In this document: positions 1-64,000 of the stretch, in pieces | Layout of the letters: every line of letters starts with the position of its first letter | Numbering within the stretch: position 1 is the first letter of the stretch | Assembly (NCBI GenBank): GCA_009838965.1 | Contig: VXQP01000078.1 | Coordinates: 93,957 to 157,956 of the forward strand | Source of the DNA: Chloroflexota bacterium | GTDB taxonomy: Bacteria; Chloroflexota; Dehalococcoidia; Lucifugimonadales; Australimonadaceae | Direction of reading: 5' to 3' | DNA: 64,000 nucleotides | Notes under the pieces: generated by a model | What the model was told of the DNA's origin: nothing | Databases searched by the model: none | The model's input: the letters and a program-made list of their open reading frames with translations, nothing else | Program-made: the position numbers and the translations under genes

Positions 1-48
1 GGACTGCCCCGAAGACGGCGGCAGTACGAGTCAGGCATCGCATCGTCC

Positions 49-726
49 CTAGGACTCCTGCCTGCCGACGGTCACGTCCAGCACTTCGTGCCCCGCTTCT
101 TCCATCAGTGCGCGGATATGGTGCTCGGTCTGCTCGTATCTGCCCTCGCCGAAGTGCGTGAAGCGGATGACGCCGTTCGCGTCGACCAGGTACTTCGCGG
201 GCCAGAAGCGGTTGTTGTAGGAGCGCCACGTACGGTAATCGTTGTCCTGCGCGATGGGCCAGACCACACCCAGCTGGGCCGCTGCTTCGATCACGTTGGC
301 GGTGACCTTGTCAACGTCGAACTCCGGCGTGTGCACGCCAACGATCGTGAAGCCGTCTCCGGCGTATTTCTCGTTCCAGTCCTTCAAGTACGGCACGGTA
401 CGTCTGCAGTTGATTCAGATGTAGGTCCAGAAGTCGATCAGCACCACCTTCCCGCGCATCTCCTCCATCGTCAGCGGCTCGCTGTTGAGCCACTGCGTGA
501 TGCCCGTGAACTCGGAGGCGCTGTCGCCGACCTTGCCGCCGGTGTTTCCCGACGCGCCGAACGCAGGCAACCCCGGCGTGGGAGGCGGCACAGGTGTCGG
601 CGTAGCCGTCGGGACCGGCATGAGCGTGGGGGTGGCGGTAGGAGCGGGCTCGGACGAGCACGCCACGGCGAGGCACGCAATGACGAGCGCACCAGGGATG
701 GCGGTATGCAGGCGCGGTGTCCGCAT
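49..726 (-). CDS. Thioredoxin-fold redoxin lipoprotein (DipZ C-terminal-like); candidate selenoprotein with in-frame TGA (415-417) at the first Cys of CxxC
   Basis: Track ORFs 415..759 and 49..396 share one frame and are separated only by TGA. The joined product aligns gap-free to paralog 734..2047 (LIDFWTYI-[TGA]-INCRRTVPYLKDWNEKY vs LIDFWTYT-C-VNCIRTMPFLRDWNEKY). Lipobox LAVAC plus Pro/Thr linker. ATG 724-726 preferred over TTG 757-759. Confidence 0.6.
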
Positions 727-733
727 CACTTCT

Positions 734-2047
734 CTAGTAGACCTCGTTGTAAGAGCCAAAGGTGAGCGCGAAGAGCGCGAAGTGCGGGGAGTTCGACGAG
801 AACTTCAGCTCGGCGTCTCCAAACTCGGGCAAGGATACGACGTTGTACAGGTCCGGCTCATCCACCACGAAGTAGCTGCGTCCGCCCTCGATGACGATGT
901 GCTCGCCCGCTTCGTCCGCGGTGAGCGGCCGGTAGGCGACCTCCGCTCCCCGCTCCGCGTCCGCAGGCAGGCTCTCGGCGATCGTAACCTCCACCTCGAA
1001 CGGCTCCACGCCTTCTTCCAAGTCGACGACGATGTTGACGGAGCGGGCGAAGAAGCGCAGCGCGATGTAGTCCTCGTAGTTCTCGGTCTCTCTCCCGTGG
1101 GTTATCGCCTCCAGATCGGAGCGCCAGGAGCCGTGCAGGTACATGAACTGGTTCAGGTGGTTGCCGGGGTCGCGGTAGACCTGGATCAGGCCCTGCGCGT
1201 CGTAGTACTGCGGGTGCGCGATGTACAGCCCGTTGGTGGATGCATTGCGCTGCCAGCCGCCGTATATCTCGCGCGTCTGGGAATCGTTGTTCTCGCGAGA
1301 CGTGCCGCGCGCCCGCGGGTCGTGCATCGGCTCCGGACCTGAGCCAACCTCGATATCCGACACGTCGCTGCCCGCCTCTTCCAGCAGGGCGCGGATGTGG
1401 TGCTCCGTCTCGTCGTACGCGCCCTCGCCGAAGTGCGTGTAGCGCACGACGCCGTTGGCGTCTATCAGGTACTTCGCAGGCCAGAAGCGGTTGTTGTAGG
1501 AACGCCATGTGCGGAAGTTGTTGTCCTGCGCGACAGGCCAGACGACGCCCAGCTCCTCGTTGGCGGCGGCCACGTTCTCCGTGATCTTCTCGAAGTCGAA
1601 CTCCGGCGTGTGCACGCCGATCATCGTCAGTCCGCGGTCCGCGTATTTCTCGTTCCAGTCGCGCAGGAAGGGCATAGTGCGGATGCAGTTGACGCAGGTG
1701 TACGTCCAGAAGTCGATGAGGACCACGTCTCCGCGCAGGCCCTCCATCGTCAGTTCGTCGCTGTTGAGCCACTGGTTGATGCCGGAGAACTCCGGCGCGT
1801 TGTCGCCGACCGCACCGCCTGTGCTCCCTGACGCCCTGAAGTCCGGCATCATGGGCGTGGGCTCTGCCACGGCGTCGGATGCCGTGGCGTCGGATGTCAC
1901 GCGGGGAACAGTGTCCGTCGCCACGGGAGATGCGGCAGGCTCCTCTGTGGACAGTTCCTCGTCACCGTTGCACCCGGCCACGAGGGCAAGCAGTGCAATG
2001 AGTAGCACGCCCAGGGAAATGTGGACAATCGAACGCCGACCTGTCAT
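734..2047 (-). CDS. DipZ-like extracytoplasmic thioredoxin-fold lipoprotein with an extra C-terminal domain of about 200 aa
   Basis: CVNC redox motif (FWTYTCVNCIRTMPFL) and the blocks GVHTPEF, WPAKYLID, HFGEG. Lipobox LVAGC. GGAGGAGGG SD 7 nt upstream of ATG 2045-2047. Confidence 0.8.
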   Translation of the reverse strand: MTGRRSIVHISLGVLLIALLALVAGCNGDEELSTEEPAASPVATDTVPRVTSDATASDAVAEPTPMMPDFRASGSTGGAVGDNAPEFSGINQWLNSDELTMEGLRGDVVLIDFWTYTCVNCIRTMPFLRDWNEKYADRGLTMIGVHTPEFDFEKITENVAAANEELGVVWPVAQDNNFRTWRSYNNRFWPAKYLIDANGVVRYTHFGEGAYDETEHHIRALLEEAGSDVSDIEVGSGPEPMHDPRARGTSRENNDSQTREIYGGWQRNASTNGLYIAHPQYYDAQGLIQVYRDPGNHLNQFMYLHGSWRSDLEAITHGRETENYEDYIALRFFARSVNIVVDLEEGVEPFEVEVTIAESLPADAERGAEVAYRPLTADEAGEHIVIEGGRSYFVVDEPDLYNVVSLPEFGDAELKFSSNSPHFALFALTFGSYNEVY

Positions 2048-2181
2048 GCGGCACCCTCCTCCCCGAATGCCCATGCCTACCGCATGGCGCTCTTCATACT
2101 ATTATCTACGCAGGCGCACTGTCAGTGGTTCTGCCGTTATACTTACCGGACGCACTTCCTCCCGGAGTCTGCCCTTCCACC

Positions 2182-4569
2182 ATGAGAGTCCCGCTTTCCT
2201 GGCTTGCCGAGTACGTCCCGCTGCGGATGCCTCCGGCGGAGTTGGCCCACCGTCTCACGATGGCCGGACTGGAGACAACGTACGACCCCGGCCCCGGCGA
2301 CGGATGGGACAACGTCGTCGTCGGGGCCGTCGTGGACGTGCGCCCGCACCCGAACGCCGACCGGCTGCGGCTGGCCGACGTGGACACAGGCGGCGAGACG
2401 TCCACCGTCGTCTGCGGCGCGCCCAACGTCGCAGCGGGGCAGAAGATCGCGTTCGCGCGGGTGGGGGCGATGCTGACGAGCGGCAAGACGGGCGAACCGA
2501 TGGAGCTGACTGCAGCCGTCATCCGCGGTGTCGAGTCCGCCGGCATGGTCTGCTCCGAGCGCGAACTCGGACTGAGCGACGAGCACGAGGGCATCCTGGT
2601 ACTGCCGGACGACAGCCCGATCGGCACGCCCCTCGTTGATGTGCTCCCGTCGTCCGGGGCGCTTGAGGTGGAGGTCACCCCGAACCGCGGCGACTGCCTC
2701 TCCGTGCTGGGCATCGCCCACGAAGCCGCGGCCATCACCGGCGAACAGGTAACCGAGCCGCCGTCCGGGTACGACGAGAAGGGCGGCGCGATAGCGGACA
2801 GCGTGGGCATCGAGATAGCCGACCCTGCCCTCTGCTCGCGCTACACCTGCACGCTGGTGCGCGGTGTGCAAATCGGGCCGTCGCCGGACTGGCTGCGCCA
2901 GCGGCTGCAGGACGCGGGCCACCGCTCCATCAACAACGTCGTAGATGTGACGAACTACGTGATGCTGGAGTACGGCCAGCCCCTGCATGCATTCGACCTC
3001 GACGAGGTGCGCGACGCGAAGGTCATCGTTCGGCCAGCCTCCGACGGTGAAAGCTTCACGAGCCTCGACGGTCAGGAGCACGAACTGCGCCCGCCCATGC
3101 TGATGATCGCGGACCCGGAGCGCTCGATAGGACTCGCCGGGGTGATGGGCGGCGCGAACTCCGAGATGACGGACGCCACGCAGAACGTGCTGCTGGAGTC
3201 CGCGACGTTCAACGCCATCAACACGCGGCGCACCTCCAACGCGCTGAAACTGCGCACGGACGCGTCGCTGCGGTTCGAGAAGGGATTGAACCCTGAACTG
3301 GCCGTGCGAGCCGTTCGCCGCGCCACGCGCCTCATCCTGGAGACGGCGGGCGGCGCGGCCGCGCAGGGCGTCTACGACGTCTTCCCCGGCAGGAGCGACC
3401 CGCCCCGCATCCCGTTCTCCCACGAGAGCCTGCGCCGCGTGCTCGGTGTGGACTTCCCTACCGAGCAGGTGTCAGGCGTGCTCGCCTCGCTCGGTTTCAG
3501 CGTCGAACTCGGCGCCGACGGCACGATGATCGTCGTGCCGCCCTACTGGCGCACGGACGTCGGCATCGAAGAGGACATCGTCGAAGAGGTCGCCCGCATC
3601 GTCGGTTATGACGCCGTCGAGGGCGAGCCGCTCGGCGGGCGCGTGCCGGAGGCCATCCGGCAGCCGGAGCGCGAGTTGCGCGAGGAGGTGCGGGACGCGC
3701 TCGTCTCGTTCGGCCTCCAGGAGACGATCTCCCACACGCTCGTGAGCGGCGAGGACGCCGCACTGCCGGATGGCGCGCCGCTCGCCACAGCGAACCCCAT
3801 GAGCCAGGAGCAGGCATACCTCCGAACCTCGCTGCGTCCGGCACTGCTGCGAGGGGCCGCGAGTGCGATGCGCCAGCAGGGCGGCGTGGGGATGTTCGAG
3901 GTCGGGCGCGTCTTCATCCCGCGCGACGGCGACCTGCCCGACGAGCGCGAGACGGCTACCGCCGTCCTCGCGGGGCCGCGCGGGAGCGTGCTGTGGGAGC
4001 AGGACGTGGAGTCTCTCGGCTTCTTCGACGCGAAGGGCATCGTGGAGGGCGCGCTGGCGCACCTGGGGCTGAGCGCCACGTTCGAGCGTACGACCGATCC
4101 GCTGCTGCACCCCGGACGCGCCGCCGCGGTGCTGGTGAACGGCGAGCAGGCCGGCGTCGTGGGCGAACTGCGCCCGCAGGCCGTCGCACAGTACGACATC
4201 CCCGCCGCGCAGGCCGCGTTCATCGAACTGGACCTGCAACGCCTCGCGCCGCACGTCCCCGAGATGCGCTCCTCGTTCACCGCATTCTCCCGCTACCCCA
4301 GCGCCGTGCGCGACCTCGCGCTCGTGCTGGACGTCTCCGTCCCCGCGCGGCAGGCGCAGGAGATCATCGAGAGCGGCCCCTTGGTCATACGCGCGACACT
4401 GTTCGACCTGTTCGAGGGCGACCCGCTGCCTGAGGGCAAGAAGTCGCTCGCATTCACGGTAGAGTTCCAGTCTCCGAGCAAGACGCTCGAAACAGCCGAA
4501 GTCAACGACGCAGTAGCCGCCATCGTCAAGCGCATGGAGCGCGAGACCGGCGCATCGCTCAGGGCATAA
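2182..4569 (+). CDS. pheT: Phenylalanine--tRNA ligase beta subunit
   Basis: About 795 aa starting MRVPLSWLAEYV. N-terminal tRNA-binding fold, B3/4 and B5 regions, C-terminal anticodon-binding-like domain (SRYPSAVRDLALV). Confidence 0.95.
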   Translation: MRVPLSWLAEYVPLRMPPAELAHRLTMAGLETTYDPGPGDGWDNVVVGAVVDVRPHPNADRLRLADVDTGGETSTVVCGAPNVAAGQKIAFARVGAMLTSGKTGEPMELTAAVIRGVESAGMVCSERELGLSDEHEGILVLPDDSPIGTPLVDVLPSSGALEVEVTPNRGDCLSVLGIAHEAAAITGEQVTEPPSGYDEKGGAIADSVGIEIADPALCSRYTCTLVRGVQIGPSPDWLRQRLQDAGHRSINNVVDVTNYVMLEYGQPLHAFDLDEVRDAKVIVRPASDGESFTSLDGQEHELRPPMLMIADPERSIGLAGVMGGANSEMTDATQNVLLESATFNAINTRRTSNALKLRTDASLRFEKGLNPELAVRAVRRATRLILETAGGAAAQGVYDVFPGRSDPPRIPFSHESLRRVLGVDFPTEQVSGVLASLGFSVELGADGTMIVVPPYWRTDVGIEEDIVEEVARIVGYDAVEGEPLGGRVPEAIRQPERELREEVRDALVSFGLQETISHTLVSGEDAALPDGAPLATANPMSQEQAYLRTSLRPALLRGAASAMRQQGGVGMFEVGRVFIPRDGDLPDERETATAVLAGPRGSVLWEQDVESLGFFDAKGIVEGALAHLGLSATFERTTDPLLHPGRAAAVLVNGEQAGVVGELRPQAVAQYDIPAAQAAFIELDLQRLAPHVPEMRSSFTAFSRYPSAVRDLALVLDVSVPARQAQEIIESGPLVIRATLFDLFEGDPLPEGKKSLAFTVEFQSPSKTLETAEVNDAVAAIVKRMERETGASLRA

Positions 4570-4573
4570 CGCA

Positions 4574-6004
4574 ATGGCAGAGCACGACCACCATCACAGA
4601 CACGAGCACGGGCACGGCGGCCACGAGTCGCACACGCACCATGGCCACGACCATGGGCACGCGCATCAGGAGCACGCCCACGCTCACCCGCGAACCGCCG
4701 ACATGCTCAGCGTCGAGGACGCTCTCGAGCGCGTGCTGCACCTCGTACACGAACTGCCGGTCGAACGTGTCCCGATCCTCGAGGCCGACGGCCTCACACT
4801 CGCGGAGGACGTTCACTCGCCGTTTGACATCCCTGCGCTGACCAACTCGGCGATGGACGGCTACGCCGTGCGCGCCGCGGACGTTGTCGGAGCGTCGGAG
4901 TCGTCCCCGGTCACGCTGGAGATCGTCGGACAGGTGCAGGCGGGGCAGCTCCCCTCCGCAACCGTGCGCGAGGGCGAGACCGTCCGCATCATGACCGGCG
5001 CGCCGACACCCGAGGGCGCGGACGCCATCGTCCCCTACGAGTTCACGGACGAGGTGGAGCGGCGCTCCACCGGCCTCGCGCTGCGGTACATCGGCATCCG
5101 CCACGCACCGCACGTCGGCGACCACATGCGCCCTGCGGGAGAGGACGCCGCGAAGGGCGCGCTGATCCTGGAGAAAGGGCGCGTCCTCGACCCGCCCGCC
5201 ATCGGCCTCCTCGCTTCGTTCGGGTTCGCCGACGCCCCCGTGGTGCGCAGGCCGCGCGTCGCGGTGCTCGCGACAGGAGACGAGGTACAGACGCCCGGCG
5301 AAGCGCTCGAGCCCGGACGGCTGTTCGACAGCAACAGCTACGGGACGGCGACCGCCCTGCGGCGCTGGGGCGCAGAGCCCGTGCTGCTCGGCATCGCCCG
5401 CGACAACATGGACGACCTGCGCGCGAAGATCCGGCGGGGGCTCGAAGCCGACCTGCTCATCACGAGCGCAGGAGTGAGCGCAGGCGCGTTCGACATGGTG
5501 AAAGAGACGCTCGCGGAGCTGGGCAGCATCGACTTCTGGTCCGTGCGGATGCGTCCGGCCCGTCCCATCGCATTCGGGCTGCTGCGCACGCCGGACGGAC
5601 GCGAAGTGCCGCACCTCGGACTGCCGGGCAATCCGGTCAGTGCGCTCGTGGCGCTCGTGGAACTGGGCAGGCCCGCGCTCGCGAAGATGATGGGACGCGA
5701 ACCGGAGCCACTCCCCACGGTGCACGCCACGATGGACGACGACCTCTTGAACACAGACGAGCGCCGCGTGTACGCTCGCGTGACGCTCGAACGCCGCACG
5801 GACGGACTGCATGCGCGCCTCACCGGCGGGCAGGGCTCCAATCTGCTCACCTCGATGGGTCTCGCGCAGGGGCTGGCCATCTGTCCGGAGGACATGCCTC
5901 TGCGCCGCGCAGGCGAACGCGCGCCCGTGCAACTGCTGGACTGGCTAGACCACTCAGGCATCCTCACGGAACGGCTCGACATCACGGAACACCACATCGA
6001 CTGA
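4574..6004 (+). CDS. moeA: Molybdopterin molybdenumtransferase MoeA with His-rich N-terminal extension
   Basis: MoeA-like core from MLSVEDALERVL onward (SAMDGYAV, TGAP, SGGVS-like ITSAGVSAG). The 43-aa N-terminus has 18 His. Start could instead be ATG 4703. Confidence 0.85.
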   Translation: MAEHDHHHRHEHGHGGHESHTHHGHDHGHAHQEHAHAHPRTADMLSVEDALERVLHLVHELPVERVPILEADGLTLAEDVHSPFDIPALTNSAMDGYAVRAADVVGASESSPVTLEIVGQVQAGQLPSATVREGETVRIMTGAPTPEGADAIVPYEFTDEVERRSTGLALRYIGIRHAPHVGDHMRPAGEDAAKGALILEKGRVLDPPAIGLLASFGFADAPVVRRPRVAVLATGDEVQTPGEALEPGRLFDSNSYGTATALRRWGAEPVLLGIARDNMDDLRAKIRRGLEADLLITSAGVSAGAFDMVKETLAELGSIDFWSVRMRPARPIAFGLLRTPDGREVPHLGLPGNPVSALVALVELGRPALAKMMGREPEPLPTVHATMDDDLLNTDERRVYARVTLERRTDGLHARLTGGQGSNLLTSMGLAQGLAICPEDMPLRRAGERAPVQLLDWLDHSGILTERLDITEHHID

Positions 6005-6016
6005 GAGGCAACCTGC

Positions 6017-6439
6017 ATGACGACGAAGGCTCCCGCTGAAGCCACTTCCCAAGAGAACGACGAGAACCCCAGCTACACCTTCAACCCCGACCTGATCACG
6101 AGGCAGGGGCGCTCCGTTGGCGTCGTGCTGGGAGCACGGCTGTGCGAAGCAGCAAAGGCCAAGGCCAAGGGCAACCCGAGCGACCTCAGCTACAAGGAGT
6201 TGCACACGCTCTTCAGGGTTTGCGCGGGACAGGAGGGCTATCTCTCACCGCAGCACCCCGTACTGGAGACGGTGGTGCGGATACTGCTCGCCACACCGGA
6301 AGACGCGCTACCCCTGTCGGAGATATACGAACAGGTTTCCAACCTGTGGCTCACGTCTGCGTGGTCGCCGTCCCTCAACATCGGCGCGATGCGCCGTCTC
6401 CTCGACCACGCCGAGACCCAGGGCATCACCCGCGCATAG
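6017..6439 (+). CDS. Hypothetical protein (140 aa)
   Basis: Intact ORF with GAGAGG SD-like element upstream of the ATG. No family recognised. Confidence 0.45.
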   Translation: MTTKAPAEATSQENDENPSYTFNPDLITRQGRSVGVVLGARLCEAAKAKAKGNPSDLSYKELHTLFRVCAGQEGYLSPQHPVLETVVRILLATPEDALPLSEIYEQVSNLWLTSAWSPSLNIGAMRRLLDHAETQGITRA

Positions 6440-6525
6440 CCAGTACCCGCACACGACTTCCCTTAAGCGACAGGGCGCTCGAGTGAGCGCCCTGTTCTCG
6501 TGGATGGTGAGCGAAGGGAAGAGGG

Positions 6526-6888
6526 TCAGGCAGCGGCGAGCTGGGCCTTGGCCTGTTCCGCGAGTTGGCCGAACGCATCGGGGTCCGCCATCGCCAGGTC
6601 AGCGAGCACCTTGCGGTCCAACTCCACGTTCGCAAGCTTCAACCCGTGGATGAACTGCGAGTAGGAGACTCCGTGCTCGCGGGCAGCGGCCCCGATCCGC
6701 ACGACCCACAGCCTGCGCATGTCGCCCTTCAGTTCGCGGCGGTGCGCGTAGGAGTAGGCCAGGGCGTGCAGCATGGACTCATGCGCACGACGGTAGAGGG
6801 AGTGCTTCGTGCCCCGGTGTCCCTTGGTAAACCGGAGCACCTTCTTGTGTCTTCGGTGCGCGGTTACCCCGCGCTTCACGCGTGCCAT
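6526..6888 (-). CDS. rplT: 50S ribosomal protein L20
   Basis: MARVKRGVTAHRRHKKVL... is a typical L20 sequence. Confidence 0.97.
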   Translation of the reverse strand: MARVKRGVTAHRRHKKVLRFTKGHRGTKHSLYRRAHESMLHALAYSYAHRRELKGDMRRLWVVRIGAAAREHGVSYSQFIHGLKLANVELDRKVLADLAMADPDAFGQLAEQAKAQLAAA

Positions 6889-6900
6889 CGTTCAGATCTC

Positions 6901-7104
6901 CTACTTGTTGAGCCCGGGAACGAGCTTCATCACCTTCTTGCGGCTGCTCGCGCTCGCGGTAACCGTGTCGCTGTAGGTGCGGGTTACGGAGCGCGGCTTC
7001 TTCCGGCGCAGGTGGCTGGAGTGGCGCTTCATGCGCAGCAGTTTGCCTGATCCGCTCACGCGGAAGCGCCGTGCCGCGCCCTTATGCGTTTTCATCTTCG
7101 GCAT
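6901..7104 (-). CDS. rpmI: 50S ribosomal protein L35
   Basis: [14 protein letters not shown]... is a typical L35 sequence. Overlaps the infC 3' end by 23 nt. Confidence 0.95.
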
Positions 7105-7660
7105 CTTCTTCGGTCTCCTTCGTTGCCGCCGCCTGAGAGCGGCCTGCCGCCGCTCGGCCAGGCGCGAGCACGATGCTGATGAACCGTCCCTCCTGCTTGG
7201 GAGGTTGTTCCAACTTGGCCCCTTCTTTCACTGCCTCGTGCACCTGCTTCAGCAGACCCACAGACAGGTCCCGGTGGTCAAGCTCGCGTCCCCGGTGCAT
7301 CACCGACACCTTCACCTTGTTGCCCTCGTCCAGCAACTTCAGCACCAGGCGTTCCTTCGCCTCGATGTCGTGCCGCCCGATGCGGGGACGGAAGCGCACC
7401 TCGCGCAGCCCCACGTTCTTGTGGGACCTGCGCATCTCGCGTTCTTTGGTGGACTGGAGATAGCGGAACTTCCCGTAGTCCAAGAGCCGGCACACCGGCG
7501 GGTCGGAGTTGGGCGCCACCTCTACGAGGTCGAGGTCGTGTTCACGCGCAAGGGCCAGAGCATCGGCTATCGCCATCACGCCGAACTGCTCGCCTCGCTC
7601 ATCCACTACCCGGACCTGTGGCACCCGGATGCGCTCGTTGACGCGGTATTCCTTAGCTAT
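7082..7660 (-). CDS. infC: Translation initiation factor IF-3, probable ATA start codon
   Basis: IF-3 N and C domains are present. The frame stays open upstream of the track start and reads [23 protein letters not shown] at 7658-7660 is preceded by GGAAGGA 5 nt upstream. Confidence 0.88.
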
Positions 7661-7835
7661 TGCGTTCCTTCCTGCGCCATCAAAGTTGGGAAACGCCGTA
7701 ACGGCGATTCCGGCGCTTCAGCATACACCGTGCACGTCAACCGCGTAAAGGAGCGGACGGCGCTGGCAGTGCCTCAGTAATCCCGGACGAAAACTCGGAG
7801 CGAAACATCCGCCCCGGCGGTTACAGCCGTGTGCT

Positions 7836-8114
7836 TCACAGCCAGATGATCAGTCGATCGAGCCCCTTGGAGCGTAGCTGGTCGTCCAGGTCTCGCTTCC
7901 GCCGGACCGCGGCGGCCAACTCCCGGATCAGAGCGGGGCAATCATCGCCAGGGAGCTGAACGTCGCTCAGCCTGATCCCGGACGACGATACCCACTCCAG
8001 AAGGCTCTGCAGATGAGAACCACACCCGTTGTGTATCCGGGTCCGCAATCTGTCGATCTCCTCCAGGCACGCGTTGTAGCTCCCCATGAGATTGCCTAGG
8101 TCAGGGTTCGTCAT
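7836..8114 (-). CDS. Hypothetical small protein (92 aa)
   Basis: ATG 8112-8114 (MTNPDLGNLMG...) with GAGGAGAAG SD. Divergent from the membrane-protein array. No family recognised. Confidence 0.45.
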   Translation of the reverse strand: MTNPDLGNLMGSYNACLEEIDRLRTRIHNGCGSHLQSLLEWVSSSGIRLSDVQLPGDDCPALIRELAAAVRRKRDLDDQLRSKGLDRLIIWL

Positions 8115-8442
8115 GCGACTTCTCCTCACATCCGGGATATCCGAGCCACGGCGGTCCCCAGCCGTCAGCCTGATAGTCCCCAAATCTCTCTTGACGGACA
8201 ATAACGTTCACGGAGTGACAAAGGGGTAACTTTCGGGCAGATTCGGGTTACGTTACGGTGACAATAAGCTTTCCTGTTCCAACTGAAGCAATGCCGTGGC
8301 GCGCCCGGCGCGCACGCGCACCTCGACAAAAAGTCATGCAGAAGTTGTGGAATTACCTCGCTGGAGATGCTTATCCTGTGTACAGGCAGTCCGGCGCCGC
8401 ACGGAGTGTCCTCCGCGTCGCCGGACGCAAAGGAGGTCGCTC

Positions 8443-8850
8443 ATGCCTGTCGTCAAACGTCTCCTTTCCCTCTATCTCATGCTCGTGGGTCTCGCCGTCG
8501 CGGTGCATTTCATCGCCGTGGCGTGGTACCACCCCGGCGGGGATGAGTCGTACCCCATCTGGGAAGTGCTGGACTGGTTCATGGCGGCCGCCATCGTCAT
8601 CGCGCTCATCAGCACCTTCGTCCTTAAACGACGTCACGATGCAGGCAGCGATACGAGTGTGCTTGAGCACATATCCGTCAACGCGGTCTTCTACGGCACG
8701 CTCGCCGTGGGCATCCTCTTCTTCTGGAACTGGTCCCACCTGCTGAGAGACAGCGGCCGGGCGGACTGGCTCATCTGGAACTTCATAGACGTGGCGCTGC
8801 CACTCGCGCTGGTCGCTGCCGGCCGGCGGTTGTGGCGCGCGGCCGCATGA
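8443..8850 (+). CDS. Small integral membrane protein, subtype A (copy 1), four hydrophobic segments
   Basis: ATG 8443 preceded by AAGGAGG. 135 aa. Close paralog of 9340..9759 and more distant paralog of the two B copies. Confidence 0.7.
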   Translation: MPVVKRLLSLYLMLVGLAVAVHFIAVAWYHPGGDESYPIWEVLDWFMAAAIVIALISTFVLKRRHDAGSDTSVLEHISVNAVFYGTLAVGILFFWNWSHLLRDSGRADWLIWNFIDVALPLALVAAGRRLWRAAA

Positions 8851-8864
8851 GAGGAGATACCACC

Positions 8865-9293
8865 ATGGCCATACTGCTGAAACTGCTCTCCGCCTACACC
8901 GTGCTGGTGGCCCTGCTCGTGGCCGTCAAGTTCATCTTCGACATCGAGCAACCTGAGTGGTCGGTGATCAACTGGCTCATGGCAGCGGGCGTCATCATCA
9001 CACTGGGCGGCGCCATCAGCTGCAAGCGCTCGCTGGAAACCGAAGACGGCGAGCCGGACGTCCGGCGCTTCCTCGACGTGAACGTACCGTTCTATGCAGC
9101 CGTTGCCCTGCTCATCGCCTTCGCCTTCCAGTGGTCCTCGGAGCTGAACGATCACGTCCAGTTGATCGCGGTCGTAAACGGCGAAGACACGGTCATCGGT
9201 TCCATGTGGGCCTACATCGACACGGCGTACATCATCGTTACCGGCATGGTCGGCGTGCGGATGTGGAACGGGCGCTGGCCGATGCAGGGATAG
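8865..9293 (+). CDS. Small integral membrane protein, subtype B (copy 1), four hydrophobic segments
   Basis: ATG 8865 preceded by GAGGAG. 142 aa. Close paralog of 9763..10176. Confidence 0.7.
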   Translation: MAILLKLLSAYTVLVALLVAVKFIFDIEQPEWSVINWLMAAGVIITLGGAISCKRSLETEDGEPDVRRFLDVNVPFYAAVALLIAFAFQWSSELNDHVQLIAVVNGEDTVIGSMWAYIDTAYIIVTGMVGVRMWNGRWPMQG

Positions 9294-9339
9294 CGGAGCC
9301 GCGCCGGTCACGCGGCGGCTGCGGGGGATCGCACACGTT

Positions 9340-9759
9340 ATGGGAACACGCCTGCTCGCCCTCTACCTGATGCTGACGGGCCTCGCGGTCGCCGTCTACT
9401 TCATCGCCGTCTCGTGGCAGTACCCGGGCGCGGACCAGCCGTACCCCGTCGAGCCATACCCCGTCTGGGAGGTGCTGCACTGGTTCATGGCCGTAGCCAT
9501 CCTCATCGCGCTGCTCAGCGTGTTCGCCGTCAAACTGAGGCTCGGACCAGGGGAGGCAGTCCGGGAGCACCTCTCCGTCAATGCACTCTTCTACGCACTG
9601 CTCGGACTGGGGCTGCTCTTCTTCCGCAGCTGGCCTTCTCTGCTCAGGGGCGGCGACTATGACCTGTTCGTCTGGGGCTCAATCAACATGGTCCTGCCGG
9701 TGGTCCTCGCCGCCGTTGGTATGCGGCTGTGGCGGGGAAGCCGCACGAAGGAGCACTGA
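9340..9759 (+). CDS. Small integral membrane protein, subtype A (copy 2)
   Basis: 139 aa. Shares LYLML.GLAVAV.FIAV.W, WEVL.WFMA, SVNA.FY and LFF blocks with copy 1. Confidence 0.7.
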   Translation: MGTRLLALYLMLTGLAVAVYFIAVSWQYPGADQPYPVEPYPVWEVLHWFMAVAILIALLSVFAVKLRLGPGEAVREHLSVNALFYALLGLGLLFFRSWPSLLRGGDYDLFVWGSINMVLPVVLAAVGMRLWRGSRTKEH

Positions 9760-9762
9760 TCG

Positions 9763-10176
9763 ATGCGGCTACTCATCAGACTGCTCGCCGCATACAACAT
9801 GCTCGTGGCGCTTGCCGTCACCGTGAAGTCGGTGTTCGATGTGCCGCAGCCGGACTGGGAGCTCCTCAGTTGGCTGATGGCCCCGGCCGTCGTCATCTCG
9901 CTGGCAGCCGCCTACTGGTTCAAGCGTCGGTCCGACGCCGACGGCCGGAGCGCGGAAGACACGCTGCGCTTCCTGGATGTCAACGTCCACTTCTTCGCCG
10001 CGGCCGTCCTCTTCGTCGGCTACGGGTTCCAGTGGTCCGCATACCTCAACGACCTCGCATGGGGCAGGTCGGGACTCTCCAACACAGGCTCCCTGTGGAT
10101 ATACGTCGACACGCTCGTCATCATGGTCGCCGCGGTGATGGGCGTACGGATGTGGAAGGCTGCAGGGAAGACGTAG
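9763..10176 (+). CDS. Small integral membrane protein, subtype B (copy 2)
   Basis: 137 aa. GAAGGAG SD lies inside the end of the preceding gene, with a 3-nt gap. Shares LL.AY..LVAL.V.VK, RFLDVNV.F.AA, FQWS and GVRMW blocks with B copy 1. Confidence 0.7.
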   Translation: MRLLIRLLAAYNMLVALAVTVKSVFDVPQPDWELLSWLMAPAVVISLAAAYWFKRRSDADGRSAEDTLRFLDVNVHFFAAAVLFVGYGFQWSAYLNDLAWGRSGLSNTGSLWIYVDTLVIMVAAVMGVRMWKAAGKT

Positions 10177-10181
10177 AAGAA

Positions 10182-10208
10182 CAGCGGCCCGCGGTTTGGC
10201 GGGCGCTG
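10182..10208. terminator. Hairpin between convergent genes (possible bidirectional terminator)
   Basis: CAGCGGCCCGC-GGTTTG-GCGGGCGCTG forms a 10-bp GC stem with one bulge. Confidence 0.45.
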
Positions 10209-10236
10209 TCACGAAGCGCCGTGTCGTATCCGTTGC

Positions 10237-10887
10237 CTAGTAGAGGTGCGGCTGCGCCAGCGCGATGACCGACAGCTCGATGTCCGTGATCGCCTGCGAC
10301 ATAGCCTGGCCGATGAGGTCCAGCTTCCGCACCTGCTCGATGCGCGCCGATGCCCGCTCGAGCTCCTCCCGGGTGACCAGCCGCGCGAGGATCCCGCACG
10401 CTTCCGCCAGGCAGATGAGCATCACGTCCCGCGGGTCGGGGATATCGTCGCTGAAGAGCACTTCCATGATCCGCAGCTTCACCTCGCGCTCTTCCTCACC
10501 GTGCACGGAAGGGTAGCGGCGGGCCTTGAACACCCAGAGGAACCGTTCGTCCCGCTCCTCGAGGATGCCTGCGCTTACGAGCCGGGAGAGGGCCTCCTCC
10601 CTGATGGCGTCGCCGTTATGAGCTGTGCGTTCCACCCAGAAACTGAGATTGCGCTCCTCCACCGTCTGGATATCGGCCAGCGTGGGGTCGAGCAGGCTGT
10701 CACCCGTCGGGGTGCCGTCGATCAGGGCGAGGTTCTCGACGTCGGTGTCGATGCGGTTCTCCATCGCCAGGTCCATCAGGACGCCGCCTGCCAAGGCGTA
10801 GTTCAGCGCCAGTCTCGGCACGTGGGCGAACGACCCGTCTTCATCATCCAGGAGCAGGAGGACGATCTCTTCAGCGAATCTCAGCAT
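10237..10887 (-). CDS. GPP34/GOLPH3-family protein
   Basis: MLRFAEEIVLLLLDDEDG...LNYALAGGVLMDLA... matches the pattern I associate with bacterial GPP34-family proteins. ATG 10885-10887. Confidence 0.65.
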   Translation of the reverse strand: MLRFAEEIVLLLLDDEDGSFAHVPRLALNYALAGGVLMDLAMENRIDTDVENLALIDGTPTGDSLLDPTLADIQTVEERNLSFWVERTAHNGDAIREEALSRLVSAGILEERDERFLWVFKARRYPSVHGEEEREVKLRIMEVLFSDDIPDPRDVMLICLAEACGILARLVTREELERASARIEQVRKLDLIGQAMSQAITDIELSVIALAQPHLY

Positions 10888-11080
10888 GATGGTTTGCGCT
10901 CCCTCGTTGACCCGGCGACGCGCCGGGTGGATAAGCCCATTATGGCCTACGCTATAACGCTCCCGCAATGATGCGCCCGCGCCCTTTGTCTATCGATACC
11001 AGGGCCATGTAGTTGCCTTGAAGCGCACGCACTCCTGCCGATGCGCTTGCCTGGTATTGATATGAGTCGTAGCAGACCTA

Positions 11081-11109
11081 TTGACACATCCTTTTCACTT
11101 TGATACAGT
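11081..11109 (+). promoter_or_regulatory. Sigma-70-type promoter candidate for hsp20 (TTGACA-17-TACAGT)
   Basis: TTGACA 11081-11086, 17-nt spacer, TACAGT 11104-11109. Sits in a locally AT-rich island 64 nt upstream of the ATG. Confidence 0.55.
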
Positions 11110-11172
11110 TCATATCAAGTCAAGCGAGCCAGATGATGCAAAGAAGACTCGCGTAGAACAAGGAGGAGACTC

Positions 11173-11634
11173 ATGGCTATCGAACGTTGGACCCCTTTCC
11201 GAGACCTGCGCCGGTTCGAGCGCATGCACCGCCACTTCGGCGTACCGTACCACTACCCCTACGCCGGGGGCTGGGCCATCCCGCTCGACGTTGAGCGCGA
11301 CGGCGACGACTTCGTCGTGAAGGGCACGCTGCCGGGCGTTGCGCCCTCGGACATCGACATCACGATCGAGGACGGCGTCCTCACCATCGAGGGCAGGACC
11401 GCGTCGGAGGGTGAACACGAGGAGGGGGGTTACCTCCTGCGTGAGCGCCGCACCGGCTCCTTCCGCCGCTCCGTCCGCCTGCCGGAGAGCGTAGACGTGG
11501 AGCATGCAGCTTCCTCGTACGAGCACGGCGTCGTGACCGTCCGCCTTCCGAAGGCGGAGAGCAGCAAGGCAAAGCGCCTCACTCTCCACGTCTCCGACGA
11601 GGCCCCGGCGCCCGATCCGGCCCCCGCGGCGTAA
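11173..11634 (+). CDS. Small heat-shock protein, Hsp20/alpha-crystallin family
   Basis: Alpha-crystallin domain (DV.E....F.V...LPG......I.I....VLTI.G, FRRSVRLP, GVVTVRLPK). AAGGAGGAG SD. Confidence 0.9.
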   Translation: MAIERWTPFRDLRRFERMHRHFGVPYHYPYAGGWAIPLDVERDGDDFVVKGTLPGVAPSDIDITIEDGVLTIEGRTASEGEHEEGGYLLRERRTGSFRRSVRLPESVDVEHAASSYEHGVVTVRLPKAESSKAKRLTLHVSDEAPAPDPAPAA

Positions 11635-11641
11635 GCCCGAT

Positions 11642-11680
11642 CCCTTCCCCCTCGATGGGGGAAGGTTAGGATAGGGGTGA
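11642..11680 (+). repeat. REP-like hairpin repeat, family CCCTTCCCCCTCGATGGGGGAAGGTTAGGATGGGGGTGA (copy 1)
   Basis: Near-identical copies at 13422..13460 and 20200..20238. Stem CCCTTCCCCC/GGGGGAAGG. Begins 8 nt after the hsp20 stop. Confidence 0.8.
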
Positions 11681-11757
11681 GCCCTATGGCGGAGTGCGCA
11701 GGGCAGGGGTGAAAGGAGAGCCCTCGCGAGGAATCGCGGGGGCTCTCCTGCGTCTCG

Positions 11758-12186
11758 CTAGAGCAAGTGCGCAGACGGTTCCGGCATTCCCAGGTGTGTT
11801 ACCTCGAGGTCCGGCAATCGCCTTGCCATCTCCACCGCTACGTCCATCCGGTGACACTCGCGCGCGTCCCGCTCCAGGCACATGATGGCAACCGACCGGT
11901 GGCGCTCCAGCAACGCGGCGAGTTCCGGGTAGCCGTCCTCGGGGCTGTTGATCACCACCCTGCCGGCCCCGCTGAACTTCCCCGCGTTCCCCAGTGCCCG
12001 CAGGTAGACGTACGCGATGCCGGAATCTTCGAGCGAAGCCGCCAGGCGGTTCTTCGAGAACTCCGGCTTGAACCTGCTGCTCGCCCACATCCGCACGTCC
12101 ACCAGCGCCGGGACCTCGTGCTCACGCAGTATGCCGATGACCTCGTCCAGGCTCCGCCTCGAATACCCGATCGTGAATAGTCGCAT
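11758..12186 (-). CDS. DUF488-family protein
   Basis: MRLFTIGYSRRSLDEVIGILREHEVPALVDVR... matches the typical DUF488 N-terminal pattern. Confidence 0.7.
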   Translation of the reverse strand: MRLFTIGYSRRSLDEVIGILREHEVPALVDVRMWASSRFKPEFSKNRLAASLEDSGIAYVYLRALGNAGKFSGAGRVVINSPEDGYPELAALLERHRSVAIMCLERDARECHRMDVAVEMARRLPDLEVTHLGMPEPSAHLL

Positions 12187-12280
12187 CTACGCCTCCGATG
12201 CCGGACGATATCACGCCCGCACCTCCTCGGAACCCGCTCTGGGTACGAGTAACGCGGCGCGGCCTGTATACTGACGTGCC

Positions 12281-13300
12281 ATGACCGACGCCCCGACCCA
12301 GGACGCTGCCGCTGTACGCGACACAGCCCTCGATGCACTCGAACGCGCCGGCTCGGCCGATGCGCTCGAAGCGTGGCGCGTCGAGTACCTGGGCCGCTCC
12401 GGCAGGATGACCCAGGTGCTCCGGGGCGTCGCGCAGCTCCCGCCGGAGGAGCGCCGCGCCGCGGGCGCCGCCGCCAACGAAGCGAAGAACGTCCTCGAGC
12501 AGCGACTCGCCGACCGCCGCGCCGAGGTCGAGGCCGCACTCGCGGAGGGCTTGGGCGCGGACGCGATAGACGTCACGCTGCCCGGTAGACCCGCCCCGAA
12601 CGGGCGCTACCACCCGTCCACCATCGTCATGCGCGAGATCGAGGCCATCTTCCGCGGCATGGGCTTCCAGGTCGCCGAAGGCCCCGAGGTCGAGTGGGAC
12701 CGCTACAACTTCGAGATGCTCAACATCCCGAAGGACCACCCCGCCCGTGACATGTTCGACACCTTCTGGCTCGACGCGAACCGCGACCCGGACGGCGGCT
12801 TCACGACGCTCCTGCGTACGCACACCTCGCCGATGCAGGCGCGCATCATGGAGGCGTACCAGCCTCCCATCCGCGTCATCGTCCCCGGCAAGTGCTACCG
12901 CTACGAGGCCACCGACGCCACCCACGAGTCGCAGTTCCACCAGATCGAGGGGCTGGCCGTAGACAAGGGCATCACGTTCGCCAACCTCAAGCACACGCTC
13001 TTCCAGTTCGCGCGCCAGATGTTCGGCCCGGAGACGCGCGTCCGCTTCCGCTGCGACTACTTCCCGTTCGTCGAGCCCGGCGTCGACATGGCCATCGAGT
13101 GGCGCGGCGACTGGCTGGAGATCCTCGGCGCGGGCATGGTGCATCCCAACGTGCTGCGCGCTGCGGGCTACGACCCGGACGTCTACACGGGCTTCGCGTT
13201 CGGCATGGGCCCTGAGCGCATCGCCATGCTCAAGTACGGCATCAACGACGTCCGCCACTTCCTCGCCAACGACGTACGCTTCCTCCGACAGTTCCGCTGA
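12281..13300 (+). CDS. pheS: Phenylalanine--tRNA ligase alpha subunit
   Basis: 339 aa. Class II motifs (HPARDMFDTFW, LLRTHTSPMQ, FHQIEG, GFAFGMGPERIAML). Confidence 0.95.
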   Translation: MTDAPTQDAAAVRDTALDALERAGSADALEAWRVEYLGRSGRMTQVLRGVAQLPPEERRAAGAAANEAKNVLEQRLADRRAEVEAALAEGLGADAIDVTLPGRPAPNGRYHPSTIVMREIEAIFRGMGFQVAEGPEVEWDRYNFEMLNIPKDHPARDMFDTFWLDANRDPDGGFTTLLRTHTSPMQARIMEAYQPPIRVIVPGKCYRYEATDATHESQFHQIEGLAVDKGITFANLKHTLFQFARQMFGPETRVRFRCDYFPFVEPGVDMAIEWRGDWLEILGAGMVHPNVLRAAGYDPDVYTGFAFGMGPERIAMLKYGINDVRHFLANDVRFLRQFR

Positions 13301-13309
13301 CTCCACCCT

Positions 13310-13516
13310 CCGTCGTCCTGCGCAGGCAGGAACCTCGTACCCCACCTCTCCCTTGGGGAGAGGTCGACGCGCTTGCGCGGCGGGTGAGGGTGAACCATAC
13401 GGCGGGGCGCCCTCGCCTTGTCCCTTCCCCCTCGACGGGGGAAGGTTAGGAAGGGCGTGAACCGGGGTGGAGCGGGGATATGCCACCTAAGCCACACCCC
13501 ATGCCATGGCATGGGG
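13310..13516. repeat. Nest of at least four different REP-like hairpin elements
   Basis: Element at 13310-13339 matches 63685-63715 in inverted orientation. CCTCTCC..GGAGAGG hairpin at 13345-13363. Family copy at 13422-13460. Perfect 20-nt palindrome CCCCATGCCATGGCATGGGG at 13497-13516. Confidence 0.75.
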
Positions 13517-13532
13517 GCGTATGCTATAGGCC

Positions 13533-13727
13533 ATGGCTGCGATAGTTCCCGAAACCGAACGCGAGCGGAGCTACTACCGCTGGTACGAGTTGAGCCTGCT
13601 CTACCACGACGCCGTCCGCAGGGGCGTTCCCGCCGCCGAGGTGGAGGCGACCAAGGTGCTCGCCGACGAGGCTTGGGACGCCTACGTCGAGACGATATCC
13701 GACCTGAAGGGGCCCCGGCTGGAGTAA
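13533..13727 (+). CDS. Hypothetical small protein (64 aa)
   Basis: ORF ends 4 nt before the transcarbamylase ATG. No family recognised and no clear SD. Confidence 0.35.
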   Translation: MAAIVPETERERSYYRWYELSLLYHDAVRRGVPAAEVEATKVLADEAWDAYVETISDLKGPRLE

Positions 13728-13731
13728 CACC

Positions 13732-14646
13732 ATGGCCACCGACTTCCTCTCCATCGACGACGTCACCGACGACGAACTCGCCTGGCTGCTCGACACCGGA
13801 AACGCCTACGCGTCGCAGCGCGAGGGCGGCCCGCAGCCGCTGCAGGGACGGACCATCGCGATGCTCTTCGAGAAGCCGTCGCTCCGCACCAAGGTCTCGT
13901 TCGACATCGCCGCATACGAGCTCGGCGGCCACGCCGTCTACCTCGGCGCGGACGAAGTCGGGCTCGACAAGCGCGAGCCGGTCGAGGACGTGGCACGCGT
14001 GCTCGAGCGCTGGGCGTCCGTCATCGTGGCGCGCGTCATGGCGCACAGCACGCTGGAGCGCTTCGCCGCGAACGCCTCCGTGCCCGTCGTGAACGCGCTC
14101 TCCGACGTCGAGCATCCCTGCCAGGCGGCAGCCGACCTGCTCACGATCCGCCAGAGCAAGGGCCGCGTCGAGGGGCTGAAGGTCGCCTACATCGGAGACG
14201 CCAACAACTGCGCTCTCAGCCTCGGCCTCGGCGCGCTGGCGCTCGGCGCGCACTTCGCGGTCGCGTCGCCCGACGGCTACGCCTTCCCCGATGCGGACGC
14301 CGCACGTTTGCGGACGCGCTCGACCGGCGGTGCGCTCATGCTCACCACCGACCCCGACGAGGCCGCCGCCGACGCGGACGTGCTCTACACCGACGTCTGG
14401 ACGAGCATGGGACAGGAGGCCGAGACCGCGCAGCGCCGGGCCGCGTTCCAGGGCTTCCAGGTGAACGAGCGCCTTCTGGCGCGCGCCAACTCCGGCGCCC
14501 TGGTCATGCACCCGATGCCGGTCCACTACGGAGAGGAGATGGAGCCGGGGATGCTTGAGCACCCGCAGTCCGTCGCCTACACCCAGGCCGAGAACCGCCT
14601 GCACGCGCAGAAGGCCGTCCTGCGCCTGCTCGTTGCCGGCGAGTAA
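13732..14646 (+). CDS. argF: Ornithine carbamoyltransferase-family transcarbamylase (divergent motifs)
   Basis: FEKPSLRTK, HPCQ, GDANN and DVWTSMG blocks. HPMP sits where OTCases carry HCLP. Confidence 0.75.
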   Translation: MATDFLSIDDVTDDELAWLLDTGNAYASQREGGPQPLQGRTIAMLFEKPSLRTKVSFDIAAYELGGHAVYLGADEVGLDKREPVEDVARVLERWASVIVARVMAHSTLERFAANASVPVVNALSDVEHPCQAAADLLTIRQSKGRVEGLKVAYIGDANNCALSLGLGALALGAHFAVASPDGYAFPDADAARLRTRSTGGALMLTTDPDEAAADADVLYTDVWTSMGQEAETAQRRAAFQGFQVNERLLARANSGALVMHPMPVHYGEEMEPGMLEHPQSVAYTQAENRLHAQKAVLRLLVAGE

Positions 14647-14650
14647 CACC

Positions 14651-16111
14651 ATGACTGCTACTACGCCCCAGACGGCGGGCGCCCCGCCCGCCACGACGCT
14701 CGTTGCCATCGTCGGACGCCCCAACGTCGGCAAGTCCAGCCTGTTCAACGCGCTCCTCGGCAGGCGCTCCGCTATCGTCGCCGAGGAGTCCGGCACGACG
14801 CGCGACCGCATGATCGCGCCCGCCGAGTTCGAGGGACGCCACTTCCTGCTCGCCGACACCGGCGGGCTGCTGCCGGAGCCCGAGACCGAGATCGAGGCCC
14901 ACATCGCCGCACAGGTCGACGCCGCCATCGCGGGAGCCGACGCCGTCATCTTCGTCACCGACGCCCGGACCGGCCCCGCCTACGCCGACGAGTACGTCGC
15001 ACAGCGGCTGCGGCAGGCGCACAAGCCCACGGTCGTCGCGGTCAACAAGGCCGACAACCCCAGCCAGGAGTCCCTGGCGAGCGACGCCTACGCCCTCAGC
15101 CTCGGCGAGCCCGTCCCCGTGAGCGCGCTGCACCGGCGCGGCCTCGGAGACCTGATGGACGCCCTCATGGCCCAGGTGCCGATGGACGACGCTGCGGACG
15201 CCCCTGACCCGGAGACGCCCCGCATCGCCGTCATCGGCAGGCCGAACGTCGGCAAGTCTGCGCTCACGAACGCCATCCTGCACGAGGAGCGCTCCATCGT
15301 AAGCCCGGTGCCGGGCACGACGCGCGACGCACTGGACACGCCGTTCGAGTTCGAGAGCGCGCCCGCCGTCCTCATCGACACCGCCGGCATCCGCCGGCGC
15401 GGCGCCGTCCAGCCCGGCATCGAGAAGTTCAGCGTCCTGCGCGCCGCAGCCGCCATCCACCGCTGCGACGTCGCCATGCTCGTGCTCGACGCAACGAACC
15501 CCACGACCGACCAGGACCTCCACATCGCTGGGCAGGCGGCGGAGGCGTTCAAGTCGCTGCTCGTCATCGTCAACAAGTGGGACCTCGTCGAGCACGACGA
15601 CCCTCGCCGCGAGGAGCGCCGCTTCACGCGGCTGGTGCGCTCGCGGATGCGCTTCCTGCCCAACGTTCCGGTCGTGTTCACGTCGGCCATCGACGGCGGC
15701 GGCGTGCCGGAGGCGCTGCGCACGGCGTTCGACCTCCACGCGAAGCGGACGCAATGGGTCGACGGCCCGCTGCTGAACCGCGCGGTGATGGACGCCGTCT
15801 CCCGCCACCTCCCGCCCACGAGCGCGGCGAAGGGCTCGCTCAAGCTGTATCGCGTCAAGCAGGAGTCCGTCCGCCCGCCCACGTTCGTCTTCTTCGTGAA
15901 CAACACCGCCCGCATCCACTTCTCCTACGAGCGCTACCTCGCCAACACGATCCGCGAGGAGTTCAGCTTCGACGGCGTGCCGCTCAAGATCGAATTCCGG
16001 GGCAAGGGCGGCGTGCACGTCATCGGCGACAACCGTTCGAAGGCCGCTGCGCGTGCCCGGCGCGCGGGGAACAGGAGCGCGCGTTCCTCGAAGCCACGGG
16101 AGCGGAGGTAG
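14651..16111 (+). CDS. der: Ribosome-biogenesis GTPase Der (EngA)
   Basis: Two G domains (GRPNVGKSSLFN, GRPNVGKSALTN) plus a KH-like C-terminus. ATG at 14651. Confidence 0.95.
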   Translation: MTATTPQTAGAPPATTLVAIVGRPNVGKSSLFNALLGRRSAIVAEESGTTRDRMIAPAEFEGRHFLLADTGGLLPEPETEIEAHIAAQVDAAIAGADAVIFVTDARTGPAYADEYVAQRLRQAHKPTVVAVNKADNPSQESLASDAYALSLGEPVPVSALHRRGLGDLMDALMAQVPMDDAADAPDPETPRIAVIGRPNVGKSALTNAILHEERSIVSPVPGTTRDALDTPFEFESAPAVLIDTAGIRRRGAVQPGIEKFSVLRAAAAIHRCDVAMLVLDATNPTTDQDLHIAGQAAEAFKSLLVIVNKWDLVEHDDPRREERRFTRLVRSRMRFLPNVPVVFTSAIDGGGVPEALRTAFDLHAKRTQWVDGPLLNRAVMDAVSRHLPPTSAAKGSLKLYRVKQESVRPPTFVFFVNNTARIHFSYERYLANTIREEFSFDGVPLKIEFRGKGGVHVIGDNRSKAAARARRAGNRSARSSKPRERR

Positions 16112-16113
16112 CA

Positions 16114-16719
16114 ATGGAGTGGCTGCTCGTCCCCGCCGCGTACCTCCTCGGCAGCGTCCAGCCGGGGCTCCTGCTTGTGCGGCTGCTGCTGCGCCGCGAC
16201 GTCCGCGAGGTCGGCAGCGGCAAGACGGGCATGACGAACGTGATGCGCACCGCGGGGAAGAAGGCGGCGGCGCTCGTGTTCGTGCTGGACGTGGCGAAGG
16301 GCGTGGCGCCCGTGCTCTTGGCCGCGGAGGTCTCCGGCGACGCATGGCTGGAGGCGGCCACCGCGACAGTAGTGGTGGTGGGCCACGTCTTCCCGGTGTT
16401 CGCGGGCTTCCGGGGCGGACGGGGTGTTGCGACCGGCGTCGGCGCGGCATCCGCGCTGCTCCCGTGGGCAGGCATCGCGGGCATCGTGTTCGTCCCCGTG
16501 GTGCTGCTCACGCGCTACGTCTCGCTCGGTTCTGTCGTAGGGGTGGGGGCGGTGTTCGTGGGCTTCGTTGTGGCGATGGCGGCGTACGACCTCCCGACCC
16601 CGCACTTCGTGTTCGCACTCATCATCGGCCCGCTCATCATCGGCATGCATCGCGACAACATCGTGCGCCTGCTGCGCGGCACCGAACGGCGCATCGGCCA
16701 ACGTGAGGAAGAGAAATAG
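16114..16719 (+). CDS. plsY: Glycerol-3-phosphate acyltransferase PlsY
   Basis: YLLGSV..G....R......VGSGKTG.TNV.R, FRGGRGVATG. Starts 2 nt after der. Confidence 0.9.
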   Translation: MEWLLVPAAYLLGSVQPGLLLVRLLLRRDVREVGSGKTGMTNVMRTAGKKAAALVFVLDVAKGVAPVLLAAEVSGDAWLEAATATVVVVGHVFPVFAGFRGGRGVATGVGAASALLPWAGIAGIVFVPVVLLTRYVSLGSVVGVGAVFVGFVVAMAAYDLPTPHFVFALIIGPLIIGMHRDNIVRLLRGTERRIGQREEEK

Positions 16720-16992
16720 CGACGCCGGCAGCGCCTACACGCCTCCCAGGCAGCCGACAGCACGAGAAAGCACAGGAACACGAACGTGAAGACCGCCGTC
16801 GGCCCTGCGAGCGAGTGCACACCCACGACCCCCAACAGCACCATCCCCGCCACCGCGCCGACTCCCGCCACCGCCAGCATCCTGCCTCGCACGCTCTCCT
16901 CGACAATCCGGCCGTCCAGCCATCGCGTTCTCCCCTGAGCGAAACACCCCCTGAGGGCAGACTCAGGCTAGGGAGCGGGGCTTCGACCGGGC

Positions 16993-17030
16993 AAGGGGCG
17001 GGTGTCACTGGTAGGTGACACCCGCCCCTT
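16993..17030. repeat. 16-bp-stem hairpin AAGGGGCGGGTGTCAC/GTGACACCCGCCCCTT, with a second copy of the same stem at 35294-35324
   Basis: Perfect inverted repeat with a 6-nt loop. Shares the AAGGGGCGGGTG core with the hairpin after clpC. Confidence 0.6.
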
Positions 17031-17114
17031 TCGCGGTCGCCCCATGCCCGCGTACGCTGTCTCGAGGCGGCGGACGGAGCGACAGCCTGCCCGTCCTCTC
17101 ATCCCTGGACACGA

Positions 17115-17227
17115 TGTTTCATTCCGTTACATCTCCTGCACATCGGGTTACAGCGCACGAACAGCGGCGTAACAGCCGGTTACAGGCGGCTGGCCGGGGT
17201 CACGAGTGGAAGTGACGGAATGAAACA
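17115..17227. promoter_or_regulatory. 12-bp perfect inverted repeat enclosing four helically phased WACAGSSG repeats (iteron-like)
   Basis: TGTTTCATTCCG at 17115-17126 and CGGAATGAAACA at 17216-17227. ACAG cores at 17150, 17161, 17172 and 17182, spaced 11, 11 and 10 nt. Confidence 0.4.
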
Positions 17228-17329
17228 GGATGTAGCACCAAGAAGAAACGAAGGCGCCCGGCTGCGCTGACTGGGACAGCGGGACGGAGGCAGGGTGGCA
17301 TTGGAACCGGAAAGCCCACGGACGGGACG

Positions 17330-17500
17330 AGCAGGAATGAGTGGAAATGGAGGGCGGATGAGCAGTTGTGGGGAGCGAATGAGCAGCAATGAGCAGTTCG
17401 ACTGCTCGCGCTCAGTCGCCGTTCCAGAGGTGAATTCCGGCAGTATGAGCAGAAATGAGCAGCAGTTCCCCCCAGAACTTCTCTCTGCCTTGCTGATGGT
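17330..17500 (+). pseudogene. Remnant or duplicate of the 5' region of the small HTH gene at 62969..63367 (ATGAGCAG-rich element)
   Basis: About 170 nt similar to the reverse complement of 63305-63470. Translated: RMSS.EQ.DCS...MSRNEQQFPPEL vs RMSSIEQPDCS...MSRNEQSFPREL. Similarity ends near 17500 and no HTH body follows. Confidence 0.45.
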
Positions 17501-17556
17501 TCGCCGTCGGCCTGCCCGTCCCGCCCATCCTCTCCATCCATATGAGCCTTGAGGTG

Positions 17557-17562
17557 TAGAAT
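17557..17562 (+). promoter_or_regulatory. -10-like TAGAAT 6 nt upstream of the rdgB ATG (possible leaderless transcript)
   Basis: TAGAAT-CCGAAC-ATG. No SD at usual spacing and no good -35. Confidence 0.3.
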
Positions 17563-17568
17563 CCGAAC

Positions 17569-18182
17569 ATGGCGCGAGAGACCCTGCTCATCGCTACGAA
17601 CAACGCCCATAAGGTAACCGAGCTCCGCCGGATCCTCGGCGAAGCGGACGTGGCGCTGCTCACGCCCGCCGACGCCGGCATCGCACTCGAGGTCGACGAG
17701 ACCGGCGAGACGTTCGAGGAGAACGCGCGGCTCAAGGCGCGGGCGTTCTGCGCCGCCAGCGGCCTGCCCTCGCTCGCCGACGACTCCGGCATTGAGGTCG
17801 ACGCGCTCGGCGGACGCCCCGGTGTGCGCTCCGCGCGCTACGGCGGCGACGGCCTCGACGACGCCGACCGCACCCGGCTGCTGCTCGACGAGCTGGCGGA
17901 CGTGCCTGAGGAGCAACGCGCCTGCCGCTACCGCGTCGTGCTCGTGCTCGCGAGGCCGGACGGCTCCGAGGAGGTCGTGGACGGCGCGTGCGAGGGCCGC
18001 GTGGCCTTTGCTCCTGTGGGGGAGAACGGCTTCGGCTACGACCCCATCTTCTACGTCCCGCGCTTCGGCAGGACGATGGCCCAACTGGACCCCGCCGAGA
18101 AGGACGCGGTCAGCCACCGGGGACAGGCGACCCGGCGCATGGCCGACCTGCTCCGCGAACACGCACCGGAAGGGGCCGCGCG

Positions 18183-18186
<4 letters not shown>
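17569..18186 (+). CDS. rdgB: dITP/XTP pyrophosphatase (Ham1/RdgB family)
   Basis: LLIATNNAHKV.E.......E.GETFEENA..KA, FGYDPIF and SHRG motifs. Confidence 0.9.
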
Positions 18187-19199
<1,013 letters not shown>

Positions 19200-19200
19200 G

Positions 19201-19710
19201 ATGCCTTCCAGCCCCCAGAAGACGATCACCATCCACACCGACGGCGCGTGCCTCGGCAACCCCGGCCCCGGAGGCTACGGCGCGGTCCTCGACTATCAGG
19301 GTACCCGCAGAGAGTTGTCGGGAGGATTCCGGCTGACGACGAACAACCGGATGGAACTGCTGGCCGTCATCGTGGCGCTGGAGGCGTTGAACGAGCCCTG
19401 CCAGGTGACCGTCCATAGCGACTCGAAGTACGTGGTCGATGCGGTCGAACAGGGTTGGGCCAGGCGCTGGAAGGCCAACGGCTGGAAGCGGAACAAGAAG
19501 GAGGCGGCCATCAATCCCGACCTCTGGGAGCGGCTGCTCCAACTCACGGAGAAGCACGCGGTAACATTCAGGTGGGTGCGCGGTCACGCGGGGAACATTG
19601 AGAATGAGCGGTGCGACCGGTTGGCAGTCGAGGCCGCGAACGGCCGCGACCTCGAGGTTGACTCCGTTTACGAGTCCTCGACCACGTATGGGCGCGTGCA
19701 GATGGTGTAG
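19201..19710 (+). CDS. rnhA: Ribonuclease HI
   Basis: [34 protein letters not shown]...NE.CD.LA. Confidence 0.9.
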
Positions 19711-19712
19711 AC

Positions 19713-20198
19713 ATGGCTGAACTCACCCACATAGACGCGCAGGGCAGCGCCCGCATGGTGGACGTCGGGGACAAGCCGGACTCGGTCCGCACGGCGATAG
19801 CCGCAGGTGCGGTCGCGATGCGACCGGAGACGCTGACGCTCATCGTTGAGGGCCGCGCGGAGAAGGGCGACGTCTTCACCGTGGCGCGCATCGCGGGCAT
19901 CAACGCCGCGAAGCACACGTGGGAGCTCATCCCGCTCGCGCACCAGGTCCCGCTCAGCCACGTATCGGTCGACTTCGAGGCGGAGCCGGGCGCGGACGTC
20001 GCCCGCGTCCGCATCACGGCGCAGGCGCGCACGACGGCCAAGACGGGCGTCGAGATGGAGGCGCTCACCGCCGTCTCCGTCGCCGCGCTCACCATCTACG
20101 ACATGTGCAAGGCGGTCGACCGTGGTATGACCATCGAGGGCGTGCGCCTCGTCGAGAAGACCGGCGGCACCCACGGCGATTACCGCGCCCCGGGCTGA
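19713..20198 (+). CDS. moaC: Cyclic pyranopterin monophosphate synthase MoaC
   Basis: LTHID..G.ARMVDV..K, IPLAH and [20 protein letters not shown] motifs. Confidence 0.95.
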
Positions 20199-20199
20199 T

Positions 20200-20238
20200 C
20201 CCTTCCCCCTCGATGGGGGAAGGTTAGGATGGGGGTGA
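20200..20238 (+). repeat. REP-like hairpin repeat (copy 3 of the 11642 family)
   Basis: CCCTTCCCCCTCGATGGGGGAAGGTTAGGATGGGGGTGA begins 2 nt after the moaC stop. Confidence 0.8.
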
Positions 20239-20286
20239 TTCTTCCCACCCTTGACGACGCAGCAGAACGACGAGAGGAGGAGAACC

Positions 20287-20712
20287 ATGGCAGGACTGGG
20301 CGTACAGGGTATGACCCACTGGTCGATCCCCGTGAACAACCTGGATGAGTCGGAGGAGTTCTACGGTGACCTGTTGGGCCTGGAACACAAGGGGCGGCTC
20401 GGCAACAACACGATGTCGTGCTTCAGCACCGGCGACACCAACATCCTGCTCTGCGAGCAGAAGACGCCGGTCGACGGCTCGCCGCCGGGCGTGCACCACT
20501 CCTTCACCGTCACGCCTGAGGTGCTGGAGCAGGCGTGCAAGCTCTTCCGCGAGAAGAACGTGAAGGTGGACAGCCTCGTTTACCGGGCCCAGGGCCACTT
20601 CACCGGGCGTGAGCTCTACTTCTTCGACCCCACGGGCAACCGGCTCGAGCTCCGCGACCCCACATGGAGCAAGGGGATGCCGGAGCCGCCGCTGGAGGAA
20701 CTCTCCGCGTAG
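20287..20712 (+). CDS. VOC/glyoxalase-family protein
   Basis: HWSIPVNNLDESEEFYGDLLGLE...H.F.....GNRLELRDP, as in the glyoxalase/bleomycin-resistance fold. GAGAGGAGGAG SD. Confidence 0.7.
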   Translation: MAGLGVQGMTHWSIPVNNLDESEEFYGDLLGLEHKGRLGNNTMSCFSTGDTNILLCEQKTPVDGSPPGVHHSFTVTPEVLEQACKLFREKNVKVDSLVYRAQGHFTGRELYFFDPTGNRLELRDPTWSKGMPEPPLEELSA

Positions 20713-20720
20713 CCGGTGAC

Positions 20721-20749
20721 GAAGACAGGCGGGCTGCTCGCCCGCCTGT
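20721..20749. terminator. Bidirectional terminator hairpin between convergent genes
   Basis: AGACAGGCGGGC-TGCTC-GCCCGCCTGTCT forms a perfect 12-bp stem. Confidence 0.6.
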
Positions 20750-20776
20750 CTCGTGTCCGTTCGCTGGAGTATCGCC

Positions 20777-21946
20777 CTAATCCGGCAGCTTCGCCTTGAA
20801 CTCGGTCCTGCCGGGGAAGTAGCGCCGCATATCCGGCCTCGCGCCGCGCTTCAGGCACTCCTCCTCGAACAGGTCGAGCACCAGCGGGTTCTCGTCCTCG
20901 TACTCTACCTGCATGCCGCCCTGCTTCTGGCTCACGTCGCCCAGGCCGGAGCCCGCGAACGGCGTGTGCAGCCCCGCCGCGGTGCCGCCGGAGCCGTAGC
21001 CGAGCGCCATGTAGCGCGCTCGCCGCGTGCCGGTGTTGAAGTGCTGGTGGTAGCAGGCGTCGCTCGGCACCACGACCATCGAGCCGTACTGCCAGTCTGC
21101 CTTCACCATGTCGGACATGTCCTCCTCGTGCCAGAGCAGCGAATAGCCCGCGTCGCCGCTGAGGATGAGCAGGTGCGCCCCCGGCCCGTGCCGGTGCCCT
21201 TTCTTGTACGTCCCGACCGGGAACTCGGAGACGTGGCCCTTCATGGCGTTGCCGGCCATCTCGAACAGCGCGTTGATGCCGCCCGCGCCGCGCTCCACCC
21301 ACGAGTAGAGCGGCATATCCGGCACGTTCGGGATGAAGCTGGCGTCCCAGACGCGCCCCTTGTACAGCGCGCCGTTGCCGCTGAAGAAGTCGTCCTCCCC
21401 CTTGAACCGCTTCGAGAAGACGAAGTCGTTGTTGAAGATGAAGTCGTCGTCCTTGAACAGCCGCATCGTCGGCGGCGCGGTAGTGACGGAGAGGTATCGG
21501 GCAGGCTCCGTGCCGCTGCCGTTGAAGAGCTGGTACCAGGCATTGAGCGGGATGGCGAAGAGGCTGCCCTGCTTCCACTCGAACGTCCGCTTCGGGCTGT
21601 CGCCGACCCAGACGCTCGTCGCGCCGCGCCCGCTCACGACATAGACGATCTCCTCGTAGAGGTGGTGCTCCGGCTCCGACGAGCCGCCCGGCCTTATCTC
21701 GACGAGCTGGGCGTCGTTGATGAGTACGGGGTACGGGATGTTGAGAGCCGCGCCCATGCCGCCCTTGCGCTCCCACGGACCCAGTTCCACCTTCGCAAGA
21801 TCCTCGAACGCGTACTCGTCGATGACCTTCACTCCCTCCCGCGCGAGCCAGGCACGGTAAGGGTCGTCCAGCACCAGTTGTTCGAGCGTATCCGGGTCAG
21901 GTTCGACTGCTCGCAGGATATCGGCATCGGGGTCTACTGTCGTCAT
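20777..21946 (-). CDS. Bicupin-domain protein (dioxygenase-like)
   Basis: Two cupin-like halves ([18 protein letters not shown]... and [18 protein letters not shown]...CYHQHFNTG). ATG 21944-21946 with GAGGAGGGA SD. Confidence 0.7.
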
Positions 21947-22067
21947 GACGTCCCTCCTCGTAGGAATAGGCGCAAGTGTCCCTGCGCGCGGCGGAGAAGC
22001 ATGTCGCGCCACTCTCGATACCCCGCCGCGCGGGCATGATAAGCAAAGGCAACGTCCTATGCCATCT

Positions 22068-22096
22068 TTGACACTCGGGGGGTGCGCGGCTATACT
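22068..22096 (+). promoter_or_regulatory. Near-consensus sigma-70 promoter for rpmH (TTGACA-17-TATACT)
   Basis: TTGACA 22068-22073, 17-nt spacer, TATACT 22091-22096. Lies 44 nt upstream of the GTG start. Confidence 0.6.
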
Positions 22097-22139
22097 CTCC
22101 CTTCGGGCATTACGCCCAAACCTCAGAGAGCGCAGAGAC

Positions 22140-22277
22140 GTGCCCAAGCGTACATGGCAACCGAAGAAGCGGCGCCGCCAGCGGCGTCACGGGTTCATGG
22201 CGCGCATGCACACGCCGGGCGGCCGCAGGGTGCTGAGCGCACGACGCCTGAAGGGTCGCCACCGTCTCGCAGTCTAA
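22140..22277 (+). CDS. rpmH: 50S ribosomal protein L34
   Basis: (V)[47 protein letters not shown] start. Confidence 0.95.
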
Positions 22278-22304
22278 GGACCACCTTGCGGGATTCGTCT
22301 CCCC

Positions 22305-22694
22305 ATGACGGGGCAGGGTATCAACCGCGCGCAGCGGCTTCGCCGCCAGCGCGATTTCCAGGCTTTGCGCGAGAACGGCGCTTCGCGCGCACATCCGCTG
22401 CTGGTCATGCGAGCGATACCGAACTCTCTCCCTCACGCCCGTTTCGGCTTCGTCGTCAGCAAGCGCGCTGCGCCGCTGTCCGTTACTCGCAACCGGGTAC
22501 GCCGCAGGCTCCGGGAGGCCGTCCGAGCGCTGCGTTTCCAGGATGGCTGGGACGTGCTGCTCATCGCCCGGCAGAGCACGGCGGAAGCGCCGTTCGATGC
22601 GTTGCAGGGAGCCACGGCGTCGCTCGCGCGCAGGCTGCGCCTGCTCGCACCAGAGGATGCCGAGCAGGGTACGGAAGCGGGTTCTGATGCGTAG
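22305..22694 (+). CDS. rnpA: Ribonuclease P protein component
   Basis: Follows rpmH. Basic protein with RLRRQRDF...FGFVVSKR....A..RNR.RR.LRE pattern. Confidence 0.9.
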
Positions 22695-22941
22695 GATGGC
22701 GATAGGGTTGATCTCCGCGTACCAGCGTGTGCTGTCGCCCTACTGGCCGTCGTCGTGCCGGTACGAGCCCACGTGTTCCCACTACGCGCAGGAAGCGATA
22801 ACCGTGCACGGCACGGCGAAGGGGTCGTGGTTCACGCTGAGACGGCTTGCCCGCTGCGCTCCGTGGGGCGGCAGCGGCTACGACCCTGTGCCTCCGCGGC
22901 ATACCAAGGTGAACGAGAACGCCGGAACCGGCCTCGCGTAG
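22687..22941 (+). CDS. yidD: Membrane protein insertion efficiency factor YidD
   Basis: [11 protein letters not shown]....[17 protein letters not shown]. 8-nt overlap with rnpA. Confidence 0.9.
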
Positions 22942-22993
22942 GCCGTCTCCGGCTACACCGGAGCGTCTGCTACCGGCGGATGCTCCCAGAAGG

Positions 22994-24175
22994 ATGCATA
23001 GGTTGAACCAGACCGGCGCCTATCCCGGACGCACGGGGCTCTCTCCCGCGCTCATGCTACTCGTGGCCATCGTCTTGGCCGTCCTGCTGGCCGGGTGCGC
23101 GCAGAGCAGGAACGCGGCGACGCAGAGCTGGTCAGGCGTCGCGGTTGAGGGCGACTCGACGTATGTCGGCACGCGTGAAGGACGCCTCATCAGGCTGTCG
23201 CTGGACGCCGGGCTCGCCCAAATCGCGCCCTACCAGGTCCCGCAGCCGGACCGCGAGCAGGGCTTCCCCGCACTGTACGGCACCCCTGTCGTCGAGGATG
23301 GACGTGTCTACGTTGGAACGTACAACGGCATCGTGCTCTCGCTCGACGCGAACAGCTTCGGCGACGCACGCACGTTCGAGATCGACGGCAACGACCTCGC
23401 GAAAGGCATCGCCGGGTCGGTCGTCCCGCACAACGGTTCGCTGGTCGTAGCGGCAGCGGAGGACGCTGGAGAAGGCAGACTCTACGTGCTGGAAGCCTCC
23501 AGCCTTATCGAGCAGTGCCGCTTCCCGGCCCGCAACGAGACACCAGTGGGACAGCTGTGGACGACGCCCCTCGTTCAGGACGGCATCGCCTACTTCGGCG
23601 ACCAGAGCAAGCGGGTGCACGCCGTCTCCATAGCGGACTGCCGCCCGGTCTGGGACCAGCCCGCGCAGTTGGACGGAGCGGTTGTCGCGCCCCCGGTCAT
23701 CGCCGGAGGCCACTTGTATCTGGGCGCGTTCGATCGCGCGTTCTATCGGGTGAACCTTGCCACAGGCGCACCTGAGAAGCTGTTCGAGGCGAACAACTGG
23801 TTCTGGGGTGCCGCCGTGACGGACGGGACGACCATGTTCGCCCCCAACATGGACGGCAACGTGTACGCGTACAACATCCAGTCGGGGCGCGTCGTCTGGG
23901 CATACCCGGGGAACGACGAAGGCGAGCCGGTGCTCGCCTCCCCTGTGCTCTCTGGTGAAGAACTGGTGTATGCGTCGGACTCCGGCATTATGGTAGTGCT
24001 GGACAAGCAGAGCGGCAGCCGCCGATGGGACCGCCGCGTCGGGAACGATGTGCGCGCGCCCCTCGGTGCGGAGGGGCGGCTCGTGTTCCTGCACTCCCTG
24101 GACGAGACCATCACTGCGATAGACCTGGACACGAAGCAACTGGCCTGGGAACGCAACCTGAACGACGTGAAGTAG
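22994..24175 (+). CDS. PQQ-like beta-propeller repeat lipoprotein (BamB/YfgL-like fold)
   Basis: Lipobox LLAGC. Repeated G.VY.G...G.L.ALD..TG...W-type blades. Confidence 0.7.
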   Translation: MHRLNQTGAYPGRTGLSPALMLLVAIVLAVLLAGCAQSRNAATQSWSGVAVEGDSTYVGTREGRLIRLSLDAGLAQIAPYQVPQPDREQGFPALYGTPVVEDGRVYVGTYNGIVLSLDANSFGDARTFEIDGNDLAKGIAGSVVPHNGSLVVAAAEDAGEGRLYVLEASSLIEQCRFPARNETPVGQLWTTPLVQDGIAYFGDQSKRVHAVSIADCRPVWDQPAQLDGAVVAPPVIAGGHLYLGAFDRAFYRVNLATGAPEKLFEANNWFWGAAVTDGTTMFAPNMDGNVYAYNIQSGRVVWAYPGNDEGEPVLASPVLSGEELVYASDSGIMVVLDKQSGSRRWDRRVGNDVRAPLGAEGRLVFLHSLDETITAIDLDTKQLAWERNLNDVK

Positions 24176-24187
24176 GCGGCTGAGCGA

Positions 24188-25120
24188 ATGGAACTGCTGA
24201 CACTGCTCTGGAACGAGGTCATCACCAAACCGATGACCAACAGCCTGCTCGTGCTCTACGTCTGGTTGGGCTCCAACCTGGGCTTGGCCATCATCGCGTT
24301 CACTATCCTCGTTCGAGCGCTGACCTACCCGCTCGTGGTGCGGCAGTTGCGGCAGACGCGGAAACTGCAGGGATTGCAACCGCGCGTCAAGGAGATCAAC
24401 GAGAAGTACAAGAACAACCCTCAGCTGCGCGGCCAGGAGGTGATGAAGCTCTACAAGGAGATGGGTGTTAACCCCGTGGGCTGCCTCGGCCCGCTGGTGA
24501 TACAGATGCCCATCTTCATCGGTCTCTTCTGGGCGATCAACGGCGTGCTGCCGTTCACCCCGGAGAACCTTGCCGGTCTCTCCGGCAAGCTGTACAGCTG
24601 GCTGCCGTTCCTGAACAGCGCCGTACCGGTGGAGCGCAACTTCCTGGGGATGGACCTCGCGCTGGAACCGATGCGCGTCGGCAGCATCCTCGGCTACACC
24701 CTCGTGGCGCTCTCCGGTCTCAGCATGTTCGTTCAACAGAAGATGAGCCAGGTCGCCTCGGCGGACCCGGCCCAACAGAGCACCCAGCGGATGATGCTGT
24801 TCATGTTCCCGGTGATGTTCGGGATGTTCAGCCTCTTCTTCCCCATCGGACTCGTCATCTACTGGGTGGCCTCAACGCTCATCGGCATCGTGATGCAGTA
24901 TTTCGTTACCGGTTGGGGCGGCCTCTTCCCGCAGGCTGAGAAGGCCGGGAGTGGGACGCCGAAACTCGGCCCCACGCTGAGCGCCGCCATACCGGACAAG
25001 GAGGAAGGCGATGGAGGACCAGAGCCTCGTCCGGTCAGCGAAGACAGTAGAGGAGGCAATCGAACTCGCAACCCTGGAGCTCGGCGTCGGTCGCGACGAA
25101 ATCGAAATCGACGTCATTAG
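24188..25120 (+). CDS. yidC: Membrane protein insertase YidC (short, Oxa1-type) with long basic C-tail
   Basis: LAIIAFTILVRALTYPL, MKLYKEMGVNP..GCLP..IQMPIF and GLVIYWV blocks. Tail ends RRRSRRNRNRRH. Confidence 0.9.
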   Translation: MELLTLLWNEVITKPMTNSLLVLYVWLGSNLGLAIIAFTILVRALTYPLVVRQLRQTRKLQGLQPRVKEINEKYKNNPQLRGQEVMKLYKEMGVNPVGCLGPLVIQMPIFIGLFWAINGVLPFTPENLAGLSGKLYSWLPFLNSAVPVERNFLGMDLALEPMRVGSILGYTLVALSGLSMFVQQKMSQVASADPAQQSTQRMMLFMFPVMFGMFSLFFPIGLVIYWVASTLIGIVMQYFVTGWGGLFPQAEKAGSGTPKLGPTLSAAIPDKEEGDGGPEPRPVSEDSRGGNRTRNPGARRRSRRNRNRRH

Positions 25121-25709
25121 CCAGGGGCGCAGCGGCATCCTCGGCATCGGCGCGGAGGATGCCAGGGTCCGCGTCCGGCGCATCACCGGCGGGGATGGTT
25201 CCGCCGCTGTCGCGCTCGGTGTCGTGGAGCGCTTCCTCGACTGGATGGACGTAGATGCGGTGGCAACTATACGCAGCTCCGGCGGCGGCGAAGAGATGCC
25301 CATCATCGACATCCAAGGCAGCGACGCCGGTCTGCTCATCGGCCACCGCGGCGAGACCCTGCGGGCATTCCAGTTCCTCGTCAATCTTTCCCTCGGCAGG
25401 GGCGAAGGGCGCTCCACGGGTATCGTGCTCGACGTCGAGCAGTACCGCGAGCGGCGCTCGCGGCAACTGGCCACTCTGGCGCGGCGCATGGCCCAGCGGG
25501 CCATCTCCAGCGGCAGGTCGGTCGAGCTCGACCCGATGTCGCCTGCCGACCGCAGGGTGATCCACTTCACACTCGCGGACTATCAGGGAGTTGAGACCCA
25601 GAGCGAGGGCGAGGGAGCGGACCGCCGCGTCGTCATCATCACCACCGGCGAGGCGCCACGACCGTCCCGCGGAGGGCGCGGCGACGGGCGCCGCCGTTCC
25701 CGCTCCTAG
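25011..25709 (+). CDS. jag: Jag/KhpB (Jag_N, KH and R3H domains) RNA-binding protein
   Basis: AKTVEEAIELATLELGV..DEIEIDV...G..GILGIG, then a KH-like region and an R3H-like region (PMSPADRRVIHFTL). The first 110 nt overlap the yidC tail in another frame. Confidence 0.85.
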   Translation: MEDQSLVRSAKTVEEAIELATLELGVGRDEIEIDVISQGRSGILGIGAEDARVRVRRITGGDGSAAVALGVVERFLDWMDVDAVATIRSSGGGEEMPIIDIQGSDAGLLIGHRGETLRAFQFLVNLSLGRGEGRSTGIVLDVEQYRERRSRQLATLARRMAQRAISSGRSVELDPMSPADRRVIHFTLADYQGVETQSEGEGADRRVVIITTGEAPRPSRGGRGDGRRRSRS

Positions 25710-25715
25710 CGCGCC

Positions 25716-26624
25716 ATGACGGCTCAGCCCGCGCCGGAGATGCGCCTGGCGGACAGGCGCAAACTGCTGCTCACGCTCGGCTTCCCGTACGTGCTGCTGC
25801 TCCTGGCGTCTCTCGTGGAATGGCCATGGCGCGCGCTCGATCTGCCGGGTGTGCTCGGGACGCTCACCCCGCCGAGCTTCATCCTGCTCGTCGTCACGGT
25901 TGGCGCCTCCACCTACGCACTCCTCAAGAAACTGCCGCTCTCCATGATCACGTGGCTGCCCGCCGGGCAGGGCGCCATCGTCCTGCTGGCCACGGGACTG
26001 ATGGCAGGTGGAGCACCGGAACAGCTCACCCAACTCGCGCTCATCATCGCCTACGGCCTCATCTTCCTCATCGTGCTCGGCATCACGACGGCTATAGCGG
26101 CCCACGGCGGCGCCATCGCCATCGCGTTCATCTCGTTCTTCGTCTTCACGAGGGCAGCGCGCTTCCCCATCTTCGAGGTCGAGGACGCAGTCACTGCGAA
26201 TGCCAGCCTGTTCACATTCGCTGCTGCCGTACTCGCCGTAGCGGAAATCGTGCTCATGGTCTGGCTCGCGCGCAGGCTGGTGGAGGCGGCGGACGAATCG
26301 GCGATGGGGACAGCGCTCTGGATCGTGGGGCTGACGCTCGCGCATGGCCTGCTTGCCAGTTGGCAGTACCCGATTCAAGAGGGCTCGTTCAACATCACCG
26401 TTTATGGAAATGGGATCCTGTCCTGGCTCATTTTCGCGACCATCCAGTTGGGCATGGCGGGCGTGCTCATCCGCTTCCGGCGGGCGCAGTTCCGCGAGCA
26501 GCAGATACAGCAGGACGCGTCGTCCACAACCGCCGGGGAAGAGCAGCCCCTGACCGAAGTTACTCCTCCGGCGCGCCAGCTCCGACGCGGCGGGCGCCCC
26601 ACCCCGCGACGGCGGCGCAGATAG
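25716..26624 (+). CDS. Hypothetical polytopic membrane protein (302 aa)
   Basis: At least 7 hydrophobic segments and an Arg-rich C-terminus. No family recognised. Confidence 0.5.
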   Translation: MTAQPAPEMRLADRRKLLLTLGFPYVLLLLASLVEWPWRALDLPGVLGTLTPPSFILLVVTVGASTYALLKKLPLSMITWLPAGQGAIVLLATGLMAGGAPEQLTQLALIIAYGLIFLIVLGITTAIAAHGGAIAIAFISFFVFTRAARFPIFEVEDAVTANASLFTFAAAVLAVAEIVLMVWLARRLVEAADESAMGTALWIVGLTLAHGLLASWQYPIQEGSFNITVYGNGILSWLIFATIQLGMAGVLIRFRRAQFREQQIQQDASSTTAGEEQPLTEVTPPARQLRRGGRPTPRRRRR

Positions 26625-26706
26625 CGCGTCACCCGGCGCTTACGCGATGCAGCGCCGAGCGGTACGCTGAGAACGCAGTCAGCAGACTCGTGCAGAGGTA
26701 CCGAAC

Positions 26707-29193
26707 GTGACCACAACGGCGGACGCCGCGCCGAAAGCGCCTCCAGGTGAGGAGACCATCGAGCCCCGCTACGCGGAAGTGGTGGTGGACGCGCGCACCG
26801 GCAAGGCCGGCGACACGTTCACCTACTCCATCCCCTCCTACATGCACGTAGAGCCCGGGCACCTCGTCCGTGTGCCGTTCGGGCCTCGCACACTCAACGG
26901 TGTCGTCACCGGCCTGCGCGAAACGCCGAACGTGGACTACACGCGTCCCATCGCTTCGCTGGTGGAGGAGCAGCCACTCCTGACGCCGAAGCGCATCGAA
27001 CTGGGGCGTTGGCTCGCTGACTACTACCGGGCGCCTGCATTCGACTCGTTCGCGCCCATGCTGCCACCGGGCATGCGCGGCAGCGCCCAGACCTACGTGC
27101 AAGCGGCCGCCGACCCGCCTCCCGGCATCGAGGAGCGGCTGCCGAAAGGGGCGCAGCGCCTCCTCGCACATCTCCGCGCGAACCCGGGAGCGCATCGGAC
27201 CGCATCGCTGACGGCGACTCTCGGGCCGTGGGTGCGGAACGCCATCCGCGCGCTGGTCGAGGCAGGTGCAGCCTCCGAGAAACTGGTCGAACCCCACCGC
27301 AAGCCGTCCTCTCCCCGAAAGACGTGGCTCGTCCCCGAAGCCTCCGCTTACGCGCTCCGCGAACTGGCCGACGAGCAGTCGCGCGCGCTGCGCCGTGCCG
27401 GGCTGTTGCGGGAACTCGCAGGCTCTCCGTCAGGGCTGACCGCAGCAGACGCCCGGAACCGTTACGGCAGGACGGCCGTTGCCAGGGCCATCGAGATGGG
27501 GCTGGCAACGCTTCAGGCAGCGCCTCCCACACCGGAGACGGCTCCCCATGCTCCGCTCCTGCCGACCCCCGACCAACAGCGAGCGCTCGCCGCGCTCAAG
27601 CGAACGATGGACGACCCCTCGGCGGCGCCGCGCACCTGGCTGCTGCACGGGGCGACCGGCAGCGGCAAGACGGAGGTGTACCTGCAGGCCATCGCTCACT
27701 GCCTGGCGAAGGGTCAGCAGGCTATCGCGCTCGTGCCTGAAGTCGCACTGACTCCACAGATGACCCAACGGTTCAAGGAGCGCTTCCCTGAGCAGGTCGG
27801 TGTGCTGCACAGCAGGCTCACGCCCGCACAGCACCGGGACGAGTGGTGGCGCATCTTTCGAGGAGAGCGCAGCGTGGTCATCGGGCCACGCAGTGCGCTG
27901 TTCGCGCCGGTGGAGGACCTCGGTCTCGTTGTGCTCGACGAGGAGCACGAGTGGACGTACAAGCAGTCCGACGCCCAGCCTCACTACCACGCCCGCGAAA
28001 CCGCAGAGCAACTCGCTTCACTCACGGGTGCCGTTGTCGTGCTCGGAAGCGCAACACCGGACGTAGTGACCGCATGGCGCGCAGACCGGGGTCTCATCGG
28101 CAAACTCTCTATGCCCGCTCGGATCGAACGCTCAGGCGCGCCCACGTCCCTCGCCGAGGTTGACGTGGTGGACATGCGGACGGAGTTGCGGGAGGGAAAC
28201 CGGAGCATTTTCAGCCGACTGCTGCAGGAGCGGTTGCAGGACACTCTCGCAGCAGGACGGCAGGCGGTACTCTTCCTGAACCGCCGAGGCGCCGCGAGCG
28301 TCGTCGCGTGCCGCAGTTGTGGGCTCGTCGTGCGCTGCCGTCGGTGCTCGACGCCGTTCACCTACCATCGTCCGTTCGACGGCGCAGGTACCGGGCAGTT
28401 GCGCTGCCACCATTGCGGCAGGGGACGGGCGGAACCGAGGCGCTGCCCCCAGTGCCGGAGCATCCACATCCGCTATCTCGGGTTGGGCACCCAACGGGTG
28501 GTCGACGAGGTGCGCCGCATCGCCCCGCACGCCCGCGTACTACGCTGGGACAGTGACACCGCGTCCACCACAGGCGCGCACGAGCGCCTGCTCCGTTCGT
28601 TCGCCGAGGGAGAAGCGGATGTTCTCGTCGGTACGCAGATAGTTGCGAAGGGGCTGGACGTTCCATCGGTCGATCTCGTGGGCGTGGTGCTGGCGGACAT
28701 CGGCATCCACATGCCGGACTTCCGGGCGCCGGAGCGCACCTTTCAGCTGCTCACGCAGGTGGCGGGGCGCGCGGGGAGAGGGCCGCAGGCGGGGTACGCG
28801 GTCGTACAGACCTACCTGCCGGACCACTACGCGATACAGGCCGCCGCCGGGCAGGACTACGCAGCGTTCTACTCCACCGAGATGGAACATCGCCGTGCGC
28901 ACGGTAGCCCTCCCTTCAGCAGACTCGTTCGACTGCTGTACGACGGCCACTCGGACAGGCGCACGGCGCAGAACGAGGCCCAGCAGCTCGCCGGCCGCCT
29001 GCGGCGAACGGTGCATGAGTGGGACATGCGCGGCGTGGACGTCGTCGGCCCTGGGCCCACCTACCCGCCGCGCATCCGGAACGCGTGGCGCTGGCAGCTG
29101 CTCATCCGCGCGCCGGAGCCTCGCCTGCTGCTGGACAAGCTCAGCATCCCTTCCGCATGGCGCGTGGACGTCGACCCCGTGAACATCGTGTGA
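26707..29193 (+). CDS. priA: Primosomal protein N' (replication restart helicase PriA)
   Basis: GATGSGKTEVY, DEEH, Cys-rich Zn region CRSCG..CRRCS...CHHCG...CPQC. GTG start. Confidence 0.93.
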   Translation: MTTTADAAPKAPPGEETIEPRYAEVVVDARTGKAGDTFTYSIPSYMHVEPGHLVRVPFGPRTLNGVVTGLRETPNVDYTRPIASLVEEQPLLTPKRIELGRWLADYYRAPAFDSFAPMLPPGMRGSAQTYVQAAADPPPGIEERLPKGAQRLLAHLRANPGAHRTASLTATLGPWVRNAIRALVEAGAASEKLVEPHRKPSSPRKTWLVPEASAYALRELADEQSRALRRAGLLRELAGSPSGLTAADARNRYGRTAVARAIEMGLATLQAAPPTPETAPHAPLLPTPDQQRALAALKRTMDDPSAAPRTWLLHGATGSGKTEVYLQAIAHCLAKGQQAIALVPEVALTPQMTQRFKERFPEQVGVLHSRLTPAQHRDEWWRIFRGERSVVIGPRSALFAPVEDLGLVVLDEEHEWTYKQSDAQPHYHARETAEQLASLTGAVVVLGSATPDVVTAWRADRGLIGKLSMPARIERSGAPTSLAEVDVVDMRTELREGNRSIFSRLLQERLQDTLAAGRQAVLFLNRRGAASVVACRSCGLVVRCRRCSTPFTYHRPFDGAGTGQLRCHHCGRGRAEPRRCPQCRSIHIRYLGLGTQRVVDEVRRIAPHARVLRWDSDTASTTGAHERLLRSFAEGEADVLVGTQIVAKGLDVPSVDLVGVVLADIGIHMPDFRAPERTFQLLTQVAGRAGRGPQAGYAVVQTYLPDHYAIQAAAGQDYAAFYSTEMEHRRAHGSPPFSRLVRLLYDGHSDRRTAQNEAQQLAGRLRRTVHEWDMRGVDVVGPGPTYPPRIRNAWRWQLLIRAPEPRLLLDKLSIPSAWRVDVDPVNIV

Positions 29194-29213
29194 AGCGCTC
29201 GTATAATCCTTGT

Positions 29214-29738
29214 ATGGCCGTCCTGCAGATGCACTACATCCCGGACCCTGTCCTGCGCGAGCGCGCCCGCAAGGTGCGCGACCTCACCGACCCTGCGCTG
29301 CGCAAGCTCGCGGACGACATGATCGAGTCGATGTACCACTACAACGGCGTCGGGCTCGCCGCGAACCAGATCGGGTCGCTCAAGCGCATCTGCGTCATCC
29401 AGTTGCCGGAGGACGAGGAGCCGACGGTGCTCCTGAACCTGGAGATTACGCGCAAAGAGGGCGAACGCGAGGTGACGGAGGGTTGCCTCAGCCTGCCCGG
29501 CTGGCAGGGCCGCATCCTCCGGGCGGAGAAAGTGTGGGCGCGCGGCGTGGGGCTGGACGGTAAGCCCATACGATACAAGGGCGCTACGGAGTTGCTCGCC
29601 CAGGCGCTCGAACACGAGTACGACCACCTGAACGGAGTGCTCTATACAGACTACCTGCGCTCGCAGGACGACCTGTACGAAGTAGAGCAGGGAGAAGAGG
29701 AGGAAGGGGAAGGAGCGGTAGCCAGGACAGCGGGCTAG
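29214..29738 (+). CDS. def: Peptide deformylase
   Basis: [13 protein letters not shown] and HEYDHL motifs. Confidence 0.93.
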
Positions 29739-30091
29739 CGCTTGCCGCCGCCCTGGGTGCGCTCCTTGATGCGCGCCGCTTTCCCGGACAGGCCTCGCAG
29801 GTAGTACAGCTTGGCGCGGCGCACCTTGCCCCGGCGCACCAGTTCCACGCTGTCCACGTTCGGGGAATGGAAGAAGAAGGAGCGTTCGACCCCGACGCCT
29901 GACGCGACGCGACGTACCGTGAAGGAGCTGGCCGGGCCGCCGCCGCGCTTCCGGATGACAACGCCCTGGAAGCTCTGCTGACGCCGGCGCTCGCCTTCGC
30001 GGATCCAGACGTTCACCTTCACGGTGTCGCCCGGCTGGAACTCCGCGATCTTCTCGTTGGGAGTCAGTGCCACTGCGTCGCGCGCTTCCAT
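29735..30091 (-). CDS. rplS: 50S ribosomal protein L19
   Basis: [23 protein letters not shown]........SFTVRR...GVGVER.F..HSP. Confidence 0.95.
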
Positions 30092-30178
30092 GGGAGTACC
30101 TCTTACCGTTGCATGGCGCCCGTCCGCAACGGGCAACCGCTAGAGTATACGAGAACACGAGAAGCGGGGCAACGGGCG

Positions 30179-31144
30179 TCAGGTGGCGGAGATGGCTTGC
30201 ACCCTGCTCAGCATCTCGTCCCACGGGTCGCCACGCGGCGGCAATTCGTCTATCGGCAGCACTTCGCTGCGGTTGTTCCGCCAGCAGACGAGGCCTCCGG
30301 ATACGCCGTCCAGGAGAGCGTCGGCCGCTTTAACGCCCATGCGCGTTCCGAGGATGCGGTCGAACCGGGACGGCACGCCTCCTCGCTGTATGTAGCCGAG
30401 CACCGTGTAGCGGGCGTCGTAAGGCTTGTCTGATTCATTGATGAGCTGAGCGAGCTCCGCCGCTCCCCAGCGTGCCCCTTCCGCCAGAATGATGATGAAG
30501 TGGCGCTTGCCTCGCAGCCAGACCTGCCGCATCTCCTCGAACACCTCTTCCAGCTCCATCGGGCGTTCAGGGGTGAGCACCATCTCCGCGCCCGTGGCAA
30601 GGCCGGCCATGACGGCGATGTATCCGCATTGCCTGCCCATCACTTCGACGATCATGGCTCGCCGGTGCGCGGCGGCGGTGTCCTGGATCCGGTCGATAGC
30701 TTCCATCGCCGTGTTGATCGCCGTGTCCGCCCCGATGGTGATCTCCGTGCCGGGCATGTCGTTGTCTATGGTCGCGGGGATGCAGACGACGGGCATGCCG
30801 AGCTTGTGTAGCTCCCATGCACCCTGCATGGAGCCTTCGCCGCCGATGACGACCAGCCCTTCGAAACCTTCCGCGCGCAGGTCTTCCACGGCCTTGTTGC
30901 GAACGTTCGGGTCCAGGAAAGGCTCGCAGCGTCCCGCTCCGATGATGCTGCCGCCGTGCCGCAGGGACCCGGCGACATGCCGGGTAGTAAGCTCTTCTAC
31001 CCGGTGGTCGAGGAGGCCGTTGAATCCGTCCCAGAAACCCCAGACCTCGGTGGAGCGGAACAAGGCGGTGCGTGTGACAGCGCGGATAGCCGCGTTCATG
31101 CCCGGAGCATCCCCGCCGCTGGCAAGCACGCCGATCTTCTTCAT
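30179..31144 (-). CDS. pfkA: ATP-dependent 6-phosphofructokinase
   Basis: MKKIGVLASGGDAPGMNAAIRAV, GGEGS, IPATIDND, MGR.CG. Confidence 0.92.
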   Translation of the reverse strand: MKKIGVLASGGDAPGMNAAIRAVTRTALFRSTEVWGFWDGFNGLLDHRVEELTTRHVAGSLRHGGSIIGAGRCEPFLDPNVRNKAVEDLRAEGFEGLVVIGGEGSMQGAWELHKLGMPVVCIPATIDNDMPGTEITIGADTAINTAMEAIDRIQDTAAAHRRAMIVEVMGRQCGYIAVMAGLATGAEMVLTPERPMELEEVFEEMRQVWLRGKRHFIIILAEGARWGAAELAQLINESDKPYDARYTVLGYIQRGGVPSRFDRILGTRMGVKAADALLDGVSGGLVCWRNNRSEVLPIDELPPRGDPWDEMLSRVQAISAT

Positions 31145-31203
31145 AATGCAGCGATTGTAGCACCGCCCTGTTTCGCAGATGGTTTCATGAACGTTAAACC
31201 CGT

Positions 31204-31233
31204 TTGACTGCCGTACGGGGGCACCCTTATACT
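31204..31233 (+). promoter_or_regulatory. Near-consensus sigma-70 promoter directly upstream of the 5S rRNA (TTGACT-18-TATACT)
   Basis: TTGACT 31204-31209, 18-nt spacer, TATACT 31228-31233. The predicted start at about 31240 coincides with the 5S 5' end. Confidence 0.6.
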
Positions 31234-31238
31234 CAGGA

Positions 31239-31358
31239 AGCTTGGTGGTTTGAGCGGGGCGGACCCACCCGTACCCATCCCGAACACGGAAGTGAAACGC
31301 TCCAGCGCCGACGATACTGGCAGGGCAACTTGCTGGGAAAATAGGTCACCGCCAGGCT
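31239..31358 (+). rRNA. rrf: 5S ribosomal RNA
   Basis: AGCUUGGUGG...CCCACCCGUACCCAUCCCGAACACGGAAGUGAAACGC..AGCGCCGACGAUACUG...GGGAAAAUAGGUCACCGCCAGGCU. Closely parallels E. coli 5S. The terminal helix pairs 31239-31248 with 31349-31358. Confidence 0.93.
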
Positions 31359-31373
31359 ATTAGACCGATGAGC

Positions 31374-31400
31374 GCCCGGGCAGCTGCCCGGGCTTGCTTG
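31374..31400 (+). terminator. Hairpin GCCCGGGC-AGCT-GCCCGGGC followed by TTGCTTGT
   Basis: Perfect 8-bp GC stem 16 nt after the 5S 3' end, with a T-rich tail. Confidence 0.55.
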
Positions 31401-31542
31401 TCCCCTTCCCAACGACTCACGGGCGCGCTGTCGGGCGCCATGTGGCAGTCGCTTCCGCTGAGCGTCTAATGCACCTCCTTCTAGGGTATGCAACCTAGAC
31501 GTCAGGCCGTAGAATCGCCCTCTGGCGAAATGCCGATTCGGA

Positions 31543-32730
31543 GTGACCGTGTCTGAGCAGATGAGCACGGGTGACCCCGGCGAACCAACGATGGCGGAGC
31601 TCCTCCGGGAGGAGGCTCTGCCGCAGGAGTTGCGCCGGGGAGACATCGTACCCGGACAGATCATGGAGATAGACCAGGACGGGATCCTCGTCTCCATCGG
31701 CTACAAATCGGAAGGCATGGTTCCAGCCCGTGAGATGCGGACCCTGACGCCGCACCCGAGCGCCCACTACAGCATCGGCGACACCATCAACGTCTATGTC
31801 ATGGACGTCACCGGCCCTGAGGGGCAGGCGCAACTGTCCATTGACCGCGTGCGCGCGCTCAGCGCCTGGCTGACGCTCGAAGAGGCAGAACGCAACGATA
31901 CTTTCGTAACCGGGAAAGTCACTGGCCACAACCGCGGGGGGATGGTCGTAGACCTGAGCGGACTGCAAGGCTTCATCCCCCTCTCGCAGGTCGCGATCGC
32001 GACAGGTGCCGATCCGGAAGCCGCTCTTGCAGCGCGTGTGGGAGAAGAAGTATCGCTCAAGATCGTCGAAGTGAACCGGAAGCGCAACCGCGTGGTCCTC
32101 ACGGAGCGGGGAGCGCTTCGCGAGCAGCGAGAAGGGCTGAAAGACCAGCTGCTGAGCACACTACAGGAAGGCGATGTTCGCCACGGGCGCGTATCCGGCC
32201 TCTCCAACTTCGGTGCGTTCGTGGATATCGGCGGCGCCGACGGACTCGTTCACATCTCTGAGCTATCGTGGTCCCCGGTGAGCAACGTCGCGGACGTGCT
32301 GGAGGTAGGGCAGGAAGTCGATGTACAGGTGCTGCGTATCGACCGCGACAACCGCCGTATCGCACTCAGTCTCCGCCGCCTCACGCCCACCCCCTGGCAA
32401 GCGGCCATGGAACGCATGCACGTGGGACAACTGGTGACCGGCACTATCACGAATTTCGCCGATTTCGGCGCATTCGCGCGCGTAGAGGACGGCATAGAAG
32501 GGCTCATACACATCTCGGAACTGACCGAAGCACACATCCGTCATCCGCGTGAAGTCGTTAATATCGGTGATACAATGACGCTCCAGATAGTAAGCCTCGA
32601 TCCGGAACGTCATCGGCTCGGACTTAGTCTGCGCCGCGTAGAGGAGACGAAGACGCCTACTGAACATCATGACCCGGTCGAATATCACTCATTCCTCGAC
32701 TTCGGCAGGGACAGTGGGCTCGCGCAATAG
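31543..32730 (+). CDS. rpsA: 30S ribosomal protein S1 (four S1 domains)
   Basis: Repeated S1 motifs (G.V..I...G..V.IG.K.EG..P, GFIP.SQ, GLVHISEL, GLIHISEL). Start uncertain: GTG 31543 or ATG 31561. Confidence 0.9.
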   Translation: MTVSEQMSTGDPGEPTMAELLREEALPQELRRGDIVPGQIMEIDQDGILVSIGYKSEGMVPAREMRTLTPHPSAHYSIGDTINVYVMDVTGPEGQAQLSIDRVRALSAWLTLEEAERNDTFVTGKVTGHNRGGMVVDLSGLQGFIPLSQVAIATGADPEAALAARVGEEVSLKIVEVNRKRNRVVLTERGALREQREGLKDQLLSTLQEGDVRHGRVSGLSNFGAFVDIGGADGLVHISELSWSPVSNVADVLEVGQEVDVQVLRIDRDNRRIALSLRRLTPTPWQAAMERMHVGQLVTGTITNFADFGAFARVEDGIEGLIHISELTEAHIRHPREVVNIGDTMTLQIVSLDPERHRLGLSLRRVEETKTPTEHHDPVEYHSFLDFGRDSGLAQ

Positions 32731-32764
32731 ACCGCGATGTGATTAGATAGAACCGGAGGCGGTC

Positions 32765-35269
32765 ATGGCCAGCAGATTCGAAAAATTCTCGGAACGTGCT
32801 CGCAGGGTGCTTTCGCTCGCCCAGGAAGAGGCGCAGCGGTTCAACCATAACTACATCGGCACCGAGCACATCCTGCTTGGCCTCGTCCGGGAGACGGACG
32901 GCGTCGCCGCCCGCGTCCTCAGCAGCCTGAACGTCGAACTCTCCAAGGTGCGCTCCGCGGTCGAGTTCATCATCGGCAGGGGCGAACGCCCCTCCCCCGG
33001 CGACATCGGCCTCACGCCGCGCGCCAAGAAAGTGATCGAGCTGGCCGTGGACGAGGCACGCCGCCTCACCCACCACTACATCGGCACGGAGCACCTGCTC
33101 ATCGGCATCATGCGCGAGGGCGAGGGCGTCGCTGCAGGCGTGCTCGAGAGCCTCGGCGTCTCGCTGGACAAGGTGCGCGCCGAGACGACGCGCATCCTCA
33201 ACCAGAGCGTCTCTCAGAGCCAGGGGCACAGCCGCTCCAGCAACCGTACGCCCACGCTGGACCAGCTCGGCATAGACCTCACCAAGTACGCGCAGGAAGG
33301 GAAGCTGGACCGGGTTGTCGGCCGCACCCAGGAGATCGAGCGCGTCGTGCAGATCCTCAGCCGCCGCAGGAAGAACAATCCCGTGCTCGTCGGCCCGCCC
33401 GGCGTCGGCAAGACCGCCATCGTGGAAGCCCTCGCCCAGAAGGTAACCACCGGCGACGTGCCCGAGCACCTGAGCAACCGCCGTGTGGTCACGCTGGACA
33501 TGGGTGCCCTCGTCGCCGGCACAAAGTACCGGGGCGAGTTCGAAGAGCGCCTGAAGAAGGTGGTGGAGGAGATCAAGTCCTCAGGAAACTGCATCCTCTT
33601 CATCGACGAGATGCACACGATGGTCGGAGCCGGCGCGGCCGAGGGGGCCGTGGACGCCGCGAACATCCTCAAACCGTCACTGGCGCGCGGCGAATTGCAG
33701 TGCATCGGCGCGACGACGCTCGACGACTACCGGAAATACGTGGAGCGCGACCCCGCGCTGGAGCGCAGGTTCCAGCCGGTGAACGTCGAAGAGCCTTCTG
33801 TTGAGGAAACCATAGAGATACTCGACGGCATCCGGCCCAAGTTCGAGGAGTTCCACAACGTCGAGATCGACCACGAGGCGCTTCGGGCCGCCGCCAGCCT
33901 CTCCTCGCGCTTCATCGCCGACCGCTACCTCCCCGACAAGGCCATCGACCTGATGGACGAGGCTGGCTCCCGCGTGCGCATCCGCACGAGCAACATGCCG
34001 CTCTCTGTCAAAGAGTCGCAGAAGATGCTGGAGACCGTCCGCCGCGACAAGGACGAGGCCATCTCGCAGCAGCAGTACGAGTACGCCGCCGAGCTCCGCG
34101 ACCGCGAGGTCAAGCTCGCCGACAGCCTCCAGCAGTTGCAGAGCGAGTGGCGCGAGACCTCCGGAGACGAGAAGGCCAGGGTCACCGAGGAGGAGATCGC
34201 GGAAGTCGTCAGTATGTGGACGGGCATCCCCGTGACCCACATGGCGGTCGAGGAGATCGAACGCCTCCTCCACATGGAGGAGAACATCCACAAACGCATC
34301 ATCGGCCAGGACGAGGCCATCGTCGCCATCGCCAAGGCCGTCCGGCGCGCACGCGCGGGCCTGAAGGACCCCAAGCGCCCTATCGGCAGCTTCCTTTTCC
34401 TCGGCCCCACCGGCGTCGGCAAGACCGAATTGGTGAAGGCGCTCGCGGAGTTCATGTTCGGCTCCGAAGAGGCGATGGTTCGCCTCGACATGTCGGAGTT
34501 CATGGAGCGCCACACCGTGGCGCGGCTCGTCGGTTCGCCTCCCGGGTACGTTGGCTACGAGGACGGGGGCCAGTTGACCGACGCCGTCCGCCGCCGCAGC
34601 TACACCTGCATCCTGCTGGACGAGATCGAGAAGGCGCACCCCGAGGTCTTCAACCTGCTGCTGCAGATCTTCGACGACGGCCACCTGGCCGACGCGAAGG
34701 GTCGCAAGGTGGACTTCCGCAATACCATCATCGTGATGACGTCCAACATCGGTTCGGACCTCATCAAGCGCGACACCTCCTTCGGGTTTGCAATGGTCAA
34801 CCAGGCCAAGATGGAGGAGAACGCCTACGAGAAGATGAAGACAAAGGTGGAGGACGAGGTCAAGCGCTTCTTCCGCCCCGAGTTCCTGAACCGCATCGAT
34901 GGTCAGATCGTCTTCCACGCGCTCACCAGGGAGCACATCGTCAGCATTGTCGACCTGATGCTGAACGAGGTGCGCAAGCCGATGCTGGAGAAGGGCCTGA
35001 GCCTCGAAGTGACCCAGGCTGCGAAGGAGTGGCTCGGCGAGAAAGGGTTCGACCCCACGTTCGGCGCGCGCCCGCTCCGCAGGCTCATCGAGCGCGAGAT
35101 GGAGGACACCCTCTCCGAGGGCGTCATCCGGGGCGACTACCGGCCAGGACAGACCGTCGTCGTTGACGTTGATAACGAGGATGAGGAGAACCCGAAACTC
35201 GCTATCAGCGTGCAGAGCGACGACACACCCGAACTCGCTGAGGCGGCAGCTGCTCCTGCAGCCGAGTAG
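32765..35269 (+). CDS. clpC: ATP-dependent Clp protease ATP-binding subunit ClpC
   Basis: Clp_N repeats, GPPGVGKT and GPTGVGKT Walker A motifs, UVR-like linker, ClpB_D2-small C-terminus. Confidence 0.95.
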
Positions 35270-35293
35270 CACGACGCAGCAGAGAACGCTCAG

Positions 35294-35324
35294 GCAAGGG
35301 GCGGGTGTGACACCCGCCCCTTGC
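35294..35324 (+). terminator. Hairpin GCAAGGGGCGGGTG-TGA-CACCCGCCCCTTGC after clpC
   Basis: 14-bp stem 25 nt after the clpC stop. Same core as the hairpin at 16993-17030. No clear T tract. Confidence 0.5.
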
Positions 35325-35359
35325 GCATCTATCGCGGATTGTTGGACGATGCGCTCGCG

Positions 35360-36748
35360 ATGCGGAACGCTGGGACCAGGACCACCTTCCTCTGCCGGGA
35401 TTGCGGGCACTCGTCGCCCAAGTGGAACGGCCGCTGCCCTGCCTGCGGCGCGTGGGGCACGATTACCGAATTCACGGAGCCAAGGCGGCCTGCAGGGCAA
35501 CGAACAGCCGCGACCCTCGCTGCGCCGCGCGCTGCAATTGCGCCTGCACCGCTCATCGAGCAGCCCTGCTCGGACGGTGAGCGCATGTCAACAGGTCTCA
35601 CCGAGGTAGACCGCCTCCTCGGAGGCGGCATCGTTGCGGGCTCCGTCGTGCTGCTGGCAGGCGACCCCGGCATCGGTAAGTCCACGCTGTTACTGCAGGC
35701 TGCCGGTTCTATCGCAGAGACAGCAGGCCCGGTCCTCTACGTCTCCGGCGAAGAGTCAGGCGCCCAGGTGCGCCTGCGCTCGGAGCGCCTCGGCGTACGG
35801 AGCCCGGACGTACGCTTCTCCCCCGAGACCGACGCTCCTACCATCGGCTCGCTGCTCACGAGCGAGCACCCCGCGTTACTTGTCGTGGACTCGATACAGA
35901 CGCTCACCTCGCCTGATGCGCAGTCGGCCGCAGGCAGCGTCGCCCAGGTGCGCGAGTGCGCTCAACTGCTGATCGGCTGGGCCAAGCAGGGCAACATCCC
36001 CATCGTGATGACCGGCCACGTCACGAAAGACGGCAACATCGCGGGCCCACGCGTGCTGGAGCACATGGTGGACGTCGTGCTTGCGATGGAGGGTGAAACC
36101 GTCAGTTCACTCCGCCTGCTGCGCTGCTCCAAGAACCGCTTCGGAGCGGCCAACGGCGTCGCGCTGCTGGAGATGCGGAACGAGGGACTCATAGAGGTTC
36201 GCGACCCTTCAGCTCTCCTCGTCGGGGAACGCGATCCCTCTGCGCCCGGTTCCGCCGTGGCTGTGACGATGCAGGGGAACCGCCCGCTGCTGTGCGAGGT
36301 GCAGGCGCTCACCAACACATCGGTGTTCAGCCCACCCCGGCGCACCGCGACGGGCGTGGACTTCAACCGCATGGCGATGCTCGCAGCCGTCCTCTCACGC
36401 CGCACGGGCATCAGCATCGGCAACCAGGACGTCATGGTGAACATCCCCAGTGGACTGCAGGTGGCCGAACCCGCGCTCGACCTCGCTATCGCTACCGCCA
36501 TCGCGTCGAGCTTCCTCGACGCCCCGATACACCCGGCCACGGTCCTGGTAGGCGAGGTAGGACTGAACAGCGAGGTGCGGAGCACCGCTCACCTCGAGCG
36601 CCGCCTGGAGGAAGCCGCGCGCCACGGGTTCGAGCGCGCCCTCGTTCCGCAGTCGGCGCTGCGCTCGCTCGACGCGCCGTCCGGCATCGAAGTCGTGGGC
36701 GTTGCCGGCGTCCGCGAGGCCATCGCCCAGGCCATCCCTGCGCGTTGA
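35360..36748 (+). CDS. radA: DNA repair protein RadA/Sms
   Basis: Zn finger CRDCGHSSPKWNGRCPACGAWG, GDPGIGKSTL, KNRFG, Lon-like C-terminal domain. Confidence 0.93.
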   Translation: MRNAGTRTTFLCRDCGHSSPKWNGRCPACGAWGTITEFTEPRRPAGQRTAATLAAPRAAIAPAPLIEQPCSDGERMSTGLTEVDRLLGGGIVAGSVVLLAGDPGIGKSTLLLQAAGSIAETAGPVLYVSGEESGAQVRLRSERLGVRSPDVRFSPETDAPTIGSLLTSEHPALLVVDSIQTLTSPDAQSAAGSVAQVRECAQLLIGWAKQGNIPIVMTGHVTKDGNIAGPRVLEHMVDVVLAMEGETVSSLRLLRCSKNRFGAANGVALLEMRNEGLIEVRDPSALLVGERDPSAPGSAVAVTMQGNRPLLCEVQALTNTSVFSPPRRTATGVDFNRMAMLAAVLSRRTGISIGNQDVMVNIPSGLQVAEPALDLAIATAIASSFLDAPIHPATVLVGEVGLNSEVRSTAHLERRLEEAARHGFERALVPQSALRSLDAPSGIEVVGVAGVREAIAQAIPAR

Positions 36749-36791
36749 CGGGTCGCCCGTTCCCCACGTTCCGCTCTGCTAGCATAGGTAT

Positions 36792-37661
36792 ATGAGCACT
36801 GCGCCTCCGAAGCGCCTGCCCGAGTGGCTGAAGGTCCCCTGGCCAGGTGGCGAGAACTACCTCCACGTCCGCCGGATGCTCCGCGACGCGGAACTCCACA
36901 CCGTCTGCGAGGAGGCCCATTGCCCCAACATCGGCGACTGCTGGGAGCGCAAGTCTGCGACTTTCATGCTGCTCGGCGACGTCTGCACCCGGGCGTGCCG
37001 CTACTGCGCCGTGACCAGCGGCAAACCCGCGCCCCCCGACCCCGCGGAGCCCGCGCGGCTCGCACGCACGGTCGAGCGCCTCGGCCTCCGGTACTGCGTG
37101 CTCACCTCCGTCGACCGCGACGACCTCCCCGACGGCGGGGCGTGGACGTTCGCGGAGAGCATCCGGCTCATCACCCGGCGGGTCCCTGGCTGCGAGGTGG
37201 AGGTGCTGACCCCCGACTTCGGCGGTAACCTCGACGCGTTGCGCTCTGTCCTCGACGCGGGCCCCGCCGTGTTCAACCACAACATCGAGACCGTACGCCG
37301 CGTCTTCAAGAGCGTCCGCGCCAGGGGCAACTACGACCTCTCGCTCGCGTTCCTGGCCAAGGCTCGCGAGTTTGCTCCGGAGATACCCACCAAGAGCGGC
37401 ATGATGGTCGGGCTCGGCGAGACCACAGACGAGGTCCTCGCGACGATGCGCGACCTGCGGGAAGCAGGCGTGCAGCTGCTCACCATCGGCCAGTACCTGC
37501 GACCGTCTCTTGGACACATCCCGATGGACCGCTTCTACCACCCGCGCGAGTTCGCCGAACTCGAGCGCGCAGGCTATGAGATGGGCTTCTCGCACGTCGC
37601 CTCCGGCCCGCTCGTCCGCTCCTCCTACCACGCAGGCGAGCAGCGCGCCGCCGCCCGGTAA
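36792..37661 (+). CDS. lipA: Lipoyl synthase
   Basis: CEEAHCPNIGDC and CTRACRYC clusters, SGMMVGLGET. Confidence 0.95.
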   Translation: MSTAPPKRLPEWLKVPWPGGENYLHVRRMLRDAELHTVCEEAHCPNIGDCWERKSATFMLLGDVCTRACRYCAVTSGKPAPPDPAEPARLARTVERLGLRYCVLTSVDRDDLPDGGAWTFAESIRLITRRVPGCEVEVLTPDFGGNLDALRSVLDAGPAVFNHNIETVRRVFKSVRARGNYDLSLAFLAKAREFAPEIPTKSGMMVGLGETTDEVLATMRDLREAGVQLLTIGQYLRPSLGHIPMDRFYHPREFAELERAGYEMGFSHVASGPLVRSSYHAGEQRAAAR

Positions 37662-37664
37662 ACC

Positions 37665-38828
37665 GTGCGCATCGTCAGCATCCGCGAGACGACCGCCAGC
37701 ATGCGCTCCGATATCCGGAACGCGGTCATCGACTTCTCGCAGATGACTGCCTCCGTTGTCGCCATAGTCACGGACGTGGTGCGCGCCGGGAAACCGGTCA
37801 TCGGCTACGGGTTCAGCTCCAATGGACGCTACGCCGCGGGCGGTATCCTCCGCGAGCGGTTCATCCCCCGCATCCTCGACGCCGACCCCGCATCGCTCCT
37901 CGATGAGCATGATTTGCTCGACCCGCACCATGTGTGGGGCGTGATGATGACGGGTGAGAAACCCGGCGGTCACGGCGAGCGCTCGGTTGCCGCAGGCGTG
38001 ATCGATATGGCGCTCTGGGATGCCGTGGCCAAGGCGGAAGGGCAACCCCTGTACCGGCTCCTCGCACAGCGCTACGGCAACGGCGCTCCACCGGACGACG
38101 CGTGGGTCTACGCTGCGGGTGGCTACTACCAGCCCGGCAAGGGCGTTGAAGCGCTGCAGGACGAGATGCGCGCCTATCTCGACATCGGCTACGACACCGT
38201 GAAGATGAAGATCGGCGGCGCGCCGCTCTACGAGGACCTGCGGCGCATCGAGGCTGCCATTGCGGTCACCGGCAGCGGCGTGAGCCTCGCCGTCGATGCC
38301 AACGGACGCTTCGATCTCGACGAGGCCCTGGCCTACGGTGAGGCGATGGCCCCCTACGGCCTGTGTTGGTACGAGGAGGCGGGCGATCCGCTCGACTACG
38401 CACTGCAGGCCGAGCTGGCGGGGCACTACGCACCGCCGCTCGCGACGGGCGAGAACCTCTTCTCGGTGCACGACGCCCGCAACCTCGTCCGCTACGGCGG
38501 GATGCGCCCGGACCGCGACGTGCTCCAGTTCGACCCTGCGCTCAGCTACGGGCTCGTGGAGTACCTGCGCACCATCGAGATGCTGGAGTCCTCTGGTTGG
38601 TCGCGCAGACAGTGCGTGCCGCATGGCGGCCACCTCTTCGCGCTGCACATCGCAGCCGGAATTGGGCTCGGCGGCAACGAATCGTATCCCGGCGTCTTCC
38701 AGCCGTTCGGGGGGTTCCCTGACGGTGTGCAACCGGAAGGAGGGCGGGTACGGCTGCCGGATATCCCGGGCATCGGCTACGAACTGAAATCGGGTCTCTA
38801 CGCGCTCCTCAGAGGTCTCACGGAGTAG
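37665..38828 (+). CDS. Enolase-superfamily enzyme (mandelate racemase/muconate-lactonizing family, acid-sugar or tartrate dehydratase-like)
   Basis: GHGERSVAAGVIDMALWDAVAKAEGQPLYRLL, KMKIGG, AVDANG, WYEEAGDP. GTG start 3 nt after lipA. Confidence 0.78.
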   Translation: MRIVSIRETTASMRSDIRNAVIDFSQMTASVVAIVTDVVRAGKPVIGYGFSSNGRYAAGGILRERFIPRILDADPASLLDEHDLLDPHHVWGVMMTGEKPGGHGERSVAAGVIDMALWDAVAKAEGQPLYRLLAQRYGNGAPPDDAWVYAAGGYYQPGKGVEALQDEMRAYLDIGYDTVKMKIGGAPLYEDLRRIEAAIAVTGSGVSLAVDANGRFDLDEALAYGEAMAPYGLCWYEEAGDPLDYALQAELAGHYAPPLATGENLFSVHDARNLVRYGGMRPDRDVLQFDPALSYGLVEYLRTIEMLESSGWSRRQCVPHGGHLFALHIAAGIGLGGNESYPGVFQPFGGFPDGVQPEGGRVRLPDIPGIGYELKSGLYALLRGLTE

Positions 38829-38836
38829 GAGAAACC

Positions 38837-39808
38837 ATGCGCATCGCTGTGCTCGACGACTATCAGGGTATCGCCCACGGACTCGCAGACTGGGACTCCA
38901 TCACGGGCGCGGAAGTGACGTTCTTCCACGAAGCCATCGCTCCGGAGGAGATGCCAGAACGCCTCGCCCCGTTCGACGTGGTCCAGATGATGCGGGAGCG
39001 CACGCCTATCCCCGCGTCCGTGCTGCGTCAGCTCCCGAATCTGAAACTGCTCTCCGGCACCGGACGCCGCCAGCCCCACGTAGACGGAGAGGAGGCGGGC
39101 CGACTCGGCATACCGGTCACCGGAACGGATGGCGCAGGCGATTCGACGCCGGAGCTCGTCTGGGGGCTCATCATCGGCGTCACGCGTCACATCGGCTGGG
39201 AGGACCAGCGCATGCGAGAGGGGAAATGGCAGACGCGGCTGGGCGTGGGCCTCGCAGGCAGGACGCTCGGTGTGCTGGGGATGGGACGTATCGGCACGAA
39301 GATTGCGGTCAGTGCGCAGCAGACCTTCGGCATGAATGTCATCGCCTGGGGCCCGACGCTAACTGCCGAGCGCGCTGCTGCAAGCGGCGCAACCTACGTC
39401 TCCTGGGACGAGCTCTTCTCGCAGGCAGACATCCTCACCATTCACGTGCCGCTGACCGACCTGAGCCGGGGATGGATCACGGAGCGCGAGTTCGGACTGA
39501 TGCAGCCCTCCGCCTTCCTCATCAACACGTCACGCGGCCCCATCGTGCGGGAGGAAGCGTTGCTGGCAGCGCTCCGTGAGCGCCGCATCGCGGGCGCGGC
39601 CCTGGACGTGTACGACGTTGAACCGCTGCCTGCCGACCACCCGTTGCTCGGGCTCGACAACGTGCTGATGACGCCGCATCTGGGCTACGCGACGCTGGAC
39701 AGCCTCGCGGCCTTCTACCGGAACTCCGTGGACAACATCAAGGCGTGGGCAGCAGGTGAACCCATGAACGTGCTGAACGCTGATGCCCTTACAGAGCTTC
39801 GCCGCTAG
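38837..39808 (+). CDS. D-isomer-specific 2-hydroxyacid dehydrogenase family, NAD-binding
   Basis: GVLGMGRIG, LINTSRGPIV and TPHLGY motifs. Confidence 0.85.
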   Translation: MRIAVLDDYQGIAHGLADWDSITGAEVTFFHEAIAPEEMPERLAPFDVVQMMRERTPIPASVLRQLPNLKLLSGTGRRQPHVDGEEAGRLGIPVTGTDGAGDSTPELVWGLIIGVTRHIGWEDQRMREGKWQTRLGVGLAGRTLGVLGMGRIGTKIAVSAQQTFGMNVIAWGPTLTAERAAASGATYVSWDELFSQADILTIHVPLTDLSRGWITEREFGLMQPSAFLINTSRGPIVREEALLAALRERRIAGAALDVYDVEPLPADHPLLGLDNVLMTPHLGYATLDSLAAFYRNSVDNIKAWAAGEPMNVLNADALTELRR

Positions 39809-40803
39809 TTGCGGCGCTGCGCGAGGTAGTCGACCAGTGCGTCGAGCGACCGGCGCGCACGTGCGTCGGGCAGCGTAGCGACCGCGGCACGAGCGGCATT
39901 CCGGTAGCCCTCCAGTTGAGCCATCGTCTCGTCTATCGCCGACGAGTTGCGGACTAACTCCACCATCGCCGTGAGGTCGTTCTCGTCCCGGCTGCCGTCG
40001 CGGAGGCGGCGCACTACGGCCTCGTTCGGATGGGCCGCGGCGAAGAGCAGCGCGGGCAGCGTGAGCGTCCCCTGCAGCAGGTCGTTCCCCACGGGCTTGC
40101 CCAACTCCTCCTCGCTGCTGGTGAAGTCGAGTACGTCGTCCACTATCTGGAACGCCATGCCGACGTTGTAACCGAACGAGCGCAGCGCCTGTGTCTCCTC
40201 CTCCGGCGCTCCGCTCAGCACGCCGCCGGACTCCGCCGCGGTGCAGATGAGGGACGCCGTCTTGTCGTAGATGCGCCGCTCGTAGTCCGCGGACGTCTGC
40301 GACCAGTCGTGCTTGCTGATGCGTTCCGTGAGCTCGCCACGCGCAAGCTCCATGATCGTCTCGGCGAAGCGGCGCACGACGCGGATGTTGCCCGTATCAC
40401 AGACGAACGTCGCCGATGCCGCGAATACGTAGTCGCCCAGGAGCACGGCCATGTCGTCGCCCCAGAGCCTGCTCACCGTGGCACGCCCCCGTCGCTTCTC
40501 CGAGTGGTCCACCGTGTCGTCGTGGATGAGTGAAGCGATGTGCAGCAGCTCAACGGCGGTGGCCATCTTCACGATGCGTTCCTCTTCGCCGGCGCGCAGC
40601 GCGCCGGCAAGGAGCGTTATCGTCGGGCGCACCAGCTTCCCGCCGCCTTCGACCACGTGAGAGACCATGTCGCGCGGCACGCCGGAGTTCTCGGCCAGAT
40701 CACCCAGATTCCCTGTCACCAGGTCGAGACCGTTCAGCACGGGTTCGTAGATGAACCGCGCCGAGCCATCCAGCCGGTCGCGTACCGTGATCGTTTCCGT
40801 CAT
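39805..40803 (-). CDS. Polyprenyl diphosphate synthase (long-chain trans-prenyltransferase)
   Basis: First and second Asp-rich motifs LIHDDTVDH and QIVDDVLDF. Confidence 0.88.
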   Translation of the reverse strand: MTETITVRDRLDGSARFIYEPVLNGLDLVTGNLGDLAENSGVPRDMVSHVVEGGGKLVRPTITLLAGALRAGEEERIVKMATAVELLHIASLIHDDTVDHSEKRRGRATVSRLWGDDMAVLLGDYVFAASATFVCDTGNIRVVRRFAETIMELARGELTERISKHDWSQTSADYERRIYDKTASLICTAAESGGVLSGAPEEETQALRSFGYNVGMAFQIVDDVLDFTSSEEELGKPVGNDLLQGTLTLPALLFAAAHPNEAVVRRLRDGSRDENDLTAMVELVRNSSAIDETMAQLEGYRNAARAAVATLPDARARRSLDALVDYLAQRRN

Positions 40804-40815
40804 GTACTCCGTCCG

Positions 40816-42483
40816 CTACCCGAGTTTGACCAGCATCTCGTCGGCCACGGAATCGTCCAGTTTCGTGAAGAGCGGCCTGGGCTCCGGAAGCGGGACGCCC
40901 GGCTCGCTGGTTTCGAAGCGCCAGCCCACGCCCGCCACCTCCCCATCCCGGCCCAACAGTTCGTGGAGACGCTGGGTGCTGAACGGCAGGAACGGGTTCA
41001 ACGTCACCCGCAGCGCCATCAGCGCCTGCATCGCCGTGTAGAGCGTCCGTCCGGCGGCGGCCCTGTCCGTCTTCACCTGCTGCCATGGCGCTTGCGCGTC
41101 GAGATAGCGGTTCACCTCACGCGCCAGGCCCATCGAGGTGTTCAGCGCCTCCCGGAGACGCACCGCTTCGAGCGACTCTGCGACCGCTCCCATAGTGGCT
41201 TCCGCCTTGCCTATCAGCTCCCGGTCGGCTTCGCCGAGGTTGCCGGGGTCAGGCACGCACCTGTCGAAGTTACGGTAGACCTGCGTCAGTACGCGGTGCA
41301 CGAGGTTCCCGAACGTGGCGACCAACTCGTCGTTGTTGCGGCGAACGTACTCGCTCCACGTGAAGTCGGCGTCGCCGGTCTCGGGCAGATTGGCCGCAAG
41401 GTGGTAGCGCAGGGGGTCGGGCGGGAATCGGTCGAGGTAGTCCGGCACCCACACCGCCCAATTGCGACTCGTGGAGAGCTGCCTGCCTTCGAGGTTGAGG
41501 AACTCGTTGGCCGGCACGTCGTAGGGGAGGATGTACGCCGCCTGCCCCAGCAGCATCGCCGGCCAGATGATGGTGTGGAATGGGATGTTGTCCTTGCCGA
41601 CGAAGTAATAGGAGCGCGTGGACGGGTCTTCCCAGAAGGGACGCCAGGCGTCCGGTTCGCCCTTGCGGGCCGCCCACTCCACGCTGGCAGAGAGGTAACC
41701 GATGACCGCCTCGAACCAGACGTAGATGCGGCGGTCCTCGTAGCCCTCCGCCGGAACCGGCAGTCCCCAGTCGAGGTTGCGTGTGATAGCGCGGTCCTTC
41801 AGCCCTTCACGCAGGAACCCGAGCGTGAAGTTCCGCACGTTGGGACGCCAGTGCCGCTGCTCCTCCACCCACGCAGCCAGCTGGTCGCGGAAAGCGCTCA
41901 ACCGCAGGAACTGGTGATCGGTATCACGGATCTCAACAGGGTAGCGCTCCCCGTCCACGTTATACGCGGGGTTGCCGAGGTCCACGGGATCGAGGATGGC
42001 GCCACAGTTATCGCACTGGTCACCGCGGGCGTCCTCGAACCCGCAGTGCGGACAGACTCCCCGTACGTAGCGGTCCGGCAGGAAGCGGTCGAAGTCAGGC
42101 GAGTACGCTACTTTCATGCTCGCTTCATAGATGTAGTCCTGTGTCTGCAAGGCACGCCAGAGGCCGTGCGTAACCTCCCTGTGGTTGTCCGTCATCGTCG
42201 TCGTGAAGAGGTCGAAGGAGATGCCCAGCCGCTCCCACGATTCGAGGAACGAGGCGTGGAACCGCTCGACCACCTCCCGCGGAGGGACGCCCTCCATGTC
42301 CGCGCGCATCGTGATCGGCGCGCCATGGGAGTCGCTGCCCGACACCATGAGCACTTCGTTGCCACGCATACGGTGATAGCGGGCGAAGATGTCCGCCGGT
42401 AGGTACGCCCCTGCGATGTGCCCGAGATGCAGCGGGCCGTTGGCGTAGGGCCAGGCGACCCCTATGAGGATACGTTCAGGCAT
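40816..42483 (-). CDS. metG: Methionine--tRNA ligase
   Basis: HLGH motif, Zn knuckle CPHCG...CDNCG, anticodon-binding domain. QLSTS occupies the KMSKS position. Confidence 0.95.
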   Translation of the reverse strand: MPERILIGVAWPYANGPLHLGHIAGAYLPADIFARYHRMRGNEVLMVSGSDSHGAPITMRADMEGVPPREVVERFHASFLESWERLGISFDLFTTTMTDNHREVTHGLWRALQTQDYIYEASMKVAYSPDFDRFLPDRYVRGVCPHCGFEDARGDQCDNCGAILDPVDLGNPAYNVDGERYPVEIRDTDHQFLRLSAFRDQLAAWVEEQRHWRPNVRNFTLGFLREGLKDRAITRNLDWGLPVPAEGYEDRRIYVWFEAVIGYLSASVEWAARKGEPDAWRPFWEDPSTRSYYFVGKDNIPFHTIIWPAMLLGQAAYILPYDVPANEFLNLEGRQLSTSRNWAVWVPDYLDRFPPDPLRYHLAANLPETGDADFTWSEYVRRNNDELVATFGNLVHRVLTQVYRNFDRCVPDPGNLGEADRELIGKAEATMGAVAESLEAVRLREALNTSMGLAREVNRYLDAQAPWQQVKTDRAAAGRTLYTAMQALMALRVTLNPFLPFSTQRLHELLGRDGEVAGVGWRFETSEPGVPLPEPRPLFTKLDDSVADEMLVKLG

Positions 42484-42498
42484 GGATTACTCTCGCGT

Positions 42499-42504
42499 AT
42501 TCTA
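42499..42504 (-). promoter_or_regulatory. -10-like TAGAAT 15 nt upstream of the metG ATG
   Basis: Minus strand reads ...CTGCTAGAATACGCGAGAGTAATCCATG. No convincing -35. Confidence 0.3.
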
Positions 42505-42550
42505 GCAGTCTCAAGACGGCAACGCGGGCGGCTCCATGCCGGGACACTCT

Positions 42551-43372
42551 CTAGGCTTCCTCCCATGCCGCATACGCCACACGGCGCGGCACGCCCAGCC
42601 CACGCGACACTTGTACCGCGGCGTCCCGACGGCTGAGCCCCGACGCGCGCGCAGCCGCCATCGCCTCCGCGATACGCTCCACCGAGAGTGGTTCGCCGGG
42701 AGCGGCGTCCCGCGCTCCCTCGATGACCACCGTGAACTCGCCGCGCGGGGCATCGAAATAGGCGATGGCCTCCCGGACCGTCCCACGAAAGACCTCTTCG
42801 TGCACCTTCGTCATCTCCCGGCACACCGCCATGGGCCGGTCGCCGAGCGTGTCAGCGATGTCGTCGAGCGCGGCGCGCAGCCGGTGCGGCGCCTCGAACA
42901 GGACGAGCGTTGCACGCAGCGAGGACGCCTCAGTGAGCGCGGCGCGGCGCGCCCTCGTCGTTCGCGGCAGGAATCCGAGGAAGTGGAACGAATCCGCGGA
43001 GAACCCCGCGACCGCAAGCGCGGCGGTCACCGCGGACGGCCCCGGCACGCTCACCACGTCGAATCCGGCCCGCGCAGCCTCGGCAACGAGTCCAGCGCCC
43101 GGGTCGCTCACGCCGGGCGCACCCGCGTCCGTCACGAGCGCCACGTCGCCTTCACGCAGCGCGTCGAGCACCGCAGGTGTCCGCTGCCGCGCATTGTGCC
43201 GGTTGTAACTGACGGTGCGTGTGGACAACCCCAGATGGCTGAGGAGCTTCCGCGTCTGCCGCGTGTCCTCGGCGGCGATCAGGGCCACCTCCCCCAGCAC
43301 GCGCGCTGCGCGAGGCGTGAGGTCTTCGAGGTTCCCGATGGGGGTCGCAACGACGTAGAGAGTTCCGGTCAT
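42551..43372 (-). CDS. rsmI: 16S rRNA (cytidine1402-2'-O)-methyltransferase RsmI
   Basis: GTLYVVATPIGNLEDLT.RA..L......AEDTR....LL, TDAG.P.VSDPG. Confidence 0.9.
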   Translation of the reverse strand: MTGTLYVVATPIGNLEDLTPRAARVLGEVALIAAEDTRQTRKLLSHLGLSTRTVSYNRHNARQRTPAVLDALREGDVALVTDAGAPGVSDPGAGLVAEAARAGFDVVSVPGPSAVTAALAVAGFSADSFHFLGFLPRTTRARRAALTEASSLRATLVLFEAPHRLRAALDDIADTLGDRPMAVCREMTKVHEEVFRGTVREAIAYFDAPRGEFTVVIEGARDAAPGEPLSVERIAEAMAAARASGLSRRDAAVQVSRGLGVPRRVAYAAWEEA

Positions 43373-43441
43373 GGCTGCCCTGAGCACGGCTATAATGCGG
43401 CGCGAGGCATTATAGCGAGACGCCTCCTGAGGAGAGGGACT

Positions 43442-44599
43442 ATGGACGCGCTGTACACGGAAGAGGAACGGCTGCTGCGGAATACGATGCGCGAGTTCGC
43501 CGACGCCGAACTCGCCCCGAACGCTGCTCGTTGGGACGAGAACGAGGAGTTCCCCTGGGAGAGCGTCGAGGCCATGAAGCGCATGGGCCTCATGGGCATG
43601 ACCGCGAAGGTCGCTCACGGCGGCGAGGGGGCGTCCTATGCGGAACTTTCCATCGCGGCCGAGGAGGTAGCACGCGCCTGCATGACCTCCAGCACCACGC
43701 TCCTCGCCCACCTTTCGTTGGGCGTCTCAACGATCGACCGGTTCTGCAACGGCGAACAGGCCGAACGCTTCCTCCCCCCCGCATGCGCGGGCGACAAGAT
43801 CGTGGCGTGGGCGCTTTCCGAGCCGAGCTCCGGCAGCGACGCCGCCGACATGCAGACCACCGCCGTCCACAACGGCAACGGCGCGTACGTGCTGAACGGC
43901 TCCAAGATATTCATCACCAACGCAGAGCAGTCCGGCCTCATGGTCGTCTTCACCGCCACCGACCGCTCGAAGGGCTACCGGGGAACGACCGCGTTCGTCG
44001 TCGAGAGCGACAGCCCCGGCATCGAGATGCGCGGCATGCACGGCAAGCTCGGCATCCGCGGTTCAGGCACCGCCGAGGTCTACTTCAACGACGTGCACGT
44101 CCCTGTGGACAACCGCCTCGGCGAGGAAGGTGAAGGCTTCCGCATCGCCATGACCATCCTCGACTCCAGCCGCATCTCGCTCGCCACGCAGTCGGTCGGT
44201 CTCGCGCAGGGCGCGTTCGAGGCCGCCATCCGCTACACGCAGCAGCGCGAGACGTTCGGGGAGTTGCTCAAGGAGCGTCAGGCCATCCAGTTCATGCTCG
44301 CGGACATGGCTACACAGATAGACGCCGCGCGGCTGTTCACCAGGCGCGCCGCCCAGCTGAAGGATGCCGGGCTGCCGCACAACCGCGAGTCAGCCATGGC
44401 GAAGCTGTACGCCTCCGAGGCCGCGCACTTCTGCGTCGACAGGGCAGTCCAGATATTCGGCGGCTACGGCTTCTTCAAGGAGAACCCGGTTGAGCGCATG
44501 TACCGTGACCAGCGCATCACCGAGATCTATGAGGGGACTTCCGAGGTGCAGCGCATCGTCATCGCCCGCAGCCTCCTCAAGGAGTACGCGATCGAGTAA
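43442..44599 (+). CDS. Acyl-CoA dehydrogenase
   Basis: 385 aa. WALSEP.SGSDA, GYG...NPVERMYRD.RITEIYEGTSEVQR.VIAR. Confidence 0.9.
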   Translation: MDALYTEEERLLRNTMREFADAELAPNAARWDENEEFPWESVEAMKRMGLMGMTAKVAHGGEGASYAELSIAAEEVARACMTSSTTLLAHLSLGVSTIDRFCNGEQAERFLPPACAGDKIVAWALSEPSSGSDAADMQTTAVHNGNGAYVLNGSKIFITNAEQSGLMVVFTATDRSKGYRGTTAFVVESDSPGIEMRGMHGKLGIRGSGTAEVYFNDVHVPVDNRLGEEGEGFRIAMTILDSSRISLATQSVGLAQGAFEAAIRYTQQRETFGELLKERQAIQFMLADMATQIDAARLFTRRAAQLKDAGLPHNRESAMAKLYASEAAHFCVDRAVQIFGGYGFFKENPVERMYRDQRITEIYEGTSEVQRIVIARSLLKEYAIE

Positions 44600-44623
44600 C
44601 GCTCTGCCGCGTTACGTGCGGCA

Positions 44624-45784
44624 TTAACCCCAGAGCACCTCGCTCGCGAGCCTCGCTCCTTCAGACATGGCCCGGAACTTTGCCCAACACACGTCAGGCG
44701 TGCCCACGCGGGTTCCCAAGCCACAGTCCGTGCCCGCCATCAGGTTCTCTTTCCCAACGATGGACGCGAACCGCAGGAGACGCTCGGCGACAAGCTTCGG
44801 ATGTTCCACAAAATCGCTGAAGTGGCCAACGACGCCGGGGATGAAAATCGCGCCGTCCGGCAGGGTAACGTCCTTCCAGACCTCCCATTCGTGCTGGTGA
44901 CGCGGGTTCGACGCCTCGATGGAGTACGCCTGCGCCTTGACGCTGAGGAAGATGTCCACCATGTGCTCCAGCCCTATGTCGGACACGTGCGGCCCGTGAT
45001 AACTGCCCCAGCAGGCGTGCAGGCGTATCTGCTCACGCGGGATGTCGCGCAGCGCGTAGTTCAACACTTCAACGCGCTCCTCGGCGAACCTGCGGTACGC
45101 GGGGATATCCATCTCGGTCTGTATCTGCCAGGCATCGAAGAGGTCGGGGTCGTCTATCTGCAGGATTATCCCTGCATCCGCGATGGCCTTGTACTCCTCG
45201 TGCATGGCGTCGGCGATGGCATAGAGGAACTCTTCTTCCGAGGTGTAGTACTCGTTCCACAGCCAGTGGTCGATGCTGCCCGGCGCGACAGCCGGCAGGA
45301 ACGGTTCCGCATCGCCGATATCGCCCAGGGCAGCCTTGAAGCGCGCGATATCGCTCTGCACGAGTTCCGCACCCACGTACGTGATAGGACCAACGCAGAA
45401 GAGCTGTTTGTCCCGCGGACGCCTCACGACGAACCCGCGCGGAGAGTCGAAGTACCCGGGGAAAGCGAGCCTGTCCCGAGCGGATATCTGCTCGGGCTCC
45501 GGCCCCTCTCCGGGCCCGAACGTGCGTAACTCGATGCCGCCGAGCCGTTCGTTGGCATAGTTCGTGAAATTCGTCTTGCTCAGTTCACCGTCGTTGATAC
45601 TGTCCATGCCGCAGTCGATCTGCTGGCGAACGATGTCGGCAACCGCCTCAGTCAGCCGCCCGTCGAGTTGCTCTTCGTCTATGGGGTCTCCTGCAGCCTT
45701 GGCCGCAACCATCTCCCGAACGTCATCCGGCCTCGGCAGGCTCCCTGCGTGCATGGTGCGTATGCGGTCATTACTACGTTTCAT
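44624..45784 (-). CDS. MetE-like (cobalamin-independent methionine synthase C-terminal domain family) Zn-dependent methyltransferase
   Basis: 386 aa. Putative Zn ligands in LHACWG (HxC), IEASN (Glu) and GTDCGLG (Cys). GGAGGGGCC SD before ATG 45782-45784. Confidence 0.78.
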   Translation of the reverse strand: MKRSNDRIRTMHAGSLPRPDDVREMVAAKAAGDPIDEEQLDGRLTEAVADIVRQQIDCGMDSINDGELSKTNFTNYANERLGGIELRTFGPGEGPEPEQISARDRLAFPGYFDSPRGFVVRRPRDKQLFCVGPITYVGAELVQSDIARFKAALGDIGDAEPFLPAVAPGSIDHWLWNEYYTSEEEFLYAIADAMHEEYKAIADAGIILQIDDPDLFDAWQIQTEMDIPAYRRFAEERVEVLNYALRDIPREQIRLHACWGSYHGPHVSDIGLEHMVDIFLSVKAQAYSIEASNPRHQHEWEVWKDVTLPDGAIFIPGVVGHFSDFVEHPKLVAERLLRFASIVGKENLMAGTDCGLGTRVGTPDVCWAKFRAMSEGARLASEVLWG

Positions 45785-45880
45785 GGCCCCTCCTTGCGGC
45801 CTCCGATTCTCCGCAGGAGATATGCCGGACGCAAGCAGGCCGAGCCGGGGTGCATACCCGTGAGCACTCGATGCATAGAT

Positions 45881-45910
45881 GAAGCCCCGCACGGGTCGGT
45901 GCGGGGCTTC
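45881..45910 (-). terminator. 12-bp-stem hairpin between tctA and the MetE-like gene
   Basis: GAAGCCCCGCAC-loop-GTGCGGGGCTTC. No T tract, so it could be a terminator or a processing or stability element. Confidence 0.45.
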
Positions 45911-45984
45911 CGATGGCGGGGGAGGACTCCGCCATGGGATACGCAACTGCAGGTCAACGAGCGGAAGCGTCCCGCTCCCCTTCG

Positions 45985-48042
45985 CTAACGCGTCGAGAAG
46001 AACGGGATGAGTGGCTCCGCCCAGATAACGGCCATCACGTAGTCCATCACGATCAGGTTGAACAGCACCACGAACGGCACCGCGACCGCCAGGCCTATCC
46101 AGCGCGTGCGGCCCTGCAGGAAGAGCAGCGTGGGACCGATCGGGAAGACCATGGTTGCCCACTTCAGGCCGATCACGAAGATGAGCACGACGAAGAAGGC
46201 CACCCAGCCGATGATGAGCAGCGCCGTCTTCACAACGCCTTCCATCCCTGCGCTCCTCATCCCTATATCCATGATTGCGCCGGTCTTGCCTCGCCGCAGG
46301 TCGTGGACGAGTTGGACGCTGCTCAGGATGATGACTGCGAGACTCAGCGACACTGGGAAGACCTTTCCGCGCGTGGGAAACCCGAACCACGCCTCCTGCA
46401 ACGCCCAGGCCGCCATCCCGATAACTGCCATGGTGAAGATAGCTGCCGGCGTTAGCGCCCACGTGCGTTGCCTGGTCTTGACGGCTGCCGCAGCGCCGGC
46501 GATAGCCGCTGGGTCATCTCCGCTCGCGCCGCGCACCACCGGCATGGTTTCCTCATCAGAAAGCGTCCCCGCGGTACCGATATTGCCCATCTTGGAGAAC
46601 GTGACGGCGATTGCCACCGCCAGGATCAGCAATACGATGGTCAGCGGCCTCGTCAACAGTCCACCCATGCCGTGGATGGAGATAGCCGACTGGAAGTTGA
46701 ACTCGATGATGCGGCCCAGGATGAACCCCAGCAGTAGGGGCGGCCTCGGCCATTTGTACTGCTTCATCAGCAGGCCGAGCAACGCTGCGGACACGATGAT
46801 GTAGATGGCGATCAGGTCTGTCGACGAGAGATAGGCGGACAGGAACGAGATGGGAATGATGATCGCGCCGATGAGCGGGTAGGGGATCAGCGTGAGCTTC
46901 GCCAACTGCCCCGTGAGGAACATACCGATGACGGTAACCGCCAGGTTCCCCAGCGCGAGGCTGAAAACCATCATGATGGTGATGTCGGCGAACCGGTCCA
47001 GCATCGGCGGGCCGGGCGTTATGCCGTAGGCCAGCATGGCGACGATGACGAACGCCCATGCCCTGCCGCCCGGCACGCCGAACGCCAGCGTGGGAATCGC
47101 CTGTCCCGCTTCCTTCGAGTTCTGCGCGGCTTCAGCAAAGAGCACGCCGTCCAGCGAACCCTTACCGAACTCGCTCTTGTCTTTGCTGAAGAAGATTCCC
47201 ATCGCGTAGGAGAGCCAGTCGACAACTGCCCCGCCTATGCCCGGCACGGCTCCGAGGAACACACCGAAAAGTCCGTTCCGGATGGCTATGTTCCACTTGG
47301 TGAGTCCGTAGCGCACACCCCTGAAGACCTCACGGTTGTTGACCACCGCCCCATGCATAGCGACCGGCCGCCTCGTCATGGTCAGGTCGATCATTTCCGG
47401 CAACGCGAAGAGCCCGATAGTCGTGGCGATCAGTGGAAGCCCTTCCCACAGGTGCAACGATCCGAACGTGTATCGGTGCGCGGCCGAGATGGGATCGATG
47501 CCGATGGTGCCAAGCAGCAGGCCGAATGCTGCAGCCGCCAGCCCCTTCACCATCGCGCCGGAACTGAGCGCTGCGACCATCGCGACACCGAACAATGCCA
47601 TGGCCGCTATCTCGGGGAACCCGAACGCGAGGATGAACGGCTTGATGACCGGGATGACGATAGCGAGCGCCAGAGCTCCGACGAGACCACCCATCGCAGA
47701 GACCGCGTAGACCGCTCCAAGCGTGTGCGCGGCCAGTCCCCGCCGGGCCAGCTGGTTACCTTCCAGGAACGTTACCTGGGTCGCTCCACCGGGCTGGCCA
47801 AGCAGCACGGCAGGGATCGAGTCCAGTGTGTTGTCCACGCCTGTCAGCGTCGCCAGCATCACGATGCCGATGAGCGGGTCTTCTATGTTCAGCACGATGA
47901 ACGAGATGGAGAGCGCCATCACCAGGGTCGCGGAGACGCCTGGCAGCAACCCGACGAAGACAGCCATGAAGACAGCGACAGCGAACGCCGCCCAGTAGCC
48001 TCCATTGCCAAGGTACGACAGACCCTCAAGTAATTCGCTCAC
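45985..48042 (-). CDS. tctA: Tripartite tricarboxylate transporter permease TctA with fused C-terminal TctB-like 4-TM module
   Basis: 685 aa versus about 500 for TctA. The N-terminal 490 aa are TctA-like (LLPGVSATL, IDPISAAHRYTFG). The last 190 aa add a linker and four more hydrophobic helices. Confidence 0.82.
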   Translation of the reverse strand: MSELLEGLSYLGNGGYWAAFAVAVFMAVFVGLLPGVSATLVMALSISFIVLNIEDPLIGIVMLATLTGVDNTLDSIPAVLLGQPGGATQVTFLEGNQLARRGLAAHTLGAVYAVSAMGGLVGALALAIVIPVIKPFILAFGFPEIAAMALFGVAMVAALSSGAMVKGLAAAAFGLLLGTIGIDPISAAHRYTFGSLHLWEGLPLIATTIGLFALPEMIDLTMTRRPVAMHGAVVNNREVFRGVRYGLTKWNIAIRNGLFGVFLGAVPGIGGAVVDWLSYAMGIFFSKDKSEFGKGSLDGVLFAEAAQNSKEAGQAIPTLAFGVPGGRAWAFVIVAMLAYGITPGPPMLDRFADITIMMVFSLALGNLAVTVIGMFLTGQLAKLTLIPYPLIGAIIIPISFLSAYLSSTDLIAIYIIVSAALLGLLMKQYKWPRPPLLLGFILGRIIEFNFQSAISIHGMGGLLTRPLTIVLLILAVAIAVTFSKMGNIGTAGTLSDEETMPVVRGASGDDPAAIAGAAAAVKTRQRTWALTPAAIFTMAVIGMAAWALQEAWFGFPTRGKVFPVSLSLAVIILSSVQLVHDLRRGKTGAIMDIGMRSAGMEGVVKTALLIIGWVAFFVVLIFVIGLKWATMVFPIGPTLLFLQGRTRWIGLAVAVPFVVLFNLIVMDYVMAVIWAEPLIPFFSTR

Positions 48043-48113
48043 GTGCCGCCTCCATCATCCGGGCGGCGGAGCGCTGATGCTCCGCCGCCCGTTGTCAGAC
48101 CGCGTGACGAACG

Positions 48114-49412
48114 CTACCTCGTGAATTTGTCGTACACGGACTCCTGCACTTCCCGTAGCTGCCCGATGTTGCGCAGGAACGCGTCCTCCACCTGCGCGAA
48201 AATCTCCTGCAGCTCGGCACCGCTCTGCTCAATCTCGATCGGCTGGCCGAGTATCTGCTCGAAGTCGGCGCGGAACTCAGGGTCGGCCAAAGCTTCGTCC
48301 CATGCCCTGCGGAGCGTATTGACGATGTCCAGAGGGGTGTCGGGTGGCGCCAGCAGGTTCTTGCCCACGAACGTCTCCGGGGCCATCAGCCCGTCCCAGA
48401 TGTCCCGCTGCTCGTCAGTGATGAGGTCACGCGCGTAGGGGGCATTAAACTCGTCAACCTCGGCATTGCCCACGATGACGCCGCCGGGTCCGGCGAGGCC
48501 TGCAAAGGGCTTGATGAAGCCGCTGGAGATCCATCCGGGCCTGCGCTGAGGCAACTGGTACCACACGCTCCCCGCAGTGAAGCTGTTCACGTCGCCTCGC
48601 TCCAACATCAGCAGCGTCTGTTCGGTGCCGGTCGAGGCAACCAGCTTGTACTGGAACGGCAGGTTGAGCCAGTCCGCCAGCAGGAAGTTGCCTAGCGCGG
48701 TTACTCCTGTCAATTCTTGTGGCGTAGGCGCAGAACCTGCCCCGACGAGTGTCGGGCCGGATGCCCCCATGGCCTCCGTGATGTCGTTGTAAGGCAACTC
48801 GTGGCCGTTGATCATCCACACGGCGTTGCGGGCCACCGGAGCGCCGATCACCTCGAACCCGGACGCCTTGAAGATGGCATTCGGGTCTGTGGACGACTGG
48901 ATCGGTGCGGTCGCGTTGTAGATGATGATGAGGCCGTTTGGCTCGGATTCCCAAACGAAGTTGCTGGCAGCCAAGGAGGGCGTCAGGTTACTGACGACGA
49001 TGCGAGGGTTGCCCGGTATGTACTGACCCCATTTGGCCGCAAGGAAGCGTGCCTGTGTATCGGTACCACCACCCGGGTTGAAACCGACGACCATGCGGAT
49101 GGTCTTGCCCTTGAAGTGTGCCTCCGCGTTGAAGGACGGCAACGGCGTTGCGGTGGGAGGCGGCGGAGCCGACGTGGGCGTCGCGGTCGGCGCTGGAGCA
49201 GGCGCGCCAGGCTCAGGAGTGGCTGTCGGTTCACTTGGCATGCTTGGGGCAGATGTGGGGGTTGGCTGCGGCGCCGGCGCATCGGGAACCGGTGTAGCCG
49301 TCGGACGTGGGGTGGCAGTCGGATCGTCGGAGCCGCCGCATGCGGCCAGCACTAACACGGTCAGCGCTGCTATGGCGATGAACAACAGGTATGAGCGGTA
49401 CGCCTTCTTCAT
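48114..49412 (-). CDS. tctC: TctC/Bug-family substrate-binding lipoprotein with long Pro/Thr/Ala tether
   Basis: Lipobox LAACG, a PT-rich linker of about 75 aa, then IRMVVGFNPGGGTDTQAR... as in TTT binding proteins. GGAGGGA SD. Confidence 0.78.
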   Translation of the reverse strand: MKKAYRSYLLFIAIAALTVLVLAACGGSDDPTATPRPTATPVPDAPAPQPTPTSAPSMPSEPTATPEPGAPAPAPTATPTSAPPPPTATPLPSFNAEAHFKGKTIRMVVGFNPGGGTDTQARFLAAKWGQYIPGNPRIVVSNLTPSLAASNFVWESEPNGLIIIYNATAPIQSSTDPNAIFKASGFEVIGAPVARNAVWMINGHELPYNDITEAMGASGPTLVGAGSAPTPQELTGVTALGNFLLADWLNLPFQYKLVASTGTEQTLLMLERGDVNSFTAGSVWYQLPQRRPGWISSGFIKPFAGLAGPGGVIVGNAEVDEFNAPYARDLITDEQRDIWDGLMAPETFVGKNLLAPPDTPLDIVNTLRRAWDEALADPEFRADFEQILGQPIEIEQSGAELQEIFAQVEDAFLRNIGQLREVQESVYDKFTR

Positions 49413-49585
49413 CACGGTCTCCCTCCAGCGGTTAAACCGCTCAATCTCGTCCGGTATATAACCACATGGAACCGATAACGGCAAGGAAATCAACCTCTGC
49501 GACGAATGATGAACACAGACTCCCCTGAGCGATTCTTATGCCCCACCCCACAACACCTCTGTGTGAAATGCGGTACCATCCACGC

Positions 49586-50014
49586 ATGACACTCGCAAGC
49601 AGCAACACGCGTGTTGGCGCGCTCAACCACATCGGCCTCGCTGTCGTCAGCATTGAGGAATCTCTCCAGCAGTTCTACGACCTGCTGGACTCTCCACAGG
49701 CGGCACACATCCTCGTGAACGAGGAGCACGGCGTGCGGGGTGCGTTCATCGAGCAGGGTGAGACGCACGTCGAACTGCTCCAGCCGCTCCGGGCCGATTC
49801 GGTCATCGGCAGGTTCCTCGAACGTCACGGCGAAGGCATCCATCACATGGCATTCACCGTGGACGACGTCGAGGTGAAGGCCCGCGAACTCGAGGCGCTC
49901 GGCATCCCCATCATCACCGGCCCGCGCGAGGGCTTCTCTGGACGTATCGCCTTCGCCGACCCTTCGAAGACGCACGGGGCGCTCATCGAGTTCGTAACGC
50001 CTTACCTGCGCTGA
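49586..50014 (+). CDS. mce: Methylmalonyl-CoA epimerase (VOC family)
   Basis: LNHIGLAV.SIEE....Y.......HI...EEHGVR.AFI..G...VELL.P......I.RFLE..GEGIHH.AF.VDD. Confidence 0.78.
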   Translation: MTLASSNTRVGALNHIGLAVVSIEESLQQFYDLLDSPQAAHILVNEEHGVRGAFIEQGETHVELLQPLRADSVIGRFLERHGEGIHHMAFTVDDVEVKARELEALGIPIITGPREGFSGRIAFADPSKTHGALIEFVTPYLR

Positions 50015-50020
50015 CGCCCG

Positions 50021-50437
50021 ATGCCGGACGCACTGCGAGTCCTCATCGCGAAGCCGGGCCTCGACGGCCATGACCGCGGGGCGCGCGTCATCGTGCGCCT
50101 GCTGCGCGAGGCCGGGTTCGAGGTACGGTACACGGGCATCCGCAGGACGCCGGACGAGATCGCGGAGCAGGCCCGTGAGTTCAGAGCTGAGGCTGTCGGC
50201 CTGAGCATCCTCTCCGGTGCGCACATGGAGCTCGTGCCCGCAGTGATGGACGCGCTCCAGCGCGCGGGACTCGAGCACGTCCCTCTCATCGCGGGCGGCA
50301 TCATCCCTCCGCAGGACCGGACCGCTCTGCTGGAGATGGGTGTCGCCGCCATATTCACTCCAGGCGCTCGCTCGGCCGACCTGGTTCCTGCCCTCAGCGC
50401 TGCTGCTGAAGCGGGACGCCGCTCGCAGGAGCGCTGA
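50021..50437 (+). CDS. Methylmalonyl-CoA mutase-type B12-binding small subunit
   Basis: RVLIAKPGLDGHDRGA (DxHxxG), ...GLSILSGAH...GGIIP. Confidence 0.85.
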   Translation: MPDALRVLIAKPGLDGHDRGARVIVRLLREAGFEVRYTGIRRTPDEIAEQAREFRAEAVGLSILSGAHMELVPAVMDALQRAGLEHVPLIAGGIIPPQDRTALLEMGVAAIFTPGARSADLVPALSAAAEAGRRSQER

Positions 50438-50443
50438 TTAGCC

Positions 50444-50545
50444 CCCATTCCGGTAGCGCCGTGATGGCGTCATGGCTCCATTCTGGTAGCACCGTGATAG
50501 TGGCATAACCCCTTCCGATCGCGCCGTGATAACGCTGCGGCGACG
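50444..50545. repeat. Three degenerate tandem repeats of about 33 nt (core GGTAGCRCCGTGATRG)
   Basis: CCATTCCGGTAGCGCCGTGATGGCG / CCATTCTGGTAGCACCGTGATAGTG / CCTTCCGATCGCGCCGTGATAACG. Confidence 0.5.
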
Positions 50546-50663
50546 CTCCCGCAACGCTGTCTCACTCCCCTGCCCTTCCGCTCCGGAATGCCCTCCGGTG
50601 GGGTCCTGCTTCACTCCCATCGCCCTCTGTCGGGCGTGTCTGTCAATTATATGACATCTGGCG

Positions 50664-50693
50664 GTTGCATGAACGATCTGCTCTCCGCTACAC
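50664..50693 (+). promoter_or_regulatory. Promoter candidate TTGCAT-18-TACACT upstream of yceD-rpmF
   Basis: Lies in an AT-rich stretch next to the TGTCA-ATTATA-TGACA palindrome (50640-50655). 215 nt upstream of yceD. Confidence 0.35.
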
Positions 50694-50907
50694 TGGTTCC
50701 ACCGGGCGTGGCGCACGGGCGGCTCGTGTTGCTCCCGCCCAATGCCATTCCCGCGGAATCACGAGAGAATGCTATCAATTGCTATCAAACGGCATGATTG
50801 GAAACGATTGGAGCCTCGACCGGGACGGTCGGCGCCTCGGTGCGCCCGCGCCGCTTCGCGCAGGTACACGCCCTGCTATACTTATGCGGTTGCGTACGGA
50901 TTTGGCG

Positions 50908-51438
50908 ATGAGCCTGCAGCTACAAGTGAACGTCGCCCAGCTCCTCAAGGACGCTGTCGGGACAACCCGGACGTTCGAGGTCGATAGCTTGGCGCTCGAA
51001 TCTGACGAAGGCGTTCCGGCCTACGTCAGAGGAGCATTCCGACTCACTCGCACGGATCGCGGGGTCTGGGCCTCCGGTCCCGTCGCCTTGTCCGTGGACT
51101 ACGTCTGCAGCCGCTGCCTGACGCCCTTCGCGTCGTGGATCGAGGCCAGGGTGGACGACGTCTTCCTGCCGAGCGTGGATATCGCAACAGGAGCGAAGCT
51201 CCGCTACGGTGAGGAGGACACCGGCGCGGACATCAACAGCATAGACGAGCAGCACGTGCTCGACCTGAGCGACGCGCTGCGCCAGTACAGGCTGGCGGGC
51301 ATCTCGATGGCGCCCGTCTGCCGGGAGGACTGCAAGGGAATCTGTCCCGAGTGCGGCAACGACCGGAACGAGAGTGCCTGCTCGTGTGAGCACTACCAGG
51401 ACCAGCGTTGGACCGTGCTGCGGAAGTTGTTGGAGTAA
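50908..51438 (+). CDS. yceD: YceD/DUF177 family protein (large-subunit rRNA accumulation protein)
   Basis: Cys pairs CSRC ... CKGICPECG, in the typical position upstream of rpmF. Confidence 0.85.
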   Translation: MSLQLQVNVAQLLKDAVGTTRTFEVDSLALESDEGVPAYVRGAFRLTRTDRGVWASGPVALSVDYVCSRCLTPFASWIEARVDDVFLPSVDIATGAKLRYGEEDTGADINSIDEQHVLDLSDALRQYRLAGISMAPVCREDCKGICPECGNDRNESACSCEHYQDQRWTVLRKLLE

Positions 51439-51444
51439 AGAACC

Positions 51445-51636
51445 ATGCCCCCACTGCCGAAGAGAAAGCGCTCCAAGTCCCGGGTTGGCACGAACCGCGC
51501 CCATCAGCACAAGACGCTGATCAGCTTGGTCAAGTGCCCGCGTTGCCCTGACCCGATGAGGCCGCACCACGTGTGTCCCACCTGCGGTTACTACCGCGGA
51601 CGCGACGTGCTCCGCGTAGAGAGCGAGCTCGAATAA
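51445..51636 (+). CDS. rpmF: 50S ribosomal protein L32
   Basis: MPPLPKRKRSKSR...CPRC....PHHVCPTCGYY. Confidence 0.93.
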   Translation: MPPLPKRKRSKSRVGTNRAHQHKTLISLVKCPRCPDPMRPHHVCPTCGYYRGRDVLRVESELE

Positions 51637-51652
51637 CGCTCGCCTGCGCTCA

Positions 51653-52570
51653 ATGAGCACCGCCTTCATCTTCCCTGGACAGGGAGCTCAGGCCATGGGC
51701 ATGGGCTCCGACGCCTGGCACAGCTCGCCCGCCGCCCGCGCTGTTTTCGATGAGACCGATTCAGTTCTGGGCGTACCGCTTTCCCGCCTCATCCTGGAAG
51801 GCCCGGCGGACGAACTCGTCCGCTCCCACAATGCTCAACCCGCCATCCTCTGCGTGAGCATCGCCATGCTTCGTGCAGCAGAAGAGCGCCTCGGGACAGC
51901 GATGCCGCGCCCCGCCTTCACCGCCGGGCACAGCGTTGGCGAGTATGCCGCGCTCGTGGCAGCGGGTTCCCTCTCCCTGTCGGAGGGATTACGCCTCGTA
52001 AGAGCACGTGGCGAACTGATGCAGGCGGCCTGTGAGGCCACCCCAAGCGGCATGGCCGCACTGATCGGCCTCACCCTGGAGGCTGCCCGCCAGGCTTGCG
52101 AAGGAACGGGCGCACAGGTGGCGAACGTGAACTCCGCCGAGCAGATCGTGCTCGGCGGCCCGAACGACTCCCTCGAACGAGCGATAGCGAACGCCAAGGA
52201 GGCAGGCGCGCGCCGCGCCATCCCGTTAGAGGTCGCTGGGGCCTTCCACACAGAGGTCATGCGCCCGGCACAGGAGGCGATGGCGGACGTCCTTGCGGCA
52301 GCGGTACTGAACACGGCTTCCGTGCCCATCGTGGCCAACACGACGGCCTTACCGATCGAGTCGGCGGAAGAGGTCCGGGCGGAGCTTGGCTCACAGCTCT
52401 GCGGCTGCGTCTACTGGCAGCAGTCCGTGGAACTGATGGCCGCCGGAGGGGTGGACAGGTTCATCGAGTTCGGCCCCGGCAAGGTGCTCACGGGACTCGC
52501 CAAACGCATCGCCCCGGACGCGGCTGCGCTCGCGATAGCAGACCTAGACGCTGTCTCCGCGCTGGCGTAA
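51653..52570 (+). CDS. fabD: Malonyl-CoA-ACP transacylase
   Basis: FIFPGQGAQ..GMG, GHSVGEYAAL, AFH. Confidence 0.93.
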   Translation: MSTAFIFPGQGAQAMGMGSDAWHSSPAARAVFDETDSVLGVPLSRLILEGPADELVRSHNAQPAILCVSIAMLRAAEERLGTAMPRPAFTAGHSVGEYAALVAAGSLSLSEGLRLVRARGELMQAACEATPSGMAALIGLTLEAARQACEGTGAQVANVNSAEQIVLGGPNDSLERAIANAKEAGARRAIPLEVAGAFHTEVMRPAQEAMADVLAAAVLNTASVPIVANTTALPIESAEEVRAELGSQLCGCVYWQQSVELMAAGGVDRFIEFGPGKVLTGLAKRIAPDAAALAIADLDAVSALA

Positions 52571-52625
52571 GATTACGTGGAATCCCGCCTCGACCAGCAC
52601 TCGGGGCGTCTCTTTAACAAGCCCG

Positions 52626-53090
52626 ATGATCGAGTCTCCCGGCGGTACGAGAAAGGCCAGCCGAGGCCGCAGGAACAGGCCGGAGCGCCAGGGGCGCGTG
52701 CTCGCACTCCAGGTGCTGTACGAGCACGACCTCACGGGGCACGAGTGGCGCTCGGCGCTGGAAGCGCGGGCAGACGAGTTGCACGCATCACCCGACGCTG
52801 TTGCCTTCGCCGAAGGCTGTGTCGAAGGCGTGGTCAGCGAGCAGAGTCAGCTCGACGCCCTCATCCGGCGGCACGAACCCCTCTGGCCCATCGAACAACT
52901 CGCCGCCGTCGACCGGGCTGTTCTCCGGCTGGGGCTCTTCGAACTGGCGGACGGGTCACCGACGCCGCCGCTGGTGGCCATCAACGAAGCCGTGGAGTTG
53001 GCCAAGACCTTTGGGAGTGAAGGCTCCGCCAGGTTCGTGAATGGCGTGCTTGGGGCATCGTTCAACGAGCGGGAACAACAGAACACATAA
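52626..53090 (+). CDS. nusB: Transcription antitermination factor NusB
   Basis: [22 protein letters not shown] and FVNGVL motifs. Confidence 0.9.
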
Positions 53091-53106
53091 CTGCTGAGGA
53101 AGGCAA

Positions 53107-53364
53107 ATGGCGACCGTTTACGACCGTGTGAAGAACGTAGTAGTGGACAGGCTCGGGGTGGAGGAGAGCGCCATCGCGATGGAGGCCTCCTTCGTCGACG
53201 ACCTCAACGCCGACTCTCTCGACCTCGTAGAACTCATCATGGCATTCGAGGAAGAATTCTCCGACGGGGACACTACCCTCAAGATATCCGACGAAGACGC
53301 GGAACAGATCCGGACCATCCAGAACGCCGTCGACTTCATCAAGAGCAAAGGCGTTTCCGACTGA
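53107..53364 (+). CDS. acpP: Acyl carrier protein
   Basis: [20 protein letters not shown], with the phosphopantetheine Ser in DSLD. Confidence 0.95.
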
Positions 53365-53374
53365 CAGGACGCCT

Positions 53375-53995
53375 GTGGCTGACCTCTTAGCACTCCACCA
53401 GCAGATACACACCTGCCAGGAATGTGCTCTCCATCGCGCACGAACGAATGCTGTGCCCGGAGAAGGTGCGCCCAACGCCTCTCTCATGTTCATCGGCGAG
53501 GGCCCCGGCTTCAATGAAGACCGCCAGGGCAGGCCGTTCGTCGGTCCCGCAGGTCAATTCCTCGACGAACTGCTTCTATCCATCGGGCTGAAGCGTGAGG
53601 ACGTATTCATCACCAACATGGTGAAGTGCCGCCCTCCCAACAACCGCGACCCCTTCCCGGGCGAGATCAGCGCCTGCTCCCGCTACCTGGACGCTCAGAT
53701 AGACTCGATCAAACCCACTGTAATCGTTCCACTGGGGCGTCACGCTCTTGCTCGGTGGTTCCCAAGGGACTCCATCAGCAAGGTGCGCGCAAGGCCGCGC
53801 GTGTTCGATGGCATCACCATCTTCCCGCTCTATCATCCGGCTGCAGCGCTGCACAACGGCGCGCTCCGCGCCACTATCGAAGCCGATTTCGCGAAGCTCG
53901 GTGCACTCCTCAGAGAGCGTGAGGAGCACGGGACGCCGAGCGAGGATGACGCGCAAGACGAAGCAGGCGGCTCCCAGCAGTTGAGCATGTTCTAA
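53375..53995 (+). CDS. Uracil-DNA glycosylase, family 4
   Basis: C..C.L......VPGEG....[24 protein letters not shown] start. Confidence 0.85.
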
Positions 53996-53997
53996 CG

Positions 53998-55653
53998 ATG
54001 CCTCATCCCATCCGCATCGTTCCCATTGGCGGCCTGGGCGAAGTGGGCAAGAACATGCTGTGCGTCGAGTACGGCAATGACATCGTTGTCATCGACGCGG
54101 GTCTCATGTTCCCCAAGCAGGAGATGCTGGGGATAGACCTCGTGCTCCCGGACATCTCCTATCTGACGGCGAACGCGGAGCGCGTGCGAGCGATCTTGAT
54201 CACCCACGGACACGAGGACCACACCGGGGCTCTCCCATACGTCCTGCGCGAACTGAACGTCCCCATCTATGCTCCTCCCCTCGCCCACGATCTGATCGAG
54301 GTGAAGCTCCGCCAACACCGGATCGGTGAGTACGAGCTCCACGAGGTCGATGCTGGTAGCACGCTCGATTTCGGAACGGTCCACGCCGAGTACTTCCGTG
54401 TCTGCCACAGCATCCCGGACGCATGCGGCATCGCCCTGCGCACTCCGGCCGGACTCATCGTCCACACCGGCGACTTCAAGATAGATCACACTCCGGCGGA
54501 TGGACGCCCCACTGACCTGCAACGCCTCGCCGAATTGGGCAGCGAGGGAGTCCTGCTGCTTCTGTCCGACTCGACATACGCCGAGGTGCCCGGCTACACG
54601 CCGTCAGAGAGTGTCGTGGCGTCCGCGCTTGACCACGTCATAGCCGACGCTCCGGGTCGAGTGCTCATCGCTACGTTCGCATCCCTGATCGCGCGAGTGC
54701 AGCAGGTGCTGGACGCCGCGGTGAAACACGGAAGAAAGGTCGCCCTTGCAGGGCGTTCCATGGTGGACAACGTCAACATCGCCGTGGCGAACGGCTACCT
54801 CAAGGCGCCGCCCGGCATGCTGCTCGATCTCCAGGCCCTGAGTGCTCTCCCTCACGAGCAGCAGGTAATCGTCCTGACGGGCGCGCAGGGCGAGCCGCTC
54901 TCTGTTCTCTCCCGGGTCGCCAACAACGCCAATCGTGACATCGAGGTCCACGAGAACGACACAGTCGTCATCTCCGCAACCGCGATACCGGGTAACGAGA
55001 CAGTTATAGCCACCGTTGTGGACAACCTCACGCGGCGCGGCGCCAGGGTGCTCACTCGCCGCACGTCCCCTGGCGTCCATGTCCCCGGCCACGGCAGCCA
55101 GGAAGAGCTCAAACTGATGCTCCGTCTCATCAAACCGCGTTACTTCGTGCCTGTGCACGGCGAGTACAGGATGCTTGCCGCGCACGCAGACCTCGCCATG
55201 CAGACCGACATCGCTCCCGCGAACGTCTTCATCCTCGAAGACGGCGACGTGCTGGAACTGGACGAAGCTGGGGCGGAGCTCGTCGAACCCATCCAGGCTG
55301 GCCACGTCTACGTCGACGGGCTGCGCACGTGGGACGTCGGAGAGGCTGTGCTGCGCGACCGGCGGATGCTCTCACGCGACGGGTTCGTCGTCGTGGTGGT
55401 TCCCGTAGACCACGCAACGGGCAAGGTCTACGGCGAGCCGGAGATCGTATCGAGCGGTTTCACTGCGCCCGCAGAGGCGGAGGAACTGATGGAACGCGCA
55501 GCTGCGGTGGTCATCGAAGCGCTCCGAGCGCCGAACCTCGACCCACTGAACGAGGACCACGTCAACGACCGTGTGCGCGAGGCGCTGAGCCGCTTCCTGT
55601 ACAGAGAGACCCGCAGCCGCCCCATGATCATCACCGTGCCGCTGGAAGTTTGA
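53998..55653 (+). CDS. rnj: Ribonuclease J
   Basis: Metallo-beta-lactamase HGHEDHTG, beta-CASP domain, RNase J C-terminal domain. Confidence 0.93.
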   Translation: MPHPIRIVPIGGLGEVGKNMLCVEYGNDIVVIDAGLMFPKQEMLGIDLVLPDISYLTANAERVRAILITHGHEDHTGALPYVLRELNVPIYAPPLAHDLIEVKLRQHRIGEYELHEVDAGSTLDFGTVHAEYFRVCHSIPDACGIALRTPAGLIVHTGDFKIDHTPADGRPTDLQRLAELGSEGVLLLLSDSTYAEVPGYTPSESVVASALDHVIADAPGRVLIATFASLIARVQQVLDAAVKHGRKVALAGRSMVDNVNIAVANGYLKAPPGMLLDLQALSALPHEQQVIVLTGAQGEPLSVLSRVANNANRDIEVHENDTVVISATAIPGNETVIATVVDNLTRRGARVLTRRTSPGVHVPGHGSQEELKLMLRLIKPRYFVPVHGEYRMLAAHADLAMQTDIAPANVFILEDGDVLELDEAGAELVEPIQAGHVYVDGLRTWDVGEAVLRDRRMLSRDGFVVVVVPVDHATGKVYGEPEIVSSGFTAPAEAEELMERAAAVVIEALRAPNLDPLNEDHVNDRVREALSRFLYRETRSRPMIITVPLEV

Positions 55654-55779
55654 CCTTCCCTGGCCTGCCCCGCTGCCCCTCGTTTTTAGAGGCAGCATCG
55701 CCGTAACTTCAGCCATCTCTTCATAATCTACAAGCCAACCTGGCTCACAACCGCAACGCACCTGATTAAAGTCGGGCGT

Positions 55780-58350
55780 GTGAGAAATCGCATCGCTTCA
55801 CTGCTGTTCAACCAGGTCGGTGTCCTTCTCGGCCTCATCGCCGTAGCCTTCGTGGCATACGTCATCATCGGACAGCCTGCCTGGGCCATAGACCCACTGC
55901 GCAATGCAACATCCGATGTTCTCGGCGGTATGGGCGCAGGACTGATCCTGCTGCTGGTCTGGGCCGGTTGGATGGGTTGGGTATTCTCCCGCGGGTTCAG
56001 GCATCTCATACGGAAATGGCGCTATGTATTCGGCTTGAGCTTCCTCCTGGCCGGAGCGTTCGCTACCCTCTCCTATTTCCATTGGTCGTTCCCCCTCATC
56101 GGCGAGGCTCCACTGGGGGGCGACCTCGGCAGCCAGTTGCGCGGCTCCTACGGATCACTCGGCCTCTTTCGCACAGTCGTCCTCATCACGCTCGGGGCGT
56201 GGCTCGTGGCACCTGTCCTGTTCAACCACGCAGCTGTGTGGATGGGACGCGGCGTTCTCGCCACGAGCAGGGGCATCGGCAGCGGCGTGAACCGCATCCG
56301 TCACCGTGACCAGGGAGCGGTCATGCAGGAGGTCGACGATTACCTCGCCTCTAACGCAGTAGCATCACGGGCAGCGCAGATGGAGACGTTGCGTGCTGCG
56401 GACGAATACCGCCGGAACACCACCCCTCCACGCGGTCTCGCATACATGGAACCGACTTCTCCCAGGCCGGTAACCCCTCGCCCCGCAGAGCCGGAGAGCA
56501 GGCCTGAACGAAAGTCCGACCTGTGGCCAGGCCTGAAGCCCTCCGATCCCGGTGCACCGGAGCAACAGCCTTCCACGGCGGCAACTGCCACGATGGCGCC
56601 TCCCTCTGTCGAGAGCGCGACGGACACAGGGGCCGCCACTCCCTACGAGACTGAATCTCCGCGCGCAGCCGAAGAGGCCCGCGCAACCGACGACCTCTAC
56701 GTCAACGGCACCCTCCAGGCAGACGTGGAAGAGACGCTGGCCCTCGCGGTCCCGATCGAAACCCCTTGGGGCGAGATTACTGTCGCAGCGGAGCCATCCG
56801 CTCCCGAGCCCGAGGTGCCCCGGGCTGCCCCTGCAGTCGCACCCAGTCCTCTCCCGCCCCTCGAACTCCTTGCCGCGCCGGTAGCTGCCGGGAGCATCAC
56901 CGAGGAGCATCTCGTCACCGCTGCGCTCATCGAGGAGACACTCGCACAGCACGGCGTAGAGGTAAGCGTATCGGAGATACGGCCCGGCCCGAGCGTAACG
57001 ATGTTCGGCATCGTGCCTGGCTGGAACCGCAAGGCGATGTCCGCGCGAGCCAGAGCGCTTGCCGCTCAGGAAGACAATCAGGTTCAGATGGAGGTGCGGA
57101 ACCGCGTCAAGGTCGACAGCATCCTTGCACGGGAGAAAGACCTTGCACTCGCGCTCGCCGCCCCCACCCTCCGCATCCAGGCTCCCGTCCCCGGCGAATC
57201 GCTCGTCGGGGTGGAGATGCCGAACAAGTCCTCTTCCATGGTGACCATCCGTACCGTGATGGAATCCCCCGAATACGAACGGATGCTCACCGGCGGAGGT
57301 CTGCCCGTGGCGCTTGGCCTGGCCTCCGCCGGCGAGCCCGTTGCCCTCGATCTGCTCAAGATGCCGCACCTGCTTATCGCAGGCGCAACGGGCAGCGGAA
57401 AGAGCGTCTGCATCAACACCGTTATCTCGTCCATCATCTGCCATCAGGATCCGGCCAAGGTTCGTATGCTCCTCGTAGACCCGAAGCGCGTGGAGCTCAC
57501 GCCCTACAACGGCATCCCCCACCTCGTGACGCCGGTCGTCGTCGACCCGGATAAGGTAGTCCGCCTGCTCAAGGGCGCTATCCAGGAGATGATGCGCCGC
57601 TACAAGCTGCTGGAAGAGGCAGGAGCGCGAAACATCGCCTCCTATAACCGCAATCCACGCGCCACCGAAGAGATGCCGTACTTCGTCATCTGCATCGACG
57701 AGCTGGCAGACCTGATGATGACCGCCTCTTTCGACGTCGAGCAATCGCTCTGCCGCCTCGCCCAGTTGGGCCGGGCGACGGGCATCCACCTCATCGTTGC
57801 CACGCAGCGCCCCTCCGTGGATGTACTCACCGGACTCATCAAGGCCAACTTCCCGAGCCGCATCGCCTTCGCAGTCGCCTCGCAGGTCGACTCGCGCACC
57901 ATCCTCGATTCCGCGGGCGCCGAGCGCCTCCTTGGCCGCGGCGATATGCTGTTCATCTCCTCGGACTCCCCGAAGCCGAAGCGCGTGCAGGGCGTCTTCA
58001 TATCCGAGGACGAGAGCGCAGCCCTCAGCGAACACTGGCGGCAGCTGCCATCCAATGCCAGCCTGCCGGAGATTCCGCTGGAGAACATGGCGCGGGAAGC
58101 CGAGACCGCAGCGGCCGAGGGCGCGGGCGACGGGGGTGACTTCGATGAAGCCGACTCCCTCTACGAACGCGCACTGCAGGTCGCGGCCGCCAACCGGCAG
58201 CTCTCAACGTCGCTGCTCCAGCGCAGGCTGCGCATCGGCTACCCTCGCGCCGCACGGCTCATGGACCAGTTGGAGGAAGAGGGCATCGTTGCCGCCTCCG
58301 GCGAACCGGGCAAGCCCCGGGAAGTCATCTACCTTCCCGACGAAGAGTAG
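55780..58350 (+). CDS. ftsK: DNA translocase FtsK/SpoIIIE
   Basis: N-terminal TM segments, Pro/Ala-rich linker, motor domain GATGSGKS and IDELADLMM, winged-helix gamma domain at the C-terminus. GTG start. Confidence 0.93.
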   Translation: MRNRIASLLFNQVGVLLGLIAVAFVAYVIIGQPAWAIDPLRNATSDVLGGMGAGLILLLVWAGWMGWVFSRGFRHLIRKWRYVFGLSFLLAGAFATLSYFHWSFPLIGEAPLGGDLGSQLRGSYGSLGLFRTVVLITLGAWLVAPVLFNHAAVWMGRGVLATSRGIGSGVNRIRHRDQGAVMQEVDDYLASNAVASRAAQMETLRAADEYRRNTTPPRGLAYMEPTSPRPVTPRPAEPESRPERKSDLWPGLKPSDPGAPEQQPSTAATATMAPPSVESATDTGAATPYETESPRAAEEARATDDLYVNGTLQADVEETLALAVPIETPWGEITVAAEPSAPEPEVPRAAPAVAPSPLPPLELLAAPVAAGSITEEHLVTAALIEETLAQHGVEVSVSEIRPGPSVTMFGIVPGWNRKAMSARARALAAQEDNQVQMEVRNRVKVDSILAREKDLALALAAPTLRIQAPVPGESLVGVEMPNKSSSMVTIRTVMESPEYERMLTGGGLPVALGLASAGEPVALDLLKMPHLLIAGATGSGKSVCINTVISSIICHQDPAKVRMLLVDPKRVELTPYNGIPHLVTPVVVDPDKVVRLLKGAIQEMMRRYKLLEEAGARNIASYNRNPRATEEMPYFVICIDELADLMMTASFDVEQSLCRLAQLGRATGIHLIVATQRPSVDVLTGLIKANFPSRIAFAVASQVDSRTILDSAGAERLLGRGDMLFISSDSPKPKRVQGVFISEDESAALSEHWRQLPSNASLPEIPLENMAREAETAAAEGAGDGGDFDEADSLYERALQVAAANRQLSTSLLQRRLRIGYPRAARLMDQLEEEGIVAASGEPGKPREVIYLPDEE

Positions 58351-58413
58351 CCTTACCTCTCCGTGCCTCATCACCACACGCGGCGTGCCATAAGTCACGC
58401 TTGCCGCTTCTGT

Positions 58414-58419
58414 TAGAAT
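58414..58419 (+). promoter_or_regulatory. Extended -10 candidate TGTTAGAAT upstream of the DUF59 gene
   Basis: TG at 58411-58412, one nt, then TAGAAT. GGGAGGAG SD follows. Confidence 0.35.
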
Positions 58420-58450
58420 CTCCTCATACAGGCGGGAGGAGAGTGACGCC

Positions 58451-58765
58451 ATGGCCGCTGAAGTGACGGTGGAAGAAGTAACCGAGGCGCTGAAGGATGT
58501 GTACGACCCCGAGATCCCGGTGAACGTCGTCGACCTCGGCCTCATCTACGGTATCGAAGTGGACGACGACAGCAACGTCCACGTCGACATGACCCTCACC
58601 GCCGCCGGATGCAGCATGGGGCCGTTCATCGCACAGCAGGCCGAATGGGCCATCGCCGACATCGACGGGGTCAGAGACGTGAACGTCGAGATCTCGTTCG
58701 ACCCGCCCTGGTCGCCCGACCGCATCACCGAAGACGGGCGCAAGCTGCTCGGCCTCGACGACTAA
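58451..58765 (+). CDS. DUF59-family Fe-S assembly protein (SufT/PaaD-like)
   Basis: V.EALK.VYDPEIPVNVVDLGLIY......V.V.MTLT..GC. Confidence 0.85.
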   Translation: MAAEVTVEEVTEALKDVYDPEIPVNVVDLGLIYGIEVDDDSNVHVDMTLTAAGCSMGPFIAQQAEWAIADIDGVRDVNVEISFDPPWSPDRITEDGRKLLGLDD

Positions 58766-58827
58766 CCGCGACCGGCCGCGTAACGCTGGGCATACGGGGC
58801 CGCGCCCCGGGAAGGCAGCACGCCCCT

Positions 58828-59682
58828 ATGACGATGAGCGAAGAACAGCGGCAGGCGCGCCTGGCGCAGATCAAGCGCCAGTGGGAGCAACGCCGCGCCA
58901 TCAGCCGGTCGCTCGGCAAGATCAAGACCAAGATAGGCGTCTACAGCGCCAAGGGCGGCGTCGGCAAGACCACCGTCGCCGTCAACCTTGCTGCGTACCT
59001 TGCAGAGAAGGGCTACAAGGTCGGCCTGCTCGACGCCGACATCGACACGCCCAACGCACCTGAAGTGCTCGGCAGTGACGCCCACCCTGAGGCCGCGGAC
59101 GGGCGCATCAAGCCTGCGGAAGCCTTCGGTGTGAAGGCCGTCTCCATGTCCTACTTCCAGCAGGACCCGGAAGAAGCCATCATCTGGCGCGGGCCCATGA
59201 TCCACAACGCCATCAACCAGTTCCTGCAGATGACGGACTGGGGCGAGATCGACTTCCTCGTCGTCGACATGCCGCCCGGTACGTCGGACGCGCCCCTCAC
59301 CGTCATGCAGGTGCTGACGATGGACGGCTTCGTCGTCGTGACCACGCCTCAGAGCCTCGCGGCACTGGACGCCAAGCGCTCCATCAACATGATCCGCAAG
59401 CTCAACGTCGAGGTGCTGGGCGTCGTCGAGAACTACGTGGGCGAGGTGTTCGGTTCCGGCGCGGGCCGTGAGCTCGCCAACGATCTCTCCCTGCCTTTCC
59501 TCGGCGAGGTCGCGCTGCGCGCCGACTACCGGGACGACTCGCAACCCACGGTGCTTGCCAGTACCGACGTCCGCGCCGAGTACGACGCCATCTGGGCCGC
59601 GCTCGAAGAGCGCCTCACCGAACTCGAAGCGATGCCGGAGCAGCAGGCTGTTGCAGAAGGAGCGGGCGATGAGCCTCGCTGA
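58828..59682 (+). CDS. Mrp/ApbC/NBP35-family P-loop ATPase lacking any cysteine
   Basis: Deviant Walker A SAKGGVGKTT, then DADI, DMPPGTSD and VENY blocks. There is no CxxC where Mrp proteins have it, and no Cys anywhere in the protein. Confidence 0.85.
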   Translation: MTMSEEQRQARLAQIKRQWEQRRAISRSLGKIKTKIGVYSAKGGVGKTTVAVNLAAYLAEKGYKVGLLDADIDTPNAPEVLGSDAHPEAADGRIKPAEAFGVKAVSMSYFQQDPEEAIIWRGPMIHNAINQFLQMTDWGEIDFLVVDMPPGTSDAPLTVMQVLTMDGFVVVTTPQSLAALDAKRSINMIRKLNVEVLGVVENYVGEVFGSGAGRELANDLSLPFLGEVALRADYRDDSQPTVLASTDVRAEYDAIWAALEERLTELEAMPEQQAVAEGAGDEPR

Positions 59683-59815
59683 CCGTCGCTACGTCCAGAA
59701 GCACAAGCCGGGCAAGCACAACCGCAAGAAGTTCACCGCACCCCCGAAGCCCAACGCGCAACTGCGCAAGGAACTGCGGGAGATACTCGAGCAGCCGAAA
59801 CCGCCCGAGGACTGA
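59669..59815 (+). CDS. Possible small basic protein (48 aa)
   Basis: ATG preceded by GAAGGAG. Overlaps the ATPase gene end by 14 nt. Lys/Arg/Pro rich. No family recognised. Confidence 0.3.
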   Translation: MSLADRRYVQKHKPGKHNRKKFTAPPKPNAQLRKELREILEQPKPPED

Positions 59816-59821
59816 GCGCGC

Positions 59822-60781
59822 TCACTCGCCCCGTCTGCTGCGCTGGCTCTCGATGACCGCCTGCACCAGCTCCTCCGCCTCGTCACGGGACGACGCAACT
59901 GCAAAGTAGAGCGTCCGCCCATAGCGTTTCGCCGTCAGGTGCCATTCATCGTCTAACGAGCGGTAGTGCGCCTCCTCGCTATCCAGCGTTATCGCTTCGA
60001 GCCGCGCCGCTGAGACGACGCGTCCCCACAGCGCCCCTACGAGGAATGCGGGGTAGCTCGATTCCGCGACCACGATGATGCCGGCGCCTGTGCCGCGAAG
60101 CACGTCCGAGTTGATCTCGGGCGGCACATCACCGAACTCCCCGTACAGCCCGAACGACGCCACGTTCATACGGGCAAGCCGCAGCGCTGAGCCGAGCCCG
60201 CCTGCTTCCACACCCAGCTCTCCGAGCGTTCTGTCGAGCAGGTCTTCCCGGTTCCGGATGAAACCGAGCGCCAGCAACGGCGACTGCGGGCCGTCCGGCA
60301 GCAACAGCCAGCCTCTCCACGGGACAGGCTCATGTTCCGCCCACGGCACGCGGTCCTCTTCTCCCCACGCAGCGCGGACCGTGTCTGCCCAAGCGTTGTC
60401 CGGCTTCCCGAACCACAGAGCGCCCCCGTGCGTTCGCGCCCAGATGTCCGCTTCAAGCGCGTCCGCCGCCTCGGAAACGTCCTCAGCATCAGTGAACTCA
60501 GTCCGCGCCGCGTACTCGCGCACCGGATCGATCGCCACACCCTCGAAACGGACGACACGCACCTCCGATTCCCGCCCGTCCGGGGCGCGGATGGCAACTG
60601 CCGAGGGGTGCTGAGGCGTTATAAAGATCGCCGCGTTCATGGAAACGTCCGGCGCGTCCCACTCGTCGAACGGGGGAGGCAGGGCCTTGCCCGGCACGGC
60701 GGCATCGTTCCAGTTGAGGAGGGCGAAGGCGACCGCCGCAAAGAGCAGTATCCCGAGCAGGAAACAGAGCCTTCGACGCAT
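59822..60781 (-). CDS. Hypothetical membrane-anchored or secreted protein (319 aa)
   Basis: N-terminal hydrophobic anchor LCFLLGILLFAAVAFALL. Starts 2 nt after the uvrB stop. Confidence 0.5.
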   Translation of the reverse strand: MRRRLCFLLGILLFAAVAFALLNWNDAAVPGKALPPPFDEWDAPDVSMNAAIFITPQHPSAVAIRAPDGRESEVRVVRFEGVAIDPVREYAARTEFTDAEDVSEAADALEADIWARTHGGALWFGKPDNAWADTVRAAWGEEDRVPWAEHEPVPWRGWLLLPDGPQSPLLALGFIRNREDLLDRTLGELGVEAGGLGSALRLARMNVASFGLYGEFGDVPPEINSDVLRGTGAGIIVVAESSYPAFLVGALWGRVVSAARLEAITLDSEEAHYRSLDDEWHLTAKRYGRTLYFAVASSRDEAEELVQAVIESQRSRRGE

Positions 60782-60783
60782 CC

Positions 60784-62892
<2,109 letters not shown>

Positions 62893-62968
62893 CTTCGAGT
62901 GTCCCTCACCCTCCTAATTTCGCCGACAGCGCCGTTCAGGGCAACCATGGGCTGTATGCGTACTCCTT

Positions 62969-63367
62969 TTACTTGACGTTCTTCAAGAGGGTGAGGGCTT
63001 TCTGGAGCTGGTTGAGGCGACGGGTGTTCCTCTGGGTTTCTCCAACCCTGACTCCGACGTTCAGGGCGATGCGCACAGCCTGCGTCCTGACGCGGGGATT
63101 GGGGTCTTCCATGAGTCCGCTGAGCGTGGCCATACCCTTGAGGGCTAACCCGTGAAGCTCAGCGAACGCCAAGTTGGATGCGTCCTCACGCAACCGCCGG
63201 AGTTCATCCCGGAAGACAGGGTCCTGCCGCCAGCGCGTGAGGGTGGAGATGTTAATCTCCGCCATCCTTGCGCCCTCTTCGTTCGTGGTGGCGGCAGCGA
63301 GGTACGGGAGCGCCATCACCTGCCTGTCGGAAAGTTCCCGGGGGAATGACTGCTCATTTCTGCTCAT
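62969..63367 (-). CDS. Small HTH-like protein with HEAT-like C-terminus (132 aa; start may be further upstream, up to 63433)
   Basis: MSRNEQSFPRELSDRQVMALPYLAAATTNEEGARMAEINISTLTRWRQDPVFRDEL resembles small DNA-binding HTH proteins. Its 5' region is duplicated at 17330-17500. Confidence 0.5.
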   Translation of the reverse strand: MSRNEQSFPRELSDRQVMALPYLAAATTNEEGARMAEINISTLTRWRQDPVFRDELRRLREDASNLAFAELHGLALKGMATLSGLMEDPNPRVRTQAVRIALNVGVRVGETQRNTRRLNQLQKALTLLKNVK

Positions 63368-63649
63368 AGGGCGTGTTTCCACTCGTAAATCAGGAGGTTC
63401 GGATGAGCAGTCCGGCTGCTCAATACTGCTCATCCGCTGCTCTTTCCGCATCTGTTTATGCTTTTCCCACTCATTCCGGGTCACTCCTTCCGTTCCGCGT
63501 GAGAGGGCACCCGCAAGGGGGCGCTTCCACAGGGTAGGAAGGGCGGCATCGTCGGCGCAATGGGCAGATGTCACAGATATGACACGGCCTTGGCGCGAGT
63601 AAGCCAAGCCGCATTCTTGCGAAGGACCGCGTGCGCTGCCTGCGCACCT

Positions 63650-63715
63650 GGATTCCCGCCGGTGCGGGAATGACGGGTAAGGGCTACGAGGTTCCTGCCT
63701 CCGCAGGAACGACGG
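63650..63715. repeat. Two adjacent REP-like hairpins
   Basis: GGATTCCCGCCGGTGCGGGAATGACGG (63650-63676). TACGAGGTTCCTGCCTCCGCAGGAACGACGG (63685-63715) is the inverted counterpart of 13310-13339. Confidence 0.65.
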
Positions 63716-63720
63716 GAAGT

Positions 63721-64000
63721 TCACTCGTAGATGTCGCGGAGGGCGGCGTCGAGATCGGTGTGGCGGAAGGCGTAGCCGGAGGCGAGAGCGGCGGCGGGGA
63801 GGGCACGGCGACTGTTCAGCAGTTCGGTTGCGAACTCGCCCAGCGCCAGCCTGAGCGCGAATGTGGGCGCGGGCGCGAACGCGGGACGGTGCAGAACACG
63901 CCCCAACGCGCTTGCAACCTCACGCTGGCGTGCCGGATCAGGAGCGCAGACGTTCAGCGGCCCCTGCACGGCCTCGTTGTCCAGCGCGTGGAGGATGAGG
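63721..64000 (-). CDS. C-terminal part of an epimerase-family protein (TIGR01777/DUF1731-type, YfcH-like); 5' end lies outside the window
   Basis: ...NVCAPDP..Q.E...ALGRVLHRPAF.PAP.FALRLALGEFA.ELL.S.R..P..L..SGY.F.. is a typical DUF1731 tail. Confidence 0.7.
   Translation of the reverse strand, partial: LILHALDNEAVQGPLNVCAPDPARQREVASALGRVLHRPAFAPAPTFALRLALGEFATELLNSRRALPAAALASGYAFRHTDLDAALRDIYE

Follow-up and report, generated by a model that had tools for sequence, protein, structure and literature searches.

On the minus strand of the 64-kb stretch of DNA analysed here (the window), positions 726 to 49 are best read as a single gene encoding a membrane-anchored, extracytoplasmic enzyme of 225 residues, a thiol-disulfide oxidoreductase of the DipZ-C-terminal/TlpA/ResA type in which the attacking residue would be a selenocysteine (Sec) specified by an in-frame UGA (U104-I-N-C107). 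We give this reading a probability of about 0.85. The complete selenoprotein gene (49..726, minus strand) comprises 225 codons from ATG 726-724 to TAG 51-49, and translation of the frame reveals one internal TGA only, at 417-415, in the context D-F-W-T-Y-I-TGA-I-N-C-R-R-T-V-P-Y-L-K. A sequence-only reading of this DNA had reported the TGA with the same peptide around it and had assigned the open reading frames on either side (415..759 and 49..396) to one frame, and re-reading of the minus strand gave the same result on both counts. Public gene calls present the locus as two fragments of 103 and 115 aa in every assembly inspected, and the 15 full-length orthologues described below (L001-L015) share the layout of the window gene.

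The UGA codon (415..417, minus strand), the candidate for U104, occupies the nucleophilic first position of the U-I-N-C motif, and the resolving Cys107 of this UxxC motif (TGC at 406..408, minus strand) is invariant across all orthologues. Directly upstream lies a tandem Cys paralogue (734..2047, minus strand, within the open reading frame 2074..734), which encodes a 437-aa lipoprotein with Pfam Redoxin and PF17991 (Thioredoxin_10) domains and the motif C-V-N-C at 1696-1685. The two proteins had been described as matching residue for residue; they are 66% identical over 204 residues and their domain aligns without gaps, with Cys for the stop, and the TGA falls, as claimed, on the first, nucleophilic Cys of the paralogue's C-V-N-C. 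The Cys paralogue (TGC) is found directly upstream of the Sec gene, in tandem, in 15 of 15 related loci, and the codon equivalent to the TGA is TGC or TGT in each of 26 more distant homologues from Dehalococcoidia. Alternation between TGA and TGC at this codon, a pattern that the sequence-only reading had proposed looking for, was therefore found, with TGA in 16 orthologues and TGC or TGT in the paralogues and the distant homologues. The apparent operon includes a third lipoprotein gene, which starts at ATG 43-41 and runs past the window edge (1..43, minus strand); its full copy in a related locus (L164, 10354-11256) encodes a lipobox and an F-C-T-T-A-T-C motif, and its Pfam matches are limited to sub-threshold ones with the YtkA-like and Redoxin families (E about 0.06).

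A thioredoxin-fold Redoxin/AhpC-TSA domain covers residues 65-196 of the product (139..534, minus strand), with the TGA (residue 104) inside it. The 225-aa sequence matches Pfam PF08534 with 45.1 bits and PF00578 with 45.9 bits, both above the gathering scores. The best match among solved structures is the C-terminal domain of M. tuberculosis DipZ (2HYX, E = 1e-48, residues 69-211); the alignment crosses the TGA and places U104 on the DipZ active-site Cys, the DipZ motif FWAYSCINCQRAIPH being aligned to FWTYIUINCRRTVPY. None of the NCBIfam equivalog or subfamily models (ResA, TlpA, DsbE, StoA) scored above cut-off, the best being ResA NF002854 with 69.2 bits against 170, and there was no match to the selenoprotein-specific NCBIfam models, for which the ResA-like WAxxUGC family gave 21 bits against a cut-off of 300. 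Since every named NCBIfam model stays below cut-off, the assignment is made at the family level only, and by this measure the predicted protein is a TlpA/ResA/DipZ-type oxidoreductase and no ResA or TlpA orthologue. The Pfam analysis found no PF17991 ('Thioredoxin like C-terminal domain') in the Sec gene, where 29 residues follow the Redoxin domain before the end.

The N-terminus carries a putative lipoprotein signal peptide (658..726, minus strand) consisting of residues 1-22, MRTPRLHTAIPGALVIACLAVA, ahead of the lipobox Cys23 (660-658), and a Pro/Thr-rich linker follows. The earlier proposal that the product is a lipoprotein agrees with this predicted N-terminus, MRTPRLHTAIPGALVIACLAVA-C23, which fits a lipobox, the call being a pattern match only (the lipobox pattern [LVI][ASTVI][GAS]-C on the translation); an [AV]-A-C lipobox with Cys23 is kept in 15 of 15 orthologues.

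The orthologue set comes from one scan of species-representative genomes, which gave 15 full-length sequences with 72-91% amino-acid identity. All are from Dehalococcoidia/SAR202 MAGs belonging to separate GTDB species, and several are sponge-derived. Aplysina aerophoba is one of the sponge hosts, and among the genomes with the orthologue are the complete chromosomes OZ242210.1, OZ220673.1, OZ244813.1, OZ242348.1 and OY764542.1. The TGA is found at the identical codon in 16 of 16 species (the window and the 15 orthologues), and in all 16 the frame is intact and closes with a terminal TAG, so that the frame decay in close relatives that had been named as a warning sign was looked for and is absent. 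The same window sequence, including the TGA, is present in three further independent assemblies. The 121 codons that follow the TGA have a mean pairwise dN/dS of 0.18, against 0.17 in the domain before it, in line with the earlier statement that conservation continues undiminished downstream. Since the TGA is conserved, recurs in independent assemblies and is followed by codons with a dN/dS of 0.18, assembly error is excluded. The TGA triplet is the terminator of 20 of the 61 likely genes in the window, about a third of them, which rules out a genome-wide reassignment. The remaining coding-like in-frame TGA junctions in the window were considered as further selenoprotein genes and rejected, since each reflects either neighbouring genes that start separately or an antisense frame. 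The candidate that the sequence-only reading had put forward, a selenocysteine (UxxC) redoxin lipoprotein, is thus supported by the conserved TGA, by purifying selection and by the Cys/Sec alternation, and we regard it as very probable.

The same active-site context with a TGA recurs outside the SAR202 clade. A DNA-pattern scan of metagenomes for D-F-W-T-Y-x-TGA-x-N-C gave at least 120 matches. Among the matches listed, 104 of the 106 relatives with enough sequence show no further stop for 80 codons or more after the TGA, and many of these listed relatives have about 448 codons after it. A 7-bp hairpin with an AGUU loop is present at +22 to +39 in 81 of 120 of the matches listed, with the consensus YUCCCGC-AGUU-GCGGGAR starting 21 nt past the UGA; in this set, compensatory changes were seen in six of the seven pairs, and the observed covariation was reached by none of 500 shuffles. 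At one metagenomic locus unrelated to the SAR202 clade (L159), a SelD homologue is encoded about 4.6 kb from the TGA gene. Because of the alternation, the open frames, the covarying AGUU hairpin and the one nearby SelD, we conclude that the wider DFWTYxUxNC family is, judged from its sequences, a genuine family of selenoproteins whose SECIS is of the classical bacterial type. The AGUU-loop hairpin is absent from the SAR202 clade genes.

Searches for the Sec machinery in the 64-kb window found no tRNA-Sec (ARAGORN) and no SelA, SelB or SelD. The NCBIfam scan of 30 long ORFs in the window identified pheS/pheT, Der, MoaA, MoeA, YidC, PriA, PfkA, ClpB and RadA, together with LipA, MetG, FabD, RNase J, FtsK, UvrB and others. 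A 91-nt 'tRNA-Arg(cct)' called by ARAGORN at 4611-4701 was set aside as a false positive, since no Rfam tRNA model matches it and its position falls within the His-rich 5' end of a MoeA-like gene. When 167 related-locus sequences were searched with ARAGORN and tblastn, no Sec machinery was detected in the SAR202-clade loci and the sole match was the SelD in L159; the tblastn queries were approximate E. coli SelA, SelB and SelD sequences, and their results serve as leads only. In a study of sponge symbionts, SelA and SelB occur together in most symbiont bins (Slaby et al., 2017; PMC5649159), and Table S4 of that work gives a value of 1 each for COG1921 (SelA), COG3276 (SelB) and COG0709 (SelD) in bin16 (PMC5649159). 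This bin is the SAR202 MAG MPMJ, in which contig MPMJ01000019 carries the orthologue L005. The COG-table entries for SelA, SelB and SelD in a relative that carries the gene lend indirect but specific support to the Sec reading, and Chloroflexi include known Sec users.

The RNA immediately downstream of the UGA is under unusual constraint in the SAR202 clade. A 27-nt block straight after the UGA (388..414, minus strand), AUCAACUGC-nnn-CGUACCGUGCCGUAC, is a candidate Sec-insertion signal and is identical in 16 of 16 species except at codon +4. Its invariance covers the four-fold degenerate sites of CGU, ACC, GUG and CCG; in the Cys paralogue from the same genomes, five of the corresponding codons show synonymous variation. 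Only two 9-codon windows in the gene, starting at the UGA, are free of synonymous change (column shuffles, P = 0.008). The freezing of 27 nt, four-fold degenerate sites included, points to a signal at the RNA level.

Within this block lies a minimal hairpin (388..401, minus strand) formed by GUAC at 401-398, the loop CGUGCC at 397-392 and GUAC at 391-388, with GpU at loop positions 2-3 and spacers of 13 nt (UGA to stem) and 17 nt (UGA to loop). The sequence-only reading had drawn the hairpin as UCAA..GUAC[CGUGCC]GUAC..UUGA with GU in its loop, and this was located at 413-384. The lower stem UCAA/UUGA was rejected on comparison with the orthologues, in which the 3' arm becomes CUGC, GUGG, UUAC or CUCA without compensation. 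By RNAalifold, GUAC/GUAC is the sole helix kept in the stretch, with four invariant pairs and zero covariation; because these four pairs never vary, covariation neither supports nor contradicts the hairpin. For the window sequence, the energy of the core is -2.8 kcal/mol and that of the best structure with the stem enforced is -3.3 kcal/mol, while RNAfold gives -4.6 kcal/mol for a 45-nt fold and z = +0.5 against shuffles for an 81-nt fold. Neither single-sequence nor alignment folding around the UGA in the SAR202 clade detected significant structure, the folds being no better than those of shuffles. Lower-stem extensions of the GUAC hairpin vary by species, with -12.0 kcal/mol in L010 and -13.3 kcal/mol in L014, where the lower stem happens to pair, and the lower stem keeps no consistent register between species.

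The published bSECIS model specifies an apical loop of 3-9 nt and an upper stem of 4-16 bp (PMC13188914, Fig. 2 legend; a 2026 review), as well as a G in the first two loop positions, a UGA-to-loop distance of 16-37 nt and an MFE of -7.5 kcal/mol or lower (PMC13188914). The window hairpin lies within these bounds for its loop (CGUGCC, 6 nt), for its stem (GUAC/GUAC, 4 bp, the allowed minimum), for the loop G (G then U at positions 2-3) and for its spacing (17 nt from the UGA to the loop). Its energy falls short of the -7.5 kcal/mol threshold, which is passed by two of the seven sequence variants (L010 and L014). The doubt that the sequence-only reading had voiced about this hairpin as a SECIS element is shared by our analysis, in which the RNAfold result is weak and the bSECIS energy threshold is missed. 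We consider the GUAC[CGUGCC]GUAC hairpin to be the likely insertion signal of the SAR202 genes.

Two other readings of the UGA itself have to be weighed. Were the TGA a true stop, the locus would be a pseudogene, or would yield two separate products, a truncated lipoprotein of 103 aa and a cytoplasmic fragment of 115 aa that begins at GTG 396. The gene-caller annotation, the lack of Sec machinery in the window and the weakness of the local RNA structure would all agree with such a stop, yet the TGA would then interrupt the thioredoxin fold after strand beta-1 and before the active-site helix, leaving two pieces neither of which is a domain, the downstream one devoid of both a signal peptide and an active-site nucleophile. 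Given in addition that the TGA, the frame and the final TAG are kept in 16 species with a downstream dN/dS of 0.18, and that 104 of 106 metagenomic relatives, among the matches listed, continue in frame beyond the equivalent TGA, in many cases for ~448 codons, we regard a true stop as highly improbable. Translation through the UGA with a residue other than Sec is somewhat easier to accommodate, and still improbable in our view. The residue could be Cys, delivered by SelB on a tRNASec-like tRNA-Cys of the kind described in some bacteria, or Trp, Gly or Arg, delivered by a near-cognate or suppressor tRNA. The inserted residue is not readable from sequence, the conserved TGA, open frame and constrained RNA would fit SelB-dependent Cys insertion equally, and the unusual, weak hairpin would allow a non-standard mechanism. 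However, the site is the nucleophilic Cys of a CxxC motif, a known position of Sec/Cys exchange, and Trp or Gly would abolish redox function in a domain that is under strong purifying selection; moreover SelA and SelD, which are needed solely for making Sec, are reported in the genome carrying L005, and other genes of the window use TGA as a normal stop.

If Sec is inserted, the signal might be a feature other than the GUAC hairpin, such as the linear invariant sequence, a structure with a variable lower stem, or a distal GCCG-GAGA-CGGC hairpin at 363-352. That the 4-bp core has only -2.8 kcal/mol and no covariation speaks for an alternative of this kind, as do the start of the invariance right at the UGA, which extends beyond the stem alone, and a second helix found by RNAalifold further downstream, which is partly conserved and has one compensatory change. 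The distal hairpin, however, has its loop about 55 nt from the UGA, beyond the 16-37 nt of the bSECIS model, and several species cannot form its closing pair, whereas the proximal hairpin has GpU in its loop at the spacing of the model and is the only part in which all four-fold degenerate sites are frozen. A signal elsewhere seems less likely to us, and the GUAC hairpin remains the preferred element. It is possible, and we advance this tentatively, that the SAR202 element represents a minimal, newly evolved class of Sec-insertion signal, composed of the 27-nt invariant block, the 4-bp hairpin and the CGUGCC loop, which would have arisen de novo when the duplicate switched from Cys to Sec, independently of the strong AGUU-loop hairpin found in the rest of the family. 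If this were true, recognition by SelB in this lineage would depend chiefly on sequence and spacing and less on a stable stem, and the locus would be a natural snapshot of the birth of a SECIS within coding sequence.

Comparison of the domain sequences bears on the origin of the gene. Identity of the SAR202 Sec proteins is 69-76% with the Cys proteins encoded next to them in tandem and 61-66% with the other Cys forms from Dehalococcoidia, against at most 52% with any other Sec form recovered; for the window protein, it is at most 39% with the long metagenomic Sec forms. In neighbour-joining distance trees built on the 130-residue domain, the SAR202 Sec sequences form a single clade (80% bootstrap) that is placed within the Cys forms, and all Sec forms together were monophyletic in none of 200 replicates. 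The SAR202 Sec gene is probably a tandem duplicate of the neighbouring Cys gene that later underwent a Cys-to-Sec change, and Sec appears to have been gained independently in this clade. The origin would lie within a SAR202 (Dehalococcoidia) subclade that has several sponge-associated MAGs among its members, and the simplest history would involve tandem duplication, loss of PF17991, a one-base change of TGC to TGA and fixation of the new local signal.

We infer the insertion of Sec, the SelB-binding element and the substrates of the enzyme from a mechanism modelled on the established bacterial Sec pathway. By this analogy, SelB with Sec-tRNASec and GTP would bind an mRNA signal in the 27 nt past the UGA, most likely at the small GUAC[CGUGCC]GUAC hairpin with its GpU loop, and would deliver Sec as the UGA enters the A site, after which a further 121 codons would be translated up to the TAG. 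The product would be exported and lipidated at Cys23, and its extracellular selenenylsulfide/selenol-thiol couple would reduce disulfides of partner proteins, candidates for which are assembly factors of cytochromes or copper centres, or oxidised envelope proteins.

Selenoproteins of the UxxC redoxin/thiol-disulfide oxidoreductase type have been catalogued since 2004-2008 from genomes and marine metagenomes, and the catalogued families include a 'Redoxin family protein' (PF08534) and a 'Prx-like thiol:disulfide oxidoreductase' (PF00578). The SAR202 proteins share with them the Pfam domains, a predicted Sec at the first position of UxxC and widespread Cys homologues; compared by domain and motif, they differ in being lipoproteins and in being confined to a SAR202 subclade. 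Relative to Sec-containing relatives, the SAR202 hairpin is much weaker and nearer to the UGA. With the C-terminal domain of M. tuberculosis DipZ (2HYX, 5CYY) they have in common an extracytoplasmic reductase module and an aligned active-site motif, but DipZ has Cys, a fused CcdA-like membrane domain and PF17991, whereas the Sec gene is without both domains and its Cys paralogue keeps PF17991. The metagenomic selenoproteins with DFWTY[C/G]U[I/V]NC have the same active-site context and TGA position, but are mostly about 500 aa long, with an extended C-terminal region after the Trx-like domain. NHL-type repeats in these long forms are indicated by sub-threshold NCBIfam matches only, in one representative; the Cys-type proteins NHLRC2 (6GC1) and SOQ1 (7DJJ), which combine a Trx-like domain with NHL repeats, are among the PDB matches of the window protein. 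Compared with the metagenomic forms, the SAR202 clade has either lost the strong, covarying AGUU hairpin or never had one. The SECIS of E. coli fdhF resembles the SAR202 candidate in being a hairpin immediately 3' of the UGA, within the coding sequence, whose apical loop contains GpU; in fdhF this comes about 19-20 nt after the UGA. The fdhF element is, however, far longer and more stable and has a bulged U, whereas the SAR202 candidate has 4 conserved bp and -3 to -5 kcal/mol in the window.

Literature searches found no description of a SAR202 or DipZ-type selenoprotein. We therefore consider it very probable that the SAR202 gene, as predicted here, is a new and so far unannotated addition to the known UxxC redoxin selenoproteins. 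It is modestly unusual among them in its lipoprotein form, in the conserved Cys/Sec tandem, in the apparently independent origin of its Sec and in its minimal SECIS candidate. A SECIS-first predictor with an energy cut-off would miss the gene, which is recovered by a search for Cys/Sec pairs combined with conservation at synonymous sites, and at least 120 metagenomic relatives are likely to be mis-split in annotation as well.

SAR202 bacteria are abundant in the oceans worldwide and include sponge symbionts, and the corrected annotation returns an exported redox enzyme to their gene set. The tandem pair, kept together in at least 16 species, allows a clean natural comparison of a Cys enzyme with the Sec enzyme derived from it, and the locus appears to record an independent switch from Cys to Sec accompanied by a new, unusually small insertion signal.

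Genes encoding DFWTY[C/G]U[I/V]NC, with an in-frame TGA at the U position, are very numerous and environmentally widespread. A scan of metagenomic DNA for this pattern identified at least 120 loci (L044-L163) in soil, sediment and marine samples, a count that is a lower bound since further such genes exist. Among the matches listed, most encode proteins of approximately 500 aa, with some 448 codons lying 3' of the selenocysteine (Sec) position. Most also have a covarying hairpin, YUCCCGC-AGUU-GCGGGAR, 21 nt downstream of the UGA. At one of these loci, L159, a SelD homologue is encoded on the minus strand (5739-6668), approximately 4.6 kb from the Sec-redoxin gene and with 45% identity to E. 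coli SelD, and a fragment of a SelB-like GTPase (25-204) is found at the contig end.

Within the Sec gene of the window, the sequence GCCG-GAGA-CGGC (352-363, minus strand) can form another small hairpin, whose loop is of the GNRA type. It lies approximately 52 nt downstream of the UGA, which is beyond the usual distance for a SECIS, the RNA hairpin that directs Sec insertion. The rare glycine codon GGA is used within this hairpin in 13 of 15 species, and its closing pair is disrupted in several species.

One Cys-containing protein, P0004 (157 aa), is similar to the long Cys paralogue over its N-terminal two-thirds (CINC, RTMPYLRDWNEKYADRGLTM), while its C-terminal end agrees with the Sec orthologues (YEQTEHHIRALMAEAGYEVPDVTIGREES). 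P0004 is either an assembly chimera or the outcome of recombination between the two tandem genes.

Elsewhere in the window, two small membrane-protein genes that are tandem paralogues (9340-9759 and 9763-10176, plus strand) share a frame and are separated only by a TGA and one codon. Because both possess a start of their own, they were read as separate genes and not as a candidate for TGA read-through. ARAGORN also called a 91 nt 'tRNA-Arg(cct)' on the minus strand (4611-4701). This is almost certainly a false positive, because no Rfam tRNA model matches it and it falls inside a MoeA/Glp-like gene (4574-6004), at the His-rich 5' end. A solitary 5S rRNA gene (31241-31357, plus strand, 89.6 bits) appears to be unlinked from other rRNA genes, since neither 16S nor 23S rRNA was detected within the whole 64-kb window.

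Only 5 nt separate the Sec gene from the start of a third lipoprotein gene, which continues past the window edge (1-43, minus strand). The gene is likewise found downstream at L001, a locus with a Sec orthologue, and its full length is contained in the sequence L164 (10354-11256). Its product carries a lipobox and an F-C-T-T-A-T-C motif, and Pfam searches returned only sub-threshold matches, with E = 0.061 for YtkA-like and E = 0.068 for Redoxin. This third lipoprotein may act together with the Sec and the Cys redoxins, as a partner in redox reactions or in copper handling.

Follow-up and report, generated by a model that had tools for sequence, protein, structure and literature searches.

Fluc/CrcB proteins are assembled from four-TM subunits of ~125 aa, and are found as singletons, as tandem heterodimeric pairs and as fused two-domain forms. 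SemiSWEET and SWEET proteins are parallel dimers of small subunits that have been repeatedly duplicated and fused, with each protomer supplying conserved Trp and Asn to the substrate pocket. In the paired SMR proteins the adjacent subunits show opposite Arg/Lys bias and form an antiparallel heterodimer, and such pairs have arisen through repeated independent duplications (PMC9574504).

The locus described here lies in a 64,000-nucleotide stretch of a Chloroflexota contig (VXQP01000078.1), hereafter the window, from a sponge-associated genome of Dehalococcoidia type, and comprises four genes on the forward strand, namely A1 (gene 1, g1; 8443..8850, 135 aa; defined by its ORF and translation), B1 (gene 2, g2; 8865..9293, 142 aa; defined by ORF and alignment), A2 (gene 3, g3; 9340..9759, 139 aa; the second A-type copy) and B2 (gene 4, g4; 9763..10176, 137 aa; the second B-type copy, better conserved than the other three). 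The intergenic gaps are 14 nt for A1-B1, 46 nt for B1-A2 and 3 nt for A2-B2. An earlier note, made from the DNA letters alone, had given these gaps, the gene sizes and the shared strand in exact agreement with the ORF coordinates, and its description of the products as four paralogues in A-B-A-B order, each a membrane protein with four helices, is borne out by the ORFs, by hydropathy and by an AlphaFold2 model of gene 1. The start of A1 is placed at 8443 rather than at an upstream GTG (8296) on the basis of a Shine-Dalgarno (SD) site, AAGGAGG (8430..8436, forward strand), seen in the sequence 6 nt 5′ of the ATG, and of homologues that start at the same Met.

The four genes have GC3 values of 0.77-0.87 and median dN/dS values of 0.20 (A1), 0.27 (B1), 0.27 (A2) and 0.15 (B2) over 18-22 orthologues. 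All four are therefore under purifying selection (dN/dS 0.15-0.27) and, given also their hundreds of homologues, are real genes rather than chance ORFs. Global alignment gives 57.7% identity between genes 1 and 3 and 44.9% between genes 2 and 4, so that the by-eye figures of ~65% and ~55% were too high; A-type and B-type proteins share 34-37%. The motifs LL..Y..LV.LAV.V.F, W..L.W(F/L)MA, (S/D)VN..F(Y/F) and G.R(L/M)W were found in all four proteins as noted before, whereas the accompanying K(R/L)R reads KRS in gene 2. A1 retains an outer loop-1 motif, YHPGGD..YPIWE, which is taken as ancestral, and in the alignment loop 1 of B1 has a deletion of 8 aa relative to the A type, and its loop 3 an insertion of ~10 aa. 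On this comparison the B type appears to be the derived paralogue, having lost the loop-1 motif and gained the loop-3 insertion.

Gene spacing was compared across 18 loci that carry the A1-B1-A2-B2 array (ABAB loci). In all 18 the distance from A2 to B2 is between -4 and +3 nt, and every locus has a GGAG-type SD 5′ of B2 (GGAG; GGAA in L012), in the window as GAAGGAG at 9747..9753 (forward strand) within the 3′ end of A2. A1 and B1, in contrast, lie 14-68 nt apart (median 64), and this usual spacing of ~64 nt is no tighter than that between the pairs. Tight coupling, previously claimed for each A-B pair, is thus conserved in the second pair only. The claim that the SD lies inside the preceding gene is likewise correct for gene 4, whose site is within gene 3, but not for gene 2, whose GAGGAG (8851..8856, forward strand) lies in the 14-nt gap directly 3′ of the A1 stop codon. 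Across the ABAB loci (A)GAGGAGAT precedes B1 in 17/18, and L010 has CAGGAGAT. Expression is probably from a single operon of all four genes, in which, as the 3-nt gap implies, translation of B2 would be coupled to that of A2. A GC-rich hairpin at 10181..10209, assigned to neither strand, lies between B2 and a convergent GPP34 gene; it is a weak pattern match with a T-rich tail on the minus-strand side only, and is a candidate terminator common to both genes.

In order to place the proteins, the four sequences were scanned against Pfam, NCBIfam, PHROGs and PADLOC, and 90 diverse members were also scanned against Pfam and NCBIfam. No curated family scored above threshold in any of the four libraries. 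Searches of the PDB by sequence and by profile, and Foldseek searches of the PDB and BFVD, gave nothing below E 0.01, the fold matches being generic helix bundles. The view that the proteins have no recognisable family has therefore withstood both the curated libraries, Pfam included, and the structure searches. An exhaustive profile search with a cut-off of E<=1e-3 recovered 532 unannotated cluster representatives (286 with E<=1e-10), which puts the family at >500 members when counted as clusters at 50% identity, and the family HMM gives the window proteins scores of 173-212 bits. These proteins of ~135-145 aa constitute a previously undescribed family.

Several possible assignments were considered and set aside. 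Scattered sub-threshold matches to Chs7, DUF996, TctB, DctQ, TspO and MAB_1171c gave no family assignment. The best fold likeness was to a heme A synthase/COX15/CtaA-like bundle (6a2j; TM-score 0.39, E 0.6), which is not significant, and no heme-ligating His column is conserved in the helices, position 22 being H, K, Y or N. MtN3_slv (PF03083) matched neither in Pfam nor in Foldseek. Longer homologues contain no fused domains of known function, most of the long forms being frameshift artefacts. No riboswitch or other RNA was found by Rfam at E<=1 in positions 7500-10500 of the window, and 12 diverse loci show tRNAs only. A tblastn search for plasmid or phage carriage gave no match.

The AlphaFold2 model of A1 (pLDDT 86, pTM 0.80) has helices at residues 2-29, 38-67, 73-101 and 109-134, and hydropathy likewise gives four helices per protein. 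The K+R counts, inside/outside, are 7/2 for g1, 7/0 for g2, 8/1 for g3 and 10/1 for g4, the same sign in all four, and the excess falls on the side of the N-terminus, loop 2 and the C-terminus in 90/90 diverse members (mean 7.1 vs 0.7). The members of the family are inner-membrane four-helix bundles with both termini in the cytoplasm (N-in/C-in). Both outward-facing loops are acidic. The conserved positions include W40 (100%), W112 (99%), W97 (93%) and N96 (69%), with D or N at position 116 in 94%. On the side facing the cytoplasm, K62/R63, N80/F83/Y84 and G127..W131-R132 are conserved. All four window proteins bear the family marks, namely W40/W97/W112, the K62-R63 loop and the G127-x-R-(L/M)-W tail.

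W40, W97, W112 and the Asn/Asp positions lie one to two turns of helix beneath the outer surface. This location hints at a putative site for a ligand, head-group or small solute, or a small-solute path, near the outer leaflet, possibly at a dimer interface, a suggestion that we hold with low confidence. Interfacial tryptophans can also be purely structural. The membrane core has no conserved charge in the 90 diverse members, and TM1 contains on average 0.26 D+E per sequence with no conserved acidic column, so an ion-coupled pump is not suggested.

Dehalococcoidia/Chloroflexota MAGs, several of which are sponge-derived, account for most of the homologue clusters. At ~55 of 79 species-level loci the gene is present in single copy, and this majority suggests that the ancestral state was presumably a homodimer. 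A/B pairs are confined to one clade, in which A and B are adjacent and in the same order at 22/22 loci and never apart; the A-B pairing is thus universal within this clade, whereas outside it single genes are the rule. Bootstrap values of 98/100 for an A1+A2 clade and 100/100 for a B1+B2 clade uphold the proposed duplication of a two-gene module, and the phylogeny indicates that A and B split first and that the AB module was then duplicated to give A1-B1-A2-B2. Monophyly of A and B relative to the singletons has a bootstrap value of 2/100, with B on a long branch. Some lineages can do without the second pair: A2 and B2 are both frameshifted pseudogenes in L019, and only a decayed B2 tail is left in L003, A1-B1 being intact in each. 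Gene-level horizontal mobility of a near-identical copy in subfamily 8a is not supported: the identity of 94-97% extends to its flanks, and IS insertions account for the breaks.

Natural fusions bear on how the proteins might assemble. P0057 joins A to B in one frame through an Arg-rich linker of 20 aa, the domains being in the same order as the genes. Its domain 1 matches g1 (52% identity) better than g2 (30%), and its domain 2 matches g2 (50%) better than g1 (27%). Seven distinct full-length variants of this type occur on separate contigs, with a diverged linker and the frame kept. Other tandem fusions are represented by P0060/P0069, P0062 and P0066, the P0066 cluster having 25 members and P0060 occurring on at least 5 contigs from 3 samples. 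The two halves of each of these pair with one another in the tree, which indicates that tandem fusions have been made independently in at least three lineages besides that of the A-B fusion. No transmembrane segment was found in any of the fusion linkers, which implies that the two fused halves are parallel. Taken with the N-in/C-in topology of all members, these linkers suggest that the family probably works as a side-by-side parallel dimer, unlike the paired SMR or Fluc proteins. An AlphaFold2 model of the natural fusion was of moderate confidence (pLDDT 65, pTM 0.58).

Our preferred reading, which we rate slightly above an even chance with its guess at the type of substrate included, is a parallel-dimer family that in the sponge-associated clade acts as an A/B heterodimer whose module has been duplicated. 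Single-gene lineages would presumably form homodimers. In a sponge-associated, Dehalococcoidia/SAR202-type clade one gene would have duplicated into the A and B types, A keeping the ancestral loop 1 (Y-H-P-G-G-D ... Y-P-x-W-E) and B losing it while gaining the loop-3 insertion. A and B would then function together as a heterodimer, and the later duplication of the AB module produced A1-B1-A2-B2. The proposal of an obligate A/B hetero-oligomer fits the A-B fusion, the independent tandem fusions of other lineages, the 22/22 co-occurrence and the joint decay of A2 and B2, from which hetero-oligomerisation may be inferred; for the family at large ‘obligate’ claims too much, with ~55/79 loci in single copy. 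Given the singleton majority, each paralogue might still homo-oligomerise.

The single-copy loci, which mean that homo-oligomers or monomers are functional in most lineages, also favour a different view in which the A and B paralogues work independently and make no contact, each forming its own homo-oligomers with diverged specificity, the array being a local expansion. The A1-B1 gaps of up to 68 nt, the separate SD of each gene and the low confidence attached to the fusion model agree with this. It is harder to reconcile with the maintenance of P0057 in seven variants, with A and B never being separate in 22 loci, with the joint loss of A2 and B2 in L019 and L003, or with the loss by B of a widely conserved loop-1 motif, which is typical of a specialised partner subunit, and we consider it unlikely, though the most serious of the rivals. 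A further possibility, which we judge improbable, is that the proteins provide no transport pathway and instead anchor or scaffold some soluble or peripheral partner at the membrane. The neighbouring GPP34 could be such a partner, as its gene lies directly downstream of the array in the window and in 17/18 ABAB loci, the 18th (L015) ending at the array, and GPP34 (GOLPH3-like), a family reported as enriched in sponge symbionts, is reported in 97% of sponge-symbiotic Dehalococcoidia (PMC11706023). A membrane core lacking conserved polar or charged residues and the conserved cytoplasmic K62/R63, N80/F83/Y84 and G127..W131-R132 would also suit an anchor. However, GPP34 is convergent to the array and so is not co-transcribed with it, the adjacency is restricted to the ABAB clade while AB-only and singleton loci have different neighbours, and the flanks described for GPP34 are cytochrome P450 rather than small membrane proteins (PMC11706023). 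Neighbour clustering over 84 loci found lineage-specific synteny only and no partner gene conserved across subfamilies, and from this absence of a conserved neighbour we infer that the family acts autonomously. More doubtful again is the bolder idea of a new minimal parallel-dimer class of transporter or receptor that marks host-associated (sponge-symbiotic) bacteria across several phyla, the A/B heterodimer being a specialised form with a cytoplasmic face that recruits GPP34. If true, it would parallel, in bacteria, the docking of GOLPH3 onto the tails of membrane proteins; the GOLPH3-type tail motif, (F/L)(L/I/V)xx(R/K), was sought by eye in the N-termini and had no match.

Two assignments to known transporter groups carry very little weight. 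As accessory subunits of tripartite binding-protein-dependent transporters, the proteins would be TctB- or DctQ-like, and weak matches do exist: TctB at E<=0.01 in 2/90 members (best E 8.8e-5), DctQ in 1/90 (9.2e-4), and DctQ against g1 at 9.0 bits (E 1.6), far from the Pfam gathering cut-off of 28.3. Subfamily-8a singletons also lie 41 nt downstream of an SBP_bac_5/PQQ gene, but only in one group of closely related genomes. NCBIfam gives no such signal, neither PDB profile search nor Foldseek returned a TRAP Q subunit, and no TctA, TctC, DctM or DctP gene was found near members in 14 contig contexts with Pfam calls (L001-L004, L084-L093) or among 28 scanned neighbour proteins. The identity is rejected on gene context and we regard it as highly improbable. 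The least probable of all is that these are antiparallel heterodimeric transporters of the paired-SMR or Fluc/CrcB type that have diverged past the curated models. The genetic layout is the same, small four-TM proteins encoded as singletons, adjacent pairs and fusions, yet A and B share a strong positive-inside bias instead of having opposite ones, and the linkers lack the extra TM helix that an antiparallel four-TM fusion needs. Multi_Drug_Res (PF00893) had no match with the four proteins at E<=10 or with the 90 members at E<=0.01, CrcB (PF02537) matched none of the four proteins or the 90 diverse members, TM1 has no conserved acidic residue, and there is no fluoride or guanidine riboswitch. 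Antiparallel pairing is thus refuted, at the level tested, by the charge bias and the fusion linkers.

If the preferred parallel-dimer reading is correct, every curated catalogue lacks a sizeable family of small membrane proteins (>500 clusters at 50% identity) that is carried by uncultured bacteria, both marine and sponge-associated. All stages of subunit evolution would be found in this one family, namely singleton, heterodimeric pair, duplicated pair, pair loss and gene fusion, and its parallel geometry would contrast with the textbook SMR and Fluc cases. The compact eight-helix unit offers material for structural biologists, and the sponge-microbiome field gains an unannotated gene set adjoining the symbiosis-linked GPP34.

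Among known small membrane proteins, the TctB/DctQ families (PF07331, PF04290) resemble the window proteins as four-TM, N-in/C-in accessory membrane proteins of ~140 aa and are the only curated families with repeated, though sub-threshold, matches; they differ in that these matches, in 3/90 members, are far under the gathering scores and that no large-subunit or cognate binding-protein gene is adjacent in the contexts covered. The paired SMR proteins (EbrAB, MdtIJ; PF00893) are likewise small four-TM proteins and obligate dimers, encoded as singletons (homodimers) or adjacent duplicated genes (heterodimers), but they have no sequence or profile similarity to the window proteins, which are ~30 residues longer. 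Where they show opposite charge bias and SMR proteins have a conserved, membrane-embedded TM1 glutamate, all four window proteins are N-in/C-in, fusions lack an extra TM helix and TM1 has no conserved acidic residue. Fluc/CrcB proteins share the small four-TM subunits and the singleton, pair and fusion layouts, whereas their dimers are antiparallel or of dual topology and frequently have a fluoride riboswitch upstream; here the topology is fixed and parallel, as judged by the 90/90 bias, and neither a riboswitch nor a Pfam match was found. SemiSWEET and SWEET proteins have three helices per SemiSWEET subunit instead of four and no sequence or fold match, but are the closest analogue in possible working, the likeness in Trp and Asn being one of analogy only.

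Four open reading frames with ATG starts lie on the plus strand, namely A1 (8443-8850, 135 aa), B1 (8865-9293, 142 aa), A2 (9340-9759, 139 aa) and B2 (9763-10176, 137 aa), with intergenic gaps of 14, 46 and 3 nt as the earlier note had described, and the common motifs it listed are found in the proteins. Its alternating A-B-A-B pattern holds, although the identities it had judged by eye (about 65% and 55%) are lower when measured globally, at 57.7% for A1 versus A2 and 44.9% for B1 versus B2; A and B proteins are 34-37% identical. A strong Shine-Dalgarno (SD) sequence, AAGGAGG (8430-8436, plus strand), stands ahead of the ATG at 8443, to which the start methionine of homologues is equivalent, hence a longer upstream GTG reading frame is not the gene. 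An SD within the preceding gene had been proposed for both B genes; that of B2 does lie in A2, whereas that of B1 lies in the gap directly past the A1 stop codon. All four reading frames are real genes, with a GC3 of 0.77-0.87 and median pairwise dN/dS values, among 18-22 orthologues, of 0.20 (A1), 0.27 (B1), 0.27 (A2) and 0.15 (B2).

The proteins were said to belong to no recognisable family, and database searches agree. None of the four matched Pfam, NCBIfam, PHROGs or PADLOC at threshold, nor did 90 diverse members match Pfam or NCBIfam; PDB sequence and profile searches gave nothing meaningful, and Foldseek searches of PDB and BFVD with monomer and two-domain models gave nothing but generic helix bundles, none of them below E 0.1. 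For each query, word-indexed searches returned 24-32 clusters without annotation, of which the few that are named read ‘hypothetical protein’ and come from Chloroflexi/Chloroflexota MAGs, and an exhaustive profile search of 1.84 billion representatives recovered 532 proteins at E<=1e-3 and 286 at E<=1e-10. Scanning GTDB species representatives yielded 79 loci, nearly all from Dehalococcoidia/Chloroflexota MAGs and one labelled Latescibacterota; no plasmid or phage copies of the family were found. Among the family loci are a ‘SAR202 cluster bacterium’ MAG (bin16) and bins with APA_, RHO_ and COS_ names. In the GPP34 study (PMC11706023), a MAG of an Aplysina aerophoba symbiont from the Robbins et al. 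data set is named in the APA_bin style; RHO and COS we read as abbreviations for Rhopaloeides and Coscinoderma bins from that data set.

An AlphaFold2 model of A1, built from a 14-sequence alignment, is a confident four-helix bundle (residues 2-29, 38-67, 73-101 and 109-134; pLDDT 86, pTM 0.80). Across 90 aligned diverse members, the side formed by the N-terminus, loop 2 and the C-terminus carries on average 7.1 Lys+Arg versus 0.7 for the loop 1/loop 3 side, a bias seen in 90/90 members including all four window proteins. Hence the proteins are N-in/C-in, with A and B oriented alike. The outer loops are acidic, and three tryptophans at the outer ends of TM2, TM3 and TM4 are conserved throughout the same alignment (W40 100%, W97 93% and W112 99%, respectively), with N44/N96 and D/N116 conserved one or two turns deeper. 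A further conserved cluster is cytoplasmic (K62-R63, N80, F83-Y84, G127..W131-R132), and no conserved charge was found in the membrane core. The A-type outer loop-1 motif, (Y/F)H(P/D/E)G(G/S)D..YP.W(E/D).LN(W/Y)FMA, is common to the singletons, whereas in B-type proteins loop 1 has lost 8 aa and loop 3 has gained an insert of 4-10 aa, which makes B the derived partner.

An HMM search over all fetched loci, with the matches then clustered, found A1-B1-A2-B2 in the window and 17 other loci (ABAB loci), A-B only in L003/L020 and L021, A-B with decayed remnants in L019, an independent two-copy case in L060 and a single gene in about 55 loci. In a neighbour-joining tree with 100 bootstraps, A1 and A2 group with domain 1 of P0057, a fused homologue, at 98/100, and B1 and B2 with its domain 2 at 100/100. 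These clades place the A/B split first and duplication of the AB module later, bearing out the duplication of a two-gene module proposed from the gene order. A2 and B2 fall outside every A1 and B1 sequence, those from AB-only genomes among them. A tblastn search explained this placement: L019 holds a frameshifted A2 (6974-7353) and a B2 disrupted by frameshifts and stop codons (7449-7835), and L003 keeps a broken B2 tail alone (7016-7247). The second pair was thus ancestral in both, where A2-B2 has been lost as a unit and A1-B1 retained as one. The intact A1-B1 of these two loci has a sulfite/nitrite reductase gene on one side and an ABC-2 transporter operon on the other, unlike that of the window.

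P0057 (315 aa) joins an A-type domain (52% identity to A1, 30% to B1) through a 20-aa Arg-rich linker to a B-type domain (50% to B1, 27% to A1), in the order of the genes. In its 90% cluster there are seven different variants, all 315 aa long and on separate contigs that reach 1.6 Mb; their linkers have diverged in sequence while keeping the reading frame. Further tandem two-domain proteins are P0060/P0069, P0062 and P0066 (a cluster of 25 members), whose halves pair mutually in the tree, indicating independent duplications and fusions. At least five contigs, drawn from three samples, carry P0060 in identical form, and its host, whose genomes carry a cytochrome bc1/c1 operon and ankyrin/cadherin genes, is probably a proteobacterial symbiont. 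A Fic-domain gene lies directly upstream of P0060 in L084-L086 (3838-4899) and one gene away in L087 (2034-2948); L003 has one (985-2079) about 4 kb upstream of its A-B pair. All fusion linkers are hydrophilic and Lys/Arg-rich, and none contains an extra TM helix, which together with the common N-in/C-in bias implies that the two halves are parallel. The AF2 model of P0057 reached moderate confidence only (pLDDT 65, pTM 0.58).

ABAB loci share their surroundings with the window: IF3-L35-L20 and a small unknown gene upstream on the minus strand and, in 17/18 (L015 ends at the array), a convergent GPP34 gene downstream followed by Hsp20 and DUF488. The window GPP34 (GOLPH3-like, single-domain) occupies 10237-10968 on the minus strand, and its adjacency to the array is limited to the ABAB clade. 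A 2025 study that makes no mention of these four-helix genes reported enrichment of GPP34 in sponge symbionts, with 97% of sponge Dehalococcoidia having it (PMC11706023); the presence of GPP34 suggests that the window derives from a sponge-associated genome. Other subfamilies have quite different neighbours. SBP_bac_5/PQQ genes may precede the family gene and an unknown 242-aa gene follow it; elsewhere a Na+/H+ exchanger-CBS gene comes before, and two Band_7 genes and PlsY come after. A MetE-like gene upstream is a further case, and a methyltransferase downstream another. Distant members stand alone beside unrelated enzymes. No partner gene was kept family-wide across the subfamily contexts examined, so these proteins probably function autonomously.

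A conserved 121-aa gene (7836-8201, minus strand), divergent from A1 over a 241-nt intergenic region and found in at least eight ABAB loci, has no Pfam match; neither does a conserved 140-aa gene (6017-6439, plus strand) after MoeA. MoeA itself (molybdopterin molybdenumtransferase, 4574-6004, plus strand) has a His-rich N-terminal extension of about 40 aa, MAEHDHHHRHEHGHGGHESHTHHGHDHGHAHQEHAHAHP, which may be a metal-binding tail. DUF488 (11758-12186, minus strand; also downstream in L071, L072, L074 and L079) lies within three genes of a family gene in subfamilies 13 and 2, which are distant from each other and differ in arrangement; this may be coincidence. In L004, a close relative (A1 identity 81%), an IS66-family transposase (10560-11894) separates DUF4389 from pheS, a site without insertion in the window.

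The subfamily-8a singleton (L039, 5938-6345; 44% identity to A1) is 97-100% identical in nucleotide sequence across 21 loci from different GTDB species (L039, L001, L029-L032, L034-L038, L040-L044, L046, L047, L051, L052 and L054), whereas A1 orthologues have a median of 87%, and some genomes hold 2-3 copies. In L030, L051 and L052, insertions of IS elements (rve/IS3-like, DDE_5) next to the gene confine the identity to a stretch of about 470-550 nt. Horizontal transfer of the gene was not borne out, the breaks being adjacent insertions; the site is an IS hot spot.

Collectively our data show a family of four-helix N-in/C-in membrane proteins in which tandem duplication and fusion have recurred. 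The A-B fusion, the adjacency of A and B in 22/22 loci of the A/B clade, the joint decay of A2 and B2 and the tight A2-B2 gap (-4 to +3 nt, with a GGAG-type SD within A2, in 18/18 ABAB loci) lead us to infer that A works with B. The A/B hetero-oligomer of the earlier note is thus largely supported, with some adjustments: pairing is conserved within this clade and elsewhere gives way mostly to single genes, so that ‘obligate’ applies here at most and not to the family; and tight coupling holds for A2-B2 but not for A1-B1, usually about 64 nt apart. The proteins would form parallel dimers: homodimers in most lineages and, in this clade, two A/B heterodimers. The best guess at their role, tentative and rather doubtful, is a site for a ligand, lipid head-group or small solute close to the outer leaflet, to which both protomers may contribute at the dimer interface; a structural or anchoring role must be taken seriously as an alternative.

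The closest genetic analogues are the paired SMRs and Fluc/CrcB, which are likewise encoded by lone genes, by gene pairs whose products heterodimerise, or by fusions. Membership of either was rejected on their defining features: this family does not match their models, its Arg/Lys bias is same-sign rather than opposite, its fusions lack the expected extra TM, the TM1 glutamate is absent, and no riboswitch is present at its loci, Rfam searches upstream of the window locus and 12 diverse loci having found no element. TctB/DctQ identity was also set aside, the matches being sub-threshold and contradicted by gene context. The family is thus a new one. The putative outer-leaflet site would resemble SemiSWEET in its logic, unlike a proton-coupled pump, and the family follows, in a predicted parallel geometry, the known evolutionary theme in which small membrane proteins form dimers, are duplicated and become fused.
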